The position numbers were made by a program, and so were the translations under genes. This document shows, one piece after another, positions 1 to 42,017 of a DNA stretch of 42,017 bases; position 1 is the first letter of the stretch; the number at the start of each line of letters is the position of its first letter. The stretch spans positions 1-42,017 of the forward strand of contig CAVFCJ010000002.1 of the NCBI GenBank assembly GCA_963620965.1, written 5' to 3'. The notes under the pieces are model-generated. The model saw nothing but the letters and a program-made list of their open reading frames with translations. It was not told where the DNA came from and made no database searches. The DNA comes from a bacterium. GTDB lineage: Bacteria > Bacillota > Clostridia > Christensenellales > CAG-917.

Positions 1-223
1 CTGTCATTTTTCTCTCCAACAATTGAACTGTTATTCAAATGTTCATTTATATATTATTCCCCATTGCGCAATTTGTCAACGGATATTTGCAAAAAATTAT
101 TGGATATTTTCGGAGACTTTTTGCATTTTTACCTCAGCAACGGCCTTTCGGCAGACAATATCAAGCAAAGTGTAAACTATCGAACAAAATCGAATTTCAC
201 AAACAACTTTTGCAAGTTCGATA

Positions 224-252
224 TTGATTTTGACTTATATTTAATGTACAAT
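224..252 (+). promoter_or_regulatory. Candidate sigma-A promoter for the 299..4861 gene: -35 TTGATT (224-229), 17-nt spacer, -10 TACAAT (247-252).
   Basis: Hexamers read directly from the sequence. An AAGGAGG Shine-Dalgarno at 288-294 precedes the ATG at 299. Confidence 0.35.
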
Positions 253-298
253 CGTATAGAAGAATTATTGTGCGCGTATGCGTGCATAAGGAGGAAAT

Positions 299-3200
299 AT
301 GAGCAGCAAAATGCAAAGACGTCTGCCTTTGGCGTTCGTCGTCGCTCTCGCAATCGTTCTTGCGAGCGTTATGACGTTCTCGATTGCAGGCATTGCAAGC
401 GCCGACAGTCAAAAGACGCCGACCAACACTCTTATGATAGGTCAATTCAGCGACATTCACTACTTCCCTGTCGACGATTGCTATCAAGACATCCAAAGTC
501 CCGACTACAAAACGAGCGACTTCTACAATTCTATGACGGGCGACACAAAACTCGTTATGGAAAGCGGTATGATCCTTAAACAACAAATCGAGCAATACAT
601 TGCCGACGCGAAGAAAGGAAAAGCACCGCAATACGTTTTCGCTTCGGGCGACCTTAGCAAAAACGGCGAAGTCACCGCTCTCGTTGACGTTGCAAACGCG
701 TTGCGTTATATGCAAAACAAGATAAGAAAAATCGAAGGTTATGAAAACTTCCAGATTTTCACCACTCCCGGCAACCACGATCTCTACAACACATCGGGCG
801 CACTGTATTCGAAAACCGATGGTTCCAAGCGTGTTTCGGACGCATTGACAACAATGCAATTTGCTCTCGTCTTTGCAGGTTTGGGATATCCTAACGCCAA
901 CCTTGACGGAAGCGACGGCGCAATCAACCTCACCGAGTATTTGCCCGCAGAATACTGGTACGGCGAATATACGACCAACTATATCCCATCAAAAAATGCA
1001 GATACGCTTAAAATTCATTACTACAACGAACACCTCGAAGCGGTCAACAATATGGACTCTTCCAAAACGACCGCCGACAAACTCAACGAATACTATCAAA
1101 TCGGCGACGGAAACAACTCCCTTTCCATGTCTTGTGAAATCAAAGTCGAAGGCTATACGGATTACGCTCTTATGGTCATCGACGCTCACGACAGAGAGTC
1201 GGCAGAAGTCGGCGCATACGTCAGAGTGAACGAAGAAGAATATAAAGTTCTCAAAAACAAAAAGCAAGCGAACGGCGCAAGTTACACTTTCTATGGCGCA
1301 ACCGAAGAAGGCGCGGTCGACACGTCAAAGACAATCGATGCCGAAAAAGCATTCGCAGCGGGCAAAATCGTGTTCCGTTCGACAGGTCTCGACCACCTAT
1401 GCGGTGGCAGACTCACCGAAGGCGTGCTCGACTGGATGCAAGAATTCTGCAAATCTCAAAATGCGTCAGCACCCACGCTCGGCGAAAAGACAATCATCAC
1501 CTGCTTCCACCAAAATGCGCTTCCGCACTGGGAAATGGAAGACGAAATCCTCAAAGACTTCACCATTTACAACTGGGAAAACACAGCAAAACGCTTGCTC
1601 GATATGGGCACTCGCTACGTATTCACCGGACATATGCACGTTTGCGACGCTATGACATACACCGACGTCGAGGGCAGGACGCTCTACGATTTCCAAACGG
1701 GTTCTTGTGTGAGCTACTATTCACCAAGAAGATACACCACAGTAGAAAGATACGATTTTGACGGTAAACTCGGCGAAACCTGTATTTCTTTAGTATACTG
1801 CCTTGATGATATCGGCGCAACACCGTTTAAGGAAGTGCCGTGCCGCAACGTATTCACCGCACCGGCATTCAACGACGAGGCTTTCCACGCCGCTTATGCA
1901 ACGTTCAAAAACACCCCCACCGAAGAAAACTGGCAGGCTGTCGTTGCAACCAACCCCGACTATCTCGCGTATATGATTAACTACGAGAACATGAATGTGC
2001 TCGGTTACAACGATTATATCAACGAGCAAATCTATTCCGTACTTCTCGACCGTATGGTCAGCCACTTCATCAATCAGGACACCATTGACGGACTTGTCGA
2101 CACGGTTATGAATATGGTCGGCGGCGACGGAATGGTTCTCGGAATCGTCCGCAGCACCTTGTTCGCAGACTTCAAAAAGAGCGATAAAGACGAGAAAAAT
2201 TTGTATAATGAATACGGCAATATGGACGCTGCCGAGAAGACCGAAGCTCTCAACGGACTTGTTCAATACATTCTCGACACCGTTCTCGAAGGCGTGACTT
2301 ACGTCCATAAAGGCACGAACTACGATTCCGCACTCGACCTTGTCAATGCGGTTGTCAACGAAGTGCTTTCTTGGGAATACGGCGACGACAGCATCGTTTC
2401 CACAGTTAATCCCACAAACAGTGGCAAAATGGGCGTTGCGGACATCGCTTCCTTCATTATGACCGCTCACACGATGGGTATGGAAATCTCTCTCGACGAA
2501 ACCGCAGAATCCATCAAAGCGATTTTCGGCGATGAACAAAAGGTCGAAGAAGGCAAAGATTACCTTTTCAAACACCCCTACAACCCCACCTATCGTTTGC
2601 GTATGGTTGCGGCAGTCAAAGATATGCACGAACAACTTATCAGCGGCAAATTCGTTGAAGATTTGCTCACGACGTTGCTCGACCCCATCTTCACCGAAGA
2701 CGGCTCGTTGCTAAAAACCATCCTCAACCATCCTTTCGATTTTGGCGACGCGGTTGACAAAGGTTACATCACCGAAGCGGCGTTCGAACATCTCAAAAAG
2801 GGTTTGGGCTCGCAACTTCCATCCCTATTGAATATGCCGATCGTCAATAATTTACTAACGAATTACGGCATTGAGGTTTCCCTCCCCGAAGGCTTTACTA
2901 TCGATGCGGAAAACTTAGTTCTCGTCAACACCATCAACGATTTGCTTCCCGCAATCAAGACTCTCGTTGCAAAACTTCTCGGCTTCTCTCTCGAAGGTCC
3001 GGACGTTATATCCATCGTTCAAAACTTCCTCGACAGTTATCTCGTCGACAGTTTCTACAAGGGACTCGGCGGCATTGCCGACGACATCGTGATTGCGTTT
3101 GCAACCGACGTCTATCCCGATATGGACGACTTTGCGCACCCCAACGCGCCTTCCTACTATCAACCCAACAAAGCGTATGAAAAGGACGGCGTGCGCCTCT

Positions 3201-4861
3201 CTTACCTCAGCACTCTCAACAAGGGCTCTGAAGTCGGCGCCGAATTCAACGCGGCAACGCAAGACAACGGTAGAGTTCCCTCCCGCGTGACTGCAAACTT
3301 CGATACGACCAACTCCACAACGTCCTACACGATTAAATTCTACACCGAAGAAAACGTGTACGGCACGTTCAAGCTCTATGACGAAAACGGAAACGTACTC
3401 GGCGATGTAAGTACTTCAAAGTCGAGCGCACTCGCCACATATGCGACGAACAAGACAGATTATCTCGACACGACGGCCTACAAAGAGTTCTCAAACGGCG
3501 TGAACGCAACCGTATTCACTCAAACCAAACCGCAATACATTCCGCTCATTGACCTCGGACTTCTCTGCCTTACGCACGGCGAGATTGTCGATGACGACGA
3601 CTGCCCCTACGTCTACGGTGATCGCGACAAGGCGGTTGCAAACAGCGTTATCTACTGGAACGTCCACACCGTCACTATCAATGGTCTCGAAGCAGGCAAA
3701 ACCTACTACTACGACATTCTCGGCAACTGCGAAACGGACGGCGAACCTCTCGAATTCTCTTTGGTCAAATACATCAAGGCGCAAGGCTACGAAGGCAACG
3801 CCCTCACGTTCACGACAGCTGTCGGCAGAGACGTTGACGCGTTCGAGTTCCTCACTATCGCGGACATTCAAGGTATGATTCAAAGTATGTACGACAACAG
3901 CCACGAGGCAGTCGACGCACTTCTTAATGACGAAAGAGTCAACACCTTCGATTTCATTCTCAACGCAGGCGATATGTGCGACAACGGCAAGAATTTCAAT
4001 CAATGGGGTATGGCGCTCGATACCTATCAAGACCTCACTCTCAACACTTCCGTGTTCTTCACGTCGGGCAACCACGAGAACAATACGGGCGCAATGGGAA
4101 GATACTTCAACTACACCGAAAAAGTCGGCGAAGAAGTCAAGGCAATAAGCGGCGAATACTATTCCTTTGATTACGCAAACGCACACTTCACCGTCCTCGA
4201 CACCAACGACGCAACAACCGAAGGTCTTGGCGCAACTCAACTCGAATGGCTCAAAAACGACCTTGCAAACACAGACGCCAAATGGAAGTTCGTGCTTATG
4301 CACAAGAGTTTGTACAGCGCAGGTTCACATGCGCTCGACGGCGAAGTCAAGGCTATGAGAAGCGAGCTCACCACTCTCTTTGCAGAGCAAGGCGTAAACG
4401 TCGTATTCGGCGGTCACGACCACACTTACACCACAACTTATCTCGTTGACAAAGACGGCAACGTCGTCGACAAGACAAACAAAGACGGTATTCGTTACAC
4501 GGGCGACGGCGTTCTCTACATCACGCTCGGCACACTCGGCACGAAGTTCTACACTTATAGAGAGAACGATATGACCACCGACAAATTCAACAAGGATGAC
4601 AGCATACTTCATACTCTCGATTCTCAAACGTTCGGCAAGGTCAAAGTCGAAGGTGACACGATCACCTTCACCGGCTACTACTTCAACAAAGCAACCGGCA
4701 AGATCGATCAAATCGGCAACAGCGCAGTACTCTCCGCAACGCCTATAAAGGACAACAAACTTATGGTTATCCTTCTTTCCACCCTCATTCCGGGTGTGGT
4801 TGTAGTCGGCGTAGGCACGGGACTCGGCATCTACTTTGTCAAGAAGAAAAAAACAAAATAA
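299..4861 (+). CDS. Secreted protein with a C-terminal membrane anchor and two calcineurin-like metallophosphoesterase domains. The second domain is purple-acid-phosphatase-like.
   Basis: 1520-aa ORF with a strong SD. N-terminal signal peptide MSSKMQRRLPLAFVVALAIVLASVMTFSIAGIASA. Two complete motif sets: SDIHY / GDLSKNGE / PGNHD / TGHMH, and ADIQG / AGDMCDNG / SGNHEN / GGHDH. The second set is preceded by an FN3-like TINGLEAGKTYYYD segment. C-terminal TM helix followed by KKKKTK. Confidence 0.85.
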   Translation: MSSKMQRRLPLAFVVALAIVLASVMTFSIAGIASADSQKTPTNTLMIGQFSDIHYFPVDDCYQDIQSPDYKTSDFYNSMTGDTKLVMESGMILKQQIEQYIADAKKGKAPQYVFASGDLSKNGEVTALVDVANALRYMQNKIRKIEGYENFQIFTTPGNHDLYNTSGALYSKTDGSKRVSDALTTMQFALVFAGLGYPNANLDGSDGAINLTEYLPAEYWYGEYTTNYIPSKNADTLKIHYYNEHLEAVNNMDSSKTTADKLNEYYQIGDGNNSLSMSCEIKVEGYTDYALMVIDAHDRESAEVGAYVRVNEEEYKVLKNKKQANGASYTFYGATEEGAVDTSKTIDAEKAFAAGKIVFRSTGLDHLCGGRLTEGVLDWMQEFCKSQNASAPTLGEKTIITCFHQNALPHWEMEDEILKDFTIYNWENTAKRLLDMGTRYVFTGHMHVCDAMTYTDVEGRTLYDFQTGSCVSYYSPRRYTTVERYDFDGKLGETCISLVYCLDDIGATPFKEVPCRNVFTAPAFNDEAFHAAYATFKNTPTEENWQAVVATNPDYLAYMINYENMNVLGYNDYINEQIYSVLLDRMVSHFINQDTIDGLVDTVMNMVGGDGMVLGIVRSTLFADFKKSDKDEKNLYNEYGNMDAAEKTEALNGLVQYILDTVLEGVTYVHKGTNYDSALDLVNAVVNEVLSWEYGDDSIVSTVNPTNSGKMGVADIASFIMTAHTMGMEISLDETAESIKAIFGDEQKVEEGKDYLFKHPYNPTYRLRMVAAVKDMHEQLISGKFVEDLLTTLLDPIFTEDGSLLKTILNHPFDFGDAVDKGYITEAAFEHLKKGLGSQLPSLLNMPIVNNLLTNYGIEVSLPEGFTIDAENLVLVNTINDLLPAIKTLVAKLLGFSLEGPDVISIVQNFLDSYLVDSFYKGLGGIADDIVIAFATDVYPDMDDFAHPNAPSYYQPNKAYEKDGVRLSYLSTLNKGSEVGAEFNAATQDNGRVPSRVTANFDTTNSTTSYTIKFYTEENVYGTFKLYDENGNVLGDVSTSKSSALATYATNKTDYLDTTAYKEFSNGVNATVFTQTKPQYIPLIDLGLLCLTHGEIVDDDDCPYVYGDRDKAVANSVIYWNVHTVTINGLEAGKTYYYDILGNCETDGEPLEFSLVKYIKAQGYEGNALTFTTAVGRDVDAFEFLTIADIQGMIQSMYDNSHEAVDALLNDERVNTFDFILNAGDMCDNGKNFNQWGMALDTYQDLTLNTSVFFTSGNHENNTGAMGRYFNYTEKVGEEVKAISGEYYSFDYANAHFTVLDTNDATTEGLGATQLEWLKNDLANTDAKWKFVLMHKSLYSAGSHALDGEVKAMRSELTTLFAEQGVNVVFGGHDHTYTTTYLVDKDGNVVDKTNKDGIRYTGDGVLYITLGTLGTKFYTYRENDMTTDKFNKDDSILHTLDSQTFGKVKVEGDTITFTGYYFNKATGKIDQIGNSAVLSATPIKDNKLMVILLSTLIPGVVVVGVGTGLGIYFVKKKKTK

Positions 4862-4872
4862 GTGCTTAACTC

Positions 4873-4906
4873 AAAAAAGCGCGCAACTTCACGTTGCGCG
4901 CTTTTT
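4873..4906. terminator. Intrinsic terminator after the 1520-aa gene, potentially bidirectional.
   Basis: 10-bp GC-rich stem AGCGCGCAAC / GTTGCGCGCT with loop TTCAC. Flanked by an A-run upstream and TTTTT downstream. Confidence 0.8.
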
Positions 4907-4976
4907 AATTAATAATGAATAATTAATAATGAATAATTTTGGGTGGGCTCTGCCCACACCCGATTAAATATAAATC
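4907..4976. repeat. Short dispersed repeat cluster (family 1): AT-rich tandem unit TAATAATGAATAAT x2, a GGGTGGGC-TCT-GCCCACACCC hairpin and a GATTAAATATAAATC motif.
   Basis: Its reverse complement resembles 14048-14100 (AATATAAATC + GGGTGTGGG hairpin + AATTATTAATTATTAAT). The AT-rich part also resembles 16311-16344. Confidence 0.6.
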
Positions 4977-4988
4977 TGCAAGATTCGA

Positions 4989-5040
4989 TGCGCTAAATCG
5001 ATGCATAACGCGAAAGCACCCCCATGAATTTCACCCCTAA
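4989..5040. repeat. Left-half fragment (copy A') of the nested-hairpin element family.
   Basis: TGCGCTAAATCGATGCATAACGCGAAAGCACCCC matches the left arm of copy B (19802-19835). It then degenerates (GAATTTCACCCCTAATT versus GAATGGCAACCCTAATTT) and has no right arm. Confidence 0.6.
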
Positions 5041-5174
5041 TTAAAAAAACCGCGCTATTTGGATGAAGAACGCGAAAGGCACGGCTTGAATCAAAACCCA
5101 GTGTACATAGACGTACACGATTTTGAGGCAAGCCGTGCCTGACAAAGTTATTCGCCAAATAGCACGGTTTTTTA
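5041..5174. repeat. Nested-hairpin element, copy A (variant apex). It probably also acts as terminator for the dnaK-operon tail.
   Basis: Outer arms TTAAAAAAACCGCGCTATTTGG / CCAAATAGCACGGTTTTTTA. Mid stem GGCACGGCTTG / CAAGCCGTGCC. Apical hairpin GTGTAC-N6-GTACAC. The last 3 nt form the TAA stop of the HIT gene. Confidence 0.7.
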
Positions 5175-5513
5175 GCACATCGTATCAGATAATTTTCCAC
5201 CGCCAAGTACATGAATATGCAAATGCCCCACCGACTGGCAACCGTCCTCACCCTTGTTGGATACGAGACGGAAACCGTTTTGAAGTCCCAATTCGTCGGT
5301 AAGCGTAGAGAGTTTTTTGAGGCATTTTGCGAGGGTTTGCGCTTGAGAGTCCGTCATCTCGATTATGTTTGCGTAATGCTCTTTTGGGATAAGCAAAAGA
5401 TGTATGGGGGCTTGCGGATTCAAGTCCTTTATGATAATCATATCGTCGTCTTCGTAGACTTTTGTAGACGGAATATCGCCTTTAACGATTTTGCAGAAAA
5501 TGCAGTTGTCCAT
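5172..5513 (-). CDS. HIT-family (histidine triad) nucleotide hydrolase/transferase.
   Basis: 113-aa ORF with the histidine triad HLHIHVLGG near the C-terminus and N-terminal CIFCKI. It is the last gene of the dnaK/mtaB cluster. Confidence 0.85.
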   Translation of the reverse strand: MDNCIFCKIVKGDIPSTKVYEDDDMIIIKDLNPQAPIHLLLIPKEHYANIIEMTDSQAQTLAKCLKKLSTLTDELGLQNGFRLVSNKGEDGCQSVGHLHIHVLGGGKLSDTMC

Positions 5514-5531
5514 ATCGATTCCTTCCTTTTA

Positions 5532-6821
5532 TTATTTTACGGTGTCGTCTGCAACGCCGTCGAGATAGATGTGAGTGGGCGTGATAAGCCGGATTTCGTT
5601 ATGCGCGCCGTTTTTCGAGTATACTTTGACGTAGTTTGGGGAATGTCCGCACCAAACGCTGTGCGTTTGCGTTTCAAACAGCACGTTTGCGGGCATACCG
5701 AGTTGCTTGTTGAGGTAGTTGCGCACAAGTTCGTGCTTGACTGCGCTCATACGTTTTTGACGGTCGAACACCACTTCGGGCGGAAGTGTGGTCATACGCC
5801 CCGCAACCGTGCCCCTTCTCGACGAATACTGAAAAACGTGAATGTCGGCAAATCCGACTTTTCGTGCAAAAGCAACGCAGTTTTCAAATTCTTCTTCCCT
5901 TTCGCTCGGGAAACCGACAATGATGTCCGTCGTAATCGCAGCGTCGGGATAGTATTCTCTGATAAGTTGCACCGCCGCATAGTATTCGTCGCAGGTGTAG
6001 TGGCGATTCATCGCTTTAAGCACTCTGTCGTCGCCGCTTTGCAACGACAAGTGAAAATGCGGGCAAAATCTCTTTATGCCCTTTGTCGCGTCCAAAAACT
6101 CTTTTGACACCACGCCGACTTCGAGCGAGCCGAGTCGCACGGCAAAATCGTACTTCGAGAGCATTTTCATAAGTTCGGTAAGCGACGAGCCGTTATCCTT
6201 GCCGTATGCTGAAAGGTTTATGCCGGTTACTACCACCTCTTTTGCAACGTTTTGCACCTCGTCGAGTTCTCTTTCGATACTTTCGATAGCGCGCGAGCGG
6301 CTTCTGCCTCTGACGTAAGGGATCAAGCAATAACTACAAAAGTTGTTGCACCCGTCCTGAACCTTTATGAAATGCCTCGTGCGTAGGTTCACTATTCCGT
6401 CGTTATCCTCGAAAACCGAACTTATATCGAACTTATCGGGAACGATTTTGTCAAACTGTTCTTCTTCGCTCTTAAATTCGGTGACGATTTTGCGAGCGAA
6501 ATCAAGTTTTCCGTCGCTGCCCGATATGTATTGAACGTTGTTTTTTGCAAACTGCGAAAAATTGTTTTGAGAAGCGCATCCGCACACGAAAATCTTTGCG
6601 TTGGGATTGACTTTGAGTATTCTCGTCACCGATTGTCGAGATTTTTTCTCTGCTTCGGCGGTTACGGCGCAAGAATTTATGACATAAACGTCTGCAAATT
6701 CAAGCCCTTCTGCAATCTCGAAACCTGCATGCTCGAAAATCGCGAGCATTGCGTCCGTGTCGTACTGATTGACCTTGCACCCCAGCGTAAACACGGATAT
6801 TTTGGGAAGTTTGTCATTCAT
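5532..6821 (-). CDS. mtaB: Radical-SAM methylthiotransferase, MtaB-like (tRNA t6A37 methylthiotransferase).
   Basis: N-terminal MTTase domain FTLGCKVNQYDT and radical-SAM cluster motif CNNFCSYC. Conserved position after rsmE/prmA/dnaJ. Start set at ATG 6821 (MNDKLPK), which overlaps the rsmE stop in ATGAATGA. The track's longer ORF start (6884) lies inside rsmE. Confidence 0.85.
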   Translation of the reverse strand: MNDKLPKISVFTLGCKVNQYDTDAMLAIFEHAGFEIAEGLEFADVYVINSCAVTAEAEKKSRQSVTRILKVNPNAKIFVCGCASQNNFSQFAKNNVQYISGSDGKLDFARKIVTEFKSEEEQFDKIVPDKFDISSVFEDNDGIVNLRTRHFIKVQDGCNNFCSYCLIPYVRGRSRSRAIESIERELDEVQNVAKEVVVTGINLSAYGKDNGSSLTELMKMLSKYDFAVRLGSLEVGVVSKEFLDATKGIKRFCPHFHLSLQSGDDRVLKAMNRHYTCDEYYAAVQLIREYYPDAAITTDIIVGFPSEREEEFENCVAFARKVGFADIHVFQYSSRRGTVAGRMTTLPPEVVFDRQKRMSAVKHELVRNYLNKQLGMPANVLFETQTHSVWCGHSPNYVKVYSKNGAHNEIRLITPTHIYLDGVADDTVK

Positions 6822-7539
6822 AATCAAGTTCTCCCAGAGTGTCCAAAAGTAAAGTGGAAGCCACGATTGAAGCAGTTTCCGCACGCAAAATACGTCTGCC
6901 GAGCGTCACGATTTGCGCGCCCGATTCCTTTGCGATTTGCGCTTCTTCGGGGGTAAAACCGCCCTCTGCGCCAACAATCAAAGCAATGTTTTTGCCGCTT
7001 AAATCGCAATCTTTTATACGATTTTTCTTCTCGCCCTCATAAGCAAACAACACTTTGTCGAAATCGCCGAACGCCTTTATTACGTCTTGAAAATCGCAAA
7101 GTTCGCCCACTTTCGTAAGATACGCAGAACCGCACTGTTTTGCGGCTTCGAGCGCGATTTTGTCCGCCCTATCCTTTGCGAATTTGGTTTCCGCCGTATT
7201 GCTCGACAGAAACGGACGAACCTCGTCAATTCCGAGTTCAACCGCCTTTTGAATTGCAAAATCGAGTTTGTTGTTCTTTAAAAGCCCTGCAAACAGTGTG
7301 ATGTGTACCCTCTTTTTGTCCTGCACGTTTTCGTCGTCAACGGACAAAATCGCTCTGTCGCGATCGATTTGCTTTATCGTGCAGTATCTTTCTATGCCGT
7401 CGTTTGCGCACACTATCGCCTTATAGCCCGTTTTGTAGCGAAGAACTTTTGTCATATGCAAAAACTCGTCGCCAAAAACGACAATTTCACCGTTTGCGTC
7501 GATATCTTGCGGATTGACAAAAAATCTTCTTATTTCCAT
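6814..7539 (-). CDS. rsmE: 16S rRNA (uracil1498-N3)-methyltransferase RsmE.
   Basis: 241 aa with the C-terminal SPOUT motif IVGAEGGFTPEE. Conserved synteny prmA-rsmE-mtaB. Confidence 0.85.
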   Translation of the reverse strand: MEIRRFFVNPQDIDANGEIVVFGDEFLHMTKVLRYKTGYKAIVCANDGIERYCTIKQIDRDRAILSVDDENVQDKKRVHITLFAGLLKNNKLDFAIQKAVELGIDEVRPFLSSNTAETKFAKDRADKIALEAAKQCGSAYLTKVGELCDFQDVIKAFGDFDKVLFAYEGEKKNRIKDCDLSGKNIALIVGAEGGFTPEEAQIAKESGAQIVTLGRRILRAETASIVASTLLLDTLGELDYE

Positions 7540-7551
7540 ATTCTAATTAGG

Positions 7552-8454
7552 TTAATTTCTTTTGAGTTTGAGCGCACGCCAGTCGTCCATTGACATACGC
7601 TCGACAATTTCATAGCCCGCTGTTTTATAACATTGTATCACTTCGTCAAGTCTCGTGTCAATGATACCCGACAACACGATAGTCCCATTTTGGCGCAAAT
7701 GCTTGCCTATGCTCTTTGAAAAGCGCATAAGTATGTCGGCGGTGATGTTGGCAAATATGAAATCCGCTTGTTGATCGCCTTCGAGCAAATCGGCTTTCTG
7801 TATGGTTGCGACAACATTGTTGAGTTGGGCGTTACGCTTTGCAAATTTCACCGCTTGTTCGTCTATGTCGCACATATACACGCTTTTTGCGCCGCAAATC
7901 TTTGCTGCTATACCCAAAATGCCGCTTCCGCACCCAACGTCGATGACGTCTTTGCCATCTACGTCCATAAGTTCGAGGCACATTCTCGTCGTTGCGTGCG
8001 AACCGGTGCCGAACGCCATTCCGGGATCGAGGCGCATAATCTTTTCATCCTCGTTCGCCGTATACTCTATCCAAGTCGGAACTATGGTTATATTTTTCGT
8101 TTTTATGGGATTATAGTACTTTTTCCACTCGTTTTCATAGTCGGCGGCATTGATTTCACCTAAAAGAATCTCGCCGAATTGCACGCCGTTTTTCTTCATT
8201 TCTTCGAGGGACGCTTCGAGCGCAGCGAGGAATTCCGTGTCGGTCGGCTCATACATCGTAGAAACCTTGACGACTTCGCTTTGTTGCAACACGCTTTCGT
8301 CGACGTAGTCCCAAATAACGTCGCTTTTTACGAGGTCGAGGAAGTCTTGTTTGTCCAAAATAGAAACACCGCCCGCACCTGCGTCAAACATTGCTGACGA
8401 GATGAGGTCGGCGTCGTTATGGTTTGTAAAAACCGTTATCGTTTTGTATTTCAT
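7552..8454 (-). CDS. prmA: Ribosomal protein L11 methyltransferase PrmA.
   Basis: 300 aa with PGMAFGTGSHATT and the SAM motif DVGCGSGILGIAA. Lies immediately downstream of dnaJ. Confidence 0.9.
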   Translation of the reverse strand: MKYKTITVFTNHNDADLISSAMFDAGAGGVSILDKQDFLDLVKSDVIWDYVDESVLQQSEVVKVSTMYEPTDTEFLAALEASLEEMKKNGVQFGEILLGEINAADYENEWKKYYNPIKTKNITIVPTWIEYTANEDEKIMRLDPGMAFGTGSHATTRMCLELMDVDGKDVIDVGCGSGILGIAAKICGAKSVYMCDIDEQAVKFAKRNAQLNNVVATIQKADLLEGDQQADFIFANITADILMRFSKSIGKHLRQNGTIVLSGIIDTRLDEVIQCYKTAGYEIVERMSMDDWRALKLKRN

Positions 8455-8508
8455 TCGTTATACTCTCGCATTTAAGTGGCTTAGATTGCCGCTTTTGTGT
8501 GGTTGATT

Positions 8509-9657
8509 TTATTTTGCCTTTTCATCGTACGCTTTTTTGAGCGGATATTGTTTCTTCAGATCGGAAATCTGGTCGAAGCGTTTGAGGAACTCTTTTTGTT
8601 CCTTACTCACGATCTTCGGAACTTCGACGACGACTTTGACGAACATATCACCCTTGCCCGTGCCTTTGAGTTTCTTTATGCCGTAATTCTTGATTGTAAA
8701 CACCGTGCCGCTTTGCGTACCTTCGGGAATTTTGACCTCTTTATTTCCGTAAAGCGTAGGCACTTCGATTGTCGTGCCGAGCGTTGCATCCACAATTGAA
8801 ATAGGCACTTCGAGCAACACATCGAATCCGTTTCTCGAAAAAAGTTTGTGCGGCGCGACTCTTACTTCGACGTACAAGCCACCCTTTTCGCCGCCGTTGG
8901 AGCCTGCGTGACCTTCGTTGTCGTATCTAATTCTTTGTCCCGAATCGATACCTGCAGGAATGTTGACCTTGACTTCGCGCACTTTTTCAAAACGACCTAC
9001 GCCGCCGCAAGATGTACATTTGTCGGTAATAATCTTGCCCGTGCCGTGACATGAGGGACAAACGCCTTGCGTGCTAACTTGACCGAACGGAGTGCGTTGA
9101 GTCATAGTCACTCTGCCGCTACCCTTACATTGCGAGCAAACCTTGAATGACGTGCCGTCCTTTGCGCCCGTACCCTTGCAGTCGGGGCAGTTTTCCACTC
9201 TCTTGACATTGACGTTCTTTTGAGTGCCGAACGCCGCTTCCTCAAAGGTAAGATTGACGCCTACGAGGATATCCTGACCTCTTTGAGGCGCGTTTGCGCG
9301 TTGTGCTCTCGACGAGCCACCGCCGAATCCCGAAAAGATTGACGAGAAAATGTCGTCCATATCAAATCCAAATCCGCCTGCGCCACCCGAAAATCCGCCG
9401 AATCCAGCACCTGCCTGTGGTCCGTTTTCGTCACCATAGGTGTCGTATGCCGCGCGCTTTTGAGGATCGGAAAGCACTTCATAGGCGTGGTTTATATCCT
9501 TAAACTTCGCCTCTGCGTCCTTCTTTTCCTGCTCGCTTGCCGAAACGTACATATCGGGATGATATTTCTTTGCAAGTTTACGATAGGCGAGTTTCAACTC
9601 GTCTGCCGTAGCCGTCTTTTCGACACCGAGTATTTCGTAATAATTTTTTGTTGCCAT
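8509..9657 (-). CDS. dnaJ: Molecular chaperone DnaJ.
   Basis: J-domain with HPD (KKYHPDMY), a G/F-rich linker and four CxxCxGxG zinc motifs ([32 protein letters not shown]). Confidence 0.97.
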
Positions 9658-9762
9658 AACCTATTCTTCAACCCTATAGGGCTGCCTTTGTTCGTATTTG
9701 GGTGCTTTTTGCACGGTATCTCGATAATCTTTGATAGAATCGAGTTTCCTTTTATACGTCTC

Positions 9763-9786
9763 GGCGCAACGGTTGCCCGTTGCGCC
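9763..9786 (-). other. Intercistronic stem-loop between dnaK and dnaJ.
   Basis: Perfect 10-bp stem GGCGCAACGG / CCGTTGCGCC with a 4-nt loop and no U-tract. Possibly an attenuator or mRNA-processing/stability element. Confidence 0.4.
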
Positions 9787-9812
9787 TCGATTCTTTATTG
9801 TTTTGACCTTTA

Positions 9813-11654
9813 TCAGTCAACCGTTCCGTCTACGCTGCCGTCCTCATTTGTGCCGCCTTGGAAGTCTTCGGGATTAATTCCCGCTTGTTTTGCCGCTTCT
9901 GCCGCCGCTTCGGGGTTTTGTTGATAGAACTTCGTGAAGATGGGGTCTGTGACTTTCGTAAGTTTCTCGACAACCGCTTTCACGTCGTCTTCGCTCTCTG
10001 CTTTTGCAAGTTCTTCGGAAGCGGTCTTCGTTGCTTCGGTGACTTGCGTCTTGTCTGCTTCTTCGAGTTTCTCGCCGTTCTCGCTTACAAACTTGTCAAC
10101 TGCGAAGATAAGTTGTTCCGCATTGTTCTTTGCATCCACGACCGCTCTGCGCTTCTTATCTTCCTCTGCATACTTCTCTGCGTCCTTGACAGCGGCGTCG
10201 ATGTCCGCTTCGGTGAGATTGGATGACGCGGTGATGGTGATAGATTGAGATTTGCCCGTAGCCTTATCGCAAGCCTTGACGGATACAATGCCGTTTGCGT
10301 CGATGTCGAAAGTGACTTCGATTTGCGGAATTCCGCGCGGTGCGGGTGCGATACCGACAAGTTCGAATCTGCCGAGCGTCTTGTTGTCGCGAGCAAATTG
10401 TCTTTCACCTTGCAAAACGTGGATGTCGACTGCGGTTTGATTGTCTGCCGCCGTGCTGAACACTTGCGATTTGCTTGTAGGAATTGTTGTGTTTCTGTCG
10501 ATGAGCTTTGTGCATACGCCGCCGAGCGTTTCGATGCCGAGTGACAACGGTGTGACGTCGAGCAAGAGCATATCTTTCACTTCGCCTGCGAGAACGCCGC
10601 CTTGAATTGCAGCACCGAGAGCCACGCACTCGTCGGGGTTGATTCCCTTATACGGATCTTTGCCTGTGATACGTTTGACCGATTCGTACACTGCGGGAAC
10701 ACGAGTGGAACCACCGACCATAATGACCTTTGCGATGTCGTTGTAACTGAGTCCTGCGTCTTTGAGTGCTTGTTGCATAGGACCTTGCGTTGCCTTGACG
10801 AGATCTTCGGTGAGCGAATCGAATTTTGCTCTCGTAAGTTCCATATCGAGGTGCATAGGCACGCCGTTGTCCATTGCGATAAACGGAAGCGAAATCTTTG
10901 CTTTCGTCACGCCGGACAAGTCGATCTTTGCCTTTTCCGCGGCTTCTTTGATACGTTGCATTGCCATCTTGTCTTTGGTGAGGTCAACGCCGTGTTCTTT
11001 CTTGAACTCGCTCGTGATCCAATCCATAATGCGTTTGTCGAAGTCGTCGCCGCCCAAACGGTTGTTGCCCGCTGTTGCAAGAACTTCAAATACGCCGTCA
11101 CCGAGTTCGAGGATAGAAACGTCGAACGTGCCGCCGCCAAGGTCGAAGATGAGGACTTTCTGATTCTTGTTCTCGTCCTTATCGATGCCGTACGCGAGTG
11201 CCGCCGCCGTAGGCTCGTTGATGATACGTTTCACTTCCAATCCCGCAATCTTACCTGCGTCTTTGGTTGCTTGACGTTGAGAGTCTGTGAAGTATGCAGG
11301 AACGGTGATAACCGCTTCCGTAACCTTTTCGCCGAGATATTTCTCTGCGTCGTTTTTGAGTTTGGTCAAAATCATTGCCGAGATTTCTTGCGGTGTATAT
11401 TCTTTGGTTTCGATTTTAACTTTATAATCGGAACCCATCTCTCTCTTGATTGAACTTACGGTGTGTTCGGGGTTTGCAACCGCCTGACGTTTAGCGATTT
11501 CGCCGACAAGTCTTTCGCCGTCCTTTGTGAACGCCACGACCGACGGAGTCGTTCTCATACCTTCTGCGTTGGGGATAACCACCGCTTCACCGCCTTCCAT
11601 AACTGCTACGCACGAGTTTGTCGTACCAAGGTCAATACCGATAATCTTTCCCAT
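9813..11654 (-). CDS. dnaK: Molecular chaperone DnaK (Hsp70).
   Basis: 613 aa with the Hsp70 signatures GIDLGTTNS and DLGGGTFD. Confidence 0.98.
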
Positions 11655-11794
11655 ATTATTACTCCTTTTCCCGCTTTGACGGGAAGAAAACTTATTTTCT
11701 TTATATTTTTATGTTTTCGCATTGCTGCGGAATTGTCTTATTGTTATTTTTTGTTTATTGCTTATTACTTATTGTTTTGCTCTACGCTCTTTGC

Positions 11795-12379
11795 TTATTC
11801 TTCCCAATATCCGACTTTTACGCTTGCCGGTCTAAGAAGTTTCGTTCCGAGCATATATCCTTTTGCAAGCACTTCAACCACTTTGCCTTGTTTCTGTTCG
11901 TCCTTGACTCTTTCAACCGCGCTCATAAACTTTGCGTCGAAGTCTTTGTCCATTGCGTCCACTTCGGTGAGTCCGAATCCGCCGAGGGCAGCGAGAATCT
12001 GACTTTCCATCATATTGAATCCCGTAAGAGCCGCTTCGTCTTTGACGTACTTTCTTGCAAGGTCGCAGTTGTCGAGCACCGAAAGCATCTTTTCAATCAC
12101 AATCGATTGCCCCAGTTGCTTCATATCTTCGGCAATGGAATTGTTGCGCTTGCGATAGTTGTCGAAATCCGCTTGCAGTCTTTGAGTCAAACCCTTGCAG
12201 GTTTCAGTCTCTGCGATTGCCTGTCCGAGTTTTTCTTCGAGTGCGGCGATGTATTCCTCGTCGCTAAGTCCCTCTCTCTCTATCTCGAAGGACTTTTTCT
12301 CGTCCTCTTTGACTTCCGCTTCGGTTTGCTCGCCGCTTTGGTTTTCTACTTTATTTTCGTTTTTATCCTTGTTTTTCAT
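11795..12379 (-). CDS. grpE: Nucleotide exchange factor GrpE.
   Basis: 194 aa, positioned between hrcA and dnaK. Charged N-terminus and a GrpE-like C-terminal beta domain (VLAKGYMLGTKLLRPASVKV). Confidence 0.9.
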   Translation of the reverse strand: MKNKDKNENKVENQSGEQTEAEVKEDEKKSFEIEREGLSDEEYIAALEEKLGQAIAETETCKGLTQRLQADFDNYRKRNNSIAEDMKQLGQSIVIEKMLSVLDNCDLARKYVKDEAALTGFNMMESQILAALGGFGLTEVDAMDKDFDAKFMSAVERVKDEQKQGKVVEVLAKGYMLGTKLLRPASVKVGYWEE

Positions 12380-12380
12380 C

Positions 12381-13430
12381 TCAATCCTCGTCGTCCTTTT
12401 TGTCTTTCACCACGCTCGCGATTGTTTTCTTCATACAATCGAGCACGCCGATAACCTTTTTGTAGTCCATGCGTTCAGGACCTATGACACCCGCCTCGCC
12501 GACCACATCGTCACCCACTTTGTAGGAAGCCGTGATGATTGCGCATTTGTCGACGCCTCTTTCCTCTTTGCCTATTCTCACCGAAAACTCGATTGAGCCG
12601 TCCTCGCTCGAAAGCAAGTCGCCGATGTTCTCTTTGTCGGATATGACCGAGAGGAAGTTTTTTGCGTCCTCGACGTTGTTATACTCGGGATAGTCGAGCA
12701 TTTTGAGCGCACCTTCCACAAATACGTTTCTGTCGCTATGCTCTGACAGATATATGCGAAGAATTCCCAGCACGTCGTCGAGTATGTCCTCGAAGCCTTT
12801 GAGTTCGGCGTCGATTTCAGCAAGGTCGAATCTGTCCATATCCTTGATGTTTCTGCCTTGAAAAACCTTGTTGAGAACTTTGGTTGCCGTGTCGATATAT
12901 TCCGATCTCACATCTTCGGGAACGTCAATCGCCTTGTCCGCAATCATACCGCTGTCCGTGACGATAAGCACGACCGCCTTACCGGTTTTGAGCGGCACGA
13001 GTTTAATTTCCTCAATAACTACGTCCTGCGCGTTCTTTTCCACGATGAAGGACGTATAATTGGTCGCATCGCTTATTATCTTAGCCGCCTCGATCGATAT
13101 GTCTTGGATCTTGCCAAGTTTGTTCATAAACTTGTCACGAATGAGCGCGGTTTCTTGGTCGGTGAGCATATTGCCCTCAAACGAACTTATGCTTTCGACA
13201 TAGAACTTGTAAGCGTCTTTGAGAGGTACGCGCCCTGCCGACGTGTGCGGTTGTTCGATATATCCGAGTGCTTCGAGCGCGCTGAGTTCCGCCCTCACGG
13301 TCGCAGAACTGACTTCGGGCAAATACTTGCTTTGAATATCCGAACTGGACACGGGTTGTCCCGTAGATATATACAGGTCCACCAATGCGTGCAATATTCT
13401 TTTTTTCCTTTCAGTCAACTCTTTTCCCAT
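12381..13430 (-). CDS. hrcA: Heat-inducible transcription repressor HrcA.
   Basis: 349 aa with an N-terminal winged-helix (RKKRILHALVDLYISTGQPVSSSDI). First gene of the operon, with a CIRCE operator directly upstream. Confidence 0.92.
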   Translation of the reverse strand: MGKELTERKKRILHALVDLYISTGQPVSSSDIQSKYLPEVSSATVRAELSALEALGYIEQPHTSAGRVPLKDAYKFYVESISSFEGNMLTDQETALIRDKFMNKLGKIQDISIEAAKIISDATNYTSFIVEKNAQDVVIEEIKLVPLKTGKAVVLIVTDSGMIADKAIDVPEDVRSEYIDTATKVLNKVFQGRNIKDMDRFDLAEIDAELKGFEDILDDVLGILRIYLSEHSDRNVFVEGALKMLDYPEYNNVEDAKNFLSVISDKENIGDLLSSEDGSIEFSVRIGKEERGVDKCAIITASYKVGDDVVGEAGVIGPERMDYKKVIGVLDCMKKTIASVVKDKKDDED

Positions 13431-13453
13431 AACGTCTTTCCTCGCTATGACTT

Positions 13454-13480
13454 TTAGCAGTCTTTTGCTTTGATTGCTAA
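13454..13480. promoter_or_regulatory. CIRCE operator (HrcA binding site).
   Basis: TTAGCAGTC-N9-GATTGCTAA versus the consensus TTAGCACTC-N9-GAGTGCTAA. On the minus strand it starts 1 nt downstream of the -10 box. Confidence 0.85.
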
Positions 13481-13481
13481 C

Positions 13482-13510
13482 AGTATATGTCCTCTTTTGC
13501 TAAATGTCAA
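13482..13510 (-). promoter_or_regulatory. Sigma-A promoter of the hrcA-grpE-dnaK operon.
   Basis: On the minus strand: TTGACA (13510-13505), 17-nt spacer, TATACT (13487-13482). Extra CIRCE-like half sites (GTGCTAA..TTTAGCA) flank the -35. Confidence 0.7.
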
Positions 13511-13772
13511 TACTTTTAGCACATATTTTTTTGCATTTTTTTGTTATTTTTCATATTTTTTCAACGGTGATTCCGCCTATCTTGCGCCCGCCTATTTTGC
13601 GGACATTCTAATGATTATAGTGAGTAACAAAATATATAAACATACTACATAAGTGCGCGCATACAATGTGCGAGCGAAAAATATAAGCCACATATGGCGC
13701 AATGACAAAAACTCACACCGAATACAAAAGCAAATTCGCGACAAGAATTTTCTATATAATATGAAAAATAGA

Positions 13773-13801
13773 TTGCATTTTCCTTTTAAGTTTGCTATAA
13801 T
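13773..13801 (+). promoter_or_regulatory. Promoter of tRNA-Thr.
   Basis: TTGCAT (13773-13778), 17-nt spacer, TATAAT (13796-13801). The -10 ends 19 nt upstream of the mature tRNA 5' end. Confidence 0.65.
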
Positions 13802-13820
13802 CCAAAAGCAATCTGAATTT

Positions 13821-13896
13821 GCTAGTGTGGCTCAGCAGGTAGAGCAGCTGATTCGTAATCAGCAGGTCGCCGGTCCGAATCCGGCCACTAGCTCCA
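13821..13896 (+). tRNA. tRNA-Thr, anticodon CGU, with encoded CCA.
   Basis: Cloverleaf folded by hand. Acceptor GCTAGTG/CACTAGC, D stem GCTC/GAGC, anticodon stem GCTGA/TCAGC with loop TTCGTAA, T stem GCCGG/CCGGC with loop TCCGAAT, discriminator T and CCA. Confidence 0.93.
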
Positions 13897-13900
13897 AAAA

Positions 13901-13933
13901 AGAGTGATATATCTCGTATATAGCACTCTTTTT
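13901..13933 (+). terminator. Intrinsic terminator after tRNA-Thr.
   Basis: Stem AGAGTG..CACTCT followed by TTTTT. Confidence 0.7.
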
Positions 13934-13978
13934 CGTCTAATGACAGTTTTTAACCACGAGTACTTGCCGATTGGTTTT

Positions 13979-14100
13979 CGGGTGTGGGCAACGCCCACCA
14001 TTTTGTCATTCAGAGGGAACGAAGTGACCGTAGGAATCTAGCGTAGCTAATATAAATCGGGTGTGGGTGAAATCCACCCTCAATTATTAATTATTAATTC
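13979..14100. repeat. Family-1 short repeat cluster.
   Basis: Modules in order. CGGGTGTGGGC-AAC-GCCCACC hairpin (13979-13999). TTTTGTCATTCAGAGGGAACGAAGTGACCGTAGGAATCTAGCGTAGC (14000-14047). AATATAAATC. GGGTGTGGGTGAAATCCACCC hairpin (14059-14080). AATTATTAATTATTAATTC (14082-14100). The first two modules recur in the same order at 18689-18750. Confidence 0.65.
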
Positions 14101-14135
14101 ATATCGTATCGTTTTTTCGCTGTTGTTAGTTTTTA

Positions 14136-14163
14136 TTGACATATTTTTCAGGCGTGATATAAT
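14136..14163 (+). promoter_or_regulatory. Near-consensus extended -10 promoter for the 14210 methyltransferase gene.
   Basis: TTGACA (14136-14141), 16-nt spacer ending in TGA, TATAAT (14158-14163). Confidence 0.7.
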
Positions 14164-14209
14164 CAAATATGAAATTTGTTTCAGGTTAAGGATATAAAAG
14201 GATATACAA

Positions 14210-14833
14210 ATGAAAACCGATCGCACGTTAAGATTTTTGCAAAACGTAAAATGCCCCGAATCCAACAGATACGGTCGCGCGCAATTAAGAGGTATGAACA
14301 ACCGCTATTCCCTGCTTTCGACGTGGGGATTGTCGCACGTGTTTTTCCAAAGGAAAAAACTCGTTCTCGATGTGGGTTGCGGCGGAGGCAAAAACCTTAA
14401 ACGCATACTCAATCAATCGAAACATATCAACGCAATCGGCGTAGACCAATCCGCAGAGAGCGTAAAGATGTCCACTCGCAAGAATCGCCGCGCGATAACA
14501 TCGGGACGTTTGCAAGTGGTGCAAGGCAGCGTCGAGGCACTTCCCTTCGCAAGCAATCTTTTCGACCTTGTGACCGCAGTCGAATCCGTACACTTCTGGG
14601 ATATTGAAAAAGGCATATCGGAAGTGTATCGCACCCTCAAAAAAAGCGGGCAATTCCTAATCGTCAACGAAACGCAAACGAGCGACGGACTTAGCGCGTA
14701 TCTTGCCGAAGTCGGATTTCAAGTTTACACCAAACAGCAACTCGAATCGTACTTGAAGAAAGCGGGATTCAAGAAAATCCGCACTGACGTCAACGAAAAC
14801 GGCAAATGGATCACAATCGTCGCCGAAAAATAA
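14210..14833 (+). CDS. Class I SAM-dependent methyltransferase (Methyltransf_11/UbiE-like).
   Basis: 207 aa with SAM motif I VLDVGCGGGKNL and a post-I acidic residue (GVDQS). Substrate unknown. Confidence 0.75.
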   Translation: MKTDRTLRFLQNVKCPESNRYGRAQLRGMNNRYSLLSTWGLSHVFFQRKKLVLDVGCGGGKNLKRILNQSKHINAIGVDQSAESVKMSTRKNRRAITSGRLQVVQGSVEALPFASNLFDLVTAVESVHFWDIEKGISEVYRTLKKSGQFLIVNETQTSDGLSAYLAEVGFQVYTKQQLESYLKKAGFKKIRTDVNENGKWITIVAEK

Positions 14834-14840
14834 TTTTCAC

Positions 14841-14872
14841 AAAAAACGAGCCTCAAAATAGGCTCGTTTTTC
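14841..14872. terminator. Bidirectional intrinsic terminator between the convergent genes at 14210 and 14909.
   Basis: AAAAAA-ACGAGCC-TCAAAATA-GGCTCGT-TTTTT. Confidence 0.8.
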
Positions 14873-14908
14873 ATTGTTACAATGCGATAAAACGTTTTTT
14901 AAGTGCGA

Positions 14909-16198
14909 TTATTTCAAGTTCACGTTGAGAGTGTAACTCGCGTTGTTGGCGGGGGTCGCTTTGGGTGCGGAATATATCATATAGTCCACGTCGCTCATAA
15001 GCGTAAGACTGTCGCAACTTATCTTGGCAAGCAAGGCGTTGTTGAGGTTGGTTGCCGAGCTCAATTTTTCTATGCCTTCCGCGTTCTTCTCGTTTGAAGA
15101 TTGCAATTTAGCAATGCTCTCGTTGGTTTTTGCTATATTGCTGTTTACGCTCTCGATTGCGGACATTTGCTCGCGATGCTGCTCTGTGAGTTGCGTGGAG
15201 AGTTTTGCAAAAGATCTATTGAGATCACCACGCAATTCGTTCATAGACATACGTATAGTAGAACTTATATTTTGTCCTGCCACACGAATTTCCTTGACGA
15301 TTTCGTCCGTTTGCACTCTGCGATCGACTTGTTGCAACGCCTCTTTAAGAGTGTCCGCTCTTCCCGTTTCAAAATAAAAAATGATAAGGTCGATATGCTT
15401 CCAATCGCGAATATCCAACACGGATTTGAATTGCGCAACGAGCCTATCGTACATATCTTGCGACAGTTTGGCTAGTCTCGTTCTGTCTTTCTCAAATACC
15501 GCTCTCTTCTCGTTGGCAATTGCAACGTATTTATCGAGAACCATTTTGGACGCGTTCTTTTCAAGTTGGTAACTTGCAAGCTCGTTTTTAAGCCCTCTTA
15601 TAGTCTTTTCGGTGCTCTTGATATTTGCTTTTTCTTCTTTATTCCTGGAACGATTTTCACCGAGCACCTTAATCGTCGATACGATAAGACCGATTATAAG
15701 GATAATCGCAAAAATGCCGATTGACGCGAAAACATAGTTTTTGTATTCCGCATTTGCAAAGGTCGGTTGCCATCTCTTGTCGTCATCGTAAGCACCCGAG
15801 GTCACGAAGTAGAAAAACCACGGTACAGCCGCCGCTACGAGGCCTAACGCTCCCCATATCAAAGTGTATAGGAAGATCTCGCGCGCATCCCACTTTGACA
15901 TAGCTCTACGGCAACTTTTTCCGTAAGATTTACTCCTTTTCTTACTCTCCTTATCGTTTTCGGCAGCCAAATAATCGTACGGTAATAGACTGTCGCAATA
16001 GGAAAGCCCTCTATTTACTCTGTCGATATCGTAATCGTGCTTTTCGTATTCGACGCGTTCAAGATCAACTTTGTCTAACGCTTCTTTATATACGCTTTCG
16101 CTTTGAGCAAGCTTGTCTTTCTCGACGGAAATAGCGGACATACCCGCACGAAGCGCGTACAAATCGCCGAGTATTTGATTTTTTTGTTCAGTATCCAT
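14909..16198 (-). CDS. Hypothetical coiled-coil membrane protein with two central TM helices.
   Basis: 429-aa ORF with AGGAG SD. TM segments IFLYTLIWGALGLVAAAVPWFFYFV and YVFASIGIFAIILIIGLIVSTI are flanked by long heptad-like charged regions. No family recognised. Confidence 0.7.
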   Translation of the reverse strand: MDTEQKNQILGDLYALRAGMSAISVEKDKLAQSESVYKEALDKVDLERVEYEKHDYDIDRVNRGLSYCDSLLPYDYLAAENDKESKKRSKSYGKSCRRAMSKWDAREIFLYTLIWGALGLVAAAVPWFFYFVTSGAYDDDKRWQPTFANAEYKNYVFASIGIFAIILIIGLIVSTIKVLGENRSRNKEEKANIKSTEKTIRGLKNELASYQLEKNASKMVLDKYVAIANEKRAVFEKDRTRLAKLSQDMYDRLVAQFKSVLDIRDWKHIDLIIFYFETGRADTLKEALQQVDRRVQTDEIVKEIRVAGQNISSTIRMSMNELRGDLNRSFAKLSTQLTEQHREQMSAIESVNSNIAKTNESIAKLQSSNEKNAEGIEKLSSATNLNNALLAKISCDSLTLMSDVDYMIYSAPKATPANNASYTLNVNLK

Positions 16199-16310
16199 TT
16201 TTTCTACTCCTAATATTAAGATTTTATCGCGTTTTCGTACACTTCGTCAAGCGTTATTCTGTTCCATTATTGATAGTCATCTTATCTCTCGTTAAGGCTC
16301 TTCTTTCCGC

Positions 16311-16344
16311 GATTATTAATTGTTCATTATTAATTATTAATTTT
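16311..16344. repeat. AT-rich family-1 module overlapping the rluD 3' end.
   Basis: GATTATTAATTGTTCATTATTAATTATTAATTTT resembles 14082-14100 and the reverse complement of 4907-4940. It encodes the last residues (KINN) and the stop of rluD. Confidence 0.5.
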
Positions 16345-17235
16345 GTTATCGAGTTTCCTAAGTACCGCTTGAAAATACTGCGGCAATTCGCACTCAAAAC
16401 GCATAATTTCGTCCGTGTGCGGATGTTTGAGGACGAGTTCTTTTGCGTGCAGAAGTTGTCCGTGATTATAGAGTGCGGTCGAGCCGCCGTACACCTCGTC
16501 GCCGACTATGGGATGGTGTAAACTTGCGGCGTGAACCCTTATTTGGTGCGTGCGCCCCGTTTCGAGTTCGAAGCGCACAAGCGTATACTGACCATAGCGT
16601 TTCAGCACCTTATAGTGTGTGACCGCTCGTCTGCCGTTTTCGTCGATGGCCATTTTTTTGCGGTCTTTTTTGCTTCTCGCAATGGGCTTGTCAACCGTGC
16701 CTTCGTCCTCTTTGAAATTGCCGTCGCAAAGTCCGTAGTATATTCTGCGAGCGGTCTTTTTCTCAATCTGCGAAGCAAGGCTCTTGTGCGCCTCGTCGTT
16801 TTTTGCAACGACCAGCAATCCCGACGTGTCCTTGTCGAGTCTATGCACGATACCGGGGCGAATCACGCCGTTTATGCTGCTCAAACTGTCGAGGTTGTAC
16901 AAAAGCGCGTTCACGAGCGTATCGTTTTTCTTGTACGAACTCGCTTGATGCACCACCATACCCTGTGGCTTGTTCACGACCGCCATATATTCGTCCTCGT
17001 ACACGATGTCGAGCGGTATGTTTTCCGCCTTGACTTCGAGCACTTCGGGCTTCGGCACTTCAAAGTCCACCACGTCGCCTTTTTTGAGTTCAAAGCCGCT
17101 TTTTTGCCGTTTTACGCCGTTGACAAGCGCGCCGTCCTTTTCGATGACGGTCTTTGCATTAGAGCGAGATACTCCCCACTCGGACGAAACGAAAACGTCC
17201 ATTCTTACGTTGTCTTTGTCAACCGTGCGCACCAT
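16330..17235 (-). CDS. rluD: RluA-family 23S rRNA pseudouridine synthase (RluD-like).
   Basis: 301 aa with an N-terminal S4-like domain and the catalytic motif HRLDKDTSGLLVVAK. Conserved lspA-rluD pairing. Confidence 0.88.
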   Translation of the reverse strand: MVRTVDKDNVRMDVFVSSEWGVSRSNAKTVIEKDGALVNGVKRQKSGFELKKGDVVDFEVPKPEVLEVKAENIPLDIVYEDEYMAVVNKPQGMVVHQASSYKKNDTLVNALLYNLDSLSSINGVIRPGIVHRLDKDTSGLLVVAKNDEAHKSLASQIEKKTARRIYYGLCDGNFKEDEGTVDKPIARSKKDRKKMAIDENGRRAVTHYKVLKRYGQYTLVRFELETGRTHQIRVHAASLHHPIVGDEVYGGSTALYNHGQLLHAKELVLKHPHTDEIMRFECELPQYFQAVLRKLDNKINN

Positions 17236-17243
17236 ATCCGAGA

Positions 17244-18092
17244 TTATTCCTTGTCCGCGTTCTTCTCGCCGTCCGTATTCTCGGCAGTGTTTTCGCCTTG
17301 ATTTTGCGTATCGTTTTGCAGATTATTTTGCAAATTTTCCACGTTATTTTGTGCATTTTCTTCGACGTTTTCGGCGTTGTTTTGCTCGCCTTTTTCGTCG
17401 CTATTCTCGCTCACGACAAAAGAATAATCGTTTTCGGACTTCATCATCGGATTGAGGTTTATAGGCGCGTCGAGCGGATCGATTTGCTCTTGCTCGTTTG
17501 CGACTTTATTCTTTTGTTCTTCCTCGAACTCTTTATGGTTCTTCTTCCCTTCCTGCACGAGCATTACGATAAGCACCACGACGAGCATAAACGCCCCGAC
17601 CGTGACGAACGAGTCCGCAACGTTGAACACCGGGAAACTGTCCCAAAACGAGAATTGAATGAAGTCGCGCACGTAACCGAATGCGATACGGTCAACGATG
17701 TTGCCAATGCCGCCCGCAGTTATAAACACGAGAGATATTCTGAGCCACTCGGTTTCTTTGAGCGCGAAAAAGAGATAAACGCAAATCGCAATCACCACAA
17801 TAAACGTTATAATCGTAAGACCTATCGTCTTGCCTTGAAAAATTCCAAATCCCGCACCCTCGTTTTTGACTTTGACGAGATTGAACAAGCCTATCACGTT
17901 CTCTTGCACGCCGTTTTGATCAAGGAAATTCCAAACGTACTTTTTGGATAGCAAATCCGCAACCAAAATGACCGCAATCACCGCAAGTTCGACGATATAC
18001 AGCCACCATTTCTTTTTCGCGACTTGCGTCCAATCGGCAAGAAACGCCTTCGTTTTTGCTTTGTAATCGATTTTTTCTTCGTTACCGTTCAT
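17244..18092 (-). CDS. lspA: Lipoprotein signal peptidase II (LspA) with a long low-complexity C-terminal tail.
   Basis: The core carries GGIGNIVDR and FNVADS motifs within four TM segments. About 110 additional C-terminal residues are rich in N/E/Q (NNAENVEENAQNNVENLQNNLQND...). Confidence 0.85.
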   Translation of the reverse strand: MNGNEEKIDYKAKTKAFLADWTQVAKKKWWLYIVELAVIAVILVADLLSKKYVWNFLDQNGVQENVIGLFNLVKVKNEGAGFGIFQGKTIGLTIITFIVVIAICVYLFFALKETEWLRISLVFITAGGIGNIVDRIAFGYVRDFIQFSFWDSFPVFNVADSFVTVGAFMLVVVLIVMLVQEGKKNHKEFEEEQKNKVANEQEQIDPLDAPINLNPMMKSENDYSFVVSENSDEKGEQNNAENVEENAQNNVENLQNNLQNDTQNQGENTAENTDGEKNADKE

Positions 18093-18101
18093 AAAACCCT
18101 C

Positions 18102-18488
18102 TCAGCCTCTGATTTGCGGCGGAATCGTGATAGTCACCCCTTGCGGCGCAAAGAGGAAGATGTTTTTCGTGATTTGCTGAATACTGCCGTCAAGTGCGTA
18201 AATCGCGCCGCTCATAAAGTCGAGGATTCTGTACACCGACTGTTGATTGAGTGTGGAAAAATCAACTATCACTTGTTCTCTCATTTTGAGATGGTCGATG
18301 AGCAGTTGCACGTCCTTGTAGGTTCTCGGCGAGTAGATAACAACACCGCCGCTTTGACCGACGGACGGTTGCGTGTAACTCGGCACTTGACCGACGGGCG
18401 CGGGCTGACTTTGGCGAGAGAAGATTCTTCCGCCTCTTTGCATATCCGCGCGTTGCGATTGTTCGTTTCTGAAATACCTTTCGTCCAT
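18102..18488 (-). CDS. sepF: Cell division protein SepF.
   Basis: 128 aa with a conserved C-terminal domain (YSPRTYKDVQLLIDHLKMREQVIVDF...LDFMSGAIYALDGSIQQI). Lies downstream of yggS/ylmE as in other Firmicutes. Confidence 0.88.
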   Translation of the reverse strand: MDERYFRNEQSQRADMQRGGRIFSRQSQPAPVGQVPSYTQPSVGQSGGVVIYSPRTYKDVQLLIDHLKMREQVIVDFSTLNQQSVYRILDFMSGAIYALDGSIQQITKNIFLFAPQGVTITIPPQIRG

Positions 18489-18516
18489 ATGTTTACCTGT
18501 ATTATGCCTATGGCAT

Positions 18517-18602
18517 AGTTATATTGCACTGCGTGCAGTTATATTGTGTCTGCGACACGATGATATTCTCGCTTTGCGAGAGTTATATTGCGGCGCTGCC
18601 GC
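18517..18602. repeat. Tandem array of four ~21-nt units. Each unit is a conserved AT-rich linker plus a different short GC-rich hairpin.
   Basis: Units on the + strand: AGTTATATT-GCAC.TGC.GTGC, AGTTATATT-GTGTC.TGC.GACAC, GATGATATT-CTCGC.TTT.GCGAG and AGTTATATT-GCGGC.GCT.GCCGC. Confidence 0.7.
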
Positions 18603-18632
18603 AGTTAAGGAAAATTCGATTCTATTTATCCG

Positions 18633-18768
18633 TAACCCCACGCAATGCGTAATTCTTCAATTATTCCGCAACTGCGCCATGGGCGCAATCGGGTGTGGGT
18701 GTCCCACCCTTTCGTCATTCAGAGCGACAGCGTGGGAATCAAGCGTAGCGTAATTCTTCAATTATTCG
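18633..18768. repeat. Family-1 repeat cluster in the yggS-sepF intercistronic region.
   Basis: 20-nt direct repeat GCGTAATTCTTCAATTATTC at 18647-18666 and 18748-18767. Hairpin TGCGCC-ATG-GGCGCA (18673-18687). GGGTGTGGGTGTCCCACCC hairpin (18691-18709). TTTCGTCATTCAGAGCGACAGCGTGGGAATCAAGCGTAGCG, homologous to 14000-14047. Confidence 0.65.
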
Positions 18769-18775
18769 GCACTTG

Positions 18776-19444
18776 CTAGGCAAGCGCAATCCTTTCCCCA
18801 AACAGCACTCTGCCAAGTCGTATCATATTCGAGCCGTGTTCGAGTGCGATTTTGTAGTCGTTCGACATTCCCGCCGACAAATATTCGACGTTTACGCCGT
18901 CTTGCTTTATGCTCTTTGCGTCCTCGTATATCCGTTGCAACTTGTCGTAAAGACGGGCAAGTTCCGTCTTGTCTTCGAGGTTGGGAAGCACGCTCATAAC
19001 GCCTTTTATCTCGATGTGCGGATAATCTTTCATACTTTGTATGAAATCGAGTGTTTCTTCGGGTCGTACGCCGCCTTTTGTTATCTCTGCGCCCATATTT
19101 ATCTCAACAAGGCATTTTTGAATCACGTCGTGTTTAACGGCTTGTTTTTCAATCTCTTTCGCCAGTTCCACCCTATCGAGCGAGTGTATCAAGTCCACTT
19201 TTCCGACGCCATACTTGACTTTGTTGGTTTGAAGTTGACCGATGATATGCCAGACGTACTTTTCGTCATAGTGTTCTACAAACTCTTGCACTCGGTTTTC
19301 GCCCAACACAAAATCGGGCGCAACTGACATAAACTTGTCTATCGTGTCTTTCGACTGCATTTTGCATGCCGCCACGAGGTGTACGTTTCTATCGTACTTT
19401 GCCACCTCGTCCCGCACTTTTTGAAGGTTGTCGAGTAGTATCAT
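18776..19444 (-). CDS. yggS: YggS/YlmE-family pyridoxal-phosphate homeostasis protein.
   Basis: 222 aa with WHIIGQLQTNKVK and LSAGMSNDY motifs. Lies next to sepF. Confidence 0.88.
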   Translation of the reverse strand: MILLDNLQKVRDEVAKYDRNVHLVAACKMQSKDTIDKFMSVAPDFVLGENRVQEFVEHYDEKYVWHIIGQLQTNKVKYGVGKVDLIHSLDRVELAKEIEKQAVKHDVIQKCLVEINMGAEITKGGVRPEETLDFIQSMKDYPHIEIKGVMSVLPNLEDKTELARLYDKLQRIYEDAKSIKQDGVNVEYLSAGMSNDYKIALEHGSNMIRLGRVLFGERIALA

Positions 19445-19477
19445 TTTCCGTTTTTAACTTTTACTTTTTAATGAAAG

Positions 19478-19768
19478 CTTCCCCCTTCCTCACGTGTTTC
19501 CCCTACCGCCGTTCCCCCTCTGCATACTTTGAGGGAACCCACGGCGTCCGCTCCGCGTGGGGCAACACTGACGCGATTGACTTCGTAGCAATCGCTAGTT
19601 CGTTGCAAGCAACGAACGGCAGACGGGCTGTTGGCAATACAAATCGGCTGAAAGCCGTGCCACTGCGCTTTGTGTGCCAGCTACGCACCCAAACGGCACA
19701 GTCGGACGGTACTAATCGTCAAGCTCGGCGCTCCCTTTTCTCGCCGCCTTGCGGCTCGTGTTCCGTCT
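19478..19768. ncRNA. Candidate structured RNA or unclassified repeat, copy 1 of a ~290-nt element. Strand undetermined.
   Basis: Near-identical to 36957-37246. Dense local hairpins: CCCACG..CGTGGG, GCGATTG-N9-CAATCGC, GTTCGTTGC-AA-GCAACGAAC, CGGCT-GAA-AGCCG and TGTGCC-N16-GGCACA. One compensatory pair change distinguishes the copies. No convincing ORF and no match to any RNA family I can recall. Confidence 0.45.
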
Positions 19769-19794
19769 CTGTATAGGCAGAGTCTACGCTTCAA

Positions 19795-19923
19795 TTAAAA
19801 CTGCGCTAAATCGATGCATAACGCGAAAGCACCCCTTGAATGGCAACCCTAATTTACTAAGCGTAAATGAGTTGACAGGCAAGGGGTGCTGACAAAGTTA
19901 GGCGCGATTTAGCGCAGTTTTAA
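19795..19923. repeat. Nested-hairpin element, copy B (archetype). Probable terminator of the ABC transporter gene.
   Basis: Outer stem TTAAAACTGCGCTAAATCG / CGATTTAGCGCAGTTTTAA (perfect, 19 bp). Mid stem GCACCCCTTG / CAAGGGGTGC. Apex GAATGGCAACCCTA-ATTTAC-TAAGC-GTAAAT-GAGTTGACA. The ABC stop codon (19920-19922) lies in the terminal TTTTAA. Confidence 0.75.
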
Positions 19924-22865
19924 TCTACGCGTAGGGCGTCAACCACATTCTTGCGCGACGCCATAATCGCCGGAACTATACCCGAAATAATCGTTAGCGC
20001 CAAGCTCAAACATACGAGGATGAAGGCATGGAGTGGATGGAAATGGAGGAGAGATCCAATTCCGGTGACCGCTTTGATGATGAGCGACAGAATGGGGCAA
20101 AGGAGATATGTGACGACAATGCCGATAAGTCCGCTGCACAGACCGATGATGGAAGTTTCGGCAATAAAGACATTGCGAATATCTTTTTTGCGTGCGCCGA
20201 TTGCGCGGAGAATGCCGATTTCACGAGTACGTTCGACGACCGAGTTGGACGTGATGACTCCGATCATAACTGTGGATACGACAAGGGATATCGCAGCAAC
20301 GGCTATGAGCATTGCGGACACGAGGTCGAGCGTGCTTTGCATATTGACGAGGAACATTTCGGACACGTCAAAATAGCCGAGAGTGCCCTTGCCGGACTTT
20401 TGCCAAGCGGAAATATAGTTGCCCGAATTGGTCTTTTGATCGCTGTCATTGGGGAAAACAGTGACGTAATACGGACTCTTATCTGCACCGATTGCGCGCA
20501 TAAAATACGTGTATTTAAGTGCGGGCGTGTTGGCAACCGTTGCGAGCATCATATTGCCGTCGTTTATCTCTTTGTTGTCCAAACGAACGCCGAAAACCGT
20601 CTTTTTCCTGTCGCCGCTATTTGTTTTGTCCAGTTCCAACTGGCGCTGTGTAAAAGTGCTGTTCGCCGCGCTTTCGAGAGTGCTTTCGGCAAGCGAGGGC
20701 AGATAGCAAAGCGACGAACCGACGTATGTGTGTTCGGCTTCCTTCTTTGCACGGATAACGCCAACGATTGTGATTTCGTCGGAAGATTCGTCGTACATTT
20801 GTTGAAGTTTTTGTTGAGATTCTTCCGAATCGTCGTACCCCCACATCATCTCTTTGCTTTGGTCTTGAAGCATATCGCTCAAACCGCCGCTGCCTTCACC
20901 GCTCGATTCGCCGCCTTCGCCGAGTCCGAGATTTTCATATGTTTCGGTGCTTTCGTCGTAGGTGTAATAGGAATCGTTGTCGATGAGTTTGAACGACTGC
21001 CCCAAGAAGTATTCGTACGATACTTTTTCGGTGTCTATTTCGATGGGCTTGCCGTCCTCGCCGCGTTTGAGCGTGCCGTATTCGTCCTTCTCGTAAAGTT
21101 CGATTCCGAATGCGGAAAGTACCGATTTGCTAATGGTGTTGTCAGTGCCTACGCACAACAGAATTTCGTTTTTGTTTTGCGGGAATCTGCTTCCCTCGCC
21201 GATGAAATCGTAGGAACGCATCATAACGCCCTCGTCCGCAACGAGTTCTTGCCAATATTTTGCCTGCAAGCCGTTTTCGCCCAAAACCGTCGTAGCGCAC
21301 GCCGTCGTGGTGAGCGGTTGAGGCTGTTGCGAAGCGTCCTTGTACACAATGTTACCGTCCTTGTCGTATGTCTTTCTGACAAGGTTGTATCGCAAGCCAT
21401 AAGATATGCTCATCGCCGTGTAATAATCCTTTGGCATCGCTTTCATATAGTCGGCAAATTCTTCCGTCAAATCGTTCTTTTGAACGCCCGTCATAAAGGA
21501 TTTAACGACGGAATTTATCAACATCATCATCGCCGCAGTGCTGCTCGAACTGCTCGAAACCTTGATGTCGTCCGAATCGGGATAGAGGCTCGGATCTTCG
21601 GACGGCTTGTCCATCATGCTCGTCATCAAATCCATAATGGCGTTGTTGGATACGTTGTATTGATAAACGCCGAGAGGAACGCCCGAAAGCATTTCGGTTT
21701 CCATCTTGGCAAGATAGATGTTAAATCCGTTGTAAATTGACAAAACGAGCGCAAGACCTATAATGCCGATTGCGCCTGCAAATGACGTGAGCAACGTGCG
21801 GCGTTTTTTGGACACGAGGTTTTTAAGACTCAATCCGAACGCCATACCCGCGCTCATAGACGTGGGCTTGAACGCCTTGTCTTTTTTCTTTTTCTTCTTT
21901 GACAAACTGTTGAGTCCGAGTTTGTCGAACAAGGCTTTCGTCTCCTCGCCGACGTTTCTCATAGCACGTTTGCGCTTGCGGTTGGACGTCTTTTTCTTTT
22001 TGCCAGACTCCTCTTCGTTTTGCTCGTTTTGAGCGTTTATCTCCACGTTTTGTGATGTTAAACCGCTTGTTCGGTCCACTTCGACTTCTATTACGTCCGC
22101 CGTAGAATTTTCAAATGCGCTCGCTTCCGACTCGATTGTCAACGATTCTTCTGCGTCTTCGGATTGCTCGCAAAACTCGGTTTCGGGGTCGTACGGATTG
22201 GTGTCCTCGACAAGTTGACCGTCCTTAAAACGGCAAATACGCGTTGCGTACTGATAGGCGAGTTCGGCGTTGTGGGTAACCATAATGACAAGACGATTTT
22301 TTGAAATCTCTTGCAAAATGTCCATGACCTGCACGCTCAATTCGCTGTCAAGCGCACCTGTCGGCTCGTCGGCAAGAATGATTTTGGGGTCGTTGACAAT
22401 GGCTCTTGCGATTGCGACACGTTGCATTTGTCCGCCACTGAGTTGGTTGGGGCGTTTGTCGATTTGCTCGTGCATATTGACTTTGTGAAGCGCGGCAACC
22501 GCCTTTGCCCTGCGTGTTTTCTTCTTTTCGCCGACAAGGCTCAAAGCAAGTTCGACGTTTTCAAGCACGGTGAGATGCGGAATAAGATTGTAACTTTGAA
22601 ACACGAACCCTATGGTTGCGTTGCGATATGCGTCCCAATGCTCGTCGTCAAATTTCGCCGTAGAAACGCCGCCTATGACCAAGTCGCCCGACGTGTATCT
22701 GTCCAGCCCGCCGATGATGTTGAGCATTGTCGTTTTTCCGCAGCCGCTCGGACCGAGAATCGCCACGAATTCGCTTTCGCGGAAATTGAGCGACACTTTT
22801 CTCAAAGCGTGTACGGTCGTTGTGGCAGTGGGATAATCTTTTACTACGTCTTTAAGCTGAAGCAT
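19920..22865 (-). CDS. Fused ABC transporter with an N-terminal ATPase and a C-terminal FtsX/MacB-type permease carrying a large extracytoplasmic domain.
   Basis: 981 aa. Walker [10 protein letters not shown], signature LSGGQMQRV, Walker [14 protein letters not shown]-rich linker. The first TM is followed by ~470 aa of extracytoplasmic region, then an FtsX-like 3-TM bundle ([16 protein letters not shown]...). Confidence 0.88.
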
Positions 22866-22984
22866 ATTTCACCTCAATAAATGCAGATACTCAATTTAGT
22901 CTATTTTTTGAAAACGACAAAGAGAATGACAGCTCGTCATCCCCTTTGCGAAAGCTCAAAACTCTGACCCCTCTAAACTGCGGA

Positions 22985-23578
22985 TCAAAGCGTGTTTTGA
23001 TTCATCATCAAGGAAATGCCCTTACTCATTGCATCGGAAATATTCTTGCAAAGTTCCTCAAGCGAGAGCGAACTCTTGTGGTTAAACCAAATCTTGAAAC
23101 ACTCGGTCATACCTGCCGCCGCAAACGCAACGATGTATTTCGTTCTGCCCAAATCGGATGTCGAACCTTCGTGCGAGGAGAACCAGTGCATGTACGCACT
23201 TACGATTCTGTCGTTGATTTTGTCGAGAAGTTGCCCCGACGTGCTGGACGAAAGAATGTATCTGTTGTTGGCATCCTGTTTGAGAATCTCGTCAGCGAGC
23301 ATGCTCAAAAGCGGATACGGATTCTTGATGCTGTTGAGAATGTCCGTTTCGCTCATGATCTTGTCGATGCCTACGATTATAGCGTTTTCGATGTCCGTGC
23401 GAACATCGCCCACCGTGTCGTAGTACATATAAAATGTGCTGCGGGTGATGTTGGCTTTTTGCGTGAGTTCGCTTATGGTGATATCCGCCATATCCTTCTG
23501 TTGAACGAGTTGCTTGAACGCTTCGAAAATTGCGTTTTTGGTTTTGATTACTCTTTTGTCGATACCGCCGTTTTTCAT
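22985..23578 (-). CDS. TetR/AcrR-family transcriptional regulator, upstream of and co-oriented with the ABC transporter.
   Basis: 197 aa with an N-terminal HTH (ITISELTQKANITRSTFYMYY). Confidence 0.85.
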   Translation of the reverse strand: MKNGGIDKRVIKTKNAIFEAFKQLVQQKDMADITISELTQKANITRSTFYMYYDTVGDVRTDIENAIIVGIDKIMSETDILNSIKNPYPLLSMLADEILKQDANNRYILSSSTSGQLLDKINDRIVSAYMHWFSSHEGSTSDLGRTKYIVAFAAAGMTECFKIWFNHKSSLSLEELCKNISDAMSKGISLMMNQNTL

Positions 23579-23750
23579 TTTTTTCTTATCCTAATTCGAT
23601 TTTTATATTGCAAAATGTATCATATCATATATTTGTGTGATTTTCTATCGATTTATAAAATGTTAATAAAATTAATAAATTATTAAGGTTTGCGCACTCT
23701 ATAAATATAAATCAACAAAATCGAGGGCGAAATTGCCCGAAGGAGAATTT

Positions 23751-23930
23751 ATGAAAATAAAACGAGCAAAAAGGCACAACCTGCCCTTATCTCACAGCAA
23801 TCTAACGACTCACGAGAATCTGCGCTCGCACTTCGATCCCAACGGAAGTTATACGGGCGTCCCCGAAAAGCACGGTTATCCCGACGTCCCCGACGACGAA
23901 AAACCCGTGCAAGACGTAGACGACTTATGA
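23751..23930 (+). CDS. Small hypothetical protein (59 aa) with a basic N-terminus and acidic C-terminus.
   Basis: AGGAG lies 5 nt upstream of ATG 23751. MKIKRAKRHNLPLSH...DPNGSYTGVPEKHGYPDVPDDEKPVQDVDDL. Divergent from the TetR gene. No family recognised with certainty. Confidence 0.5.
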   Translation: MKIKRAKRHNLPLSHSNLTTHENLRSHFDPNGSYTGVPEKHGYPDVPDDEKPVQDVDDL

Positions 23931-23979
23931 GCAAAAATCGTCGCTGAGGCAACGGCAATCGTGGGCGATTGACTTTGCC

Positions 23980-24050
23980 GCAACGCTGTTTGAGCAATGT
24001 GCAACCCTTATTTACTGATAGTAAATGAGTTGACAGACGATGGGCGTTGC
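23980..24050. repeat. Core-only copy (C1) of the nested-hairpin element.
   Basis: Mid stem GCAACGC / GCGTTGC encloses GCAACCCTT-ATTTAC-TGATA-GTAAAT-GAGTTGACA. The outer arms are absent. Confidence 0.55.
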
Positions 24051-24082
24051 TGCAGTTATTTGTTTTATTTGAACTATGGAAA

Positions 24083-24201
24083 GTCGCGCCAAATAGATGA
24101 AGAACGAGAAAGAGCCACCCGAACCGCAACCCTAATTTACTTATAGTAAATGAGTTGTCGGATGGGTGGCTCTGACAAAGTAATTCGCTATTTGGCACGG
24201 C
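24083..24201. repeat. Nested-hairpin element, copy C2. It overlaps the 3' end of the M28 peptidase gene.
   Basis: Outer arms GTCGCGCCAAATAG / CTATTTGGCACGGC. Mid stem GAGCCACCC / GGGTGGCTC. Apex CGCAACCCTA-ATTTAC-TTATA-GTAAAT-GAGTTG. The right arm encodes the last codons (R-A-K, part of S) and the TAG stop of the gene. Confidence 0.7.
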
Positions 24202-25510
24202 TTTCGTCGATTTTGGAAATGACGCGCAACACCACGTCCAACCCCAATCCCACCGTGTCTGGCGAGAAACGTTCGGGTACGTCGCGATAGGTGTGATAAT
24301 AATCGCTCATGACGGGATTTTGTGCAGCGAAAGTGATGGATTTTACGCCCGCTTTTTGGAAAGGCGTGGAGTCGCAACCGCCGACGGGGTTTGCGATGTC
24401 GCCGGGTTTTTGGATGCCCGCTTCTCTCATTGACTCTTTGAACATACGTTCCAAATCCTTGTCGAAATGGGGGCAAAGCCAGCTGTCGCCGTGAATGACT
24501 TCAAAATGATCTGCGTCGGCAATGGAGTCAATGTTGATGTGGTAGGCATTGTCGAGCATACCGTCGTCTTTGTGTTTGCGGGTGAAAGCAATGGAGCCGC
24601 GAAGACCTGATTCTTCCGCACCGATGTTGCAGTCAACGATACGGCAATTTTTTGGCATTTTGTCGGGATTTTCCTTGTAATACTTCACTACTTGATACGC
24701 AATTGAAACGCCGGTTGCGTTGTCCATTGCGCCAGGAGAAGCGATTGCTTCCGTCTTTTCGTTGTACATCGTGAGCAAGAACGCACATACGATGACGACG
24801 GGCGACGAATACAAAATGATTTGCGAGAGGATGTCATATGCTTTTGCGACGTTCCTAAACGTTTCAACGCCCAAAGAATCCACAGAGCCATATTGCAAAA
24901 TCATAATGAGAATGAGTGCGGCTGCGCTTAATATCGTCACGACGCCGACCGCAATCGCGCCGAGTCCCAAGCGAAGCACGACGCCGACAAAGCCGAGCTT
25001 GTGCTGTGATGCGCTGAGTTTGAGCGTCCAACTGGTGTCGGTGTGACCCGAAAGGAAGATCGTATAATCGTATTTTCCGTCTTCGGGAAGAAGTTCCGCA
25101 TAAGTGTTGTGCGACACTTTGTGCTTGAAGCACCAGTCGAAGCATGTGTTGTACTTGAACACGCTGACAACGAGCCAAATCCAAGTGAACGCCATATACA
25201 TCGTGCATACGAAGTGGGTTGCAAGACCGGCATATGTCGAGATATGAGCAAGCATTGTCGCAATGACAGTGATAATACAACCGATTATGCCTGCCCAACC
25301 TGCGTAAGGCAGACCGCCTATGGACGCGTGGGGCGCAAAGACAAAACTCTCGGTGACGGGGTTTAGTCCGATTTCTTTGAGTTTGTCCGACATATACTCG
25401 TGGTACTTCTTCTCGTTGTTCGAGCCGGGAAGGCGCGGGCCTATCTCGTTTGCGGCGTATTCGACCATTTCATAGGCTTCATCGCCGTACTTTTTGAGTT
25501 CGTCTCTCAT
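24188..25510 (-). CDS. M28-family metallopeptidase with transmembrane helices intercalated in the catalytic domain.
   Basis: 440 aa. M28 ligand motifs in order: SGHTDTS, GAMDNATG, GAEESGLRGS, YHTYRD. Hydrophobic helices lie before the H-x-D motif (two) and between it and the bridging Asp (at least two). Confidence 0.75.
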   Translation of the reverse strand: MRDELKKYGDEAYEMVEYAANEIGPRLPGSNNEKKYHEYMSDKLKEIGLNPVTESFVFAPHASIGGLPYAGWAGIIGCIITVIATMLAHISTYAGLATHFVCTMYMAFTWIWLVVSVFKYNTCFDWCFKHKVSHNTYAELLPEDGKYDYTIFLSGHTDTSWTLKLSASQHKLGFVGVVLRLGLGAIAVGVVTILSAAALILIMILQYGSVDSLGVETFRNVAKAYDILSQIILYSSPVVIVCAFLLTMYNEKTEAIASPGAMDNATGVSIAYQVVKYYKENPDKMPKNCRIVDCNIGAEESGLRGSIAFTRKHKDDGMLDNAYHINIDSIADADHFEVIHGDSWLCPHFDKDLERMFKESMREAGIQKPGDIANPVGGCDSTPFQKAGVKSITFAAQNPVMSDYYHTYRDVPERFSPDTVGLGLDVVLRVISKIDESRAK

Positions 25511-25544
25511 AATTTTCTTTTCCTTTTTTGTTACTTTTTGTTGT

Positions 25545-25573
25545 TAAAAGGCAAAGCGCAATTGCACTCTGCC
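25545..25573 (-). terminator. Intrinsic terminator of serS.
   Basis: Minus-strand hairpin GGCAGAGUGC-AAUU-GCGCUUUGCC followed by UUUU. Confidence 0.7.
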
Positions 25574-25586
25574 CGAAAAACCGTGA

Positions 25587-26870
25587 TTATTTGGTTATTT
25601 TTTCCATTCCGCCCATATACTTGCGAAGCACTTCGGGAATAGTTACGCTGCCGTCTGCGTTTTGGAATTGCTCGACGATTGCGGGGATAAGTCTCGACGT
25701 TGCAAGACCGCTTCCGTTAAGGGTATGCACGAAGCGCGGTTTGCCCGTTTCGCTGTCGCGGAAACGAGTATTGTTGCGGCGTGCCTGATAGTCGTTTGCG
25801 TTGGAAACGGAAGAACATTCCTTGTAAATGCCCATAGACGGAATCCAAAGTTCGACGTCGTAAGTTCTCGCCATGGAAGCAGAGCAATCCCCTGCCGCAA
25901 GTTTGCTGACTCTGAAATGCAAGCCGAGTTGCTCGACGAGTCTCGAAGCCTTTTCGACGAGTTCCTCAAAAGCCTCTTTGCTGTGGTCGGGGTGAGCGTA
26001 TTGCACCATTTCGATTTTGTTGAATTGGTGACCTCTTATCATACCTCTCTCTTCCGCTCTCGCACTGCCCGCCTCTTTTCTAAAACAAGGCGAGTATGCG
26101 AAGAACTTCATAGGCAACTTGCTTTCGTCGATGATTTCGCCCGCATACATATTTACAAGCGCGGTTTCTGCGGTGGGAAGCATAAAGCGGTTGCGCTTTC
26201 TGTCCTCGTCGCAGTCGAGCCAATACACCTCGTCGCTGAATTTGGGGAATTGACCTGCGCCGAAGCCGCAGTTGTAGCCGAGTTGATAAGGAGGAAGAAT
26301 AAACTCGTAACCGTCTTTGAGATGCTCATCGATGAAGTAGTTGAGCAAAGCCCATTCGAGCCTTGCGCCCACGCCTCTGTAAATCCAGAAACCGTTGCCC
26401 GAAAGTTTTACGCCTCTTTCATAGTCGATCAAGCCCAAATCCGTGCAGATGTCGACGTGGTTTTTGAGCGGAAAATCGAATTTGGGTTGTTCGCCGACGA
26501 TTTTAATGACCTTGTTGTTTTCCTTTTCTCCGGGAAGAAGATCGGGATCGGGGATGTTGGGCATGCAGGCAAGAGCGTCGTTGACCTTTGCAACGAGGTC
26601 GTTTATCTTTGCGTCGCCATCTGCGATTTCGTCGCCGAGTTTTCTCATTTCGTCAAATATCGCCTCGACGGGTTGACCCGCTTTTTTGAGAACGGGGATT
26701 TGCGCCGAAACCTTGTTTTTTTGTGCTTTGAGTTGTTCGATTCGGGTTATGGTCGCCTTTCTTTCGTCATCCCATTCGATGATTTGAGAAAAGTCCGCAG
26801 CGTAACCTTTCTTTGCAAGGGCGTCAACCACCTCTTGCGGATTGTTTCTGATTCTTGCCAGATCCAACAT
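25587..26870 (-). CDS. serS: Seryl-tRNA synthetase.
   Basis: 427 aa with an N-terminal coiled-coil arm and a class II core (e.g. FRKEAGSARAEERGMIRGHQFNKIE, TLNGSGLATSR). Confidence 0.95.
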   Translation of the reverse strand: MLDLARIRNNPQEVVDALAKKGYAADFSQIIEWDDERKATITRIEQLKAQKNKVSAQIPVLKKAGQPVEAIFDEMRKLGDEIADGDAKINDLVAKVNDALACMPNIPDPDLLPGEKENNKVIKIVGEQPKFDFPLKNHVDICTDLGLIDYERGVKLSGNGFWIYRGVGARLEWALLNYFIDEHLKDGYEFILPPYQLGYNCGFGAGQFPKFSDEVYWLDCDEDRKRNRFMLPTAETALVNMYAGEIIDESKLPMKFFAYSPCFRKEAGSARAEERGMIRGHQFNKIEMVQYAHPDHSKEAFEELVEKASRLVEQLGLHFRVSKLAAGDCSASMARTYDVELWIPSMGIYKECSSVSNANDYQARRNNTRFRDSETGKPRFVHTLNGSGLATSRLIPAIVEQFQNADGSVTIPEVLRKYMGGMEKITK

Positions 26871-26916
26871 AGTGTTTTTCCTCTAATGTCGATATTGTCT
26901 TTTTATGATTTTATTT

Positions 26917-26951
26917 GCAAAACGCGCGTTTACGTTTCAAATATGCGCGTT
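26917..26951 (-). terminator. Probable intrinsic terminator of leuS.
   Basis: Minus-strand stem AACGCGC / GCGCGUU (7 bp, large loop) followed by UUUG. Confidence 0.5.
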
Positions 26952-26961
26952 AAAGCCTTTG

Positions 26962-29382
26962 TTATGCGATTATGTTCACAAGCCTGTTCGGCACGACGAT
27001 AATCTTTTTGGGTGCGCCCGAAAGTTGGTCTTTGACGGCTTCGAGCGCCGCCTTTTCGATTTCATCCTTGCTTGCCGACGACGGAACGGTGACCTTTGCT
27101 CTCATCTTCGAGTTGATTTGAACGGCGAGTTCAACTTCATCCAGCACCATTGCGGCAGGGTCGAACGTCGGATAGGATTGATTGAAAACGCTGTACTTTT
27201 GTCCGAGCATTTCCCAAAGTTCCTCGCAGAAATGCGGAGCAAACGGAGCGAGCAAAAGCACGAGGTCTTTTGCGCAATCCTTGTAGATTACGTTCTTTTT
27301 TGCCACGTTCGCTTCATAGTTGTACATCGCGTTGACAAATTCCATAAGCCTTGCAACCGCCGTGTTGAACGAGAATACGCCGAGGTCGTTGGTGACGCAC
27401 TTTATCGTGTTGTGGCACACGCGGTTGAGTTCCTTTTCGGCTTTCGAAAGAGGCGCGTTGTCGAAGTTGACTTCGTAGCACTTTTTGACGATGCGCTCCA
27501 CTCTGTCGAAGAAACGGCTGATGGATTCGAGACCGTTGTCGTTCCACGGACCGCCCTCGACATAGTTGAAGCCGAACATAAGATACACTCTGAAAATGTC
27601 CGCGCCGTACTTTGCGATCGAGTCGTCGGGCGAGACGACGTTGCCCTTTGATTTGGACATCTTGTTGCCGTCGGGGCCCAATATGGTGCCTTGGTGAACG
27701 AGGGAAAGGAAGGGTTCGTCAAAATTGAGATAGCCCATATCTCTCAACGCTTTGGTGAAGAAACGCGCGTACAAAAGGTGCATGCAGGCGTGTTCCGCAC
27801 CGCCGATGTATTTGTCCACGGGAAGCATTTTGTTTATCCATTCGGTGTCGAAAGGCTTGTCCTCGTTCTTGGGGTCGGCGTATCTGAGATAATACCAACT
27901 CGAACAGACAAACGTGTCGAGAGTGTCCGCGTCGCGCTTTGCGGGACGTCCGCAAACGGGGCATACGGTGTTGATAAATTCGTCGCACTTTTTGAGAGGC
28001 GATTCGCCGTCGGGCGTAAAGTTTACGCCCAGCGGAAGACGCACGGGCAAATCTTTTTCGTGAACGGGAACGTCGCCGCAGTGGTCGCAGTGGATGATGG
28101 GGATAGGTGCGCCCCAGTAGCGTTGACGGCTTACGAGCCAGTCGCGCAAACGATAGTTGGTTTTAAGACCGCCCTTGCCTTCTTTTTCGAGTTTTTTGAG
28201 GATTGCGAGTTTGCCTTCTTCGCTTGTCATACCGTCGAATTCGCCGCTGTTGCAAAGCACGCCGTATTCGCAGAACGGAAGGTCGTCGTTTGAACCGTCC
28301 TTGCTCTTGATGACTCTCTTTATCGGAAGTCCGAGTTTTTGAGCAAACACGAAGTCGCGCTCGTCGTGAGCGGCAACGCCCATAACCGCGCCCGTGCCGT
28401 AACTTGCGATAACGTAGTCCGCAACCAAAATAGGCACGGCTTCGCCGTTGACGGGATTTATTGCATATGCGCCTGTCGGCACGCCCGTCTTCTCTCTTGT
28501 GGAGGACATACGGTCGATTTCGGTGGCTTTCGCACTCTTTTCCTTATATTCCTCGACCGCCGCCTTTTGTTCGTTTGTCACCACCAAATCCACAAGCGGA
28601 CTTTCGGGTGCAAGAACGACGTAGGTTACGCCGAATATCGTGTCGGCTCTTGTTGTAAACACCTTGAATTTTACATCACTGTCTTTAACTTGGAATTCGA
28701 CTTCGCCGCCGTAACTTCTTCCGATCCAGTTCTTTTGCATAAGTTTGGTCTTTTCGGGCCAGTCGAGTTTGTCAATGCAATCGAGCAATTCATCTGCATA
28801 TGCGGTGATTTTGAAGAACCATTGATTGAGATTCTTGTGCGTGACCTGACTTCCGCATCTTTCGCAAACGCCGCCTTGCGCCTGCTCGTTGGCAAGCACG
28901 GTGTTGCAGGACGGGCACCAGTTTACGGGCGCTTCCTTACGGTAGGCAAGTCCTTTTTTGTAGAGTTGAAGGAACATCCATTGCGTCCACTTGTAGTAGT
29001 CGGGCATACAAGTTTTAATCTCGTAATCCCAATCGTACATTGCGCCGATACGCTTGAGTTGTCCTTCCATCGTGGCGATGTTTTTAAGAGTGCTTTCCTC
29101 GGGGTGAATGCCCGTCTTTATGGCGTAGTTTTCGGCAGGCAATCCGAAAGCGTCGAATCCCATCGGCTGAAAAACTTCGTAGCCTTGCATACGCTTAAAA
29201 CGTGCGAAAGTGTCGGCAGGTCCGTAGTTGTACCAGTGCCCGGCGTGAAGTTTCGCTCCCGAGGGATAGGAAAACATCTCGAGACAATAATACTTTTTGT
29301 CAACTCTTGAGCGGTCGAACTTGTAAAGTCCGGTGTCCGCCCAAATCTTTTGCCACTTGCTTTCTATTTGCTTATAATCCAT
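26962..29382 (-). CDS. leuS: Leucyl-tRNA synthetase.
   Basis: 806 aa. HIGH-type motif (LHAGHWYNY), KMSKS motif (NKMSKSKGN) and a CP1 editing domain. Confidence 0.97.
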
Positions 29383-29550
29383 AAGCGCGAGTTACCTCTA
29401 CAAAAAATAATAATATTTAGTTTAATACTATTACAAAACATTGTCAAGCGCGAGCGCAAACTCAAACCGCTCTTACACCGTATATGATGCTCGAAATCTC
29501 GGCGATATGCGCAATATTCGCATTTTTGAAAGTTTTGCGGTGTTTGCCTA

Positions 29551-29579
29551 TTGAATAGGGTTTGAAAAATTGTTATAAT
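29551..29579 (+). promoter_or_regulatory. Promoter of the GH5 lipoprotein gene.
   Basis: TTGAAT (29551-29556), 17-nt spacer, extended -10 TGTTATAAT (29571-29579). Confidence 0.6.
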
Positions 29580-29610
29580 CGATATGACACAATCATATAG
29601 AGGGAAAATT

Positions 29611-31038
29611 ATGAAAAAATGTATTATTTCGACATTGCTTATAGTCTCGATTATCACGGCGTTGTTCGCGCTCGTCGCTTGCAACGACAAAGGCGAGAGC
29701 GTAACGTTCGTAAAGACGGACGGCGCAAAGATTATTGACGAAAACGGCAAAGCAATCGGGCTTTACGGCACGAATCTCGGCGGCTGGCTCGTGCAAGAGA
29801 GTTGGCTCGTGCCTACGGACATCGGCAAAACATACGGTCAGATAGATATGATGCTCGAACTCGCAAACAGATTCGGAGAGGACGGCATGAACGAATTACT
29901 CGACGTTTACGAGGACAACTGGGTCACCGAACTCGACTTCAAGCGTATCAAAGACCTCGGCATGAACTGCGTGCGTATTCCCTTCACCTATATGAATCTC
30001 ACAAATCCGATAAAGAAAGTCGGCGACAACTACGAGCGCACGTCGTATGCCGAACTCGCCGTTGACGAAAGCAAATTCGCGCGACTTGATTGGGCAATCG
30101 AAATGTGCAAAAAGTATTCGCTTTACGCCATCCTCGATATGCACGGCGCGGTCGGCTCGCAAAGCGGCAACGACCATACGGGCGACATCGCGTACCCCGA
30201 CGGCGGCAGACTTTGGGGCGAGGACGAAACAGGCGAGATTTGCCGCGCAAAAACGAAAGAAATTTGGGTTGCGATTGCAAATCGCTACAAAAACAACCCG
30301 ACAGTTGCCGTGTACGACCTTATGAACGAACCCGGCATAAAAAAGAACGGCGACCAAACCACCACGTCAAGAACCCACGAGTATTTCGACGAACTCTACA
30401 AGGCGATTCGCGAGGTTGACAACAACCATATAATCTGCATGGAAGCATGCTGGAATTTCGGCAATCTTCCCAATCCGAGCAAATACGGATGGGAAAACGT
30501 GATTTATCAATATCACCACTACAACTGGGCGAGTTCGGGCACTGCCAACGCGGCATATTACGGCTTTCAAATCACGGCAAACAACCTCGCAACTCAAAAG
30601 TACAACGTGCCTGTGCTTATCGGCGAATTCAATGTATGGCCCGACTCGCACGAGGACAAAGTGAAAGCAACGGGAAAAGAATCTTCGCAAACGGAAGAGC
30701 AAGCGTGGAGCGGAGTTATGGAACTCTATTGCGGACTGGGCTGGAACTTCACCACTTGGAACTTCAAGCACGCCGCCGAGCATTCCTCGTGGGGACTTTT
30801 CAACTACGACGGCGCAGTCGAGGGAATGAACGAGCAGGCAAACTATAAGACGATGAGCAAGGAAGAAATTGCAAGAATTTGGGCAATGCACAATTCAAGC
30901 AACTACGTTGTAAACACATCGCTTGCAAATTGTATAACGCCCCACCTTTCCTCATTCAACACAAACGGCAACGACAATCGTTCGCTCAACGAAATCAAAG
31001 CGGAAAAGGACTACTATATTCTTCGCGGCGAAAATTGA
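29611..31038 (+). CDS. Glycoside hydrolase family 5 lipoprotein (exo-beta-1,3-glucanase-like).
   Basis: Start moved to ATG 29611 behind a GAGGGA SD. Lipobox LVAC in MKKCIISTLLIVSIITALFALVAC. GTNLGGWLVQESWLVP. Catalytic acid/base in DLMNEPG and nucleophile in LIGEFN. Confidence 0.85.
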   Translation: MKKCIISTLLIVSIITALFALVACNDKGESVTFVKTDGAKIIDENGKAIGLYGTNLGGWLVQESWLVPTDIGKTYGQIDMMLELANRFGEDGMNELLDVYEDNWVTELDFKRIKDLGMNCVRIPFTYMNLTNPIKKVGDNYERTSYAELAVDESKFARLDWAIEMCKKYSLYAILDMHGAVGSQSGNDHTGDIAYPDGGRLWGEDETGEICRAKTKEIWVAIANRYKNNPTVAVYDLMNEPGIKKNGDQTTTSRTHEYFDELYKAIREVDNNHIICMEACWNFGNLPNPSKYGWENVIYQYHHYNWASSGTANAAYYGFQITANNLATQKYNVPVLIGEFNVWPDSHEDKVKATGKESSQTEEQAWSGVMELYCGLGWNFTTWNFKHAAEHSSWGLFNYDGAVEGMNEQANYKTMSKEEIARIWAMHNSSNYVVNTSLANCITPHLSSFNTNGNDNRSLNEIKAEKDYYILRGEN

Positions 31039-31060
31039 TAAACGAGGATTGAGAGCAACG

Positions 31061-31090
31061 TTGGACATAACGAATCAATCGTGATATAAT
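31061..31090 (+). promoter_or_regulatory. Promoter of tmk-holB-ricT.
   Basis: TTGGAC (31061-31066), 18-nt spacer ending in TGA, TATAAT (31085-31090). Confidence 0.55.
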
Positions 31091-31119
31091 AATCCAATCA
31101 ACAAAAAACGAGGGACATT

Positions 31120-31731
31120 ATGTTCGTATCATTCGAAGGTTGCGAAGGCGTGGGCAAATCCACGCAACTCAAACTTCTCAAAGAATATCTCGAATCCACA
31201 AACCAGCACGCCGTGTATGTGCGTGAGCCGGGCAGCACCCATATAAGCGAGCAAATCCGCAAGGTCATTCTCAACCCCGAAAACGACGAGATGACGGGCA
31301 TCACCGAAGCGTATCTTTACGCCTCGTCGAGAGCGCAACTCGTGCGCGAAGTCATAAAGCCTGCGCTCGAAAGAGGCGAACTCGTTGTGTGCGACAGATA
31401 CGTGGACAGTTCCATTGCGTATCAGGGTTATGCTCGCGGTTTGGGCGCGGAACTCATAAAGAAAATCAACGCTTCGGCAATAGACGGACTCTTGCCCGAC
31501 GTAACGATTTTCCTCGACTTGAAGCCGAGCGAAGCGTGGCGCACTTTCCGCATAACCGACGACAGATTGGAACTCGAATCGGCGGAATTCCACGATAGAG
31601 TTTACGCAGGCTATAATGCAGAAATGGCGGGTTCAAACCCACGTTTTGTGCGTATAAAACCCGATTTCGACAAAAATGTAACGTCGCAAAAGATTATAGC
31701 GGCACTTAGAGAAAGAGGTGCAATCAAGTGA
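31120..31731 (+). CDS. tmk: Thymidylate kinase.
   Basis: 203 aa with P-loop FEGCEGVGKSTQ and DRY motif (CDRYVDSS). Confidence 0.93.
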   Translation: MFVSFEGCEGVGKSTQLKLLKEYLESTNQHAVYVREPGSTHISEQIRKVILNPENDEMTGITEAYLYASSRAQLVREVIKPALERGELVVCDRYVDSSIAYQGYARGLGAELIKKINASAIDGLLPDVTIFLDLKPSEAWRTFRITDDRLELESAEFHDRVYAGYNAEMAGSNPRFVRIKPDFDKNVTSQKIIAALRERGAIK

Positions 31732-32702
31732 GTGAAATCACCTTTGAAAAAGTCTTGCGCGCCTCGCGTGCGTACGGACTCATACACAACGATTTTTCTT
31801 CGGGACTCGGGCACGCGTATATGGTCGTATCCCCCGACGACGAAATCGTCGACGAATTTTTCACACTCGTAGCGGCAAGCGTTTATTGTCAAAACGGCAA
31901 CGCCTGCCTTCAATGCCCCGAGTGCAGAAAGGTGATTCACAACAACCACCCCGACATATATCACGTCTTCCCCACCAAAGACAAAATCAAGGTTGACGAC
32001 ATCGAGCAAATGCTCGACACCGTGTCCGTCAAACCGCTTTCGGATCGCAAAATCTACTTCATACACCGTGCGGATCAAATGAACGCGCAGGCGCAAAACA
32101 AACTTCTCAAAACACTCGAAGAACCGCCCAAAGACGTTACTATTTTTCTTGGCGTAGCAAACGAGGCGAGCGTCCTCGACACCATAAAATCGCGTGCGAG
32201 AGGGATTGCTATGGACGTGTTCGACGAGGATGTCGTGTACAATGCGCTTATCTCGCTCGGCATAGACGAAGGCACTTGCGCCATAGCGGCGGCGTGCAGC
32301 GAAGGTCAACTCGGCAAAGCGCGCAAGATTGCTCTTTCGCCAAAGTACGCAGACCTTTATAAGTGCGCGATTTACGTCCTCACCAACCTCGCGCGCAGTT
32401 CGGATGTCGTAAGAGTGGACGGAATCGTTACGAGCGAGTCGGATCTTAGCGGACTTTTGGACGTTTTGAGCATCATCCTTCGCGATATGCTCGTATGCAA
32501 ACAAAATCAAAATCTGATGTTGTCCAAACACTTATCATCGGACATAATAAATTTGAGCGGACGTTACTCGGAGCGCGCCCTTGCGGAAATCCTTTTCAAG
32601 ATAAACGTCGCAAGACGCAAACTCTCGCTCAACGTCAACGTCACGGCAACCGTAGACGACCTGCTCTTTTCAATGTTGGAGGCAAAACATAAATGGCAAT
32701 AA
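31728..32702 (+). CDS. holB: DNA polymerase III delta-prime subunit.
   Basis: 324 aa. GTG start overlaps the tmk stop (GTGA). Zinc module CLQCPECRKV and KTLEEPP box. Conserved tmk-holB-ricT order. Confidence 0.85.
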   Translation: MSEITFEKVLRASRAYGLIHNDFSSGLGHAYMVVSPDDEIVDEFFTLVAASVYCQNGNACLQCPECRKVIHNNHPDIYHVFPTKDKIKVDDIEQMLDTVSVKPLSDRKIYFIHRADQMNAQAQNKLLKTLEEPPKDVTIFLGVANEASVLDTIKSRARGIAMDVFDEDVVYNALISLGIDEGTCAIAAACSEGQLGKARKIALSPKYADLYKCAIYVLTNLARSSDVVRVDGIVTSESDLSGLLDVLSIILRDMLVCKQNQNLMLSKHLSSDIINLSGRYSERALAEILFKINVARRKLSLNVNVTATVDDLLFSMLEAKHKWQ

Positions 32703-33550
32703 TCGTAGGCATAAAATTCAAAAACACCAACAAGGTGTACTATTTCGACCCGAAGGGCTTGACCTTTGAGGAGAACGACGGCATTATCGTCGAAACATCA
32801 CGCGGGCCCGAATACGCAACCTGCGCCATCGCAAACAAGGAAGTGGACGAGCGCGAAATCGTGCAACCGCTCAAACCCGTCATCCGCAAAGCGACGGAAG
32901 AGGATTTGAACCGCCTTGAAAAAAACAACCAGGACAAGGAACACGCCCTCAAAGTCATTCGCGACAAAGTGGCGGAAATGAACTTGAATATGAAACTCGT
33001 GGATGCCGAATACACTTTCGACCGCTCAAAACTCATATTCTACTTCACCGCCGAGGGTAGAGTGGATTTCAGAGAACTCGTGCGCGTGCTTGCGTCTATA
33101 TTCAAAGTTCGCATCGAACTTCGTCAGATATACGAGCGCGACGACACCAAAATGCGCGGCGCACTTGCGCCCTGTGGCCGTCCCTGCTGCTGCACCACCC
33201 ACCTTCCCGACTTTGAAAAAGTGTCCATAAAGATGGCAAAAGTGCAAGGATTGAGCCTCAATCCGCAAAAGATAAGCGGCGTGTGCGGAAGATTGATGTG
33301 CTGTCTCAAATACGAAAACGCGTATTACACCGAAACGTACAAACTTATGCCCAAAGTGGGCAGCAAGGTCAAAACGCCGGACGGCGAAGGCACGGTTGAA
33401 TCAAACGATTTGATAAAGCAAACCGCCCGCGTAAAGGTTATGCTCAAAGACGGCAGTTTCGACATGCGCACCTATGCCCTCGAAGATATGAAAATCGGCG
33501 AGCGACAATCCACCGCCGAAATCGACTCGATGTCCGACAAAGAGGAATAA
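32693..33550 (+). CDS. ricT: PSP1-domain protein RicT/YaaT (stage 0 sporulation/RNA-processing adaptor).
   Basis: 285 aa with a PSP1 core and Cys cluster (CGRPCCC...CGRLMCCLKYE). Overlaps the holB 3' end by 10 nt. Confidence 0.85.
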   Translation: MAIIVGIKFKNTNKVYYFDPKGLTFEENDGIIVETSRGPEYATCAIANKEVDEREIVQPLKPVIRKATEEDLNRLEKNNQDKEHALKVIRDKVAEMNLNMKLVDAEYTFDRSKLIFYFTAEGRVDFRELVRVLASIFKVRIELRQIYERDDTKMRGALAPCGRPCCCTTHLPDFEKVSIKMAKVQGLSLNPQKISGVCGRLMCCLKYENAYYTETYKLMPKVGSKVKTPDGEGTVESNDLIKQTARVKVMLKDGSFDMRTYALEDMKIGERQSTAEIDSMSDKEE

Positions 33551-33572
33551 TTCAAAAAATCGCTAATCAAAA

Positions 33573-33616
33573 AGAGACATTTGACCGACAATCCGTCGCA
33601 CAAATGCCTCTTTTTT
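33573..33616 (+). terminator. Intrinsic terminator of the tmk-holB-ricT operon.
   Basis: Stem AGAGACATTTG / CAAATGCCTCT (one mismatch) followed by TTTTTT. Confidence 0.7.
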
Positions 33617-33661
33617 CATTCGCAAAAATTTTATATGATGCAAATATATTTTTTCATGCGG

Positions 33662-33792
33662 TTAAAAACTTCGATATTTAGATGCATAACAAGGAAGCGC
33701 CCCTTGACTGGCAACCCTAATTTACTATCCGTAAATGAGTTGACAGTCAAGGGGTGCTAACAAAGTTAGGCGCTATTTAGCGCGGTTTTTTA
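33662..33792. repeat. Nested-hairpin element, copy D.
   Basis: Right arm CTATTTAGCGCGGTTTTTTA; the left arm TTAAAAACTTCGATATTTAG is partly degenerate. Mid stem GCGCCCCTTGAC / GTCAAGGGGTGC (one G-T pair). Apex TGGCAACCCTA-ATTTAC-TATCC-GTAAAT-GAGTTGACA. Its last 3 nt are the stop codon of the 41-aa ORF. Confidence 0.7.
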
Positions 33793-33915
33793 CTTGCAAT
33801 CGGCCATCTCTTTTCCGCTGTTTTTAGCGCGAGATTTCGTTGTTTTGCTCGTTTTCGGTTCGTCGCAATGGCATGCGCCGCTGCGTTTGGATTGTTTGTT
33901 TTCGGATTTTGCCAT
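33790..33915 (-). CDS. Candidate small protein (41 aa), Lys/Ser-rich with a CHC...C arrangement. Not in the supplied ORF track because it is under 60 aa.
   Basis: Hand translation: MAKSENKQSKRSGACHCDEPKTSKTTKSRAKNSGKEMADCK. AGGAG lies 7 nt upstream of the ATG at 33915. A nested-hairpin element starts at the stop codon, as for four larger genes. Confidence 0.45.
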   Translation of the reverse strand: MAKSENKQSKRSGACHCDEPKTSKTTKSRAKNSGKEMADCK

Positions 33916-34005
33916 AAAATTTCTCCTTTTTAGGCTTTGAGCCTTAATTTTTGTTTATCCTTACGGACTAATGGTAGTATGGCAAAATTCATTGACTTGT
34001 ATACC

Positions 34006-34033
34006 TTGCAAGCGCAAAAAATTGTGGTATAAT
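34006..34033 (+). promoter_or_regulatory. Promoter directly abutting the ung start codon.
   Basis: TTGCAA (34006-34011), 16-nt spacer, extended -10 TGGTATAAT (34025-34033). In-frame ATGs follow at 34034 and 34040, with no Shine-Dalgarno. Confidence 0.5.
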
Positions 34034-34720
34034 ATGGATATGGTACACATAGGAAACAGTTGGGACGACGTTCTCAAAGGAGATTTTGAAAGCGAAAATT
34101 ATCGGAATTTGCGCAACTTTCTTGCGACGGAATACCGCACGCGCGTGATATATCCGGATATGCACGACATTTTCAATGCGCTCAAATACACACCGTACGA
34201 AAAGGTCAAGGTCGTGATTTTGGGGCAAGACCCATATCACGGCGCGGGACAGGCGCACGGTATGTGCTTCTCGGTGAAGCCGAACGTGCCCGCACCGCCC
34301 TCGCTTGTCAATATATTCAAGGAAATCGAAACGGACGTCGGCGTAAAGAACACGTCGCCGTATCTCGTGAACTGGGCAAAGCAAGGCGTGCTTTTGCTCA
34401 ACACCGTGCTTACGGTGTGCGAGGGTCAACCCAACTCGCACAGAGGACAAGGCTGGGAAGTGCTGACGGACAGCATAATCAAGAAACTCAACGCAAGAAA
34501 AGAGCCTATCGTATTTATGCTTTGGGGCGGAAACGCACGCTCGAAAAAGGCGTTGATAACCAATCCGCAACATCTGATTCTCGAATGTCCGCACCCCTCG
34601 CCGCTGTCGGCATACGCAGGCTTTTTCGGGTGCAGACACTTCTCAAAATGCAACGATTTTCTCAAAAAACACGGCGAAACGCCGATAGACTGGCATACCG
34701 ACCAAGAGGTGCAGATATGA
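34034..34720 (+). CDS. ung: Uracil-DNA glycosylase (family 1).
   Basis: GQDPYHG water-activating loop and the HPSPLS motif. The N-terminus aligns with Ung only from MDMVHIGNSWDDVL, so the start is 34034 or 34040, not the track's 33971. Confidence 0.88.
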   Translation: MDMVHIGNSWDDVLKGDFESENYRNLRNFLATEYRTRVIYPDMHDIFNALKYTPYEKVKVVILGQDPYHGAGQAHGMCFSVKPNVPAPPSLVNIFKEIETDVGVKNTSPYLVNWAKQGVLLLNTVLTVCEGQPNSHRGQGWEVLTDSIIKKLNARKEPIVFMLWGGNARSKKALITNPQHLILECPHPSPLSAYAGFFGCRHFSKCNDFLKKHGETPIDWHTDQEVQI

Positions 34721-34947
34721 TTGACATTCAAAGAATAAACGAACTTGCAAAGAAATCAAAAACCGTCGGGCTTACCGACGAAGAAAAAGAGGAACAGGCA
34801 AAACTTCGCAAAGAATACGTTCAAAGCGTAGTTGGCAATCTTCGCGCACAACTCGACAACACGTACGTGCTCGACAAGGACGAAAACAAAGTGAAACTCA
34901 CCGCCTACAACAGCGCAAACGCCAACGAGCAAGAAAAAAAGGACTGA
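34717..34947 (+). CDS. DUF896/UPF0291-family small protein (YnzC-like).
   Basis: 76 aa. The ATG overlaps the ung stop (ATGA). MIDIQRINELAKKSKTVGLTDEEKEEQAKLRKEYV is typical of this family. Confidence 0.7.
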   Translation: MIDIQRINELAKKSKTVGLTDEEKEEQAKLRKEYVQSVVGNLRAQLDNTYVLDKDENKVKLTAYNSANANEQEKKD

Positions 34948-35043
34948 AAGAAAATCGCTTTTTGCCTTGAAAAACGCGCGCGCATATCTTATAATATACG
35001 GGTTGCGAACAACAAATACAATTTGCCTCTTAGGGGGGATACA

Positions 35044-35586
35044 ATGGACAGAATCTATACAGTTGACATCAAGGGCTTCAAAGCCGACCTTCCCGTGCTT
35101 CCGCTTCCCAACGGAATAAGCATTTGCTTCTTCAATCTTCACGGCGACGCGGCAATGACGGAGCATTGCGGAAAAGAACTTGCAAAACTTCTCACGGGTT
35201 GCGACATAGTCATCACTGCGGAATCCAAAGGCTTGCAACTCAGCCATGTCATCGCGCGCGAACTCGGGCAAAGATATTACGCCGTTTGCAGAAAATCCAA
35301 AAAACTCTATATGCAAGACGGCATACAAACGAGCGTGAAATCCATCACGACGGGCAACGAGCAAACGCTCTATTTGTCAAAACACGACGCGGAGCTCATC
35401 AAAGGCAAAAAGGTCGCGATCGTTGACGACGTCGTATCCACCGGCGGAAGCCTCAAAGGGCTCGAACAAATCGTCAATCTTGCAGGCGGAATCATCTACA
35501 AAAAAGCGTTTGTGCTTGCAGAAGGCGATGCGGCAGAGCGCGACGACATCGTGTATCTTGCAAAAATCCCCATCATCACAGACTAA
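35044..35586 (+). CDS. Phosphoribosyltransferase-family protein (adenine/xanthine PRT-like).
   Basis: PRPP-binding motif VAIVDDVVSTGGS. Start chosen at ATG 35044 behind a GGGGGA SD. Confidence 0.75.
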   Translation: MDRIYTVDIKGFKADLPVLPLPNGISICFFNLHGDAAMTEHCGKELAKLLTGCDIVITAESKGLQLSHVIARELGQRYYAVCRKSKKLYMQDGIQTSVKSITTGNEQTLYLSKHDAELIKGKKVAIVDDVVSTGGSLKGLEQIVNLAGGIIYKKAFVLAEGDAAERDDIVYLAKIPIITD

Positions 35587-35610
35587 GCAAAATCAATACG
35601 CAATTCACCG

Positions 35611-35640
35611 AATCGGCATTTTTTAATGCCGATTTGTGTT
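35611..35640 (+). terminator. Weak intrinsic terminator after the PRT gene.
   Basis: AATCGGCAT-TTTTTA-ATGCCGATT followed by TGTGTT. Confidence 0.45.
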
Positions 35641-35724
35641 GATAAAGGCTTTTATTTGCATATTTTCGCAAAATGCCGCACATCAACTCATCCATGCTTT
35701 GAGCGATATAGAAAAGGAAACGTT

Positions 35725-36936
35725 ATGCTTGAACTTCTAATGCCGGCGGGCAATCTCAAAAAACTTAAAACCGCTTTCCACTTCGGCGCAGATGCCGTAT
35801 ATATAGGCGGAAAATCGTTTTCGTTGCGCGCTTTTGCGGACAATTTTTCAAACGAGGAAATCGCCGAGGGCGTGAAATTTGCGCACGCTCTCAACAAAAA
35901 AGTGTACGTCACGGCAAACATATTCGCAAGAAACGCAGACCTTAAATCTCTCAAAGAATACTTCGCGTTTTTGCAATCCGCAAACGTTGACGCGGTGCTT
36001 ATAAGCGATGTGGGGCTTGTCGCGCTGTGTAAAGAGGTCGCTCCGTCGCTGACGACTCATTTGTCCACGCAGGCAAACACCACCAATCTGCTCGCCGTCA
36101 AATTCTGGCAAAGTATGGGCGTAAAGCGAGTGGTGCTTGCAAGAGAACTCGGACTTGAAGAAATAAAGCAAATTCACGAGGCAGTGCCGGATATGGAACT
36201 CGAAGCGTTCGTTCACGGCGCAATGTGTATGTCTTACAGCGGTCGCTGCCTGTTGTCCACGTACTTTTCGGGACGTAGCGCAAACAGAGGCGCATGTATT
36301 CAGCCATGCAGATGGGGTTATCGCATAACCGAAACCGAACGCCACGACTCAAAGCCGCTCGACATAGAGCAAGATGAAAGAGGAACATATTTTATGAACA
36401 GTCGCGACTTAAGATTGCTCGAACATATTCCCTCTCTTGCAAAATGCGGAATCGTGTCGCTGAAAGTGGAAGGCAGAATGAAAAGCGAGTTTTACGTCGC
36501 GACCGTCGCAAACGCATATCGCCACGCAATCGACGAATATTTGCAAACGGGTAAAATCGAAAATACGGCAAAATACAACGCCGACCTCGAAACCGTCGCT
36601 CACCGCACCTACACAGACGCATACTTCGAGGGCGACAACCTCGACACCGTATGCCTTGACGAGGGACAATCCCCTGAAAAATATATCTTCACCGCCATCG
36701 TGCAGAACGTCGAAAACGGCATAGTTACGGTTGAAATGCGAAATCGCTTCAAATCGGGTGAAATGCTTTTCGTCTTATCCCCCGACCAAAACAACGGCAA
36801 GTCGTTTACTCTTGGCGCAATCACGCACACGCAAGACAAACTCCTCACCGACGACGCAAAACTCGTCCAACACTCTTATTCTTTTGCTTGCCCGTTGAAC
36901 TTGAAATCGGGCGATATACTGCTGAAAGAAATCTGA
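35725..36936 (+). CDS. Peptidase U32-family protein (collagenase-like, RlhA/TrhP-type).
   Basis: Starts MLELLMPAGNLKKLKTAFHFGADAVYIGG behind an AAGGAAA SD. Contains the U32 signature region (EAFVHGAMCMSYSGRCLLS). The track's 35626 start adds 33 atypical residues. Confidence 0.85.
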   Translation: MLELLMPAGNLKKLKTAFHFGADAVYIGGKSFSLRAFADNFSNEEIAEGVKFAHALNKKVYVTANIFARNADLKSLKEYFAFLQSANVDAVLISDVGLVALCKEVAPSLTTHLSTQANTTNLLAVKFWQSMGVKRVVLARELGLEEIKQIHEAVPDMELEAFVHGAMCMSYSGRCLLSTYFSGRSANRGACIQPCRWGYRITETERHDSKPLDIEQDERGTYFMNSRDLRLLEHIPSLAKCGIVSLKVEGRMKSEFYVATVANAYRHAIDEYLQTGKIENTAKYNADLETVAHRTYTDAYFEGDNLDTVCLDEGQSPEKYIFTAIVQNVENGIVTVEMRNRFKSGEMLFVLSPDQNNGKSFTLGAITHTQDKLLTDDAKLVQHSYSFACPLNLKSGDILLKEI

Positions 36937-36956
36937 AAAACAATCAAAAATTAAAA

Positions 36957-37246
36957 CTTCCCCCTTCCTCACGTGTTTCCCCTACCGCCGTTCCCCCTCT
37001 GCATTCTTTGAGGGAACCCACGGCGTCCGCTCCGCGTGGGGCAACACTGACGCGATTGACTTCGTAGCAATCGCTAGTTCGTTGCACGCAACGAACGGCA
37101 GACGGGCTGTTGGCAATACAAATCGGCTGAAAGCCGTGCCACTGCGCTTTGTGCGCCAGCTACGCACCCAAACGGCGCAGTCGCTTGTACTGTCCGTCAA
37201 GCTCGGCGCTCCCTTTTCTCGCCGCCCTGCGGCTCGTGTTCCGTCT
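36957..37246. ncRNA. Candidate structured RNA or unclassified repeat, copy 2 of the ~290-nt element.
   Basis: Aligns end to end with 19478-19768. Five single-base differences, two of which form a compensatory pair, plus one replaced 15/16-nt patch. It starts 20 nt after the U32 stop codon with no terminator between them. Confidence 0.45.
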
Positions 37247-37289
37247 GCTAAATTGCACATTCCGTTTATAAGTACATCCTTAATAATTA

Positions 37290-37418
37290 TTAAAACCGCG
37301 ATATTGAGATGAAGAACAAGAAAGAGACATCCGAATGGCAACCCTAATTTACATAGCGTAAATGAGTTGACAAGCGGATGCCTCTGACACAGTTATTCGC
37401 TCAATAGCGCGGTTTTAA
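37290..37418. repeat. Nested-hairpin element, copy E. Probable terminator of the 41934..37415 operon.
   Basis: Outer arms TTAAAACCGCGATATTGAG / CTCAATAGCGCGGTTTTAA. Mid stem GAGACATCCG / CGGATGCCTC (one A-C). Apex GAATGGCAACCCTA-ATTTAC-ATAGC-GTAAAT-GAGTTGACA. The stop codon at 37415-37417 lies inside the terminal TTTTAA. Confidence 0.75.
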
Positions 37419-38893
37419 TGGTTGGCGACGTAGTCGTTAGCCCCCGTAAAGTCCGCATAATAATTCTTCGCTTCGCACTCGAATGTGCTGTCCGATTTGA
37501 GAGCGATGACGGTCGTGCCGCGTTGAGACTTTTCTTTGTAGATGCCGGCATAGGCGAGATAGTCGATGGACATACCGTAGGTGAGGCGAATAGAGCGGGA
37601 CGCGCCGGCCGGCGTATAGTTTACGGAAAAGTTGTTGTAGTGGTCGTGTCCGCAGAAAACGCCTTGCATACCGTGCGTAAGACCCGTTTCAAAAAGCGTG
37701 TCGGTGCTGCTTCCGCAGAATACGCCGTAGGTGCGAACGCCGTTCTTCTTCTTGTCGGATTCGCCCATAGTTCCGTAAATAAACTCGGTTGTGCCTTTAG
37801 CGGAAGCGAGAATCGTGCCGCGAGTCAATTCATCTTTGGATTTGCCCGATTCGATGACGTTTGCCCAAGCGTCGCGGTACTCAGCGAGCGGAATGTGGAA
37901 GAACACGAGGTTGTTGACTTCAACGTTGTTGTTTGCGGCTTTGAGTTTGTCCATCTCGGTTGCGTACCAGTCGATTTGGCATTGATGGATGTTGTCGTAC
38001 TTCCACGCCATACCGAAATAGTCGCCGTCGGTGTAACTGTGGCTGTCGAATGTGACGAGTGCTTGGTTGATGGGACTTACGGAGCCGCTCGGATTCTTGA
38101 CGACGATGACGTCGTTGCCGAAGCCTCTAGAAGTTTTGCTTATCTCGTCTTTCTCGTCACAGAAGCCTGCTCTGAAAAGGCAATATTTGAAACCTGCGTT
38201 CGCATAGTAGTCGCAGATCTGGTCGCGTCCGTAAAGGCTGTACATCTCGGTGTCGTGGTTGCCGAACGCAAACGTCCAGTACACGCCGAGTTTTTCCATC
38301 ATCGTCGCAAAGATTTTGGTTGCGTTGAGGTTGTTGAACGTGCCTGCTTGGAAGGGAACGGGATACGCAATATCGCCCGTCACGACCACAAGGTCGGGTT
38401 GAGATTGACGAATCATCGTTGCAACCGCACTCATAGCCCAGTTGTCTTTCGTGCCGGAAAACGCACCGCCACCGATATGTACGTCGGTGAATTGCAACAC
38501 TTTGAAATCTCTGTCCGCCTCTTTTTCAAACGTCCAATATCCAAGATCGTCGTCAAAAGTCGGCACAAGTTGCGCATGCTCGGTGTATTCGACCTTTTCA
38601 AAACTCGAAGCAAGCGAAAGGTGCGCGTTGGTATTGACGGCCGAGGCAATTGCGCAACCGCTGAAAAAAATGACGATTGCAAGCACCACGCAGCCCGTGA
38701 TAATCAAGGCTTTCGCGGTTTTTCTTTTCTTTTGTTCGGGCGTGAGTTGTTTTTTCTCTTTCTTGCCCTTCTTTACCTTTTTACCATCAAAGTCTTTGAG
38801 TATACCATCGTTTTCGTCGTTTTCTTCAAGACCGTTTATGTCTTGTTGCGATTCCTCTTGCGGAATATCCGCGTTTTTGATTTCGTCGCTCAT
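37415..38893 (-). CDS. Membrane-anchored calcineurin-like metallophosphoesterase.
   Basis: 492 aa with AGGAGG SD. Acidic/basic N-terminal tail, then one TM (ALIITGCVVLAIVIFFSGCAIA). Motifs TDVHIG, TGDIAYP, FGNHDTE, FFHIPL and CGHDHYN. Confidence 0.85.
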   Translation of the reverse strand: MSDEIKNADIPQEESQQDINGLEENDENDGILKDFDGKKVKKGKKEKKQLTPEQKKRKTAKALIITGCVVLAIVIFFSGCAIASAVNTNAHLSLASSFEKVEYTEHAQLVPTFDDDLGYWTFEKEADRDFKVLQFTDVHIGGGAFSGTKDNWAMSAVATMIRQSQPDLVVVTGDIAYPVPFQAGTFNNLNATKIFATMMEKLGVYWTFAFGNHDTEMYSLYGRDQICDYYANAGFKYCLFRAGFCDEKDEISKTSRGFGNDVIVVKNPSGSVSPINQALVTFDSHSYTDGDYFGMAWKYDNIHQCQIDWYATEMDKLKAANNNVEVNNLVFFHIPLAEYRDAWANVIESGKSKDELTRGTILASAKGTTEFIYGTMGESDKKKNGVRTYGVFCGSSTDTLFETGLTHGMQGVFCGHDHYNNFSVNYTPAGASRSIRLTYGMSIDYLAYAGIYKEKSQRGTTVIALKSDSTFECEAKNYYADFTGANDYVANH

Positions 38894-38933
38894 AAATCCC
38901 TCCTTGTTTGCTGCACTATATAAGTATTATATA

Positions 38934-39926
38934 TTATTTTTCGTCATTTTCAATAGAAGATTGCTCAAATTCGCACTCGTTTTCGGCGGTAATTTCCCCT
39001 TCTCCGTCCGCATTTTCGTTTTTATTCGTGTCTTGATTATCGAAACGGTTACCACTTTTGCCGTCGTTTCGATTGCCGTTTTGGTTCTCGCTGTTTGCGA
39101 ATATGTCGACAAACGTGACGATTGCATTGGTTTTTTCCTTAACCTCAGTGCTCATAGCCGCAAAATTCGTGTTCTCGCTTGCGTTGACAAACGCGTTGCC
39201 CACCTTTGCGCCGTAACCGTAATCGTGAAGTTCGGTTTTGACGAGGGTTGCGTTTTGGGATTTGCACGCGTCCTCGATTGCCGCAATCTCGTCTTTTGCG
39301 CCGTCGCCCACGACGATCGCTCGCACGTTTTCAACAACCATTTTTATGCCGACGGCGATAATCACGACACTCATCGCGATGCCGACGATTGCGTCCACCG
39401 CATAATCGACTCTTGCCGTAATCGCAAATGCGACGAGGCTTGTTGCGGTTATGCCCATATCGAGAAAACTGTCGAGCATAAGCGCACGCACCGCTTGCGA
39501 GCGAATCTTTTTGTTTGCGAACATATATGCAAGACCGATGCCGAGTTTTATGGGCAGGCAAACACTGATAAGCACGATGCTTTGCCAGCCGTAGTAGACG
39601 GGTTCGGGCATAGCCATACGATTGAGCGAGCGCACGAAGAACAACCCGCCCATAACGACCGATACGACCGCCACAATAAAACCTGCAAGGTATTCCCCCC
39701 TGCCGTAACCGTACGGCGCATTTTCGCCCTTCGGCAAAAAAAGAACGATAAAAACGATGAGGGTGACTATACAGGTGAGCGTATCAAGAAAACTGTTCAT
39801 TGCGTCAAGCATAATACAAAGGCTGTTCGAGGCAAGACCGACATACATCTTTATCGCCGCAAGCACAATATTAACGACAATGCCGATTGCGATAAGAAGA
39901 ATTGATTTTTTTATTCTGTCCCTCAT
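38934..39926 (-). CDS. Cation diffusion facilitator (CDF) family transporter with a low-complexity C-terminal tail.
   Basis: 330 aa with six TM segments. Asp-containing motifs lie in TM2 (LDAMNSFLD) and TM5 (LDSFLDMG). C-terminal cytoplasmic domain plus an N/D/E-rich tail. Confidence 0.75.
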   Translation of the reverse strand: MRDRIKKSILLIAIGIVVNIVLAAIKMYVGLASNSLCIMLDAMNSFLDTLTCIVTLIVFIVLFLPKGENAPYGYGRGEYLAGFIVAVVSVVMGGLFFVRSLNRMAMPEPVYYGWQSIVLISVCLPIKLGIGLAYMFANKKIRSQAVRALMLDSFLDMGITATSLVAFAITARVDYAVDAIVGIAMSVVIIAVGIKMVVENVRAIVVGDGAKDEIAAIEDACKSQNATLVKTELHDYGYGAKVGNAFVNASENTNFAAMSTEVKEKTNAIVTFVDIFANSENQNGNRNDGKSGNRFDNQDTNKNENADGEGEITAENECEFEQSSIENDEK

Positions 39927-40243
39927 TTTTCACCCTCGTTCTTTGCCGCGTTCTGCTTGTTCTTTTTGCCGTGGCGAAGTTTCCTCTGCACGTTTTTATC
40001 AGCATTTTTTGTGGTGCTTTTGATTGCCTTATTTTCGGCGTTATTTGCACAATCGGACGTTTTTGTCTGCGTTTCCCTTACATAAACGTACTTTTCGAGT
40101 CGTTTGATGTCCGCTTTGTGTCTCGTGTAAAGCATAAGCGACATAACGGTTACGACAACAAAAAGCATACCCGTAAGCGCAAGCAAAAACGCAAAGAAGA
40201 AGTTTTGAAGATTGAACGCTGCACACATCAAACCGTACGTCAT
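39923..40243 (-). CDS. Small membrane protein (106 aa), hypothetical.
   Basis: Start ATG 40243 overlaps the upstream stop (ATGA) and its own stop overlaps the CDF start (ATGA), suggesting translational coupling. One or two TM segments (FFFAFLLALTGMLFVVVTVMSLML) and a basic K/N-rich tail. Confidence 0.55.
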   Translation of the reverse strand: MTYGLMCAAFNLQNFFFAFLLALTGMLFVVVTVMSLMLYTRHKADIKRLEKYVYVRETQTKTSDCANNAENKAIKSTTKNADKNVQRKLRHGKKNKQNAAKNEGEK

Positions 40244-41934
40244 ACCAAATACCTCTTTTGCTTTTTCCACGCCACGCAAAGAGCGACGACGGTCAACGCA
40301 AGCACGCCGCAGATTGCAATGAGCGCGATGTTTGCAGGTGCAAACGGCATTGTCTCACTGCTGCCCTCTATAAAGCAAATGACGCTATATTGCTTTGACA
40401 AAACCGCACTTTTCTCGCTTATATCGAAAATCTCGTCCTTGCCGTAAATCGCAAAATATTCGACTGTTTCGGGCGCGTTTTTCCATGTTATCGAAAAAGC
40501 TTCTTCAGGCGTAACGTCGTTTCCGTCGCCGTCCACAAACTCGAATTTGTATGCGGCATATATGGGTCTGCCGTACTTGTTTTCAACCTCTATTCTGCTC
40601 GCTTTTACGGTTACGTCCATAAGGCCGCTTCCGAAAAACACATAGAAAATTTGCCCGTCGTTGAGGACGACTTCCACTTGCTTTGCGTACACGAAATATC
40701 TGCCGTAGTTTGCAAATTGGCTTTCGTGGCTATGGCAATCCGGCGTGTAATTCGGATTTGAAAATACGATATACGAGCGATACATCGTGCTCGGCACATC
40801 CTTGTCCGCTTCGTACTCGAAACTTACGCCGAGATCTTCTTCGGCGTCGCCGCAGGCAAGCGCGGATACGATTTGAAATTTTGGAATTGCAAACGCTTCG
40901 CCCACAAGCGAATACGCGTCGCGTATGCGAACGTAAAGCGTGCGAGGACTGACATCAACTTGCACAGCGATTTTTTCAAGCGGCATATAGTTGCCTTTTT
41001 CGGGAATAAAATCGAAATACACGATATAGCCGCCGTCTTTAACGCCCAAATATGTCGATTTCGGGTCGGCGACGCTTGTAAAATCAAAGTCCGTTTGCTC
41101 TGCGCTCGGCAGGAAACTGCCCTTTACTTTCACGTCGCAAAAATCCGTCGATTCGAGCGAGTTTGCCATATCCGACAAACTTGCACCGTACACAAAATTC
41201 TTTTTCGGTTGCTTTTGTGCCGAAATTTCCGCTTTTTCTATGGTGCAAGCAAATGTTTGTCCGTATCTTACGGATTCGTATTCAAACGGCACGAGTTGCT
41301 CGTTGACCTCGTACCTAATCTTCTCGGTTGCGACGAGGCGCACTTGGTATTCGCCCGCATCAACGCCTCTGCCGAACAAATAGCCGCCCGCCGTGTAGTC
41401 GGCATATGCTCTTTGCCATTCGCCGCCCTCTTTTTTATACTCAAAAAAAACGCTCGGCGAAGATATTATTTGCAAAACTCTTGCGCCAAAAAATACGCCT
41501 TGCGAGCCGTATTTTGCCGTGTTTTGCTCGACCGAAGAAACTATGTCGGGAAGTTTGAAGGATATATCGCAATAGTTTGCAATGATAAAATCGTCCGTAT
41601 CGGGAACTTCCACATCCGAATCGCGCAGCCAAGTTTTTATTGCCTCGTACATTTTGAACGCAACGCAATTATGGTTGTTTGCCTCTATAAACGCGCCTCG
41701 GCACTCTGCGCCGTCAACGTTTTGCCCGTTCAAAGACAACATCCAGTTTTCGCCGTCGGCGGTTGCTATGACGAACGACGGCAACGCCGCATCATCTGTC
41801 GCCGCGATCGAAGCGTTTTCTGCCTCAGCAACCAAAACATCGCGCGGATACAATTCGAGCAACGCACAAACCGCCGTGCCGAGCACGACGAGCAAGCAAC
41901 ATATAAGCACGATTGTCATCTTCTTTGCGGACAT
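40240..41934 (-). CDS. Hypothetical surface protein with an N-terminal signal anchor and a C-terminal TM anchor.
   Basis: 564 aa with GAGGG SD. N-terminus MSAKKMTIVLICCLLVVLGTAVCALL. C-terminus IALIAICGVLALTVVALCVAW-KKQKRYLV. No domain recognised. Confidence 0.7.
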   Translation of the reverse strand: MSAKKMTIVLICCLLVVLGTAVCALLELYPRDVLVAEAENASIAATDDAALPSFVIATADGENWMLSLNGQNVDGAECRGAFIEANNHNCVAFKMYEAIKTWLRDSDVEVPDTDDFIIANYCDISFKLPDIVSSVEQNTAKYGSQGVFFGARVLQIISSPSVFFEYKKEGGEWQRAYADYTAGGYLFGRGVDAGEYQVRLVATEKIRYEVNEQLVPFEYESVRYGQTFACTIEKAEISAQKQPKKNFVYGASLSDMANSLESTDFCDVKVKGSFLPSAEQTDFDFTSVADPKSTYLGVKDGGYIVYFDFIPEKGNYMPLEKIAVQVDVSPRTLYVRIRDAYSLVGEAFAIPKFQIVSALACGDAEEDLGVSFEYEADKDVPSTMYRSYIVFSNPNYTPDCHSHESQFANYGRYFVYAKQVEVVLNDGQIFYVFFGSGLMDVTVKASRIEVENKYGRPIYAAYKFEFVDGDGNDVTPEEAFSITWKNAPETVEYFAIYGKDEIFDISEKSAVLSKQYSVICFIEGSSETMPFAPANIALIAICGVLALTVVALCVAWKKQKRYLV

Positions 41935-41967
41935 AAACCCTCGAATGTATCTGTTGACTCTATCCTG

Positions 41968-41996
41968 ATTGTACCACGAAAATACCCTTTTCGCAA
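41968..41996 (-). promoter_or_regulatory. Candidate promoter of the four-gene operon 41934..37415.
   Basis: On the minus strand: TTGCGA (41996-41991), 17-nt spacer, extended -10 TGGTACAAT (41976-41968). Confidence 0.5.
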
Positions 41997-42017
41997 TACG
42001 CGCGCATTATTATGTTA

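Follow-up and report, generated by a model that had tools for sequence, protein, structure and literature searches.

A duplicated hairpin-rich element near yggS as a probable member of a modular repeat family in gut Clostridia

Directly upstream of yggS in a Christensenellales genome lies a sequence of about 290 nt, packed with hairpins, that recurs elsewhere on the same contig, and the question this locus raises is what such a folded unit is doing in two places at once. An earlier note, made from the letters of the window alone (the whole stretch analysed, 42,017 nucleotides of contig CAVFCJ010000002.1), described a two-copy element that could be a minus-strand leader of yggS or a C-rich small RNA on the plus strand. 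"Two-copy" turns out to hold inside the window only; beyond it, the element occurs in dozens of copies per genome. We consider it probable that both copies in the window are interspersed repeats, modular, rich in hairpins and non-autonomous, from a large family in one lineage of gut Clostridia; our best reading places this family with repeats such as BOX and bcr and has it diversify as hairpins are swapped.

Anatomy of the two window copies

The two direct repeats (19478-19768 and 36957-37246) are about 97% identical when compared within the window. As the earlier note had it, and as our alignment reproduces, they match over their full length except for five single bases and one 15/16-nt patch, the latter holding a 1-nt indel. 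Their flanks are unrelated to each other, and an identity spanning ~290 nt cannot be chance. Similarity between the copies already sets in ~8 nt before these coordinates, at 19470 and 36949 (repeat family D2), and the unit defined at family level extends rightward past 19768 and 37246. Copy 1 finishes 33 nt upstream of the yggS start codon, and copy 2 begins 21 nt past the stop codon of a U32 peptidase gene. Some of the window's genes are housekeeping genes and the others lack a Pfam match; none is related to mobile elements.

Read on the plus strand, copy 1 opens with an A/T-rich 5' flank (aatgaaag, 19470-19477) matching the conserved upstream motif TAAATTAAAA of the family, which is the 3' end of a module we call Y, the remainder of Y being missing here. 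There follows a CU-rich leader, CTTCCCCCTTCCTCAC (19478-19493), unpaired in the consensus structure and common to the 5' variants A, A2, B and C of the family. Consensus structure and pairing statistics delimit a closed 5' domain at 19494-19568, with helices GTGT/ACAC, CCCC/GGGG, CGCCGT/ACGGCG, CCCTC/GAGGG and CGC/GCG; helices 1-4 of this domain are 99.6-100% paired in the family alignment and include two pairs changed on both sides. A long-form cassette (19570-19661) then stands in for the 40-nt mid hairpin of the 237-nt form and comprises the hairpins GCGATTG..CAATCGC (19573-19595) and GTTCGTTG..CAACGAAC (19598-19617) and an alternative mid hairpin, GGCA..CGGCTGAAAGCCG..TGCC (19618-19661); in the cassette of one related locus (L187), GCTCG..CGAGC is compensatory to GTTCG..CGAAC.

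Three further hairpins complete the plus-strand unit. H6 (TGTGCC..GGCACA, 19673-19700), which contains the covarying pair singled out by the earlier note, is swapped among at least five sequence types within the family. H7 (CGTC..GGCG, 19717-19730) is defined in the family alignment, where one of its pairs (columns 248:258) reads UG in 32 members and UA in 14 on the plus strand. H8 (GCCGC-CTT-GCGGC, 19743-19755), which together with the 3' tail TCGTGTTCCGTCT occupies 19743-19768, shows GC/AU and CG/UA double changes among family copies. Beyond it on the same strand lies a spacer (..aggcagagt..cttcaa.., 19769-19796) that appears to be a shortened module X; this assignment comes from a by-eye match to right flanks carrying ggcagagt..ataagaacgccttgaa, the spacer having been missed by a fuzzy pattern search. 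The next 125 nt (19797-19921), directly past the stop codon of an ABC/FtsX gene, are a long imperfect palindrome, D1, which forms a repeat family of its own.

Copy 2 (36949-37246, plus strand) has the same anatomy of flank, leader, 5' domain, long cassette, H6, H7 and H8, with H6 reading TGCGCC..GGCGCA. It is followed on the plus strand by a module X (37247-37291) with the exact family core GCACATTCCGTTTATAAGTA at 37255-37274, and then by a D1 repeat (37292-37416) directly past the stop codon of a metallophosphoesterase gene.

A dispersed family of exchangeable modules

In species-representative genomes, the 19-mer GAGGGAACCCACGGCGTCC occurs in more than 109 stretches among the matches listed, and the family is present in 102 of the 109 loci read, drawn from 12 assemblies. 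Per assembly, the MAG loci read give lower bounds of 41, 15, 13, 10, 9, 9 and fewer copies, and a 17-mer from the 3' domain led to 35 further loci in metagenomes. The carriers are related uncultured human-gut Clostridia, and the copies are all intergenic, in unrelated contexts and in both orientations. Many of the 19-mer matches sit at contig ends, every one of the 27 unpaired 5' domains is at the edge of a fetched stretch (in many cases a contig end), and a Logan contig identical to the window breaks off 26 nt into copy 1. A blastn search of phage and plasmid records returned no match to the element, and viral contigs scanned for exact occurrences of two patterns from the 5' domain and one from D1 gave none either. 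A full-text literature search on the element's sequence gave no match and one on Christensenellales plus "structured RNA" no papers; the repeat family has apparently not been described so far.

The alignments show the unit to be modular: an optional Y, the CU-rich leader, the closed multi-helix 5' domain, hairpin cassettes and a 3' domain of three hairpins, then optional downstream modules (X, Z) and often the second repeat, D1. The 5' domain exists as four sequence variants, found behind module Y. Among 93 pairs of 5' and 3' modules, the unit falls into length classes of 228-241 nt (~69 pairs), 286-293 nt (12) and 314-522 nt (10), the longest pair measuring 522 nt; the common form is 237 nt, and both window copies represent the rarer long form of ~290 nt. 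Swaps of cassettes are directly visible in the family alignments. The first 100 nt are near-invariant in the genome set, which is largely a matter of ascertainment because the pattern used to fetch the genomes lies inside that region. An independent, 3'-anchored metagenome sample contains four divergent 5' variants, and we have withdrawn the idea of strong selection on these 100 nt.

The same modularity accounts for the patch that distinguishes the window copies. The earlier note had taken it for a local replacement, whereas the family alignments show a swap between two segment variants, GCTTGTAC.. and GGACGGTAC.., that are found family-wide; judged from these alignments, copy 1 is a recombinant of two family variants. 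In place of a dedicated RNA gene present in two copies, the analysis finds a dispersed family whose ends vary and whose internal hairpins can be exchanged.

At orthologous loci the element is mostly stable. Nearly all orthologous locus pairs have it in both members, and across species it is kept at some orthologous sites and differs at others. At the site orthologous to copy 1 in a related MAG (L008) the element is inverted, another relative (L053) has yggS with no element upstream, and two loci (L108 and L043) carry the long and the short form at the same orthologous site. Across the orthologous loci compared we found no clean empty site. One candidate (L105 against L103) was rejected because an unrelated 70-nt hairpin takes the element's place there, and exact ends and target cannot be defined from it. 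Since clean empty sites, target duplications and terminal repeats were all looked for without success, mobility can be inferred only from copy number and from differences in presence and absence.

Base pairing and the folded strand

Two of the five substitutions between the window copies, as the earlier note observed, change the partners of one predicted pair from T-A to C-G, in TGTGCC (19673-19678)...GGCACA (19695-19700) against TGCGCC...GGCGCA. The change is real, and so are the two loop substitutions it reported (CAAG/CACG in the hairpin at 19598-19617, and CTT/CCT in GCCGC..GCGGC). The reading of the paired change as a compensatory event between these two copies does not survive comparison with the family, in which both pair states pre-exist: among 46 members, columns 201:226 are C-G in 23, U-A in nine and U-G in one. 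Since both states were already present and copy 1 is a recombinant, the pattern in the window points to conservation of the hairpin at the level of the family plus exchange between copies.

At that level the evidence for structure is strong. Base-pair cells of the family alignment are 96.5% paired, compared with 30-54% in slid controls, and seven pairs show changes in both partners where shuffles give 2.2, none of 500 shuffles reaching seven. Independent double changes also occur within hairpin types (ACGGGCG/CGCCCGT to GCGGGCG/CGCCCGC, ACGGACG/CGTCCGT and GCAAGCG/CGCTTGC), and the orthologous copies at L053 and L058 differ by a double compensatory change of a whole hairpin. The hairpins are thus shown to be maintained by compensatory substitutions. 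Compensatory change thus exceeds the controls, and the earlier note's broader proposal of a conserved, non-coding, single-stranded structure is supported by the family alignments.

Which strand folds is less immediate. Consensus folding alone gives the G-rich minus strand a lower raw energy and more G.U pairs, and the 5' apical hairpin looks more continuous on that strand. We settled the call by composition-corrected z-scores and by the transitions tolerated in defined helices. In 23 of the 24 copies the plus strand has the better folding z-score, with a mean of -2.86 where the minus strand has -1.74, and in helices M1/M2 and H7 G.T pairs far exceed A.C pairs. Because of these G.U patterns and z-scores the C-rich plus strand, one of the two options left standing by the earlier note, is the better-supported folded strand.

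The fold resembles no catalogued RNA. At gathering score the whole window yields tRNA only. Between 19380 and 19960, at E<=10, the single Rfam match is a chance one to mir-666 (17 bits against a 70-bit cut-off), and ten related loci match no family. The mismatch to known RNA classes that the earlier note had noticed is upheld by this search of Rfam 15, from which matches to RNase P, tmRNA, SRP, 6S, T-box, riboswitches, RsaE, HEARO and group I/II introns are among those absent.

Leader, transposon derivative, small RNA or interspersed repeat

The gene on the 3' side of the copies is convergent to the element in 37 of 51 cases (p = 0.002), the plus strand is antisense to the flanking genes in 22 cases against nine, and D1 lies within 200 nt downstream of 17 of 59 copies and upstream of five of 59. 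No neighbouring gene recurs among the loci examined. Nor does the flanking DNA offer a partner: ~1.6 Mb of fetched loci contains no multi-copy ORF and no TnpA, TnpB or IscB-like gene, no RAYT gene is seen in the fetched stretches around the matches, and the same stretches hold no autonomous IS that shares the ends, no module pair being more than 522 nt apart. The ends themselves (CTTCCCCCTTCC.. and ..GTTCCGTCT) are non-complementary and form no terminal inverted repeats, inspection of the flanks of 67 copies revealed no consistent direct repeat that could be a target-site duplication, and six-frame translations compared with 5.8 billion proteins gave no match and no embedded transposase end. 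The earlier note was right that ORF, terminal inverted repeat and target duplication are absent, and the refuting case it had named, an element that proves to be the non-coding end of an IS or intron already known, did not turn up. With terminal inverted repeats and target duplication missing, and no autonomous IS in the fetched stretches, the element does not fit a classical MITE.

Against this background, a role for copy 1 on the minus strand, as a 5' leader or cis-regulator of yggS, is very improbable, and so is a small protein encoded by the element. The 33-nt distance to the yggS start codon invites the former reading, but copy 2 is found in an unrelated context, as are more than 100 relatives, the close relative L053 and the inverted site in L008 uncouple element from gene, and folding is less unusual on the minus strand than on the plus. 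The coding reading starts from a plus-strand frame that is open across the entire element in both window copies; the 15/16-nt patch shifts that frame between the copies, further 1-nt indels occur in family members, and there is no protein or Pfam match. Family distribution and frame-breaking indels refute both in practice. We also regard as improbable a non-autonomous derivative of an IS200/IS605-type element (a PATE) that would be moved by a Y1 transposase in trans and might act as a guide-RNA scaffold for TnpB or IscB. Such an origin would agree with the absence of terminal inverted repeats and target duplication, the conserved 5' and variable 3' flank, the strand-specific structure with hairpins close to both ends, the variable middle between conserved left and right parts (as after internal deletion) and the orientation bias relative to genes. 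Yet no copy among the 93 paired ends exceeds 522 nt, the ~1.6 Mb searched holds no candidate transposase, nuclease or multi-copy ORF, and the absence of protein relatives by six-frame translation means that no tnpB 3' end is embedded; neither ωRNA (HEARO) nor any other Rfam family matches, and no variable, guide-like segment abuts the conserved ends. The conserved 5' flank TAAATTAAAA is moreover the tail of module Y, within the inserted unit, and probably not a 4-5 nt target. The orientation bias runs the wrong way as well: in IS608 and ISDra2 the placement of the top strand on the lagging-strand template should give a gene-orientation bias opposite to the mostly antisense one found here.

A more serious contender, though still a doubtful one, is a family of multi-copy plus-strand small RNAs of ~240-350 nt, independently transcribed from a putative start at the leader (CTTCCCCC) and pairing through the CU-rich leader with Shine-Dalgarno-like purine tracts of mRNAs; it widens the small-RNA option of the earlier note to a whole gene family. 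The plus strand is the better-folding one, the leader CUUCCCCCUUCCUC is unpaired in the consensus and shared by 5' variants A, A2, B and C, and in many copies a -10-like TAAATT ends ~4 nt before the first base of the element. The upstream gene is divergent in about half of the copies, so that a plus-strand RNA there would need its own promoter, and genes of the window have GGAGG or GAGGAA-type ribosome-binding sites complementary to the leader, a complementarity expected by composition alone for any CU-rich tract. On the other side stand the dozens of copies per genome, with a 5' extent (with or without Y) and a 3' extent (X, Z, D1) that vary, and the lack of any matching Rfam model. Inspection of module Y found no -35 at workable spacing and no sigma-54 or ECF pattern, and scans found neither a sigma-70-like promoter upstream of either window copy nor a plus-strand intrinsic terminator inside the unit. 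We hold it unlikely that these repeats form a new class of structured RNA (~240-350 nt), expressed independently and in high copy, whose conserved, unpaired CU-rich leader and closed multi-helix core would act in trans, for example by titrating ribosome-binding sites or an RNA-binding protein, or which would itself be the intermediate of spread, as in a SINE-like element; either way, the hairpin cassettes would be tolerated expansion segments.

The preferred reading, a family of modular interspersed repeats, suggests the following course. Copies would have spread into A/T-rich intergenic sites, either through a trans-acting function encoded elsewhere or by recombination, and ongoing gene conversion among them would both homogenise and diversify the family, the apparent compensatory change and the 15/16-nt patch of the window being probable products of such conversion. 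Any effect on the cell would be local and exerted through the folded transcript, the structure perhaps acting at the 3' ends of genes as an insulator or barrier, in many cases jointly with the adjoining D1 hairpin, and with no dedicated regulation of yggS. The multi-helix core and CU-rich leader are conserved beyond what is seen in most selfish repeats, and a host function is possible. The TAAATT a few bases upstream of many copies would fit independent transcription.

Whatever its function, the family has practical consequences. With so many matches sitting at contig ends, it evidently breaks the short-read assemblies of these gut MAGs; its open frame across the whole unit generates spurious ORFs; and a copy could be mistaken for a regulatory RNA of whichever gene adjoins it. 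The copies, of which there are more than 100, also provide a well-populated alignment of a ~240-nt structured element, in which four variants of the core and numerous natural exchanges of hairpins are represented; it is useful for asking how repeats spread with neither terminal repeats nor a linked transposase and for testing whether the host makes use of the folded plus strand as an RNA. If that RNA is expressed on its own, it would rank among the most abundant non-coding RNA gene families in any bacterial genome.

Compared with known systems, the unpaired C/U-rich tract able to pair with ribosome-binding sites recalls the C-rich small RNAs of Firmicutes (RsaE/RoxS and LhrC), among which LhrC has sibling copies. 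These are RNAs of ~100 nt in 1-7 copies with defined promoters and terminators, RsaE/RoxS being single or few-copy and terminator-ended; the element described here is 237-290 nt long, present in dozens of copies with variable ends, and has no Rfam match. With IS200/IS605 PATEs, reRNA and ωRNA/HEARO it shares strand-specific folded ends, a length of 200-300 nt and the lack of terminal inverted repeats and target duplication, but not a partner transposase or nuclease, a guide-like end, a HEARO match or the expected gene orientation. The REP, BIME and REPIN repeats of Proteobacteria are likewise intergenic mosaics of short structured motifs, enriched at gene 3' ends or between convergent genes, and the 125-nt imperfect palindrome of D1 resembles a REPIN in form; REPs are palindromes of 20-40 nt, whereas the unit here is an asymmetric multi-hairpin one of 237-290 nt.

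The bcr repeats of the Bacillus cereus group, reviewed in Delihas 2011 (PMC3184786), are interspersed elements of 100-400 nt; for bcr1 that review, with reference to Kristoffersen et al. 2011, describes transcription and an RNA structure preserved by compensatory changes. The likeness, taken from description only, is that of interspersed Firmicutes repeats of similar size with compensatory base changes, in a host of a different phylum-level lineage. According to the same review bcr1 has flanking 5-bp direct repeats, of which we see none at our element, and bcr5 (310 nt) flanks a resolvase/transposase cluster, a link with no counterpart here. A parallel in organisation is with the BOX repeats of Streptococcus pneumoniae, known alongside RUP and SPRITE (Croucher et al. 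2011, PMC3049150). Both families are high-copy intergenic repeats of Gram-positive bacteria limited to few related species, built from conserved end modules and variable internal ones, extensively structured by prediction and free of an encoded transposase; both are mostly stable at orthologous sites with slow turnover, and BOX is thought to affect co-transcribed genes structurally. This likeness is one of organisation only, boxA, boxB and boxC having been compared by description and not by sequence. In high copy number, intergenic location, narrow lineage, conserved ends and variable interior the family agrees with BOX, and it departs from it in its larger unit, whose leader is CU-rich and whose 5' domain is closed and multi-helix, and in how the interior varies: BOX changes the number of one boxB unit, while here alternative hairpins are exchanged for one another.

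Copy number and modular architecture

Reading and aligning the two regions of the window, 19478-19768 (copy 1, upstream of yggS) and 36957-37246 (copy 2), bears out their earlier description as direct repeats: five single-base differences and one 15/16-nt patch separate them, a repeat finder places the onset of similarity at 19470/36949, and their flanks are unrelated to each other. The premise that they form a two-copy RNA with a compensatory change does not hold, as they belong to a high-copy family in which both pair states are standing variants. An exact 19-mer from the element, GAGGGAACCCACGGCGTCC, matched more than 109 stretches in a collection of species-representative genomes that excludes the window's own genome, whose nearest relatives share 87-95% identity with it in the genes they have in common. 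Seven loci proved to be chance matches in high-GC Actinobacteria and similar genomes, without a family member; the other 102 loci read carry the family and are spread over 12 uncultured gut Clostridia assemblies, with record titles including uncultured Clostridia/Clostridiales MAGs, Christensenella sp. UBA6880, and Firmicutes bacterium CAG:238 and CAG:475. Copies per assembly reach at least 41, 15, 13, 10, 9 and 9. Bins titled Anaeroplasmataceae bacterium (CAVKUX01: loci L012, L018, L020 and others) and Phascolarctobacterium succinatutens (CAVBBF01: L027, L036, L045 and others) hold 9-15 copies; because the family and orthologous flanks are common to these bins and the Clostridia MAGs, both names are probably mislabels. 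Many 19-mer matches lie at contig ends, and a Logan contig identical to the window breaks off 26 nt inside copy 1, which is the signature of an assembly-breaking repeat. All 27 of the 5′ domains without a 3′ partner likewise lie at the ends of fetched stretches, many of these being contig ends.

When 5′ and 3′ modules were paired (93 pairs), the commonest length was 228-241 nt (mode 237; about 69 pairs), with 12 pairs at 286-293 nt, both window copies among them, 10 at 314-522 nt and none longer. The long-form cassette (19570-19661, plus strand, in copy 1) substitutes a different mid hairpin for the common 40-nt one and adds two further hairpins. Further optional parts are an 84-nt insert within the 5′ domain of some copies, an upstream module Y (..TCTACAAGAGT..GGCGTGAACTCTAAATTAAAA) and downstream modules X (..GCACATTCCGTTTATAAGTA..) and Z; X is present at 37255-37274 beyond copy 2, and a shortened variant, judged by eye, appears to lie downstream of copy 1. 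A second scan, of metagenomes, used the 3′-domain anchor TCGCCGCCTTGCGGCTC, which carries no bias toward any 5′ half, and gave 35 further loci. Four quite different 5′-domain sequences (A, A2, B and C) occur in this sample, all preceded by module Y and sharing the CU-rich leader and a pyrimidine/purine closing helix, YYYCCCC/GGGGRRR; the near-invariant 5′ 100 nt of the 19-mer sample is therefore largely a matter of ascertainment. Some loci show tandem or nested arrangements (L030 6174-6727, L200 1095-1466, L067 6336-6400, L089 4804-4880), including a pair of full units linked through X and Y across 89 nt, a unit whose 3′ domain directly precedes another mid hairpin and 3′ domain, and 25-nt leader stubs upstream of full copies.

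One plus-strand reading frame is open through both window copies. The patch shifts this frame between them, Pfam gave no match and a search with all six frames against 5.8 billion proteins found nothing, so that the element is not coding, in agreement with the earlier note.

Base pairing, folded strand and probable exchange between copies

The paired change described earlier is exact (TGTGCC..GGCACA in copy 1, TGCGCC..GGCGCA in copy 2), and two of the other substitutions do fall in hairpin loops. The earlier note had tied an RNA role to covariation among homologs, and such covariation is found: on a curated plus-strand structure of 42 pairs in 46 copies, 96.5% of cells are paired, against 30-54% with partners slid, and seven pairs change on both sides, against 2.2 in shuffles, none of 500 of which gave as many. 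The original pair is C-G in 23 of these copies, U-A in nine and U-G in one. In the wider set its hairpin, H6 (19673-19700 in copy 1), takes at least five unrelated sequence types, all in one and the same place in the element. Within these types double substitutions have arisen independently of one another: ACGGGCG/CGCCCGT to GCGGGCG/CGCCCGC, ACGGACG/CGTCCGT or GCAAGCG/CGCTTGC; TGCGTGGC/GCCACGCA to TGTGTGGC/GCCACACA; and TGTGCC/GGCACA to TGTGAC/GTCACA. The 3′ hairpin H8 changes from GCCGC/GCGGC to ATCGC/GCGAT and GTCGC/GCGAC, and the long-form hairpin GTTCG..CGAAC of the window is GCTCG..CGAGC at locus L187. The double changes within hairpin types argue that the pairing itself has been under selection.

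Raw consensus folding energy is lower for the G-rich minus strand. With correction for composition, 23 of 24 copies have the better z-score on the plus strand (means -2.86 versus -1.74), as does the window copy alone (-2.33 versus -1.18). The transitions common in helices M1/M2 and H7 leave G.T pairs when read as plus strand and A.C mismatches when read as minus strand, a pattern that cannot tell RNA from single-stranded DNA. From the z-scores and the G.T pattern we conclude that the predicted folded strand is the C-rich plus strand, with the caveat that, in the 5′ domain, the apical hairpin is interrupted less on the minus strand than on the plus strand.

How the two window copies came to differ can be read against the family. 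Both states of the H6 pair are standing variants, as are both versions of the patch (GCTTGTAC.. and GGACGGTAC..). Copy 1 joins a type-A left marker (CTGCGC) to a type-C hairpin and right marker, which marks it on sequence grounds as a recombinant. In two species with flanks 96-97% identical (L053 and L058), orthologous copies differ by a whole-hairpin double-double change in H8, and L108 and L043 carry the long and the short form at one orthologous site. Gene conversion between copies, with hairpins kept whole, would explain these patterns better than stepwise compensatory mutation in place.

Genomic setting and neighbouring repeats

Every copy is intergenic. Of 51 genes on the 3′ side, 37 are convergent to the element (p = 0.002); genes on the 5′ side show no orientation bias (30 versus 28), and where both flanking genes run in one direction the element is antisense to them in 22 cases and sense in nine. 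This bias may reflect selection against plus-strand transcription or structure entering the downstream gene. Beyond orthologues there is no recurrent neighbouring protein family, and roughly 1.6 Mb of fetched loci contain no multi-copy ORF. The window holds no mobile-element-related genes, only housekeeping genes (hrcA, dnaK, dnaJ, prmA, lspA, sepF, yggS, serS, leuS, tmk, holB and others) or ORFs without a Pfam match. Among the latter, a 429-aa ORF at 14909-16198 (-) failed to align as DNA to the equivalent region in the two closest relatives, L053 and L058, which have a copy of the element there instead; others lie at 22985-23578 (-), 23749-24198 (-) and 40240-41934 (-). A tRNA gene at 13821-13893 (+; 68.8 bits) is the sole Rfam match in the window.

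A separate repeat family, D1, follows both window copies and lies within 200 nt downstream of 17 of 59 copies and upstream of five. Its window members are at 4989-5171, 19797-19921, 24000-24060, 24080-24204, 33665-33789 and 37292-37416, with 113 matches in fetched loci and none in Rfam. D1 is a long imperfect palindrome of roughly 125 nt, with an outer stem (AAAACCGCGCTA../..TAGCGCGGTTTT) and an inner stem that both covary between copies, around a core GCAACCCTAATTTAC-N5-GTAAATGAGTTG or the alternative AAAACCCAGTGTACATAGACGTACACGATTTTG; it often adjoins stop codons, and its appearance suggests a bidirectional terminator or a REPIN-like element. An A/T-only intergenic repeat, ATTATTAATTNTTCATTATTAATTATTAATT, occurs at 4907-4937 (-) and 16312-16342 (+) and in related MAGs (L016, L044, L053, L058, L083), at several loci after a GC-rich hairpin (GGGTGTGGG..CCCACCC). 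A further repeat type, made up of short hairpins in tandem that end in ..ATTTCAC.. (for example gcaatttcacttgcg..cgcaaatttcatgcacg..), is found at L053 6525-6800, in right flanks of the element in L048 and L072, and in UBA6880 at the yggS-upstream position that copy 1 occupies in the window. Between sepF and yggS there is a 29-nt direct repeat, with its two units (18647-18675 and 18748-18776) 101 nt apart and 90% identical.

Nature of the element and comparison with known repeats

The earlier suggestion that copy 1 is a yggS 5′ leader fails on comparison, since UBA6880 has other hairpin repeats and no element upstream of yggS, and copies lie in varied intergenic sites. At the site orthologous to copy 1 in the CAG:238 MAG the element is inverted, with Y between it and D1, and UBA6880 and CAKQLT01 carry a copy beside an rluD-like gene where the window has none. 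The Rfam check that had been proposed matched the element to no family, and no paper was found to contain its sequence. The element is not a classical MITE, because it lacks terminal inverted repeats and a target duplication and the stretches fetched around its copies hold no autonomous partner. An IS200/IS605-type origin is attractive on paper, given this lack of terminal repeats and duplications, the conserved 5′ flank and the strand-specific hairpins, but the conserved flank belongs to module Y, neither transposase nor nuclease is present in the window or the fetched loci, there is no variable guide-like end, and IS608 and ISDra2 would lead one to expect the reverse orientation to genes.

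We consider it somewhat probable that the element is a non-autonomous structured interspersed repeat: it has high copy number, modularity, conserved plus-strand folding and no linked gene, and it is kept at some orthologous sites and different at others. The main rival, that the copies are genuine plus-strand sRNA genes with a CU-rich seed, we judge unlikely; no sigma-70-type promoter was found upstream of either window copy, nor a plus-strand intrinsic terminator, and the sole promoter-like feature is a TAAATT resembling a -10 box, which in many copies precedes the first base of the element by a few bases. As an interspersed repeat, the element would have spread into A/T-rich intergenic DNA through a function encoded elsewhere or by recombination, with gene conversion between copies presumably ongoing, and, if transcribed, its folded RNA might act locally at gene 3′ ends jointly with D1. 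Around its conserved core the family displays an unusually rich natural variety of swapped hairpins, and it bears on how repeats without terminal inverted repeats or a linked transposase spread. Without being filed as a member of either group, the element resembles in its organisation both the BOX elements of pneumococcus (PMC3049150) and the bcr repeats of the Bacillus cereus group, which are transcribed and conserve their structure (PMC3184786).

Follow-up and report, generated by a model that had tools for sequence, protein, structure and literature searches.

A clade-restricted family of nested hairpin repeats at the stop codons of genes in uncultured gut Clostridia

About one gene in six carries a repeat that follows three rules: it begins at the stop codon of the gene, it turns one face to that gene, and it stands in the place of the ordinary terminator. 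The repeat, about 129 nt in length, was analysed in the window, by which we mean the whole 42,017-nt stretch of DNA under study, and in related genomes and metagenome contigs. It is a real, new and clade-restricted repeat family. Our best reading, to which we give a probability of roughly 0.5, is that it represents a copy-and-paste, terminator-type module of gene ends that is read by a putative protein. The interpretation offered in an initial annotation of the window is supported in part; the anchoring to stop codons, the near-absolute orientation and the purifying selection at orthologous sites had gone unseen in it.

Seven occurrences had been claimed in the window, and all of them were recovered where the initial annotation had placed them: the five full copies served to build a covariance model, which retrieves them together with the core of C1, and nhmmer adds A'. 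In the following list the strand is the sense of the abutting gene (the earlier consensus reads on the plus strand), and bits are covariance-model scores.

5044-5173, minus strand: copy A, full; 130.4 bits
19795-19923, minus strand: copy B, full; 145 bits; fold -67.3 kcal/mol
24078-24206, minus strand: copy C2, full; 131.9 bits
33663-33791, minus strand: copy D, full; 124.8 bits
37290-37418, minus strand: copy E, full; 141.4 bits; fold -51.4 kcal/mol on the plus strand and -56.4 kcal/mol on the minus strand
4987-5042, minus strand: A', what is left of a B-type copy (its left half in plus-strand reading); found by nhmmer, model positions 6-60
23970-24064, minus strand: C1, decayed second unit of a tandem pair; covariance-model core 23996-24037, 22.7 bits

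The five full copies share one orientation because each abuts the stop codon of a minus-strand gene. Within the window the model scores 124.8-145 bits on the plus strand against 41-66 bits on the minus strand, and the family is therefore strongly asymmetric. Copy A (fold -69.3 kcal/mol, z -12, with an alternative apex GTGTAC..GTACAC) shares 2 nt with the stop codon, 5172-5174, of a HIT-family gene at 5172-5513(-) in which the HIT motif is present. The first 4 nt of copy B contain the stop codon (19920-19922) of an ABC/FtsX gene, 19920-22865(-), with the Pfam domains ABC_tran and FtsX, and the first 4 nt of copy E contain that (37415-37417) of a metallophosphatase gene, 37415-38893(-), with the Pfam domain Metallophos. 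The M28 peptidase gene at 24188-25510(-) (Pfam Peptidase_M28; stop codon 24188-24190) extends 19 nt into the outer stem of C2, and the orthologous copies of C2 in the related loci L040, L034 and L028 covary with this coding arm. Copy D shares 2 nt with the stop codon, 33790-33792, of a 41-aa, Cys-rich, basic ORF at 33790-33915(-). This ORF (MAKSENKQSKRSGACHCDEPK...DCK) was unlisted and came to light only through the expectation that element D lies against a stop codon; in L004 the orthologous element adjoins a homologue of 43 aa. The two incomplete occurrences are best described in terms other than those first used. A', annotated as a left-half fragment, is indeed a remnant, and derives from a B-type copy: 34 nt are identical to the left arm of B (repeat family D4). 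It lies distal to copy A in the gene sense and was scored as a decayed distal stack member. C1 had been regarded as a core-only copy; it is instead a decayed full copy, with an intact right half and a degenerate left half (nhmmer 24000-24064, model positions 48-112; fold -29.9 kcal/mol, z -4).

Each of the five full copies folds as a single nested hairpin of about 49 pairs, at -51 to -69 kcal/mol (z -7.5 to -12), and none of 200 shuffles folds as stably. The window copies alone show changes on both sides in 24 of the 49 predicted pairs; among 115 distinct copies from the window and its relatives this number rises to 43 of 49. In the same 115 copies, standard pairs make up 94.8% of cells, a share that falls to 70.9% on shuffling and to 35-38% when the partners are slid, and 1261 cells are changed on both sides, against 351 +/- 19 in shuffles. 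On each of five covariation measures, none of 500 shuffles matches the real alignment. Thus, the dispersed, nested hairpin with covarying stems proposed in the initial annotation stands, and the covariation, whose absence among further copies was to speak against it, extends well beyond the window. Middle stems of 68 different kinds occur among 117 copies, and outer GC segments of 87 kinds. The variable arms, described at first as unrelated, do differ between copies; they are, however, old and stable subtype signatures and not fast-evolving sequence, since the B-type stem is unchanged in orthologues at 77-83% protein identity. The outer TTAAAACCGCGC end, which had been taken as fixed, is only loosely conserved.

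Invariant irregularities alternate with these freely covarying helices. On the plus strand of the window a bulged A and a T.G pair in GATG are invariant (the bulged A is present in 109 of 115 copies), as is a purine-rich 5 x 6 internal loop, AAGAA / GACAAA, which lies next to AAC/GTT; a CCTA / GA loop and the TAC-N5-GTA tip are further invariants. Three helices contain one purine-purine mismatch each (G.A, A.G or, at one site, G.T), and a pyrimidine-pyrimidine mismatch never occurs in its stead. The GATGMAKAAC / GTTAKKC helix of the initial annotation has to be amended accordingly, with one purine-purine mismatch, the bulged A and the T.G pair always kept. The majority of copies have the box pair GAAGAAC / GTTATTC, and a minority subtype, about 14 copies out of 117, has GCATAAC / GTTAGGC. 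Over its full length the element forms an imperfect palindrome that ends in TAAAAC...GTTTTA, so that terminal inverted repeats are present. A conserved, irregular rod amid covarying helices implies a putative reader protein. The plus strand also holds a mini-ORF of 12 codons (ATG AAG AAC ... TGG CAA CCC TAA), which we regard as a coincidence: it is without a ribosome-binding site, its length depends on the subtype (copy A stops after 8 codons) and it runs through variable stems. The K-turn, hammerhead, hairpin-ribozyme and ssoA CS-6 motifs and the TTGACA promoter box were also considered, and none fits the fold.

An apex-pattern scan, with one genome per species, found the element in at least 112 stretches from at least about 16 metagenome-assembled genomes (MAGs) of uncultured gut Clostridia. 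A covariance-model census of the first 100 of these at least 112 loci gave 114 distinct full-length copies, and an nhmmer census gave 226 places over all the sequence examined (window, related loci and metagenome contigs); further copies number at least about 180-230, in at least about 16 gut Clostridia MAGs plus metagenome contigs. The host MAGs are labelled Firmicutes CAG:238, Christensenella sp. UBA..., Clostridiales UMGS... and similar, and the nearest among the matches listed is a bin named 'Firmicutes bacterium CAG:238', syntenic with the window at 87-91% identity. Several other loci (L007, L015, L040, L013, L027, L084 and others) come from bins titled Phascolarctobacterium succinatutens, Butyrivibrio crossotus or Anaeroplasmataceae. 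Two of them, L040 and L027, share synteny with the window at 83-88% identity, and as carriers of the element the bins with these titles are probably mislabelled. The element was absent from viral contigs, GenBank phages and PLSDB plasmids, and three of its core 14-mers were not found in the full-text literature searched. A scan of the window with Rfam 15 at the gathering threshold returned tRNA only; at E <= 10, positions 19300-20000 gave only a chance match to mir-666 (17 bits), which falls outside the element in a neighbouring repeat, q300 (see below). The initial annotation's failure to place the element in a named family agrees with the result of these Rfam 15 scans.

The position of the element was assessed with genes called by a codon-usage model trained on the loci themselves. 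Among the 226 places, 149 abut a stop codon, 51 are distal members of stacks and 26 are others, most of which adjoin small genes that the gene caller missed. The stop codon mostly falls within the opening 1-7 nt of the element; a smaller number of ORFs run on through 14-26 nt of the outer stem. Of 109 first copies, 87 overlap the stop codon, against 6 of 56 simple terminators (p = 3e-18), which in the same loci start at a median of about 20 nt after the stop. TAA is the stop codon of 82% of the carrier genes and of 58% of other genes (p = 1e-5). At 148 of 150 element-bearing gene ends the plus-strand consensus is antisense to the gene. By GC skew, 76% of carrier genes lie on the leading strand, as do 75% of all genes; the orientation therefore follows the gene and not the replication fork, which rules out an orientation set by replication of the IS200/IS605 kind. 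Shrinkage of the spacer by deletion bias was rejected as the cause of the contact with the stop codon because the distal side is not shrunk, the convergent gene lying 19-1249 nt away. Extension of the palindrome into the coding sequence was likewise rejected, since complementarity past the ends of the model is at the chance level, except for 9-12 nt at five or six loci.

The end of the ABC/FtsX gene, where copy B lies, was compared across 41 metagenome contigs. In orthologues down to about 63% identity the element begins exactly at the stop codon. Two orthologues of 60-61% identity are without it, and a 52%-identical orthologue is followed by a 198-nt variant (L150, 2229-2426) that has extra internal hairpins and keeps the loop motifs and the TAC-N5-GTA tip. 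With or without the element the protein always ends in ALRVD/E; therefore, the element was added at the natural stop and left the protein untouched. Between the window and orthologous sites the B-type unit is 98.4% and 95.3% identical, whereas at the same sites third codon positions are 55-66% and the downstream flank 45-58% identical. Thus, the element is under purifying selection across species. An XRE-type helix-turn-helix gene was seen directly after a truncated element in L107 (about 3010-3300), and in L148, after 1501, an XRE-type gene directly follows the stop codon of the ABC gene, where the element is missing; this gene may be an inserted island that uses the site.

Turnover was observed at the same gene ends. 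ABC/FtsX strains 92-96% identical in protein carry another subtype, swapped right up to TAAA...TTTA, and close strains differ at a single site, where no fewer than three subtypes, tandem pairs in the orders X-Y and Y-X, and truncated units occur. At the end of the PSP1 gene a full element is found in L045, a hairpin remnant in L004 and no element in the window, and L109 and L134 provide a further case of presence and absence. There are 48 tandem stacks of 2-5 units, and in 31 of 42 cases the unit next to the stop codon is better preserved than the rest (p = 0.003); near-identical B-type copies stand at no fewer than five unrelated genes. Such sharing of near-identical subtypes between unrelated genes, together with unit exchange and stacking, shows that units are copied to stop codons, whether by an enzyme or through recombination that selection filters.

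Of 125 gene ends with an element array, 2 have a canonical terminator behind it, in contrast to 54 of 509 without an element (p = 6e-4), which suggests that the element occupies the niche of the terminator. As element-bearing ends are without an ordinary terminator, termination or 3'-end protection, by a terminator or a 3'-end hairpin, is its most likely role. The anatomy of the outer stem agrees with this, being an A-tract, a GC-rich stem and a T-tract as in the local bidirectional terminators, and a stable, GC-rich hairpin, with the folding energies given above, stands directly 3' of the gene. The initial annotation had proposed an 'ornate bidirectional terminator' among three roles; for these reasons it is the best fit of the three, and among the points against it is the T-tract. 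In the element this tract consists of 4-5 T followed by A and is partly paired with the A-tract, which makes it far weaker than in the genomes' own terminators, with their 6-9 T. In intrinsic terminators the U-tract comprises about 7-9 residues after the stem, and a plain terminator needs neither contact with the stop codon nor a fixed face. In addition, L109 keeps an old terminator after the element. In favour of the terminator niche, a truncated allele in L135 has gained a T7 tract behind the middle stem. Ordinary bidirectional terminators (A-tract, GC stem, T-tract) occur in the window at 4873-4907, 12 nt past a stop codon, at 14840-14873, 7 nt past a stop codon, and at 13896-13934, directly after a tRNA; the element model matches them weakly and through the outer stem alone. 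Insertion into the loop of an existing terminator was dismissed as a general rule, as the B-type copies at unrelated genes have a common outer stem, AAAACTGCGC, and as the old terminator of L109 survives downstream of the element.

In our preferred reading, the element would delimit genes at their 3' ends in a clade of uncultured Clostridia from the human gut. Its outer stem, usually with TAA among the first bases, would serve as the terminator or 3'-end hairpin of the gene, and the inner rod would be the folded strand that a putative protein recognises. New units would join at the stop codon, older ones would be shifted downstream and decay, and subtypes would be exchanged at a given site.

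Several other repeats lie close to the element. The q300 family, of about 300 nt, is present in the window at 19470-19794 and 36949-37246, on the plus strand, with 95-97% identity, and at 72 places in related loci, including deletion variants of roughly 200 nt. It occurs within 120 nt of the element in 37 copies; 35 of these are just past its distal end, and 27 of the 35 have the strand seen in the window. The repeat is non-coding, folds with z -3.0 on the plus and -1.4 on the minus strand, and gave no match in Rfam; it could be a MITE or a small RNA gene. Inside q300 there is a 26-nt hairpin module, GACGCGATTGACTTCGTAGCAATCGC (window 19570-19595 and 37049-37074; also L057, L136 and L097), which is inserted in some of the hairpin elements as well, where it replaces or interrupts the GATGAAGAAC arm, and which appears to move on its own. 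Another recurring sequence, TTCTCTACAAGAGTG..., is found directly after or inside the distal arm in L122, L130 and L134 (about 2360 onwards) and in the flanks of L115, L023, L034 and L052; it leads into a q300-like segment in the orientation opposite to the arrangement in the window. The window also has two pairs of direct repeats of 28-29 nt, at 18500-18591 and 18647-18776 (families D12 and D19) and with distances of 64 and 101 nt, which lie in the spacer between the genes 18102-18488(-) and 18776-19444(-).

Several observations bear on which strand folds. Simple terminators have an excess of G.U pairs in the sense of the gene (19 vs 8), and the elements lean the opposite way: counts of G.T against A.C favour the plus strand by 106 to 62, in copies that are clustered and model-selected, and by only 195 to 147 (p = 0.01) in copies chosen and aligned by sequence alone. 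The plus strand folds better by 2.2 kcal/mol on average and is the more stable one in 80 of 113 copies, and the conserved mismatches are all purine-purine on this strand, i.e., antisense to the gene. This lean, the stability and the mismatches keep alive a reading based on folded DNA or on antisense RNA. If the folded species were an RNA antisense to the gene, the element could be a terminator or insulator that halts transcription arriving from downstream exactly where the coding region ends; such transcription could include that of q300, which on this strand often directly precedes the element. The strand asymmetries would then be explained, as would the finding that 35 of the 37 adjacent q300 copies lie on that side (27 with the same strand), and the complement of TAAAA would supply a U-tract. 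However, the strand tests are weak and partly an effect of copy selection, no conserved promoter was seen upstream, and of the 86 informative cases 52 have a co-directional neighbour there, so that no convergent transcript is expected; we consider this explanation very unlikely. A regulator linked to translation, in which a stable hairpin with the stop codon in its base would hinder the terminating ribosome and so tune protein output or couple translation to mRNA decay, is also quite unlikely. [quoted passage not shown] An effect of the element on the terminating ribosome is possible on these grounds. Against such a regulator, the carriers are unrelated or housekeeping genes (HIT, ABC transporter, peptidase, phosphatase, small basic protein), the hairpin on the sense strand is the weaker one on average, and both the inner loops and the fixed face are left unexplained.

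The initial annotation had also suggested a mobile, MITE-like palindrome. Copy-and-paste behaviour is upheld by the subtypes shared between unrelated genes, the exchange of units and the 48 stacks; the MITE-like part is not, as no target-site duplication, parent IS or transposase came to light. We found no consistent direct target-site repeat: the flanks are complementary for 1-3 nt and, beyond that, at the chance level. A duplication of the TA within TAA fits B, E, L084, L109 and L034, and fails at about half of 12 junctions inspected by eye. Neither a parent IS nor a transposase was present in the window or beside the exceptional copies, and no gene flanked by inverted copies of the element was found. 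An ordinary IS-derived MITE with a TA or TTAA target, accumulating passively downstream of genes, is already disfavoured and, in our view, highly improbable. The ends TAAAA...TTTTA, the B and E sites and the clustering with other repeats would suit it, but passive build-up predicts a broad range of distances to the stop codon, and a spike at overlap is observed; only about half of the 12 junctions have a purine behind the distal TA, and the base there instead complements the one before the stop codon, the outermost column being paired in 73 of 114 copies; and neither the 99% orientation nor the conservation across species would be expected. More can be said for a selfish, site-specific mobile hairpin without a function for the host, whose folded DNA strand would be recognised by a recombinase or HUH nuclease encoded elsewhere. 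Insertion would then recur at gene ends, and the proximal copy would seem conserved because it is always young. This would be in line with stacks whose distal units decay, with whole units exchanged up to TAAA...TTTA at one site, with near-identical B-type copies at no fewer than five unrelated genes, and with bulges and mismatches conserved on one strand, to which the G.T counts also lean. However, TAAA is everywhere in AT-rich spacers, and no feature at the DNA level is known by which an in-frame stop codon is marked; unlike IS200/IS605, the element is oriented by the gene and not by the replication fork; and no transposase or integrase was seen beside any copy inspected, nor any direct-repeat duplication. 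Moreover, the same subtype occupies the same site in lineages at 77-100% protein identity, and one subtype per site, despite 68 middle stems, favours inheritance and selection over re-insertion. On balance, the selfish hairpin is rather unlikely. A more far-reaching proposal is unlikely too: the hairpin, mobile or recombining, would home to stop codons with an orientation set by the gene and without dependence on replication, or else it would be the recognition signal of a dedicated, clade-specific 3'-end factor. Homing of this kind would be coupled to gene expression or to the folded DNA strand, through an attC-like or otherwise new structure-specific system; a signal for a 3'-end factor would follow a logic comparable to that of the histone mRNA stem-loop.

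Dispersed repeats such as REP, ERIC, Correia and SPRITE are usually seen as loosely placed intergenic passengers. The gene-end module described here contrasts with that picture, as a repeat with strict rules that is under purifying selection across species and is yet exchanged and stacked. It raises the questions of how a repeat finds the end of an ORF and of which protein reads the conserved purine-rich loops, both of which are testable in abundant, uncultured gut bacteria. It is also of use in annotation, since it marks true gene ends: it exposed the 41-aa gene, and it flags MAG bins that are probably mislabelled.

Among known systems, the attC sites of integrons share several features with the element. 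These are imperfect palindromes of about 60-140 nt that lie directly after an ORF with a fixed face toward it; an unpaired spacer of 5/6 nt is bordered by conserved AAC...GTT boxes, some bases are extrahelical, the centre varies and covaries, structure is conserved above sequence, and new units join one end of the stack. The element resembles them, and we claim resemblance only, in its position after an ORF, the AAC/GTT boxes at the unpaired 5 x 6 loop, the bulged A and the stacking. On the other hand, its carriers are syntenic core genes 4-15 kb apart and not cassettes, with no integrase or cassette array in the window, and it has about 20 further pairs outside the boxes. The common pair GAAGAAC / GTTATTC misfits RYYYAAC / GTTRRRY, to which the minority pair GCATAAC / GTTAGGC comes close, and the 5/6 asymmetry, being antisense to the gene, is the mirror image of that of the attC bottom strand. 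To our knowledge, integrons are not known in the host phylum. The ordinary bidirectional terminators of the same genomes likewise consist of an A-tract, a GC-rich stem and a T-tract; they differ in having 7-14 pairs, a position about 20 nt after the stop codon, long T-tracts and unrelated sequences.

The closest known analogue is the terminator-like repeat SPRITE of pneumococci, followed by elements of the REP and ERIC types. We know of no relation in sequence between SPRITE and the element. SPRITE is a dispersed repeat of a Firmicute; it has AAAA/TTTT termini, and its long stem-loop consists of an 18-bp duplex with a long U-rich tail behind it. It is enriched near the 3' ends of coding sequences and shows no clear target duplication; its roughly 30 copies are on the leading strand in 63% of cases, which mirrors the coding bias, and co-option as a terminator has been suggested (PMC3049150). 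The element also has AAAA/TTTT termini and sits at the 3' ends of coding sequences. Nevertheless, its nested rod of 49 pairs with conserved internal loops sets it apart from SPRITE as described, and it mostly overlaps the stop codon with a face that is fixed in 99% of cases, whereas no anchoring to stop codons is reported for SPRITE (PMC3049150). As for REPs, they are described as 20-40 nt long with a GTAG or CGTC head (PMC3733652). Such a head is absent from the consensus of the element, and no RAYT gene was seen in the loci examined; at 129 nt, the element differs from REPs and REPINs in length, architecture and host lineage alike. REPs and BIMEs are extragenic palindromes at the 3' ends of genes, often in tandem, that stabilise mRNA or attenuate transcription, and REPINs are hairpins mobilised in trans. 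The ERIC, Correia, RUP and BOX repeats, of 100-170 nt, form long hairpins when transcribed, affect mRNA in an orientation-dependent manner, and nest and cluster with other repeats (PMC3049150, PMC10969869). They have defined terminal inverted repeats with TA or other duplications and are found in both orientations at varied distances from genes, and their copies are near-identical, whereas those of the element covary. Thus, the element differs from both SPRITE and the REP and ERIC types in its anchoring to the stop codon, its fixed face, its deep covariation and its constraint across species.

Follow-up and report, generated by a model that had tools for sequence, protein, structure and literature searches.

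Background

REP, BIME and REPIN sequences, whose hosts are mainly Proteobacteria, are high-copy palindromes that lie downstream of genes, between co-directional as well as convergent ORFs. They occur in mosaic or tandem layouts and form long hairpins from inverted halves; roles in termination and mRNA stabilisation have been proposed for them, and they are mobilised by RAYT Y1 transposases. The enterobacterial ERIC (or IRU) element of 127 bp, pneumococcal BOX, the Correia elements of Neisseria and bcr1 of Bacillus cereus are MITE-like structured repeats that form long RNA hairpins, are co-transcribed and often lie near gene ends. BOX elements are modular, and in this class orientation can matter for effects on mRNA stability. 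These repeats have target duplications (TA, TTTAT) and are found in both orientations at variable distances from genes, and we know of no report that any of them embeds a stop codon as a rule. IS200/IS605 elements and PATEs make no target duplication, have imperfect hairpins with unpaired bases, and insert beside a short sequence in a strict orientation, with a strand bias tied to the lagging-strand template. In attC sites, structure is conserved and sequence is free, asymmetric unpaired bases set the polarity, and the site, which is read as single-stranded DNA, lies at the 3' ends of ORFs and often includes the stop codon.

Here we describe a hairpin element that has five full copies in a 42,017-nucleotide stretch of DNA from a member of the Clostridia (contig CAVFCJ010000002.1; hereafter, the window). 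Its genomic setting, layouts, inverted halves and possible roles are like those of REP, BIME and REPIN sequences. However, it is about 125 nt long with a conserved asymmetric loop and apex, whereas a REP is a palindrome of 20-40 nt; the REP tag GTAG is absent, and the other REP tag, CGTC, appears solely as part of the foot (CTGACG...CGTCAG) of the GC-rich subfamily. Its polarity relative to the gene is strict, with most copies beginning exactly at the stop codon, its hosts are Clostridia and Patescibacteria, and no RAYT was found in the loci. The element is similar in size to the ERIC, BOX, Correia and bcr1 repeats, but no sequence similarity to them was detected via Rfam. As in a MITE, the ends are inverted repeats, since the arms are complementary throughout; unlike TIRs bound by a transposase, however, the arms vary in sequence. 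The flanks are inverted complements rather than direct target duplications, and no recurrent transposase-like cluster is present among 757 ORFs from 114 loci and the window (about 0.8 Mb around copies).

The features by which a PATE is recognised, namely the lack of a target duplication, a strand-specific orientation and a short fixed neighbour (here T[AG]A), are all found in the element. IS200/IS605 elements, however, have distinct small hairpins at their two ends, while ours is one continuous hairpin; TnpA was not found in the loci, and a 3-nt target alone cannot explain the restriction to functional stop codons. Intrinsic terminators, including bidirectional ones with an A-tract and a U-tract, resemble the AT-rich variants in their U-tract and operon-end position, and one reduced copy (L152, below) in its entirety, but the element is about four times longer, contains conserved internal motifs and has no U-tract in its GC-rich variants. 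To our knowledge, no other family of repeats is linked so precisely to the stop codon (within a window of 6 nt for about 70% of copies), in one polarity and apparently on one replication strand.

Results and discussion

Five copies in the window

The pattern GATGNANAACNNGNAAG-N45-75-CTNACANAGTNA matches the window five times, always on the plus strand, compared with no matches in shuffled sequence. A covariance model built from 118 copies recovers only the same five full copies, at 117-142 bits, and their gene-sense strand is the minus strand of the window. According to the first-pass annotation, the window has five full copies that share one polarity and each sit on the stop codon of a minus-strand gene; both the positions and the stops were confirmed. 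The copies are 72-87% identical to one another, with no near-identical pair at different loci. The genes that end on them were identified from Pfam.

Copy A (5042-5174, minus strand) lies 3' of a HIT gene, the final gene of the operon hrcA-grpE-dnaK-dnaJ-prmA-rsmE-mtaB-HIT, whose stop codon TAA (5172-5174) is the foot of the stem. It has a minimum free energy of -68.8 kcal/mol (z = -12.8) and scores 134.3 bits with the covariance model. Just downstream in gene sense, 34 nt (4989-5022, minus strand) form the solo 3' half of a second element, 100% identical to the corresponding part of copy B, which is probably the leftover of an older or recombined tandem copy. Copy B itself (19794-19924, minus strand; z = -11.5; 142.1 bits) follows the gene for a 981-aa ABC/FtsX transporter; the stop codon TAA (19920-19922) is paired to the TTA at 19796-19798, with two further pairs reaching into the last codon. 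Copy C2 (24079-24205, minus strand; 127.7 bits) follows an M28 peptidase gene, the last of a leuS-serS-M28 unit. Its foot triplet is GAA instead of TAA, and the ORF therefore runs five codons (E-S-R-A-K) into the 5' arm before it stops at TAG (24188-24190), an arrangement found identically in two other loci (L094 and L103). Downstream of C2, an apex-only relative (23995-24058, minus strand) sits in another hairpin, with arms GCAACGC...GCGTTGC; it scores 20.4 bits, covering model positions 47-91, and is adjoined by another repeat module (TTGCTCAAACNGCGTTGCGG).

Copy D (33662-33792, minus strand; 117.1 bits) has at its foot the TAA (33790-33792) of a 41-aa ORF (33790-33915). This Cys-containing ORF is a real gene: its Shine-Dalgarno sequence is strong, and its homologue in the syntenic locus L001, with 71% amino acid identity and in-frame indels, likewise ends on a hairpin element. 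Copy E (37290-37418, minus strand; z = -10.8; 141.9 bits) follows the gene for a 492-aa metallophosphoesterase, the last of a unit that also contains a cation-efflux gene, and the stop codon TAA (37415-37417) pairs with TTA at 37291-37293. The apex GGCAACCC...GTTGACA, previously ascribed to all five copies, is present in four of them; copy A shares their polarity but has the apex of a separate subfamily, AAAUCGUGUAC...GUACACUGGGUUUUG (also given as CAAAACCC...GATTTTGA). The plus-strand neighbours do end in ordinary short terminators, as had been noted: an A-tract, hairpin and U-tract stand 12-20 nt past the stop codon, whereas the element stands on the stop codon itself.

A three-tier hairpin

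The element is a modular quasi-palindrome of about 125-135 nt that folds into a hairpin of three tiers. The outer stem measures about 17-20 bp, and its first base pairs are formed by the stop codon, T[AG]A, and a T[CT]A at the opposite end. Above it lies a conserved asymmetric internal loop, which reads in gene sense TAACTTTGTCAG on the 5' side and CTTYCKYGTTMTKCATC on the 3' side. The third tier consists of an inner stem of about 11 bp, free in sequence yet always complementary, and an apex hairpin whose UAC...GUA stem is conserved. Bases are paired in 90.8% of 5264 pair cells, compared with 65.6% in shuffles and about 40% when partners are slid; double changes are seen at 36 of the 45 pairs, and folding z-scores range from -6 to -13.

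Tests of which strand folds as RNA give conflicting results. The antisense strand folds better as RNA in 84 copies versus 34 (p = 5e-7), and the purine-rich, motif-like loops are antisense as well; on the gene-sense strand, a U.G pair (columns 60-83) is conserved in 82 of the 118 copies. G.U and A.C cells are about equally frequent in the variable stems (98 and 88, respectively), as would be expected from maintenance of a palindrome or from recent copies, and not from selection on RNA only.

We considered and rejected several known motifs. REP-like local palindromes in each arm (GCGC-N6-GCGC) are common in copies, and one scored as a terminator, but they have no covariation support because GCG is invariant. 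On inspection, a hammerhead reading fails because the motifs run in the opposite order around the inner stem and A replaces G at position 8, and a kink-turn reading because the partner strand lacks GA where one is required; Rfam gave no match for either. A box C/D reading of the CUGA, GAAA and GAUGA motifs failed on inspection.

Hosts and database searches

The hosts are uncultured gut Clostridia, represented by MAGs labelled CAG:238, CAG:475, 'Christensenella sp. UBA...' and Ca. Limadaptatus, together with a few Patescibacteria. With Rfam 15, only a tRNA-Thr passes the gathering score in the window, and nothing was found at E <= 10 on either strand of positions 19700-20000, which hold copy B. 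Viral contigs, PLSDB and INPHARED contain 0 matches to the element, and we rejected a phage, plasmid or viral origin on this ground. Clustering of the 757 ORFs from the 114 loci and the window revealed no transposase, RAYT, TnpA or integrase. Literature searches returned no description of this hairpin family, which is absent from RNA and repeat catalogues, that is, uncatalogued. RNA runs contained at most 15% of sampled words and consisted of contigs only; where a contig ends at the element, repeat breaks and divergence between variants confound the reading.

Anchoring on stop codons in other genomes

For comparison we assembled a sample of 118 usable copies from 114 loci in other genomes. A copy was considered anchored if the stop codon of an ORF of at least 60 codons started 19-24 nt before the 5' motif, a 6-nt window that corresponds to the stem foot. 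We found that 80 of the 118 copies were anchored, compared with 0 of 110 at the mirror-image position. About 17 more copies, detected by the model but not by the pattern, have identical placement, and orphan copies elsewhere in intergenic DNA are rare in the 118-copy sample. The 98 proteins encoded upstream of copies form 66 unrelated clusters, among them gdhA, fusA and an ABC transporter, and copies sit at operon ends. In a protein-anchored sample, which is independent of the element, the motifs were present at 36 of 39 orthologous sites with at least 59% identity. Anchoring thus holds on copies from other genomes, and the fixed polarity and position on the stop codon extend to dozens of species. 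The stop-codon observation is confirmed as real and general.

Gene ends on the opposite strand never carried a copy (0 of 240), while 12 of 349 non-seed co-oriented ends did. In 40 convergent contexts, the partner gene never bears a copy. GC skew is negative throughout the plus strand of the window; among the 8-kb loci, local GC skew is positive in 72 and negative in 30, a measure too noisy to assign the replication strand. The absence of copies from opposite-strand gene ends, judged on 8-kb blocks and noisy local GC skew, suggests indirectly that copies are confined to leading-strand genes, and such a replication-strand effect seems to add to stop anchoring rather than to replace it.

The stop codon as part of the element

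Stop codons differ between genes with and without the element: TAA, TGA and TAG make up 79%, 20% and 1% of stops with it, versus 50%, 41% and 9% without (p = 3e-6). Different genes in one genome can have the same foot (for example, CTGACGCTCTCATTTG in L027, L039, L063 and L067), and distal copies in arrays retain TAA though no ORF ends there. The stop codon is shown to behave as a component of the element.

Pairing is 95%, 87% and 82% at the three bases of the stop codon, then 68% at position -1 and 49% at position -2. The base just 3' of the foot complements the last coding base in 14 of 19 cases for A (T), 23 of 38 for C (G), 7 of 10 for G (C) and 9 of 11 for T (A). GC-rich subfamilies end in CTGACG...CGTCAG, without TTAA. 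The TTAA brackets of copies B and E had been read as either a stem extension or a target duplication. Because the flank complements the coding base and the GC-rich ends have no TTAA, the stem extension, with one or two pairs past the stop codon, is the correct reading; the same complement matrix (-1/+1) and CTGACG...CGTCAG ends rule out a TTAA or TAA target duplication. The gradual fade of pairing, with a flank that tracks the coding base, resembles selection for a closed stem or templated correction, and not a sharp boundary.

Downstream, a T-rich 3' foot (four or more T among its last 7 nt) is present in 43 of 78 copies and missing from the other 35; no copy of the GC-rich subfamily has one. 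The AT-rich variants have the form TAAAACCGCG...CGCGGTTTTA, in which a GC-rich lower stem is followed by a U-tract.

Turnover at orthologous sites

At the stop codon of the ABC transporter gene, at least seven variants of the element occur among relatives with 88-97% protein identity. Arrays at this site include L127, which reads [5][4], and L150, which reads [4][5], and some copies have no 3' outer arm. The copy in L152 is cut down to the inner stem and a T-run, and is a canonical terminator. Empty sites (L155, L145 and L149) have plain terminators or the next gene, and the LRVD* C-terminus is unchanged. Such sites were found in the more distant relatives, the variants and arrays in close ones. 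In a second filled-versus-empty comparison (L093 and L082), the locus is rearranged and the exact 3' boundary is unreadable. Arrays in the family are tandem or mosaic; in about 20 of 24, the higher score belongs to the proximal copy. The ABC transporter site shows that the family turns over fast at one orthologous stop codon.

A companion repeat

A GC-rich structured repeat of about 290 nt, a candidate ncRNA, is present twice in the window, 26 nt downstream of copy B (19480-19768, minus strand) and 44 nt downstream of copy E (36949-37246, minus strand), each time in the orientation of the hairpin. The two copies are 95-97% identical to each other, and Rfam has no match to the repeat. RNA contig depth on the first is 100-650, versus about 10 on the gene. 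About 45 of the 114 hairpin loci contain the repeat, mostly directly downstream and co-oriented (about 25 versus 7). It is present in the window and L120 but missing from L122 and L124, which have the same hairpin, and is thus a discrete insertion. Its spacing from the hairpin ranges from about 3 to more than 40 nt, and in the window it follows a separate small hairpin; in L014 and L084 it is also found inverted.

Origin and function of the element

The reading we prefer, to which we assign a probability of about one half, is that of a mobile or recombining palindrome, like REP, BIME and REPIN sequences, that supplies both the stop codon and the 3' stem-loop of a gene. It would be a non-autonomous DNA element in the manner of these families and of ERIC and BOX, and its terminal triplet would be a TAA or TGA that it brings along. 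Installation would take place in one polarity at the ends of genes on one DNA strand, probably the leading strand, and this restriction points to a single-stranded DNA step at the replication fork. Tandem duplication, shuffling and replacement would follow through recombination between copies. Copies would persist because the gene gains a stop codon and a 3' stem-loop, which may act as a terminator in AT-rich variants and protect 3' ends generally. The asymmetric loops and apex would set the polarity, and are most likely the recognition surface for a putative trans-acting protein. We infer mobility as such, the link to single-stranded DNA and replication, the terminator or stabiliser role and the partner protein.

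The pattern in the window had been taken to imply either site-specific insertion at gene ends or a 3' UTR/terminator module; each finds support in our data, and neither is proven. Installation is favoured by the seven or more variants at one stop codon, the empty sites, the tandem and mosaic arrays, and the element-specific stop usage. A 3'-end module is favoured by the operon-end position, the U-tract in many copies, the terminator in L152 and the pairing across the stop codon, although GC-rich variants without a U-tract argue against a plain terminator. Several observations weigh against a mobile element: no target duplication, no transposase or RAYT among the 757 ORFs of the loci, window copies that are only 72-87% identical with no near-identical pair, and no match in plasmid, phage and viral collections. 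Nor is the precision easily explained by insertion alone. To a mechanism that acts on DNA, the TAA of a functional stop is no different from other TAA triplets, and neutral retention would scatter many intergenic copies, yet orphans are rare; pairing also fades gradually past the stop codon into a 3' flank matched to the coding base. The recurrence of the loop motifs in Clostridia and Patescibacteria suggests a function beyond selfish spread.

A less probable explanation, though one we take seriously, is a cis-acting RNA module at the 3' end, in which the stop codon is buried in the stem, the ribosome has to open the lower stem as it terminates, the internal loop and apex are read by a conserved factor, and spread between genes is secondary. 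This factor might be RNase III, as at phage T7 processing hairpins with asymmetric internal loops, or else a protein that binds RNA. Such a module would account for the continued pairing of the stop codon and last wobble base, the adaptation of the 3' flank to the coding base, a gene-tied polarity with no exception in the mirror test, motifs conserved in two phyla and at 36 of 39 orthologous sites in the protein-anchored sample, and the conserved gene-sense U.G pair (82 of 118). It also fits the better preservation of proximal than distal copies and the abundant, co-oriented structured RNA that is often downstream and would need separation from the mRNA. However, G.U cells are not in excess over A.C cells in the variable stems, the antisense strand folds better as RNA (84 versus 34, p = 5e-7) and carries the motif-like loops, the absence from opposite-strand genes (0 of 240) has no rationale at the RNA level, and variants at one site are swapped wholesale rather than drifting. 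Alternatively, the hairpin might exist mainly to serve the 290-nt repeat, either as the structure to which it attaches or which it targets or as its 5' terminal part, by analogy with group IIC introns or IS1111-type elements that target terminator or REP hairpins. We consider this improbable: the repeat is a discrete insertion, mainly directly downstream and co-oriented in the loci that have it, but such a unit is missing at three of the five copies in the window and at the majority of all copies, the spacing is variable and in the window the unit follows a separate small hairpin, the unit is inverted in L014 and L084, and the anchoring on stop codons would be left unexplained.

Still less weight goes to an attC-like single-strand recombination site at the 3' ends of ORFs, with extrahelical bases and read on one strand. 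The element recalls such sites in its length of about 125 nt, conserved structure with free sequence, fixed polarity relative to the ORF, internal stop codon and strand restriction, and one subfamily (GCCTAAC...GTTATGC) comes near RYYYAAC...GTTRRRY. The fit to the core sites is nevertheless partial and confined to that subfamily, others (GAATAAC...GTTCTTC) departing from it; the R-like boxes are internal, with the 17-bp outer stem outside them; and the genes belong to housekeeping operons kilobases apart (the dnaK operon, leuS-serS, the ABC transporter) and not to cassette arrays, with no integrase among the ORFs of the loci. Finally, the first-pass annotation had named small-sample coincidence, or a pure effect of the replication strand unrelated to stop codons, as what would undo the pattern. 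All five window copies are on the strand that carries most genes, and a strand effect seems to exist (0 of 240), but as an addition to anchoring; with 80 of 118 copies anchored versus 0 of 110 in the mirror position, and the model-only and protein-anchored samples in agreement, this explanation is refuted and we give it almost no weight.

Conclusions

With one copy per approximately 8 kb in the window, the family could mark the ends of a sizeable share of transcription units, in lineages that are common in human and animal metagenomes. Because it is in no catalogue, gene callers, terminator predictors and repeat maskers miss it. The fold may, with a chance well short of even, be a functional unit read at the stop codon and not a decorated terminator, in one of two forms: a ribosome-opened RNA module, recognised by a conserved factor, that couples translation termination to mRNA 3'-end processing, decay or release of a downstream structured RNA, or a cassette of stop codon and 3' end mobilised as single-stranded DNA. 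In the latter form, it may be installed only on lagging-strand-template DNA, with the target chosen by base pairing between the 3' foot and the stop codon. If either is true, it has no described precedent, and it would affect perhaps at least 100 genes per genome, as extrapolated from five copies in 42 kb, in two phyla. An explanation would bring to light either a new way of directing DNA insertion to the ends of genes or a 3'-end RNA device, likewise new, that acts at translation termination. With hundreds of variants whose stems are free and whose loops are fixed, the family forms a large natural data set, which makes the question testable.

Copies of the element in the window

Repeat finding, the motif pattern (two conserved loop motifs at set spacing) and a covariance model built from 118 copies agree on five full copies of the element in the window: A at 5042-5174, B at 19794-19924, C2 at 24079-24205, D at 33662-33792 and E at 37290-37418, all with the minus strand as gene sense. 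Fragments lie at 4989-5022 and 23995-24058. The first-pass annotation had placed every full copy on a minus-strand stop codon in a single polarity, and this holds for all five. Each folds as a long and very stable hairpin (-48 to -69 kcal/mol); compared with dinucleotide shuffles the z-scores are -6 to -13. Plus-strand genes use ordinary A-tract/hairpin/U-tract terminators 12-20 nt past their stops, as had also been noted.

The genes concerned are real. The HIT gene before copy A is the last of an hrcA-grpE-dnaK-dnaJ-prmA-rsmE-mtaB operon; copies B, C2 and E follow a 981-aa ABC/FtsX transporter, an M28 peptidase located after leuS-serS, and a metallophosphoesterase. The 41-aa ORF at copy D (33790-33915, minus) is likely an unannotated small protein: it has a strong Shine-Dalgarno/ribosome-binding site, is lysine-rich with a CHC...C motif, and has a syntenic counterpart in a related species (L001, 329-451) that is 71% identical with in-frame indels.

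The stop codon forms the foot of the stem in four of the five copies. The exception is C2 (24188-24205), where the foot triplet is GAA instead of TAA and the M28 ORF therefore reads five codons into the arm and ends at TAG. The orthologues in two other species (L094, L103) have the same arrangement, a natural instance of stop loss at the foot. These M28 peptidases gain five element-encoded residues, ESRAK or ESRTK, followed by TAG or TAA within the arm.

Anatomy and fold

Read in gene sense, the element starts with the stop codon and an A-rich foot, followed by an outer stem of about 17-20 bp and a short imperfect helix closing in UAAC/GUUN. Above these lie an asymmetric internal loop (UUUGUC-like on the 5' side, UUUCGC-like on the 3' side, with one invariant G-C pair within), an inner stem of about 11 bp, a small internal loop, and an apex helix, whose UAC...GUA stem is nearly invariant and whose loop is free. 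In the alignment of 118 copies, 90.8% of pair cells hold standard pairs, compared with 65.6% in shuffles and about 40% with slid partners, and 36 of 45 pairs have changed on both sides. The motif positions could not vary in this alignment, since the pattern had selected them. In the unbiased copies, those found only by the model and those of a protein-anchored sample, the 5' motif is TA[AG]CT[TG][TC]G[TG][CT]A[AGC] and the 3' motif ends in GTTCTTCATC or GTTATGCATC. The element matches no Rfam family.

Anchoring at gene ends across genomes

We scanned one genome per species for both loop motifs, and at least 114 stretches matched. Among the matches listed, nearly all carriers are MAGs of uncultured gut Clostridia (labelled CAG:238, CAG:475, 'Christensenella sp. 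UBA...', Ca. Limadaptatus or UMGS...), four loci belong to Patescibacteria (two Ca. Campbellbacteria, one Ca. Saccharibacteria and one groundwater bin), and one or two (L053, L017) are chance matches. Several species labels are plainly wrong. Carriers labelled Phascolarctobacterium succinatutens, Bacteroides sp., Butyrivibrio crossotus or Anaeroplasmataceae (L005, L007, L030, L031 and others) have DNA 85-94% identical to the window and to 'Clostridiales' MAGs; the taxonomy given by their submitters is evidently in error.

Each copy was read in the direction of the adjacent gene, with ORFs of at least 60 codons. In 80 of the 118 usable copies among the matches listed, the ORF stop begins 19-24 nt before the 5' motif, a 6-nt window in which the outer stem starts to pair; the mirror test, for a gene ending on the other arm in the same window, gave 0 of 110. 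The model adds 41 copies missed by the pattern, about 17 of them likewise placed on a stop codon, the remainder being mostly distal units of head-to-tail arrays. At the loci among the matches listed, the 98 upstream proteins form 66 unrelated clusters, with glutamate dehydrogenase, EF-G, a BipA-like GTPase, hydrogenase and transporters among them; the element is therefore tied to gene ends generally and not to one gene family.

The stop codon as part of the element

Genes with the element end in TAA, TGA and TAG in 79%, 20% and 1% of cases, against 50%, 41% and 9% for other genes of the same loci (p = 3e-6). The bias tracks subfamily (TAAAAC... in AT-rich genomes, CTGACG... in GC-rich ones). 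Within a single genome, copies at different genes have an identical foot, and distal array members retain TAA with no ORF ending there. At its other end the element carries the complement of the stop. Watson-Crick pairing drops from 95, 87 and 82% over the stop triplet to 68% at the final coding base and 49% one base further into the gene; from -3 it is at background (about 32%). The stop codon belongs to the element. The last coding base is C in 39% of carriers vs 16% of other genes, and whatever its identity, the base after the 3' foot complements it. Of the two origins proposed earlier for the TTAA brackets of copies B and E, this pairing identifies stem extension and excludes a direct target duplication.

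Turnover at the ABC transporter stop codon

Searching metagenomes with the last 200 residues of the ABC transporter gave 46 loci, chosen via the protein and not the element. Among orthologues of at least 59% identity with enough downstream sequence, the element lies directly on the stop codon in about 36 and is absent in three. At two empty sites (L155, 77% identity; L145, 71%) a simple terminator lies 20-30 nt downstream, and at the third (L149, 69%) the transporter gene runs into the next gene. The protein ends in ...LRVD* at filled and empty sites alike, so the element leaves it unaltered.

At least seven variants occur among relatives whose proteins are 88-97% identical, and the differences affect outer stem, loop variant, inner stem and apex. 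Two variants have one outer arm in common and different inner modules, and at L127 and L150 those two modules stand in tandem, in reversed order between the loci. Some copies at this site lack the 3' outer arm; a deletion derivative directly after the gene (L152, 2100-2210) retains the inner stem and TTTTTTT only, and is a canonical intrinsic terminator. By model score, the copy next to the stop is the best preserved one in about 20 of 24 arrays. Such turnover marks a repeat that recombines and is replaced, and not a conserved RNA undergoing slow drift.

A second structured repeat

A GC-rich, structured unit of 230-300 nt occurs at 19480-19768 and 36949-37246 (minus) in the window, where its copies are 95-97% identical, and in L012, L019, L057, L084, L008, L033, L113, L120 and others. 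It accompanies about 45 of the 114 hairpin loci among the matches listed, usually just downstream of the hairpin and co-oriented. Its 5' and 3' parts are conserved and its middle is variable or insertable; in the consensus fold, U.G pairs are conserved on the gene-sense strand and some positions show compensatory change, and Rfam has no match to it. It is a discrete insertion, found in the window and L120 and not in L122 or L124. Metatranscriptome contigs pile up on it to a depth of 100-650, vs about 10 on the neighbouring gene, in RNA runs that contain at most 15% of the sampled words and are stored as contigs. The unit is probably an unclassified abundant ncRNA or a mobile RNA-like element.

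A 130-nt piece (window 19479-19608) is 100% identical to L014 1-130, where it is inverted; flanking genes of the two species are 87% identical, which suggests recent transfer or very strong constraint. In L068 a copy is interrupted by a run of N at about 5400-5480, where the genome collection is masked. Further intergenic modules adjoin hairpins (window 23930-24000; L094 4266-4930; L116 2300-2700; the 3' flanks in L033 and L070), such as TTGCTCAAACNGCGTTGCGGCAAAGTCAATCGCCCAC and the 5' piece GACGGAACRCGAGCCGCAAGGCGGCGAG. Their combinations differ from species to species, and they fill about 600 nt in L094 and L014 where the window has at most 86 nt.

Strand restriction and nature of the element

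In the 114 loci among the matches listed, non-tandem copy pairs are all co-oriented, and 0 of 240 opposite-strand gene ends carry a copy; from the same-strand, non-seed gene ends (12 of 349) about 8 would be expected (P ~2e-4). Among 40 convergent gene pairs, never more than one partner is decorated. The plus strand of the window has negative GC skew end to end, so its copies sit on the G-rich and presumably leading strand, as do most of its genes; local skew in the 8-kb blocks of other loci is too noisy to confirm the strand.

Evidence on whether the fold acts as RNA or DNA, and on which strand, conflicts. Selection on one strand as RNA would leave G.U cells clearly in excess, and the variable stems have nearly equal numbers of G.U (98) and A.C (88) cells. 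The antisense strand folds better as RNA (mean -62.4 vs -59.6 kcal/mol; 84 copies vs 34; p = 5e-7) and carries the purine-rich internal loops. A conserved U.G pair lies in the apex helix of the gene-sense strand in 82 of 118 copies, and a U-tract stands at the 3' foot in about half of the copies, none of them in the GC-rich subfamily.

The element behaves like the interspersed palindromic repeats of other bacteria, but differs from REPs in size and tag, from MITEs in target duplication, and from IS200/IS605 derivatives in having no two distinct end hairpins. What is new is the combination of a three-tier conserved fold, a stop codon as its first pairs, one polarity and two phyla, with an apparent restriction to one replication strand. 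We consider it about an even chance that this is a REP/BIME/REPIN-like mobile or recombining palindromic repeat that carries a stop codon in one polarity and is kept as a 3' stem-loop. Such an element would bring its own stop triplet, be installed in one polarity on one DNA strand, and be retained because it serves as the gene's 3' stem-loop; its conserved asymmetric loops and apex may be the handle for a putative protein. REP termini that supply stop codons have precedent (PMC3733652). Turnover, mosaics, arrays, empty sites, stop usage, strand restriction and symmetric wobble counts argue for this reading. Against it count the lack of a transposase among the ORFs of the loci, of target duplication at the flanks, and of near-identical copies at different sites within the window. 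Its foremost weak point is that a DNA-level process alone cannot tell a functional stop codon from any other TAA, yet orphan copies are rare and the stem stays closed even into the last codon. These points keep alive a less probable alternative, that the fold works at the 3' end as a true RNA device, read when translation terminates, such as an RNase III-type processing hairpin.

Quasi-palindromes are known to mutate through templated correction by intramolecular strand switching, which could yield both the compensated stems and the outward stem growth in the absence of selection. Selection would then still have to protect the loops. An attC-like origin has low probability, since core sites and cassette context do not fit, and we give similarly little weight to the element being a landing pad. 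Small-sample coincidence, raised by the first-pass annotation, is less probable still, with the gene-end relation recurring so widely and the mirror arrangement in 0 of 110 cases. The annotation's other caution, a strand-of-replication effect, seems right as to the restriction itself but fails as sole explanation, given the same anchoring at stops. That the anchoring reflects a mechanism so far undescribed is less likely than not, but the chance is a serious one. If the strand restriction of the repeat holds, the gene-sense strand of each copy would be the lagging-strand template, transiently single-stranded at the fork.

Follow-up and report, generated by a model that had tools for sequence, protein, structure and literature searches.

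Two loci in the 42,017-nt stretch of DNA analysed here (the window) carry the same series on the plus strand: a 290-nt element, a short linker, a nested hairpin (HP) and then the stop codon of a minus-strand gene. This shared order had been described in an initial annotation as a composite module, and it was borne out at both loci. It raises the question of whether the 290-nt element and the hairpin belong together as parts of one module or are two elements that come to lie side by side for reasons of their own. The features concerned are the following.

18776-19444, minus strand: yggS-like gene for a PLP-binding protein (ORF list; Pfam Ala_racemase_N, E 3e-18)
19478-19768, plus strand: copy 1 of the 290-nt family, with modules A (19478-19569), B (19570-19657) and C (19658-19768)
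19769-19794, plus strand: linker of locus 1, apparently a shortened module D (by-eye comparison with the 3′ flanks of 41 copies)
19795-19923, plus strand: HP element B, terminating on the ABC/FtsX stop codon (nhmmer family match, 103 bits)
19920-22865, minus strand: gene for a fused ABC ATPase/FtsX permease, its stop codon under HP B (Pfam ABC_tran, FtsX)
35626-36936, plus strand: U32 peptidase gene (Pfam Peptidase_U32, E 4e-92)
36957-37246, plus strand: copy 2 of the 290-nt family, with modules A (36957-37048), B (37049-37136) and C (37137-37246)
37247-37289, plus strand: module D of locus 2, the 43-nt spacer of the initial annotation, conserved after most 290-nt copies
37290-37418, plus strand: HP element E, terminating on the metallophosphoesterase stop codon (nhmmer match, 102 bits)
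37415-38893, minus strand: metallophosphoesterase gene, its stop codon under HP E (Pfam Metallophos)

Pairwise alignment of the two loci showed the 290-nt copies (19478-19768 and 36957-37246) to be ~96% identical, and the variable stems of HP B and HP E to differ, both as first reported. Each HP is 129 nt in length, and its 3′-most bases overlap the stop codon of the minus-strand gene. At the other end, copy 1 begins 33 nt from the start codon of the yggS-like gene and copy 2 begins 20 nt after the stop codon of the U32 peptidase gene. A plus-strand ORF overlapping the metallophosphoesterase gene gave no Pfam match. The remaining HP copies of the window (~5049-5167, 24085-24199 and 33669-33786) were also correctly described as lacking a 290-nt partner, with no 290-family match nearby. 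A search of the whole window against Rfam at the gathering threshold gave a tRNA at 13821-13893 as the sole match (plus strand, 68.8 bits, with an anticodon loop consistent with ACG, i.e. Arg), and a search of the region 36900-37450 at E values up to 10 gave nothing relevant and no intron model, the best E value being above 1.

The window's own genome (G000; 1.45 Mb in 131 contigs, 47% G+C, 96% complete) contains ~56 copies or fragments of the 290-nt family, 88-98% identical to one another. With module boundaries set from variant copies in which the middle is swapped or missing, the 290 nt divide into modules A (positions 1-92), B (93-180) and C (181-290). Some variants carry a 35-nt segment in place of B, some have a 158-nt insert at position 235/243, and some retain the terminal 22 and 29 nt alone, around an unrelated middle. 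In most copies conservation extends beyond position 290 into a further module, D (~42 nt, of the GCGAATTAGCACATTCCGTTTATAAGTAGGCTTCGAATAAGT type), which occurs in 14 internal intergenic regions, all 14 of them with the 290 family present, and never without it. On this comparison of copies, the family would really be an A-B-C-D element of ~335 nt whose middle can be swapped and whose 3′ end is ragged. The linkers at the two loci, which the initial annotation took to be unrelated spacers, have accordingly to be read differently: 37247-37289 is conserved module D, and the 26-nt linker at 19769-19794, which has GGCAGAGT and ACGCTTC-AAT in common with the variant D of other copies, looks like a shortened GGCAGAGT variant of the same module. 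With both spacers taken as module D, the 290-family element therefore adjoins the hairpin directly at the two loci. Past D, further modules follow in other copies: T, a G-rich hairpin plus a ATTATTAATTATTCATTATT tract; S, a GTCCGC...GCGGAC hairpin followed by a second ...CGTCT-GCGAAT junction; and X, of ~120 nt.

The ends of the 290 family (CTTCCCCCTTCC... and ...GTGTTCCGTCT plus D) showed no terminal inverted repeats, and no consistent target-site duplication was found, clean insertions showing ambiguous microhomology at most (e.g., CCGTCT/TTGTCT). The family thus has neither the terminal inverted repeats nor the fixed-length target-site duplication of a MITE. Its 5′ flank, AAWTAAAR, is conserved, and the flanks upstream of A are unrelated beyond ~10 nt. 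The ORF lists revealed no consistent ORF in the repeats. By exact-pattern matching, the family was also found in human-gut MAGs titled Firmicutes bacterium CAG:475, CAG:238, Christensenella sp. UBA6880, UMGS1042 and similar.

The second partner, HP, is a nested hairpin of 120-130 nt, a near-palindrome with TTTT on both sides. We counted 86 HP loci in G000 and 98 in the complete genome of a congener, G043, the detection of HP and of the modules depending on the nhmmer and blastn thresholds. The termini of the two window copies (37290-37300/37408-37418 and 19795-19805/19913-19923) have the form TTAAAAC...GTTTTAA, giving a TAA stop per strand at each end. The AAC...GTT ends bear a superficial likeness to integron attC core sites; the HP copies are dispersed at housekeeping genes, not in cassette arrays.

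The 290-family repeats are a main cause of the fragmentation of this MAG. Of 56 G000 intergenic regions with a 290-family match, 35 touch a contig edge (e.g., C17, C18, C30, C42, C58, C60, C63-C65, C75 and C80). As 290-family matches lie so often at contig edges, the copy numbers given here are underestimates.

How regular the pairing is can be judged from a genome-wide census of the kind that the initial annotation had proposed, namely how many 290-nt copies lie within 50 nt of a nested hairpin and on which side. In G000 the HP lay on the 3′ side, within 50 nt of 5 of the 41 assembled 290 3′ ends, within 100 nt of 12 and within 200 nt of 15, leaving 26 of the 41 without an HP within 200 nt. 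The corresponding numbers for G043 (1,647,214 bp, with 59 C modules) were 0, 6 and 12 of 42 ends, rising to 15 of 42 within 400 nt. A 704-kb sample of a further relative, G034, had an HP within 50 nt of 1 of 19 ends and within 200 nt of 2 (both within 150 nt), and among the public MAG loci with full copies and enough flank an HP was found within 100 nt in 2 of 35 cases and within 200 nt in 4 of 35. When these were pooled, 33 of 137 ends had an HP within 200 nt, and in all 33 the orientation was the same. The gap between the 290 3′ end and HP ranged from 18 to ~390 nt, the modules in between (D, X, S, T) differing from case to case. Three HPs of G000 were found on the 5′ side, no more than 60 nt from a 290 start and all oppositely oriented; five HPs that precede a 290 5′ end are likewise in reverse orientation, and each of them lies at the stop codon of the other gene. 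The regularity seen at the two loci therefore extends to order and orientation (33/33 pairs), but the pairing itself is not obligatory (5/41 within 50 nt and 15/41 within 200 nt in G000).

The constant order is accounted for by the position of each repeat relative to genes. The right end of HP faces the stop codon of a gene in 68 of 70 full copies in G000 and in 77 of 78 in G043, usually within 15 nt. Three HPs of G043 that lie at lagging-strand genes flip with the gene, and HP polarity follows the gene, not the 290-nt element. The 290 family has a rule of its own: its 3′ (D) end faces the stop codon of an opposite-strand gene in 37 of 40 copies in G000 (p 2e-8), 31 of 42 in G043 and 13 of 19 in G034. 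This polarity is seen in copies without any HP (~22 of 25 in G000 face a stop codon) and, by 10:2, in tandem gene pairs, which would allow both orientations. Divergent intergenic regions of G000 contain no member of the 290 family and one HP. Given the HP rule and the 290 rule, a gene end that carries both must read stop-HP-D-C-B-A. The order and orientation of the pair thus follow from two independent polarity rules.

Replication-strand bias was considered as a source of the shared orientation and was rejected for HP on the ground of the three lagging-strand copies that flip with their genes. In G043, 3 of the 78 full HPs adjoin lagging-strand genes, compared with ~25% of genes being on the lagging strand (p 1e-6). 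This scarcity indicates a replication-strand or leading-gene bias on top of the gene polarity, which would fit spreading that depends on single-stranded DNA or on the replication fork.

Polarity sets the order of the pair; its frequency was assessed from the internal intergenic regions of G000, with genes called by our own crude codon-usage ORF caller. Twelve regions contained both repeats, 31 HP only, nine 290 only and 744 neither (odds ratio 32, p 3e-11). The association holds in convergent regions only (odds ratio 18.6, p 2e-4) and in tandem regions only (26.5, p 4e-6), and it persists in regions of at least 300 nt (odds ratio 10) and in regions with a gene 3′ end. An HP lies between a stop-facing 290 copy and the stop codon in 16 of 37 cases in G000 and 16 of 31 in G043 (43-52%), exceeding the base rate of ~6% of gene stops with an HP (p 2e-10 in G000 and 6e-12 in G043). 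The mutual enrichment is ~8-fold over the base rate in two genomes, the genomes compared being kin rather than independent samples, and G000 and most of its relatives being fragmented MAGs with frequent contig breaks inside these repeats. The pairing of 290 and HP is real, yet it is a tendency rather than a rule.

HP is also not the sole neighbour of the 290 family. The interval between a stop-facing 290 copy and the stop codon was filled by HP in 16 cases, by T only in six and by neither in 15 in G000 (n = 37), and by HP in 16, T only in four and neither in 11 in G043 (n = 31); where neither was present, D often lay within 0-50 nt of the stop codon. These counts make HP the commonest of several alternative gene-proximal partners. 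Odds ratios for the sharing of intergenic regions range from ~5 to 60 across D, T, S, X, HP and 290 (290-T 7, 290-X 12, HP-T 10, HP-X 9), and the value of 32 for 290-HP is the highest among clearly separate families.

To follow the histories of the two parts, orthologous loci were located in 52 congeners through the C-terminal 199 residues encoded by each flanking gene, and 30 orthologous loci were annotated per gene. Down to ~67-72% protein identity, the phosphoesterase stop codon has an HP at 23 of the 30 loci and the ABC/FtsX stop codon at 26 of 30; close relatives may have different HP sequence variants at one stop codon. Among the 30 versions of locus 2, a plus-oriented 290 directly beside HP is found only in G000. 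G034 has no 290 there, a T module after the U32 stop codon and a different HP variant, and in G040, G004, G009, G012 and G049 the members of the 290 family are flipped, with C-D-T towards the U32 stop codon, while HP stays on the phosphoesterase stop codon. At locus 1, several relatives (G012, G031, G043, G060 and others) have the HP and no 290 within the 1.3 kb fetched. These data agree with the initial view that the two parts have different histories, HP being kept on the same stop codons in 23/30 and 26/30 congeners and the adjacent 290 being lineage-specific. The U32-phosphoesterase intergenic region of G040, G034, G004, G009 and G012 varies from 213 to 992 nt with entirely different module sets, the flanking proteins being 91-95% identical. 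At fixed gene ends, repeats turn over very rapidly.

When 19 further regions of G000 were compared with G034, G040 and G012 by way of their flanks, a similar variety emerged. At C118 there is HP only in G034 and G040, and 290 in G012; at C8 there is HP only in G034 and G040; C1 has HP only in G040, 290 only in G034 and both in G000. Wholly empty sites (~30-50 nt between the genes) are present in one or two relatives at C6, C13 and C15, and at C10 a T module in G012 and G040 corresponds to a 290-family cassette in G000 and G034 (A-C-D in G000). By alignment, C6 and C15 each contain a clean insertion of ~300 nt in G000 with no HP involved. The inserted elements (C15:16732-17044, compared with G040, and C6:23841-24195) are 290-family variants without the A module. 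The empty site at C15 reads TTTGTCT, the inserted element has TTCCGTCT at its end, and the insert is also preceded by CCGTCT, possibly as microhomology or a target motif; the ...CGTCT-GCGAAT junction at C15 recurs after module S. The initial annotation had proposed a search for empty sites in relatives. Clean boundaries were obtained at other loci (C6, C15 and C118); at either window locus no clean empty site was present among the relatives examined, which have different cassettes there.

At C118 (G000 C118:1868-2373 versus G012 C25:5720-6480) the element is A-B-C in G000 and a short A-C in G012. As the D and X flanks are identical, the middle module has been exchanged in place, which on alignment suggests gene conversion between family members; gene conversion would also explain the strong likeness of the two 290 copies of the window. 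High HP and 290 copy numbers coincide in the same ~22 of the 52 congeneric genomes, with congeners of similar size having few or none, and G002, G039 and G059 are examples with some HPs and 290 counts at the background level. This suggests a clade-specific bloom, or a common mobilising or permissive factor, for HP and 290, although the correlation of copy numbers is weak evidence because congeneric genomes are kin.

We consider that in the "composite module" two independent repeat families of gene 3′ ends, both non-coding and of high copy number, have probably come to lie side by side secondarily, within mosaic arrays. The repeats are extragenic, non-coding and present in high copy; their modules are separable and occur in varying combinations; and the content of one locus differs between close relatives. 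The independence of the parts, both polarity rules and the enrichment are observations. HP, with its fixed polarity and its anchorage on the stop codon, would be the older occupant of a gene end and the more persistent one. Members of the 290 family may be laid down, or retained, downstream of gene ends with their D side towards the stop codon, and would arrive or leave separately. Where both occur at one gene end, HP would necessarily be gene-proximal and 290 distal, giving the constant order and orientation. The ~8-fold enrichment may arise because the ends of transcription units offer both families a permissive niche and because modules accrete beside existing AT-rich, TAA-bearing module ends by recombination or insertion activity. 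With an odds ratio for 290-HP ~3 times that of other cross-family pairs (7-12) and high also in convergent regions only, the shared niche alone may not suffice, and a direct affinity between the two repeats may play some part. Ragged 3′ ends, in-place swaps and alternative cassettes favour recombinational formation of mosaics over precise cut-and-paste.

The same enrichment, and the excess of the 290-HP odds ratio over those of other module pairs, would also be expected if 290 were a non-autonomous mobile element that homes to the stop-bearing hairpin modules HP and T or to their AT-rich, TAA-containing ends, much as IS110/IS1111 elements seek out REP or attC sites and group IIC introns seek out terminators. 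Four or five loci have HP in relatives before 290 appears, and there is a resemblance to the termini of HP and T both in the conserved 5′ flank (AAWTAAAR) and in the 3′ end (AATAAGT). We nevertheless regard such homing as unlikely. The junction is not fixed, with gaps of 18 to ~390 nt and varied intervening modules; the clean insertions at C6 and C15 are at HP-free sites; about two-thirds of 290 copies have no HP within 200 nt; the family has no terminal inverted repeats and no consistent target duplication; and C1 is 290-only in a relative (G034) and has both repeats in G000. In the fragmented but 96%-complete G000 there was no match to PF01548, PF01797 or PF07282 (controls matched) and none to RVT_1, i.e. 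no Y1, IS110-type DEDD, TnpB or reverse-transcriptase gene was detected. The more specific form of this idea in the initial annotation, that 290 targets the hairpin as some IS elements target REP sequences and class C introns target terminators, is not supported, given the variable gaps, the HP-free insertions and the two-thirds of copies without an HP within 200 nt. An IS110/IS1111 or IS200/IS605 element would differ from what was found, there being no fixed insertion point relative to HP and no cognate transposase match in G000, as would a group II (class C) intron, with no Rfam intron match in 36900-37450 and no RVT_1 in the genome. An extension of the homing idea, to which we give slightly less probability, is that 290 would build gene ends stepwise into gene-polar cassettes, a stop-adapter hairpin first and a structured element second. 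If homing and stepwise cassettes were true, they would represent a new kind of insertion system in Firmicutes, directed at hairpins or stop codons and lacking any recognisable transposase.

It is improbable that 290 would be a plus-strand ncRNA gene with HP or T as its terminator, in a transcription unit convergent with the neighbouring gene. By RNAalifold, modules A, B and C fold into hairpins, as an RNA might, with a little covariation, and G-U versus A-C strand asymmetry on these structures gave conflicting signals. The near-palindromic HP with TTTT on both sides, and T, which in the 290 (plus) direction is a hairpin followed by a T-rich tract, could in principle terminate transcription. 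No conserved promoter was seen upstream of module A across the flanks of the copies, promoter and terminator scans at both window loci were at chance level, and there was no Rfam match. Neither HP nor T is present at 15 of 37 and 11 of 31 stop-facing copies, and the middle module is freely swapped or missing. That HP might terminate a plus-strand 290-nt RNA, as had been proposed, does not accord with an HP polarity that follows the abutting gene, nor with the retention of HP at these stop codons in relatives that have no 290.

A single composite element of 290, linker and HP that moves as a unit is very hard to credit, even with order and orientation alike at both window loci and in 33 of 33 adjacent pairs. 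The HP variable stems differ where the 290 parts are 96% identical, the linkers differ in length and content, and each part is found alone at orthologous loci. Queries spanning the C-D-HP junction gave only 74-78% matches elsewhere in G000, G034 and G043; a composite copied as one propagated unit was rejected on this ground, junction-spanning matches being at most 78% identical against 88-98% among 290 copies. Pure coincidence of two abundant repeats (~56 and ~86 loci in 1.45 Mb, most copies of each without the other), which the initial annotation thought would follow if hairpin-free 290 copies existed, as they do (about two-thirds without an HP within 200 nt), has almost nothing left to recommend it against an odds ratio of 32 (p 3e-11), an HP between 290 and the stop codon in 43-52% of cases versus a base rate of 6% (p 2e-10 and 6e-12), and the replication of the ~8-fold enrichment in the complete congener genome G043.

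The juxtaposition of two independent gene-end repeat families, which we favour, removes the tempting but wrong reading of a two-part mobile or RNA module. In its place stands a testable set of rules for two uncatalogued repeat families of small-genome gut Clostridia, oriented by gene ends and stacked in a predictable order. For annotators, it means that the seemingly "empty" intergenic stretches of 300-1,000 nt, like many MAG contig breaks, are to be read as mosaics of repeats, not as RNA genes or parts of operons.

Group IIC introns target terminators or attC. IS elements that insert specifically into REP sequences, such as ISPpu9/ISPpu10, ISPsy8 and others, have been described (Tobes & Pareja, 2006, PMC1525189). 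As here, in both systems a longer element lies beside or within a palindromic repeat more often than by chance. These elements, however, take a fixed position in the hairpin and either encode or rely on an enzyme that is known (for the IS elements a DEDD transposase with bridge/seek RNA, for the introns a reverse transcriptase), whereas the 290-HP junctions vary, no such gene was detected, and Rfam gave neither a group II match nor any other.

In our reading, the pairing of 290 and HP belongs with the ordinary BIME/BOX kind of mosaic repeat stacking, to which an ~8-fold mutual enrichment is added. In a BIME, a REP or palindromic unit is joined with other short motifs in recurring orders. BIMEs of enterobacteria and NIMEs of Neisseria are, like the repeats described here, arrays at gene ends with interchangeable modules, whose contents differ between close relatives. 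Background on such high-copy extragenic repeats is given in PMC3049150. Here, in contrast, a stop-codon-anchored nested hairpin of 120-130 nt is the palindromic unit, paired with a multi-hairpin element of 240-440 nt. No RAYT/Y1 transposase gene was found in G000, and the order is set by gene-relative polarity, in BIMEs by alternating REP orientation.

In Streptococcus pneumoniae, the BOX repeats are modular (boxA, boxB, boxC), and SPRITE is a terminator-like hairpin enriched near the 3′ ends of CDSs (Croucher et al., 2011, PMC3049150). All three pneumococcal families (BOX, RUP and SPRITE) favour regions downstream of CDSs, and overlapping or inserted repeats have been reported (PMC3049150). 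The 290 family resembles BOX in being modular (A-B-C-D), and HP and T resemble SPRITE. There is no sequence similarity to BOX, RUP or SPRITE, and no matching IS with similar ends was found. The anchoring of HP on stop codons and the gene-relative polarity of both families are stronger than has been described for the pneumococcal repeats (PMC3049150).
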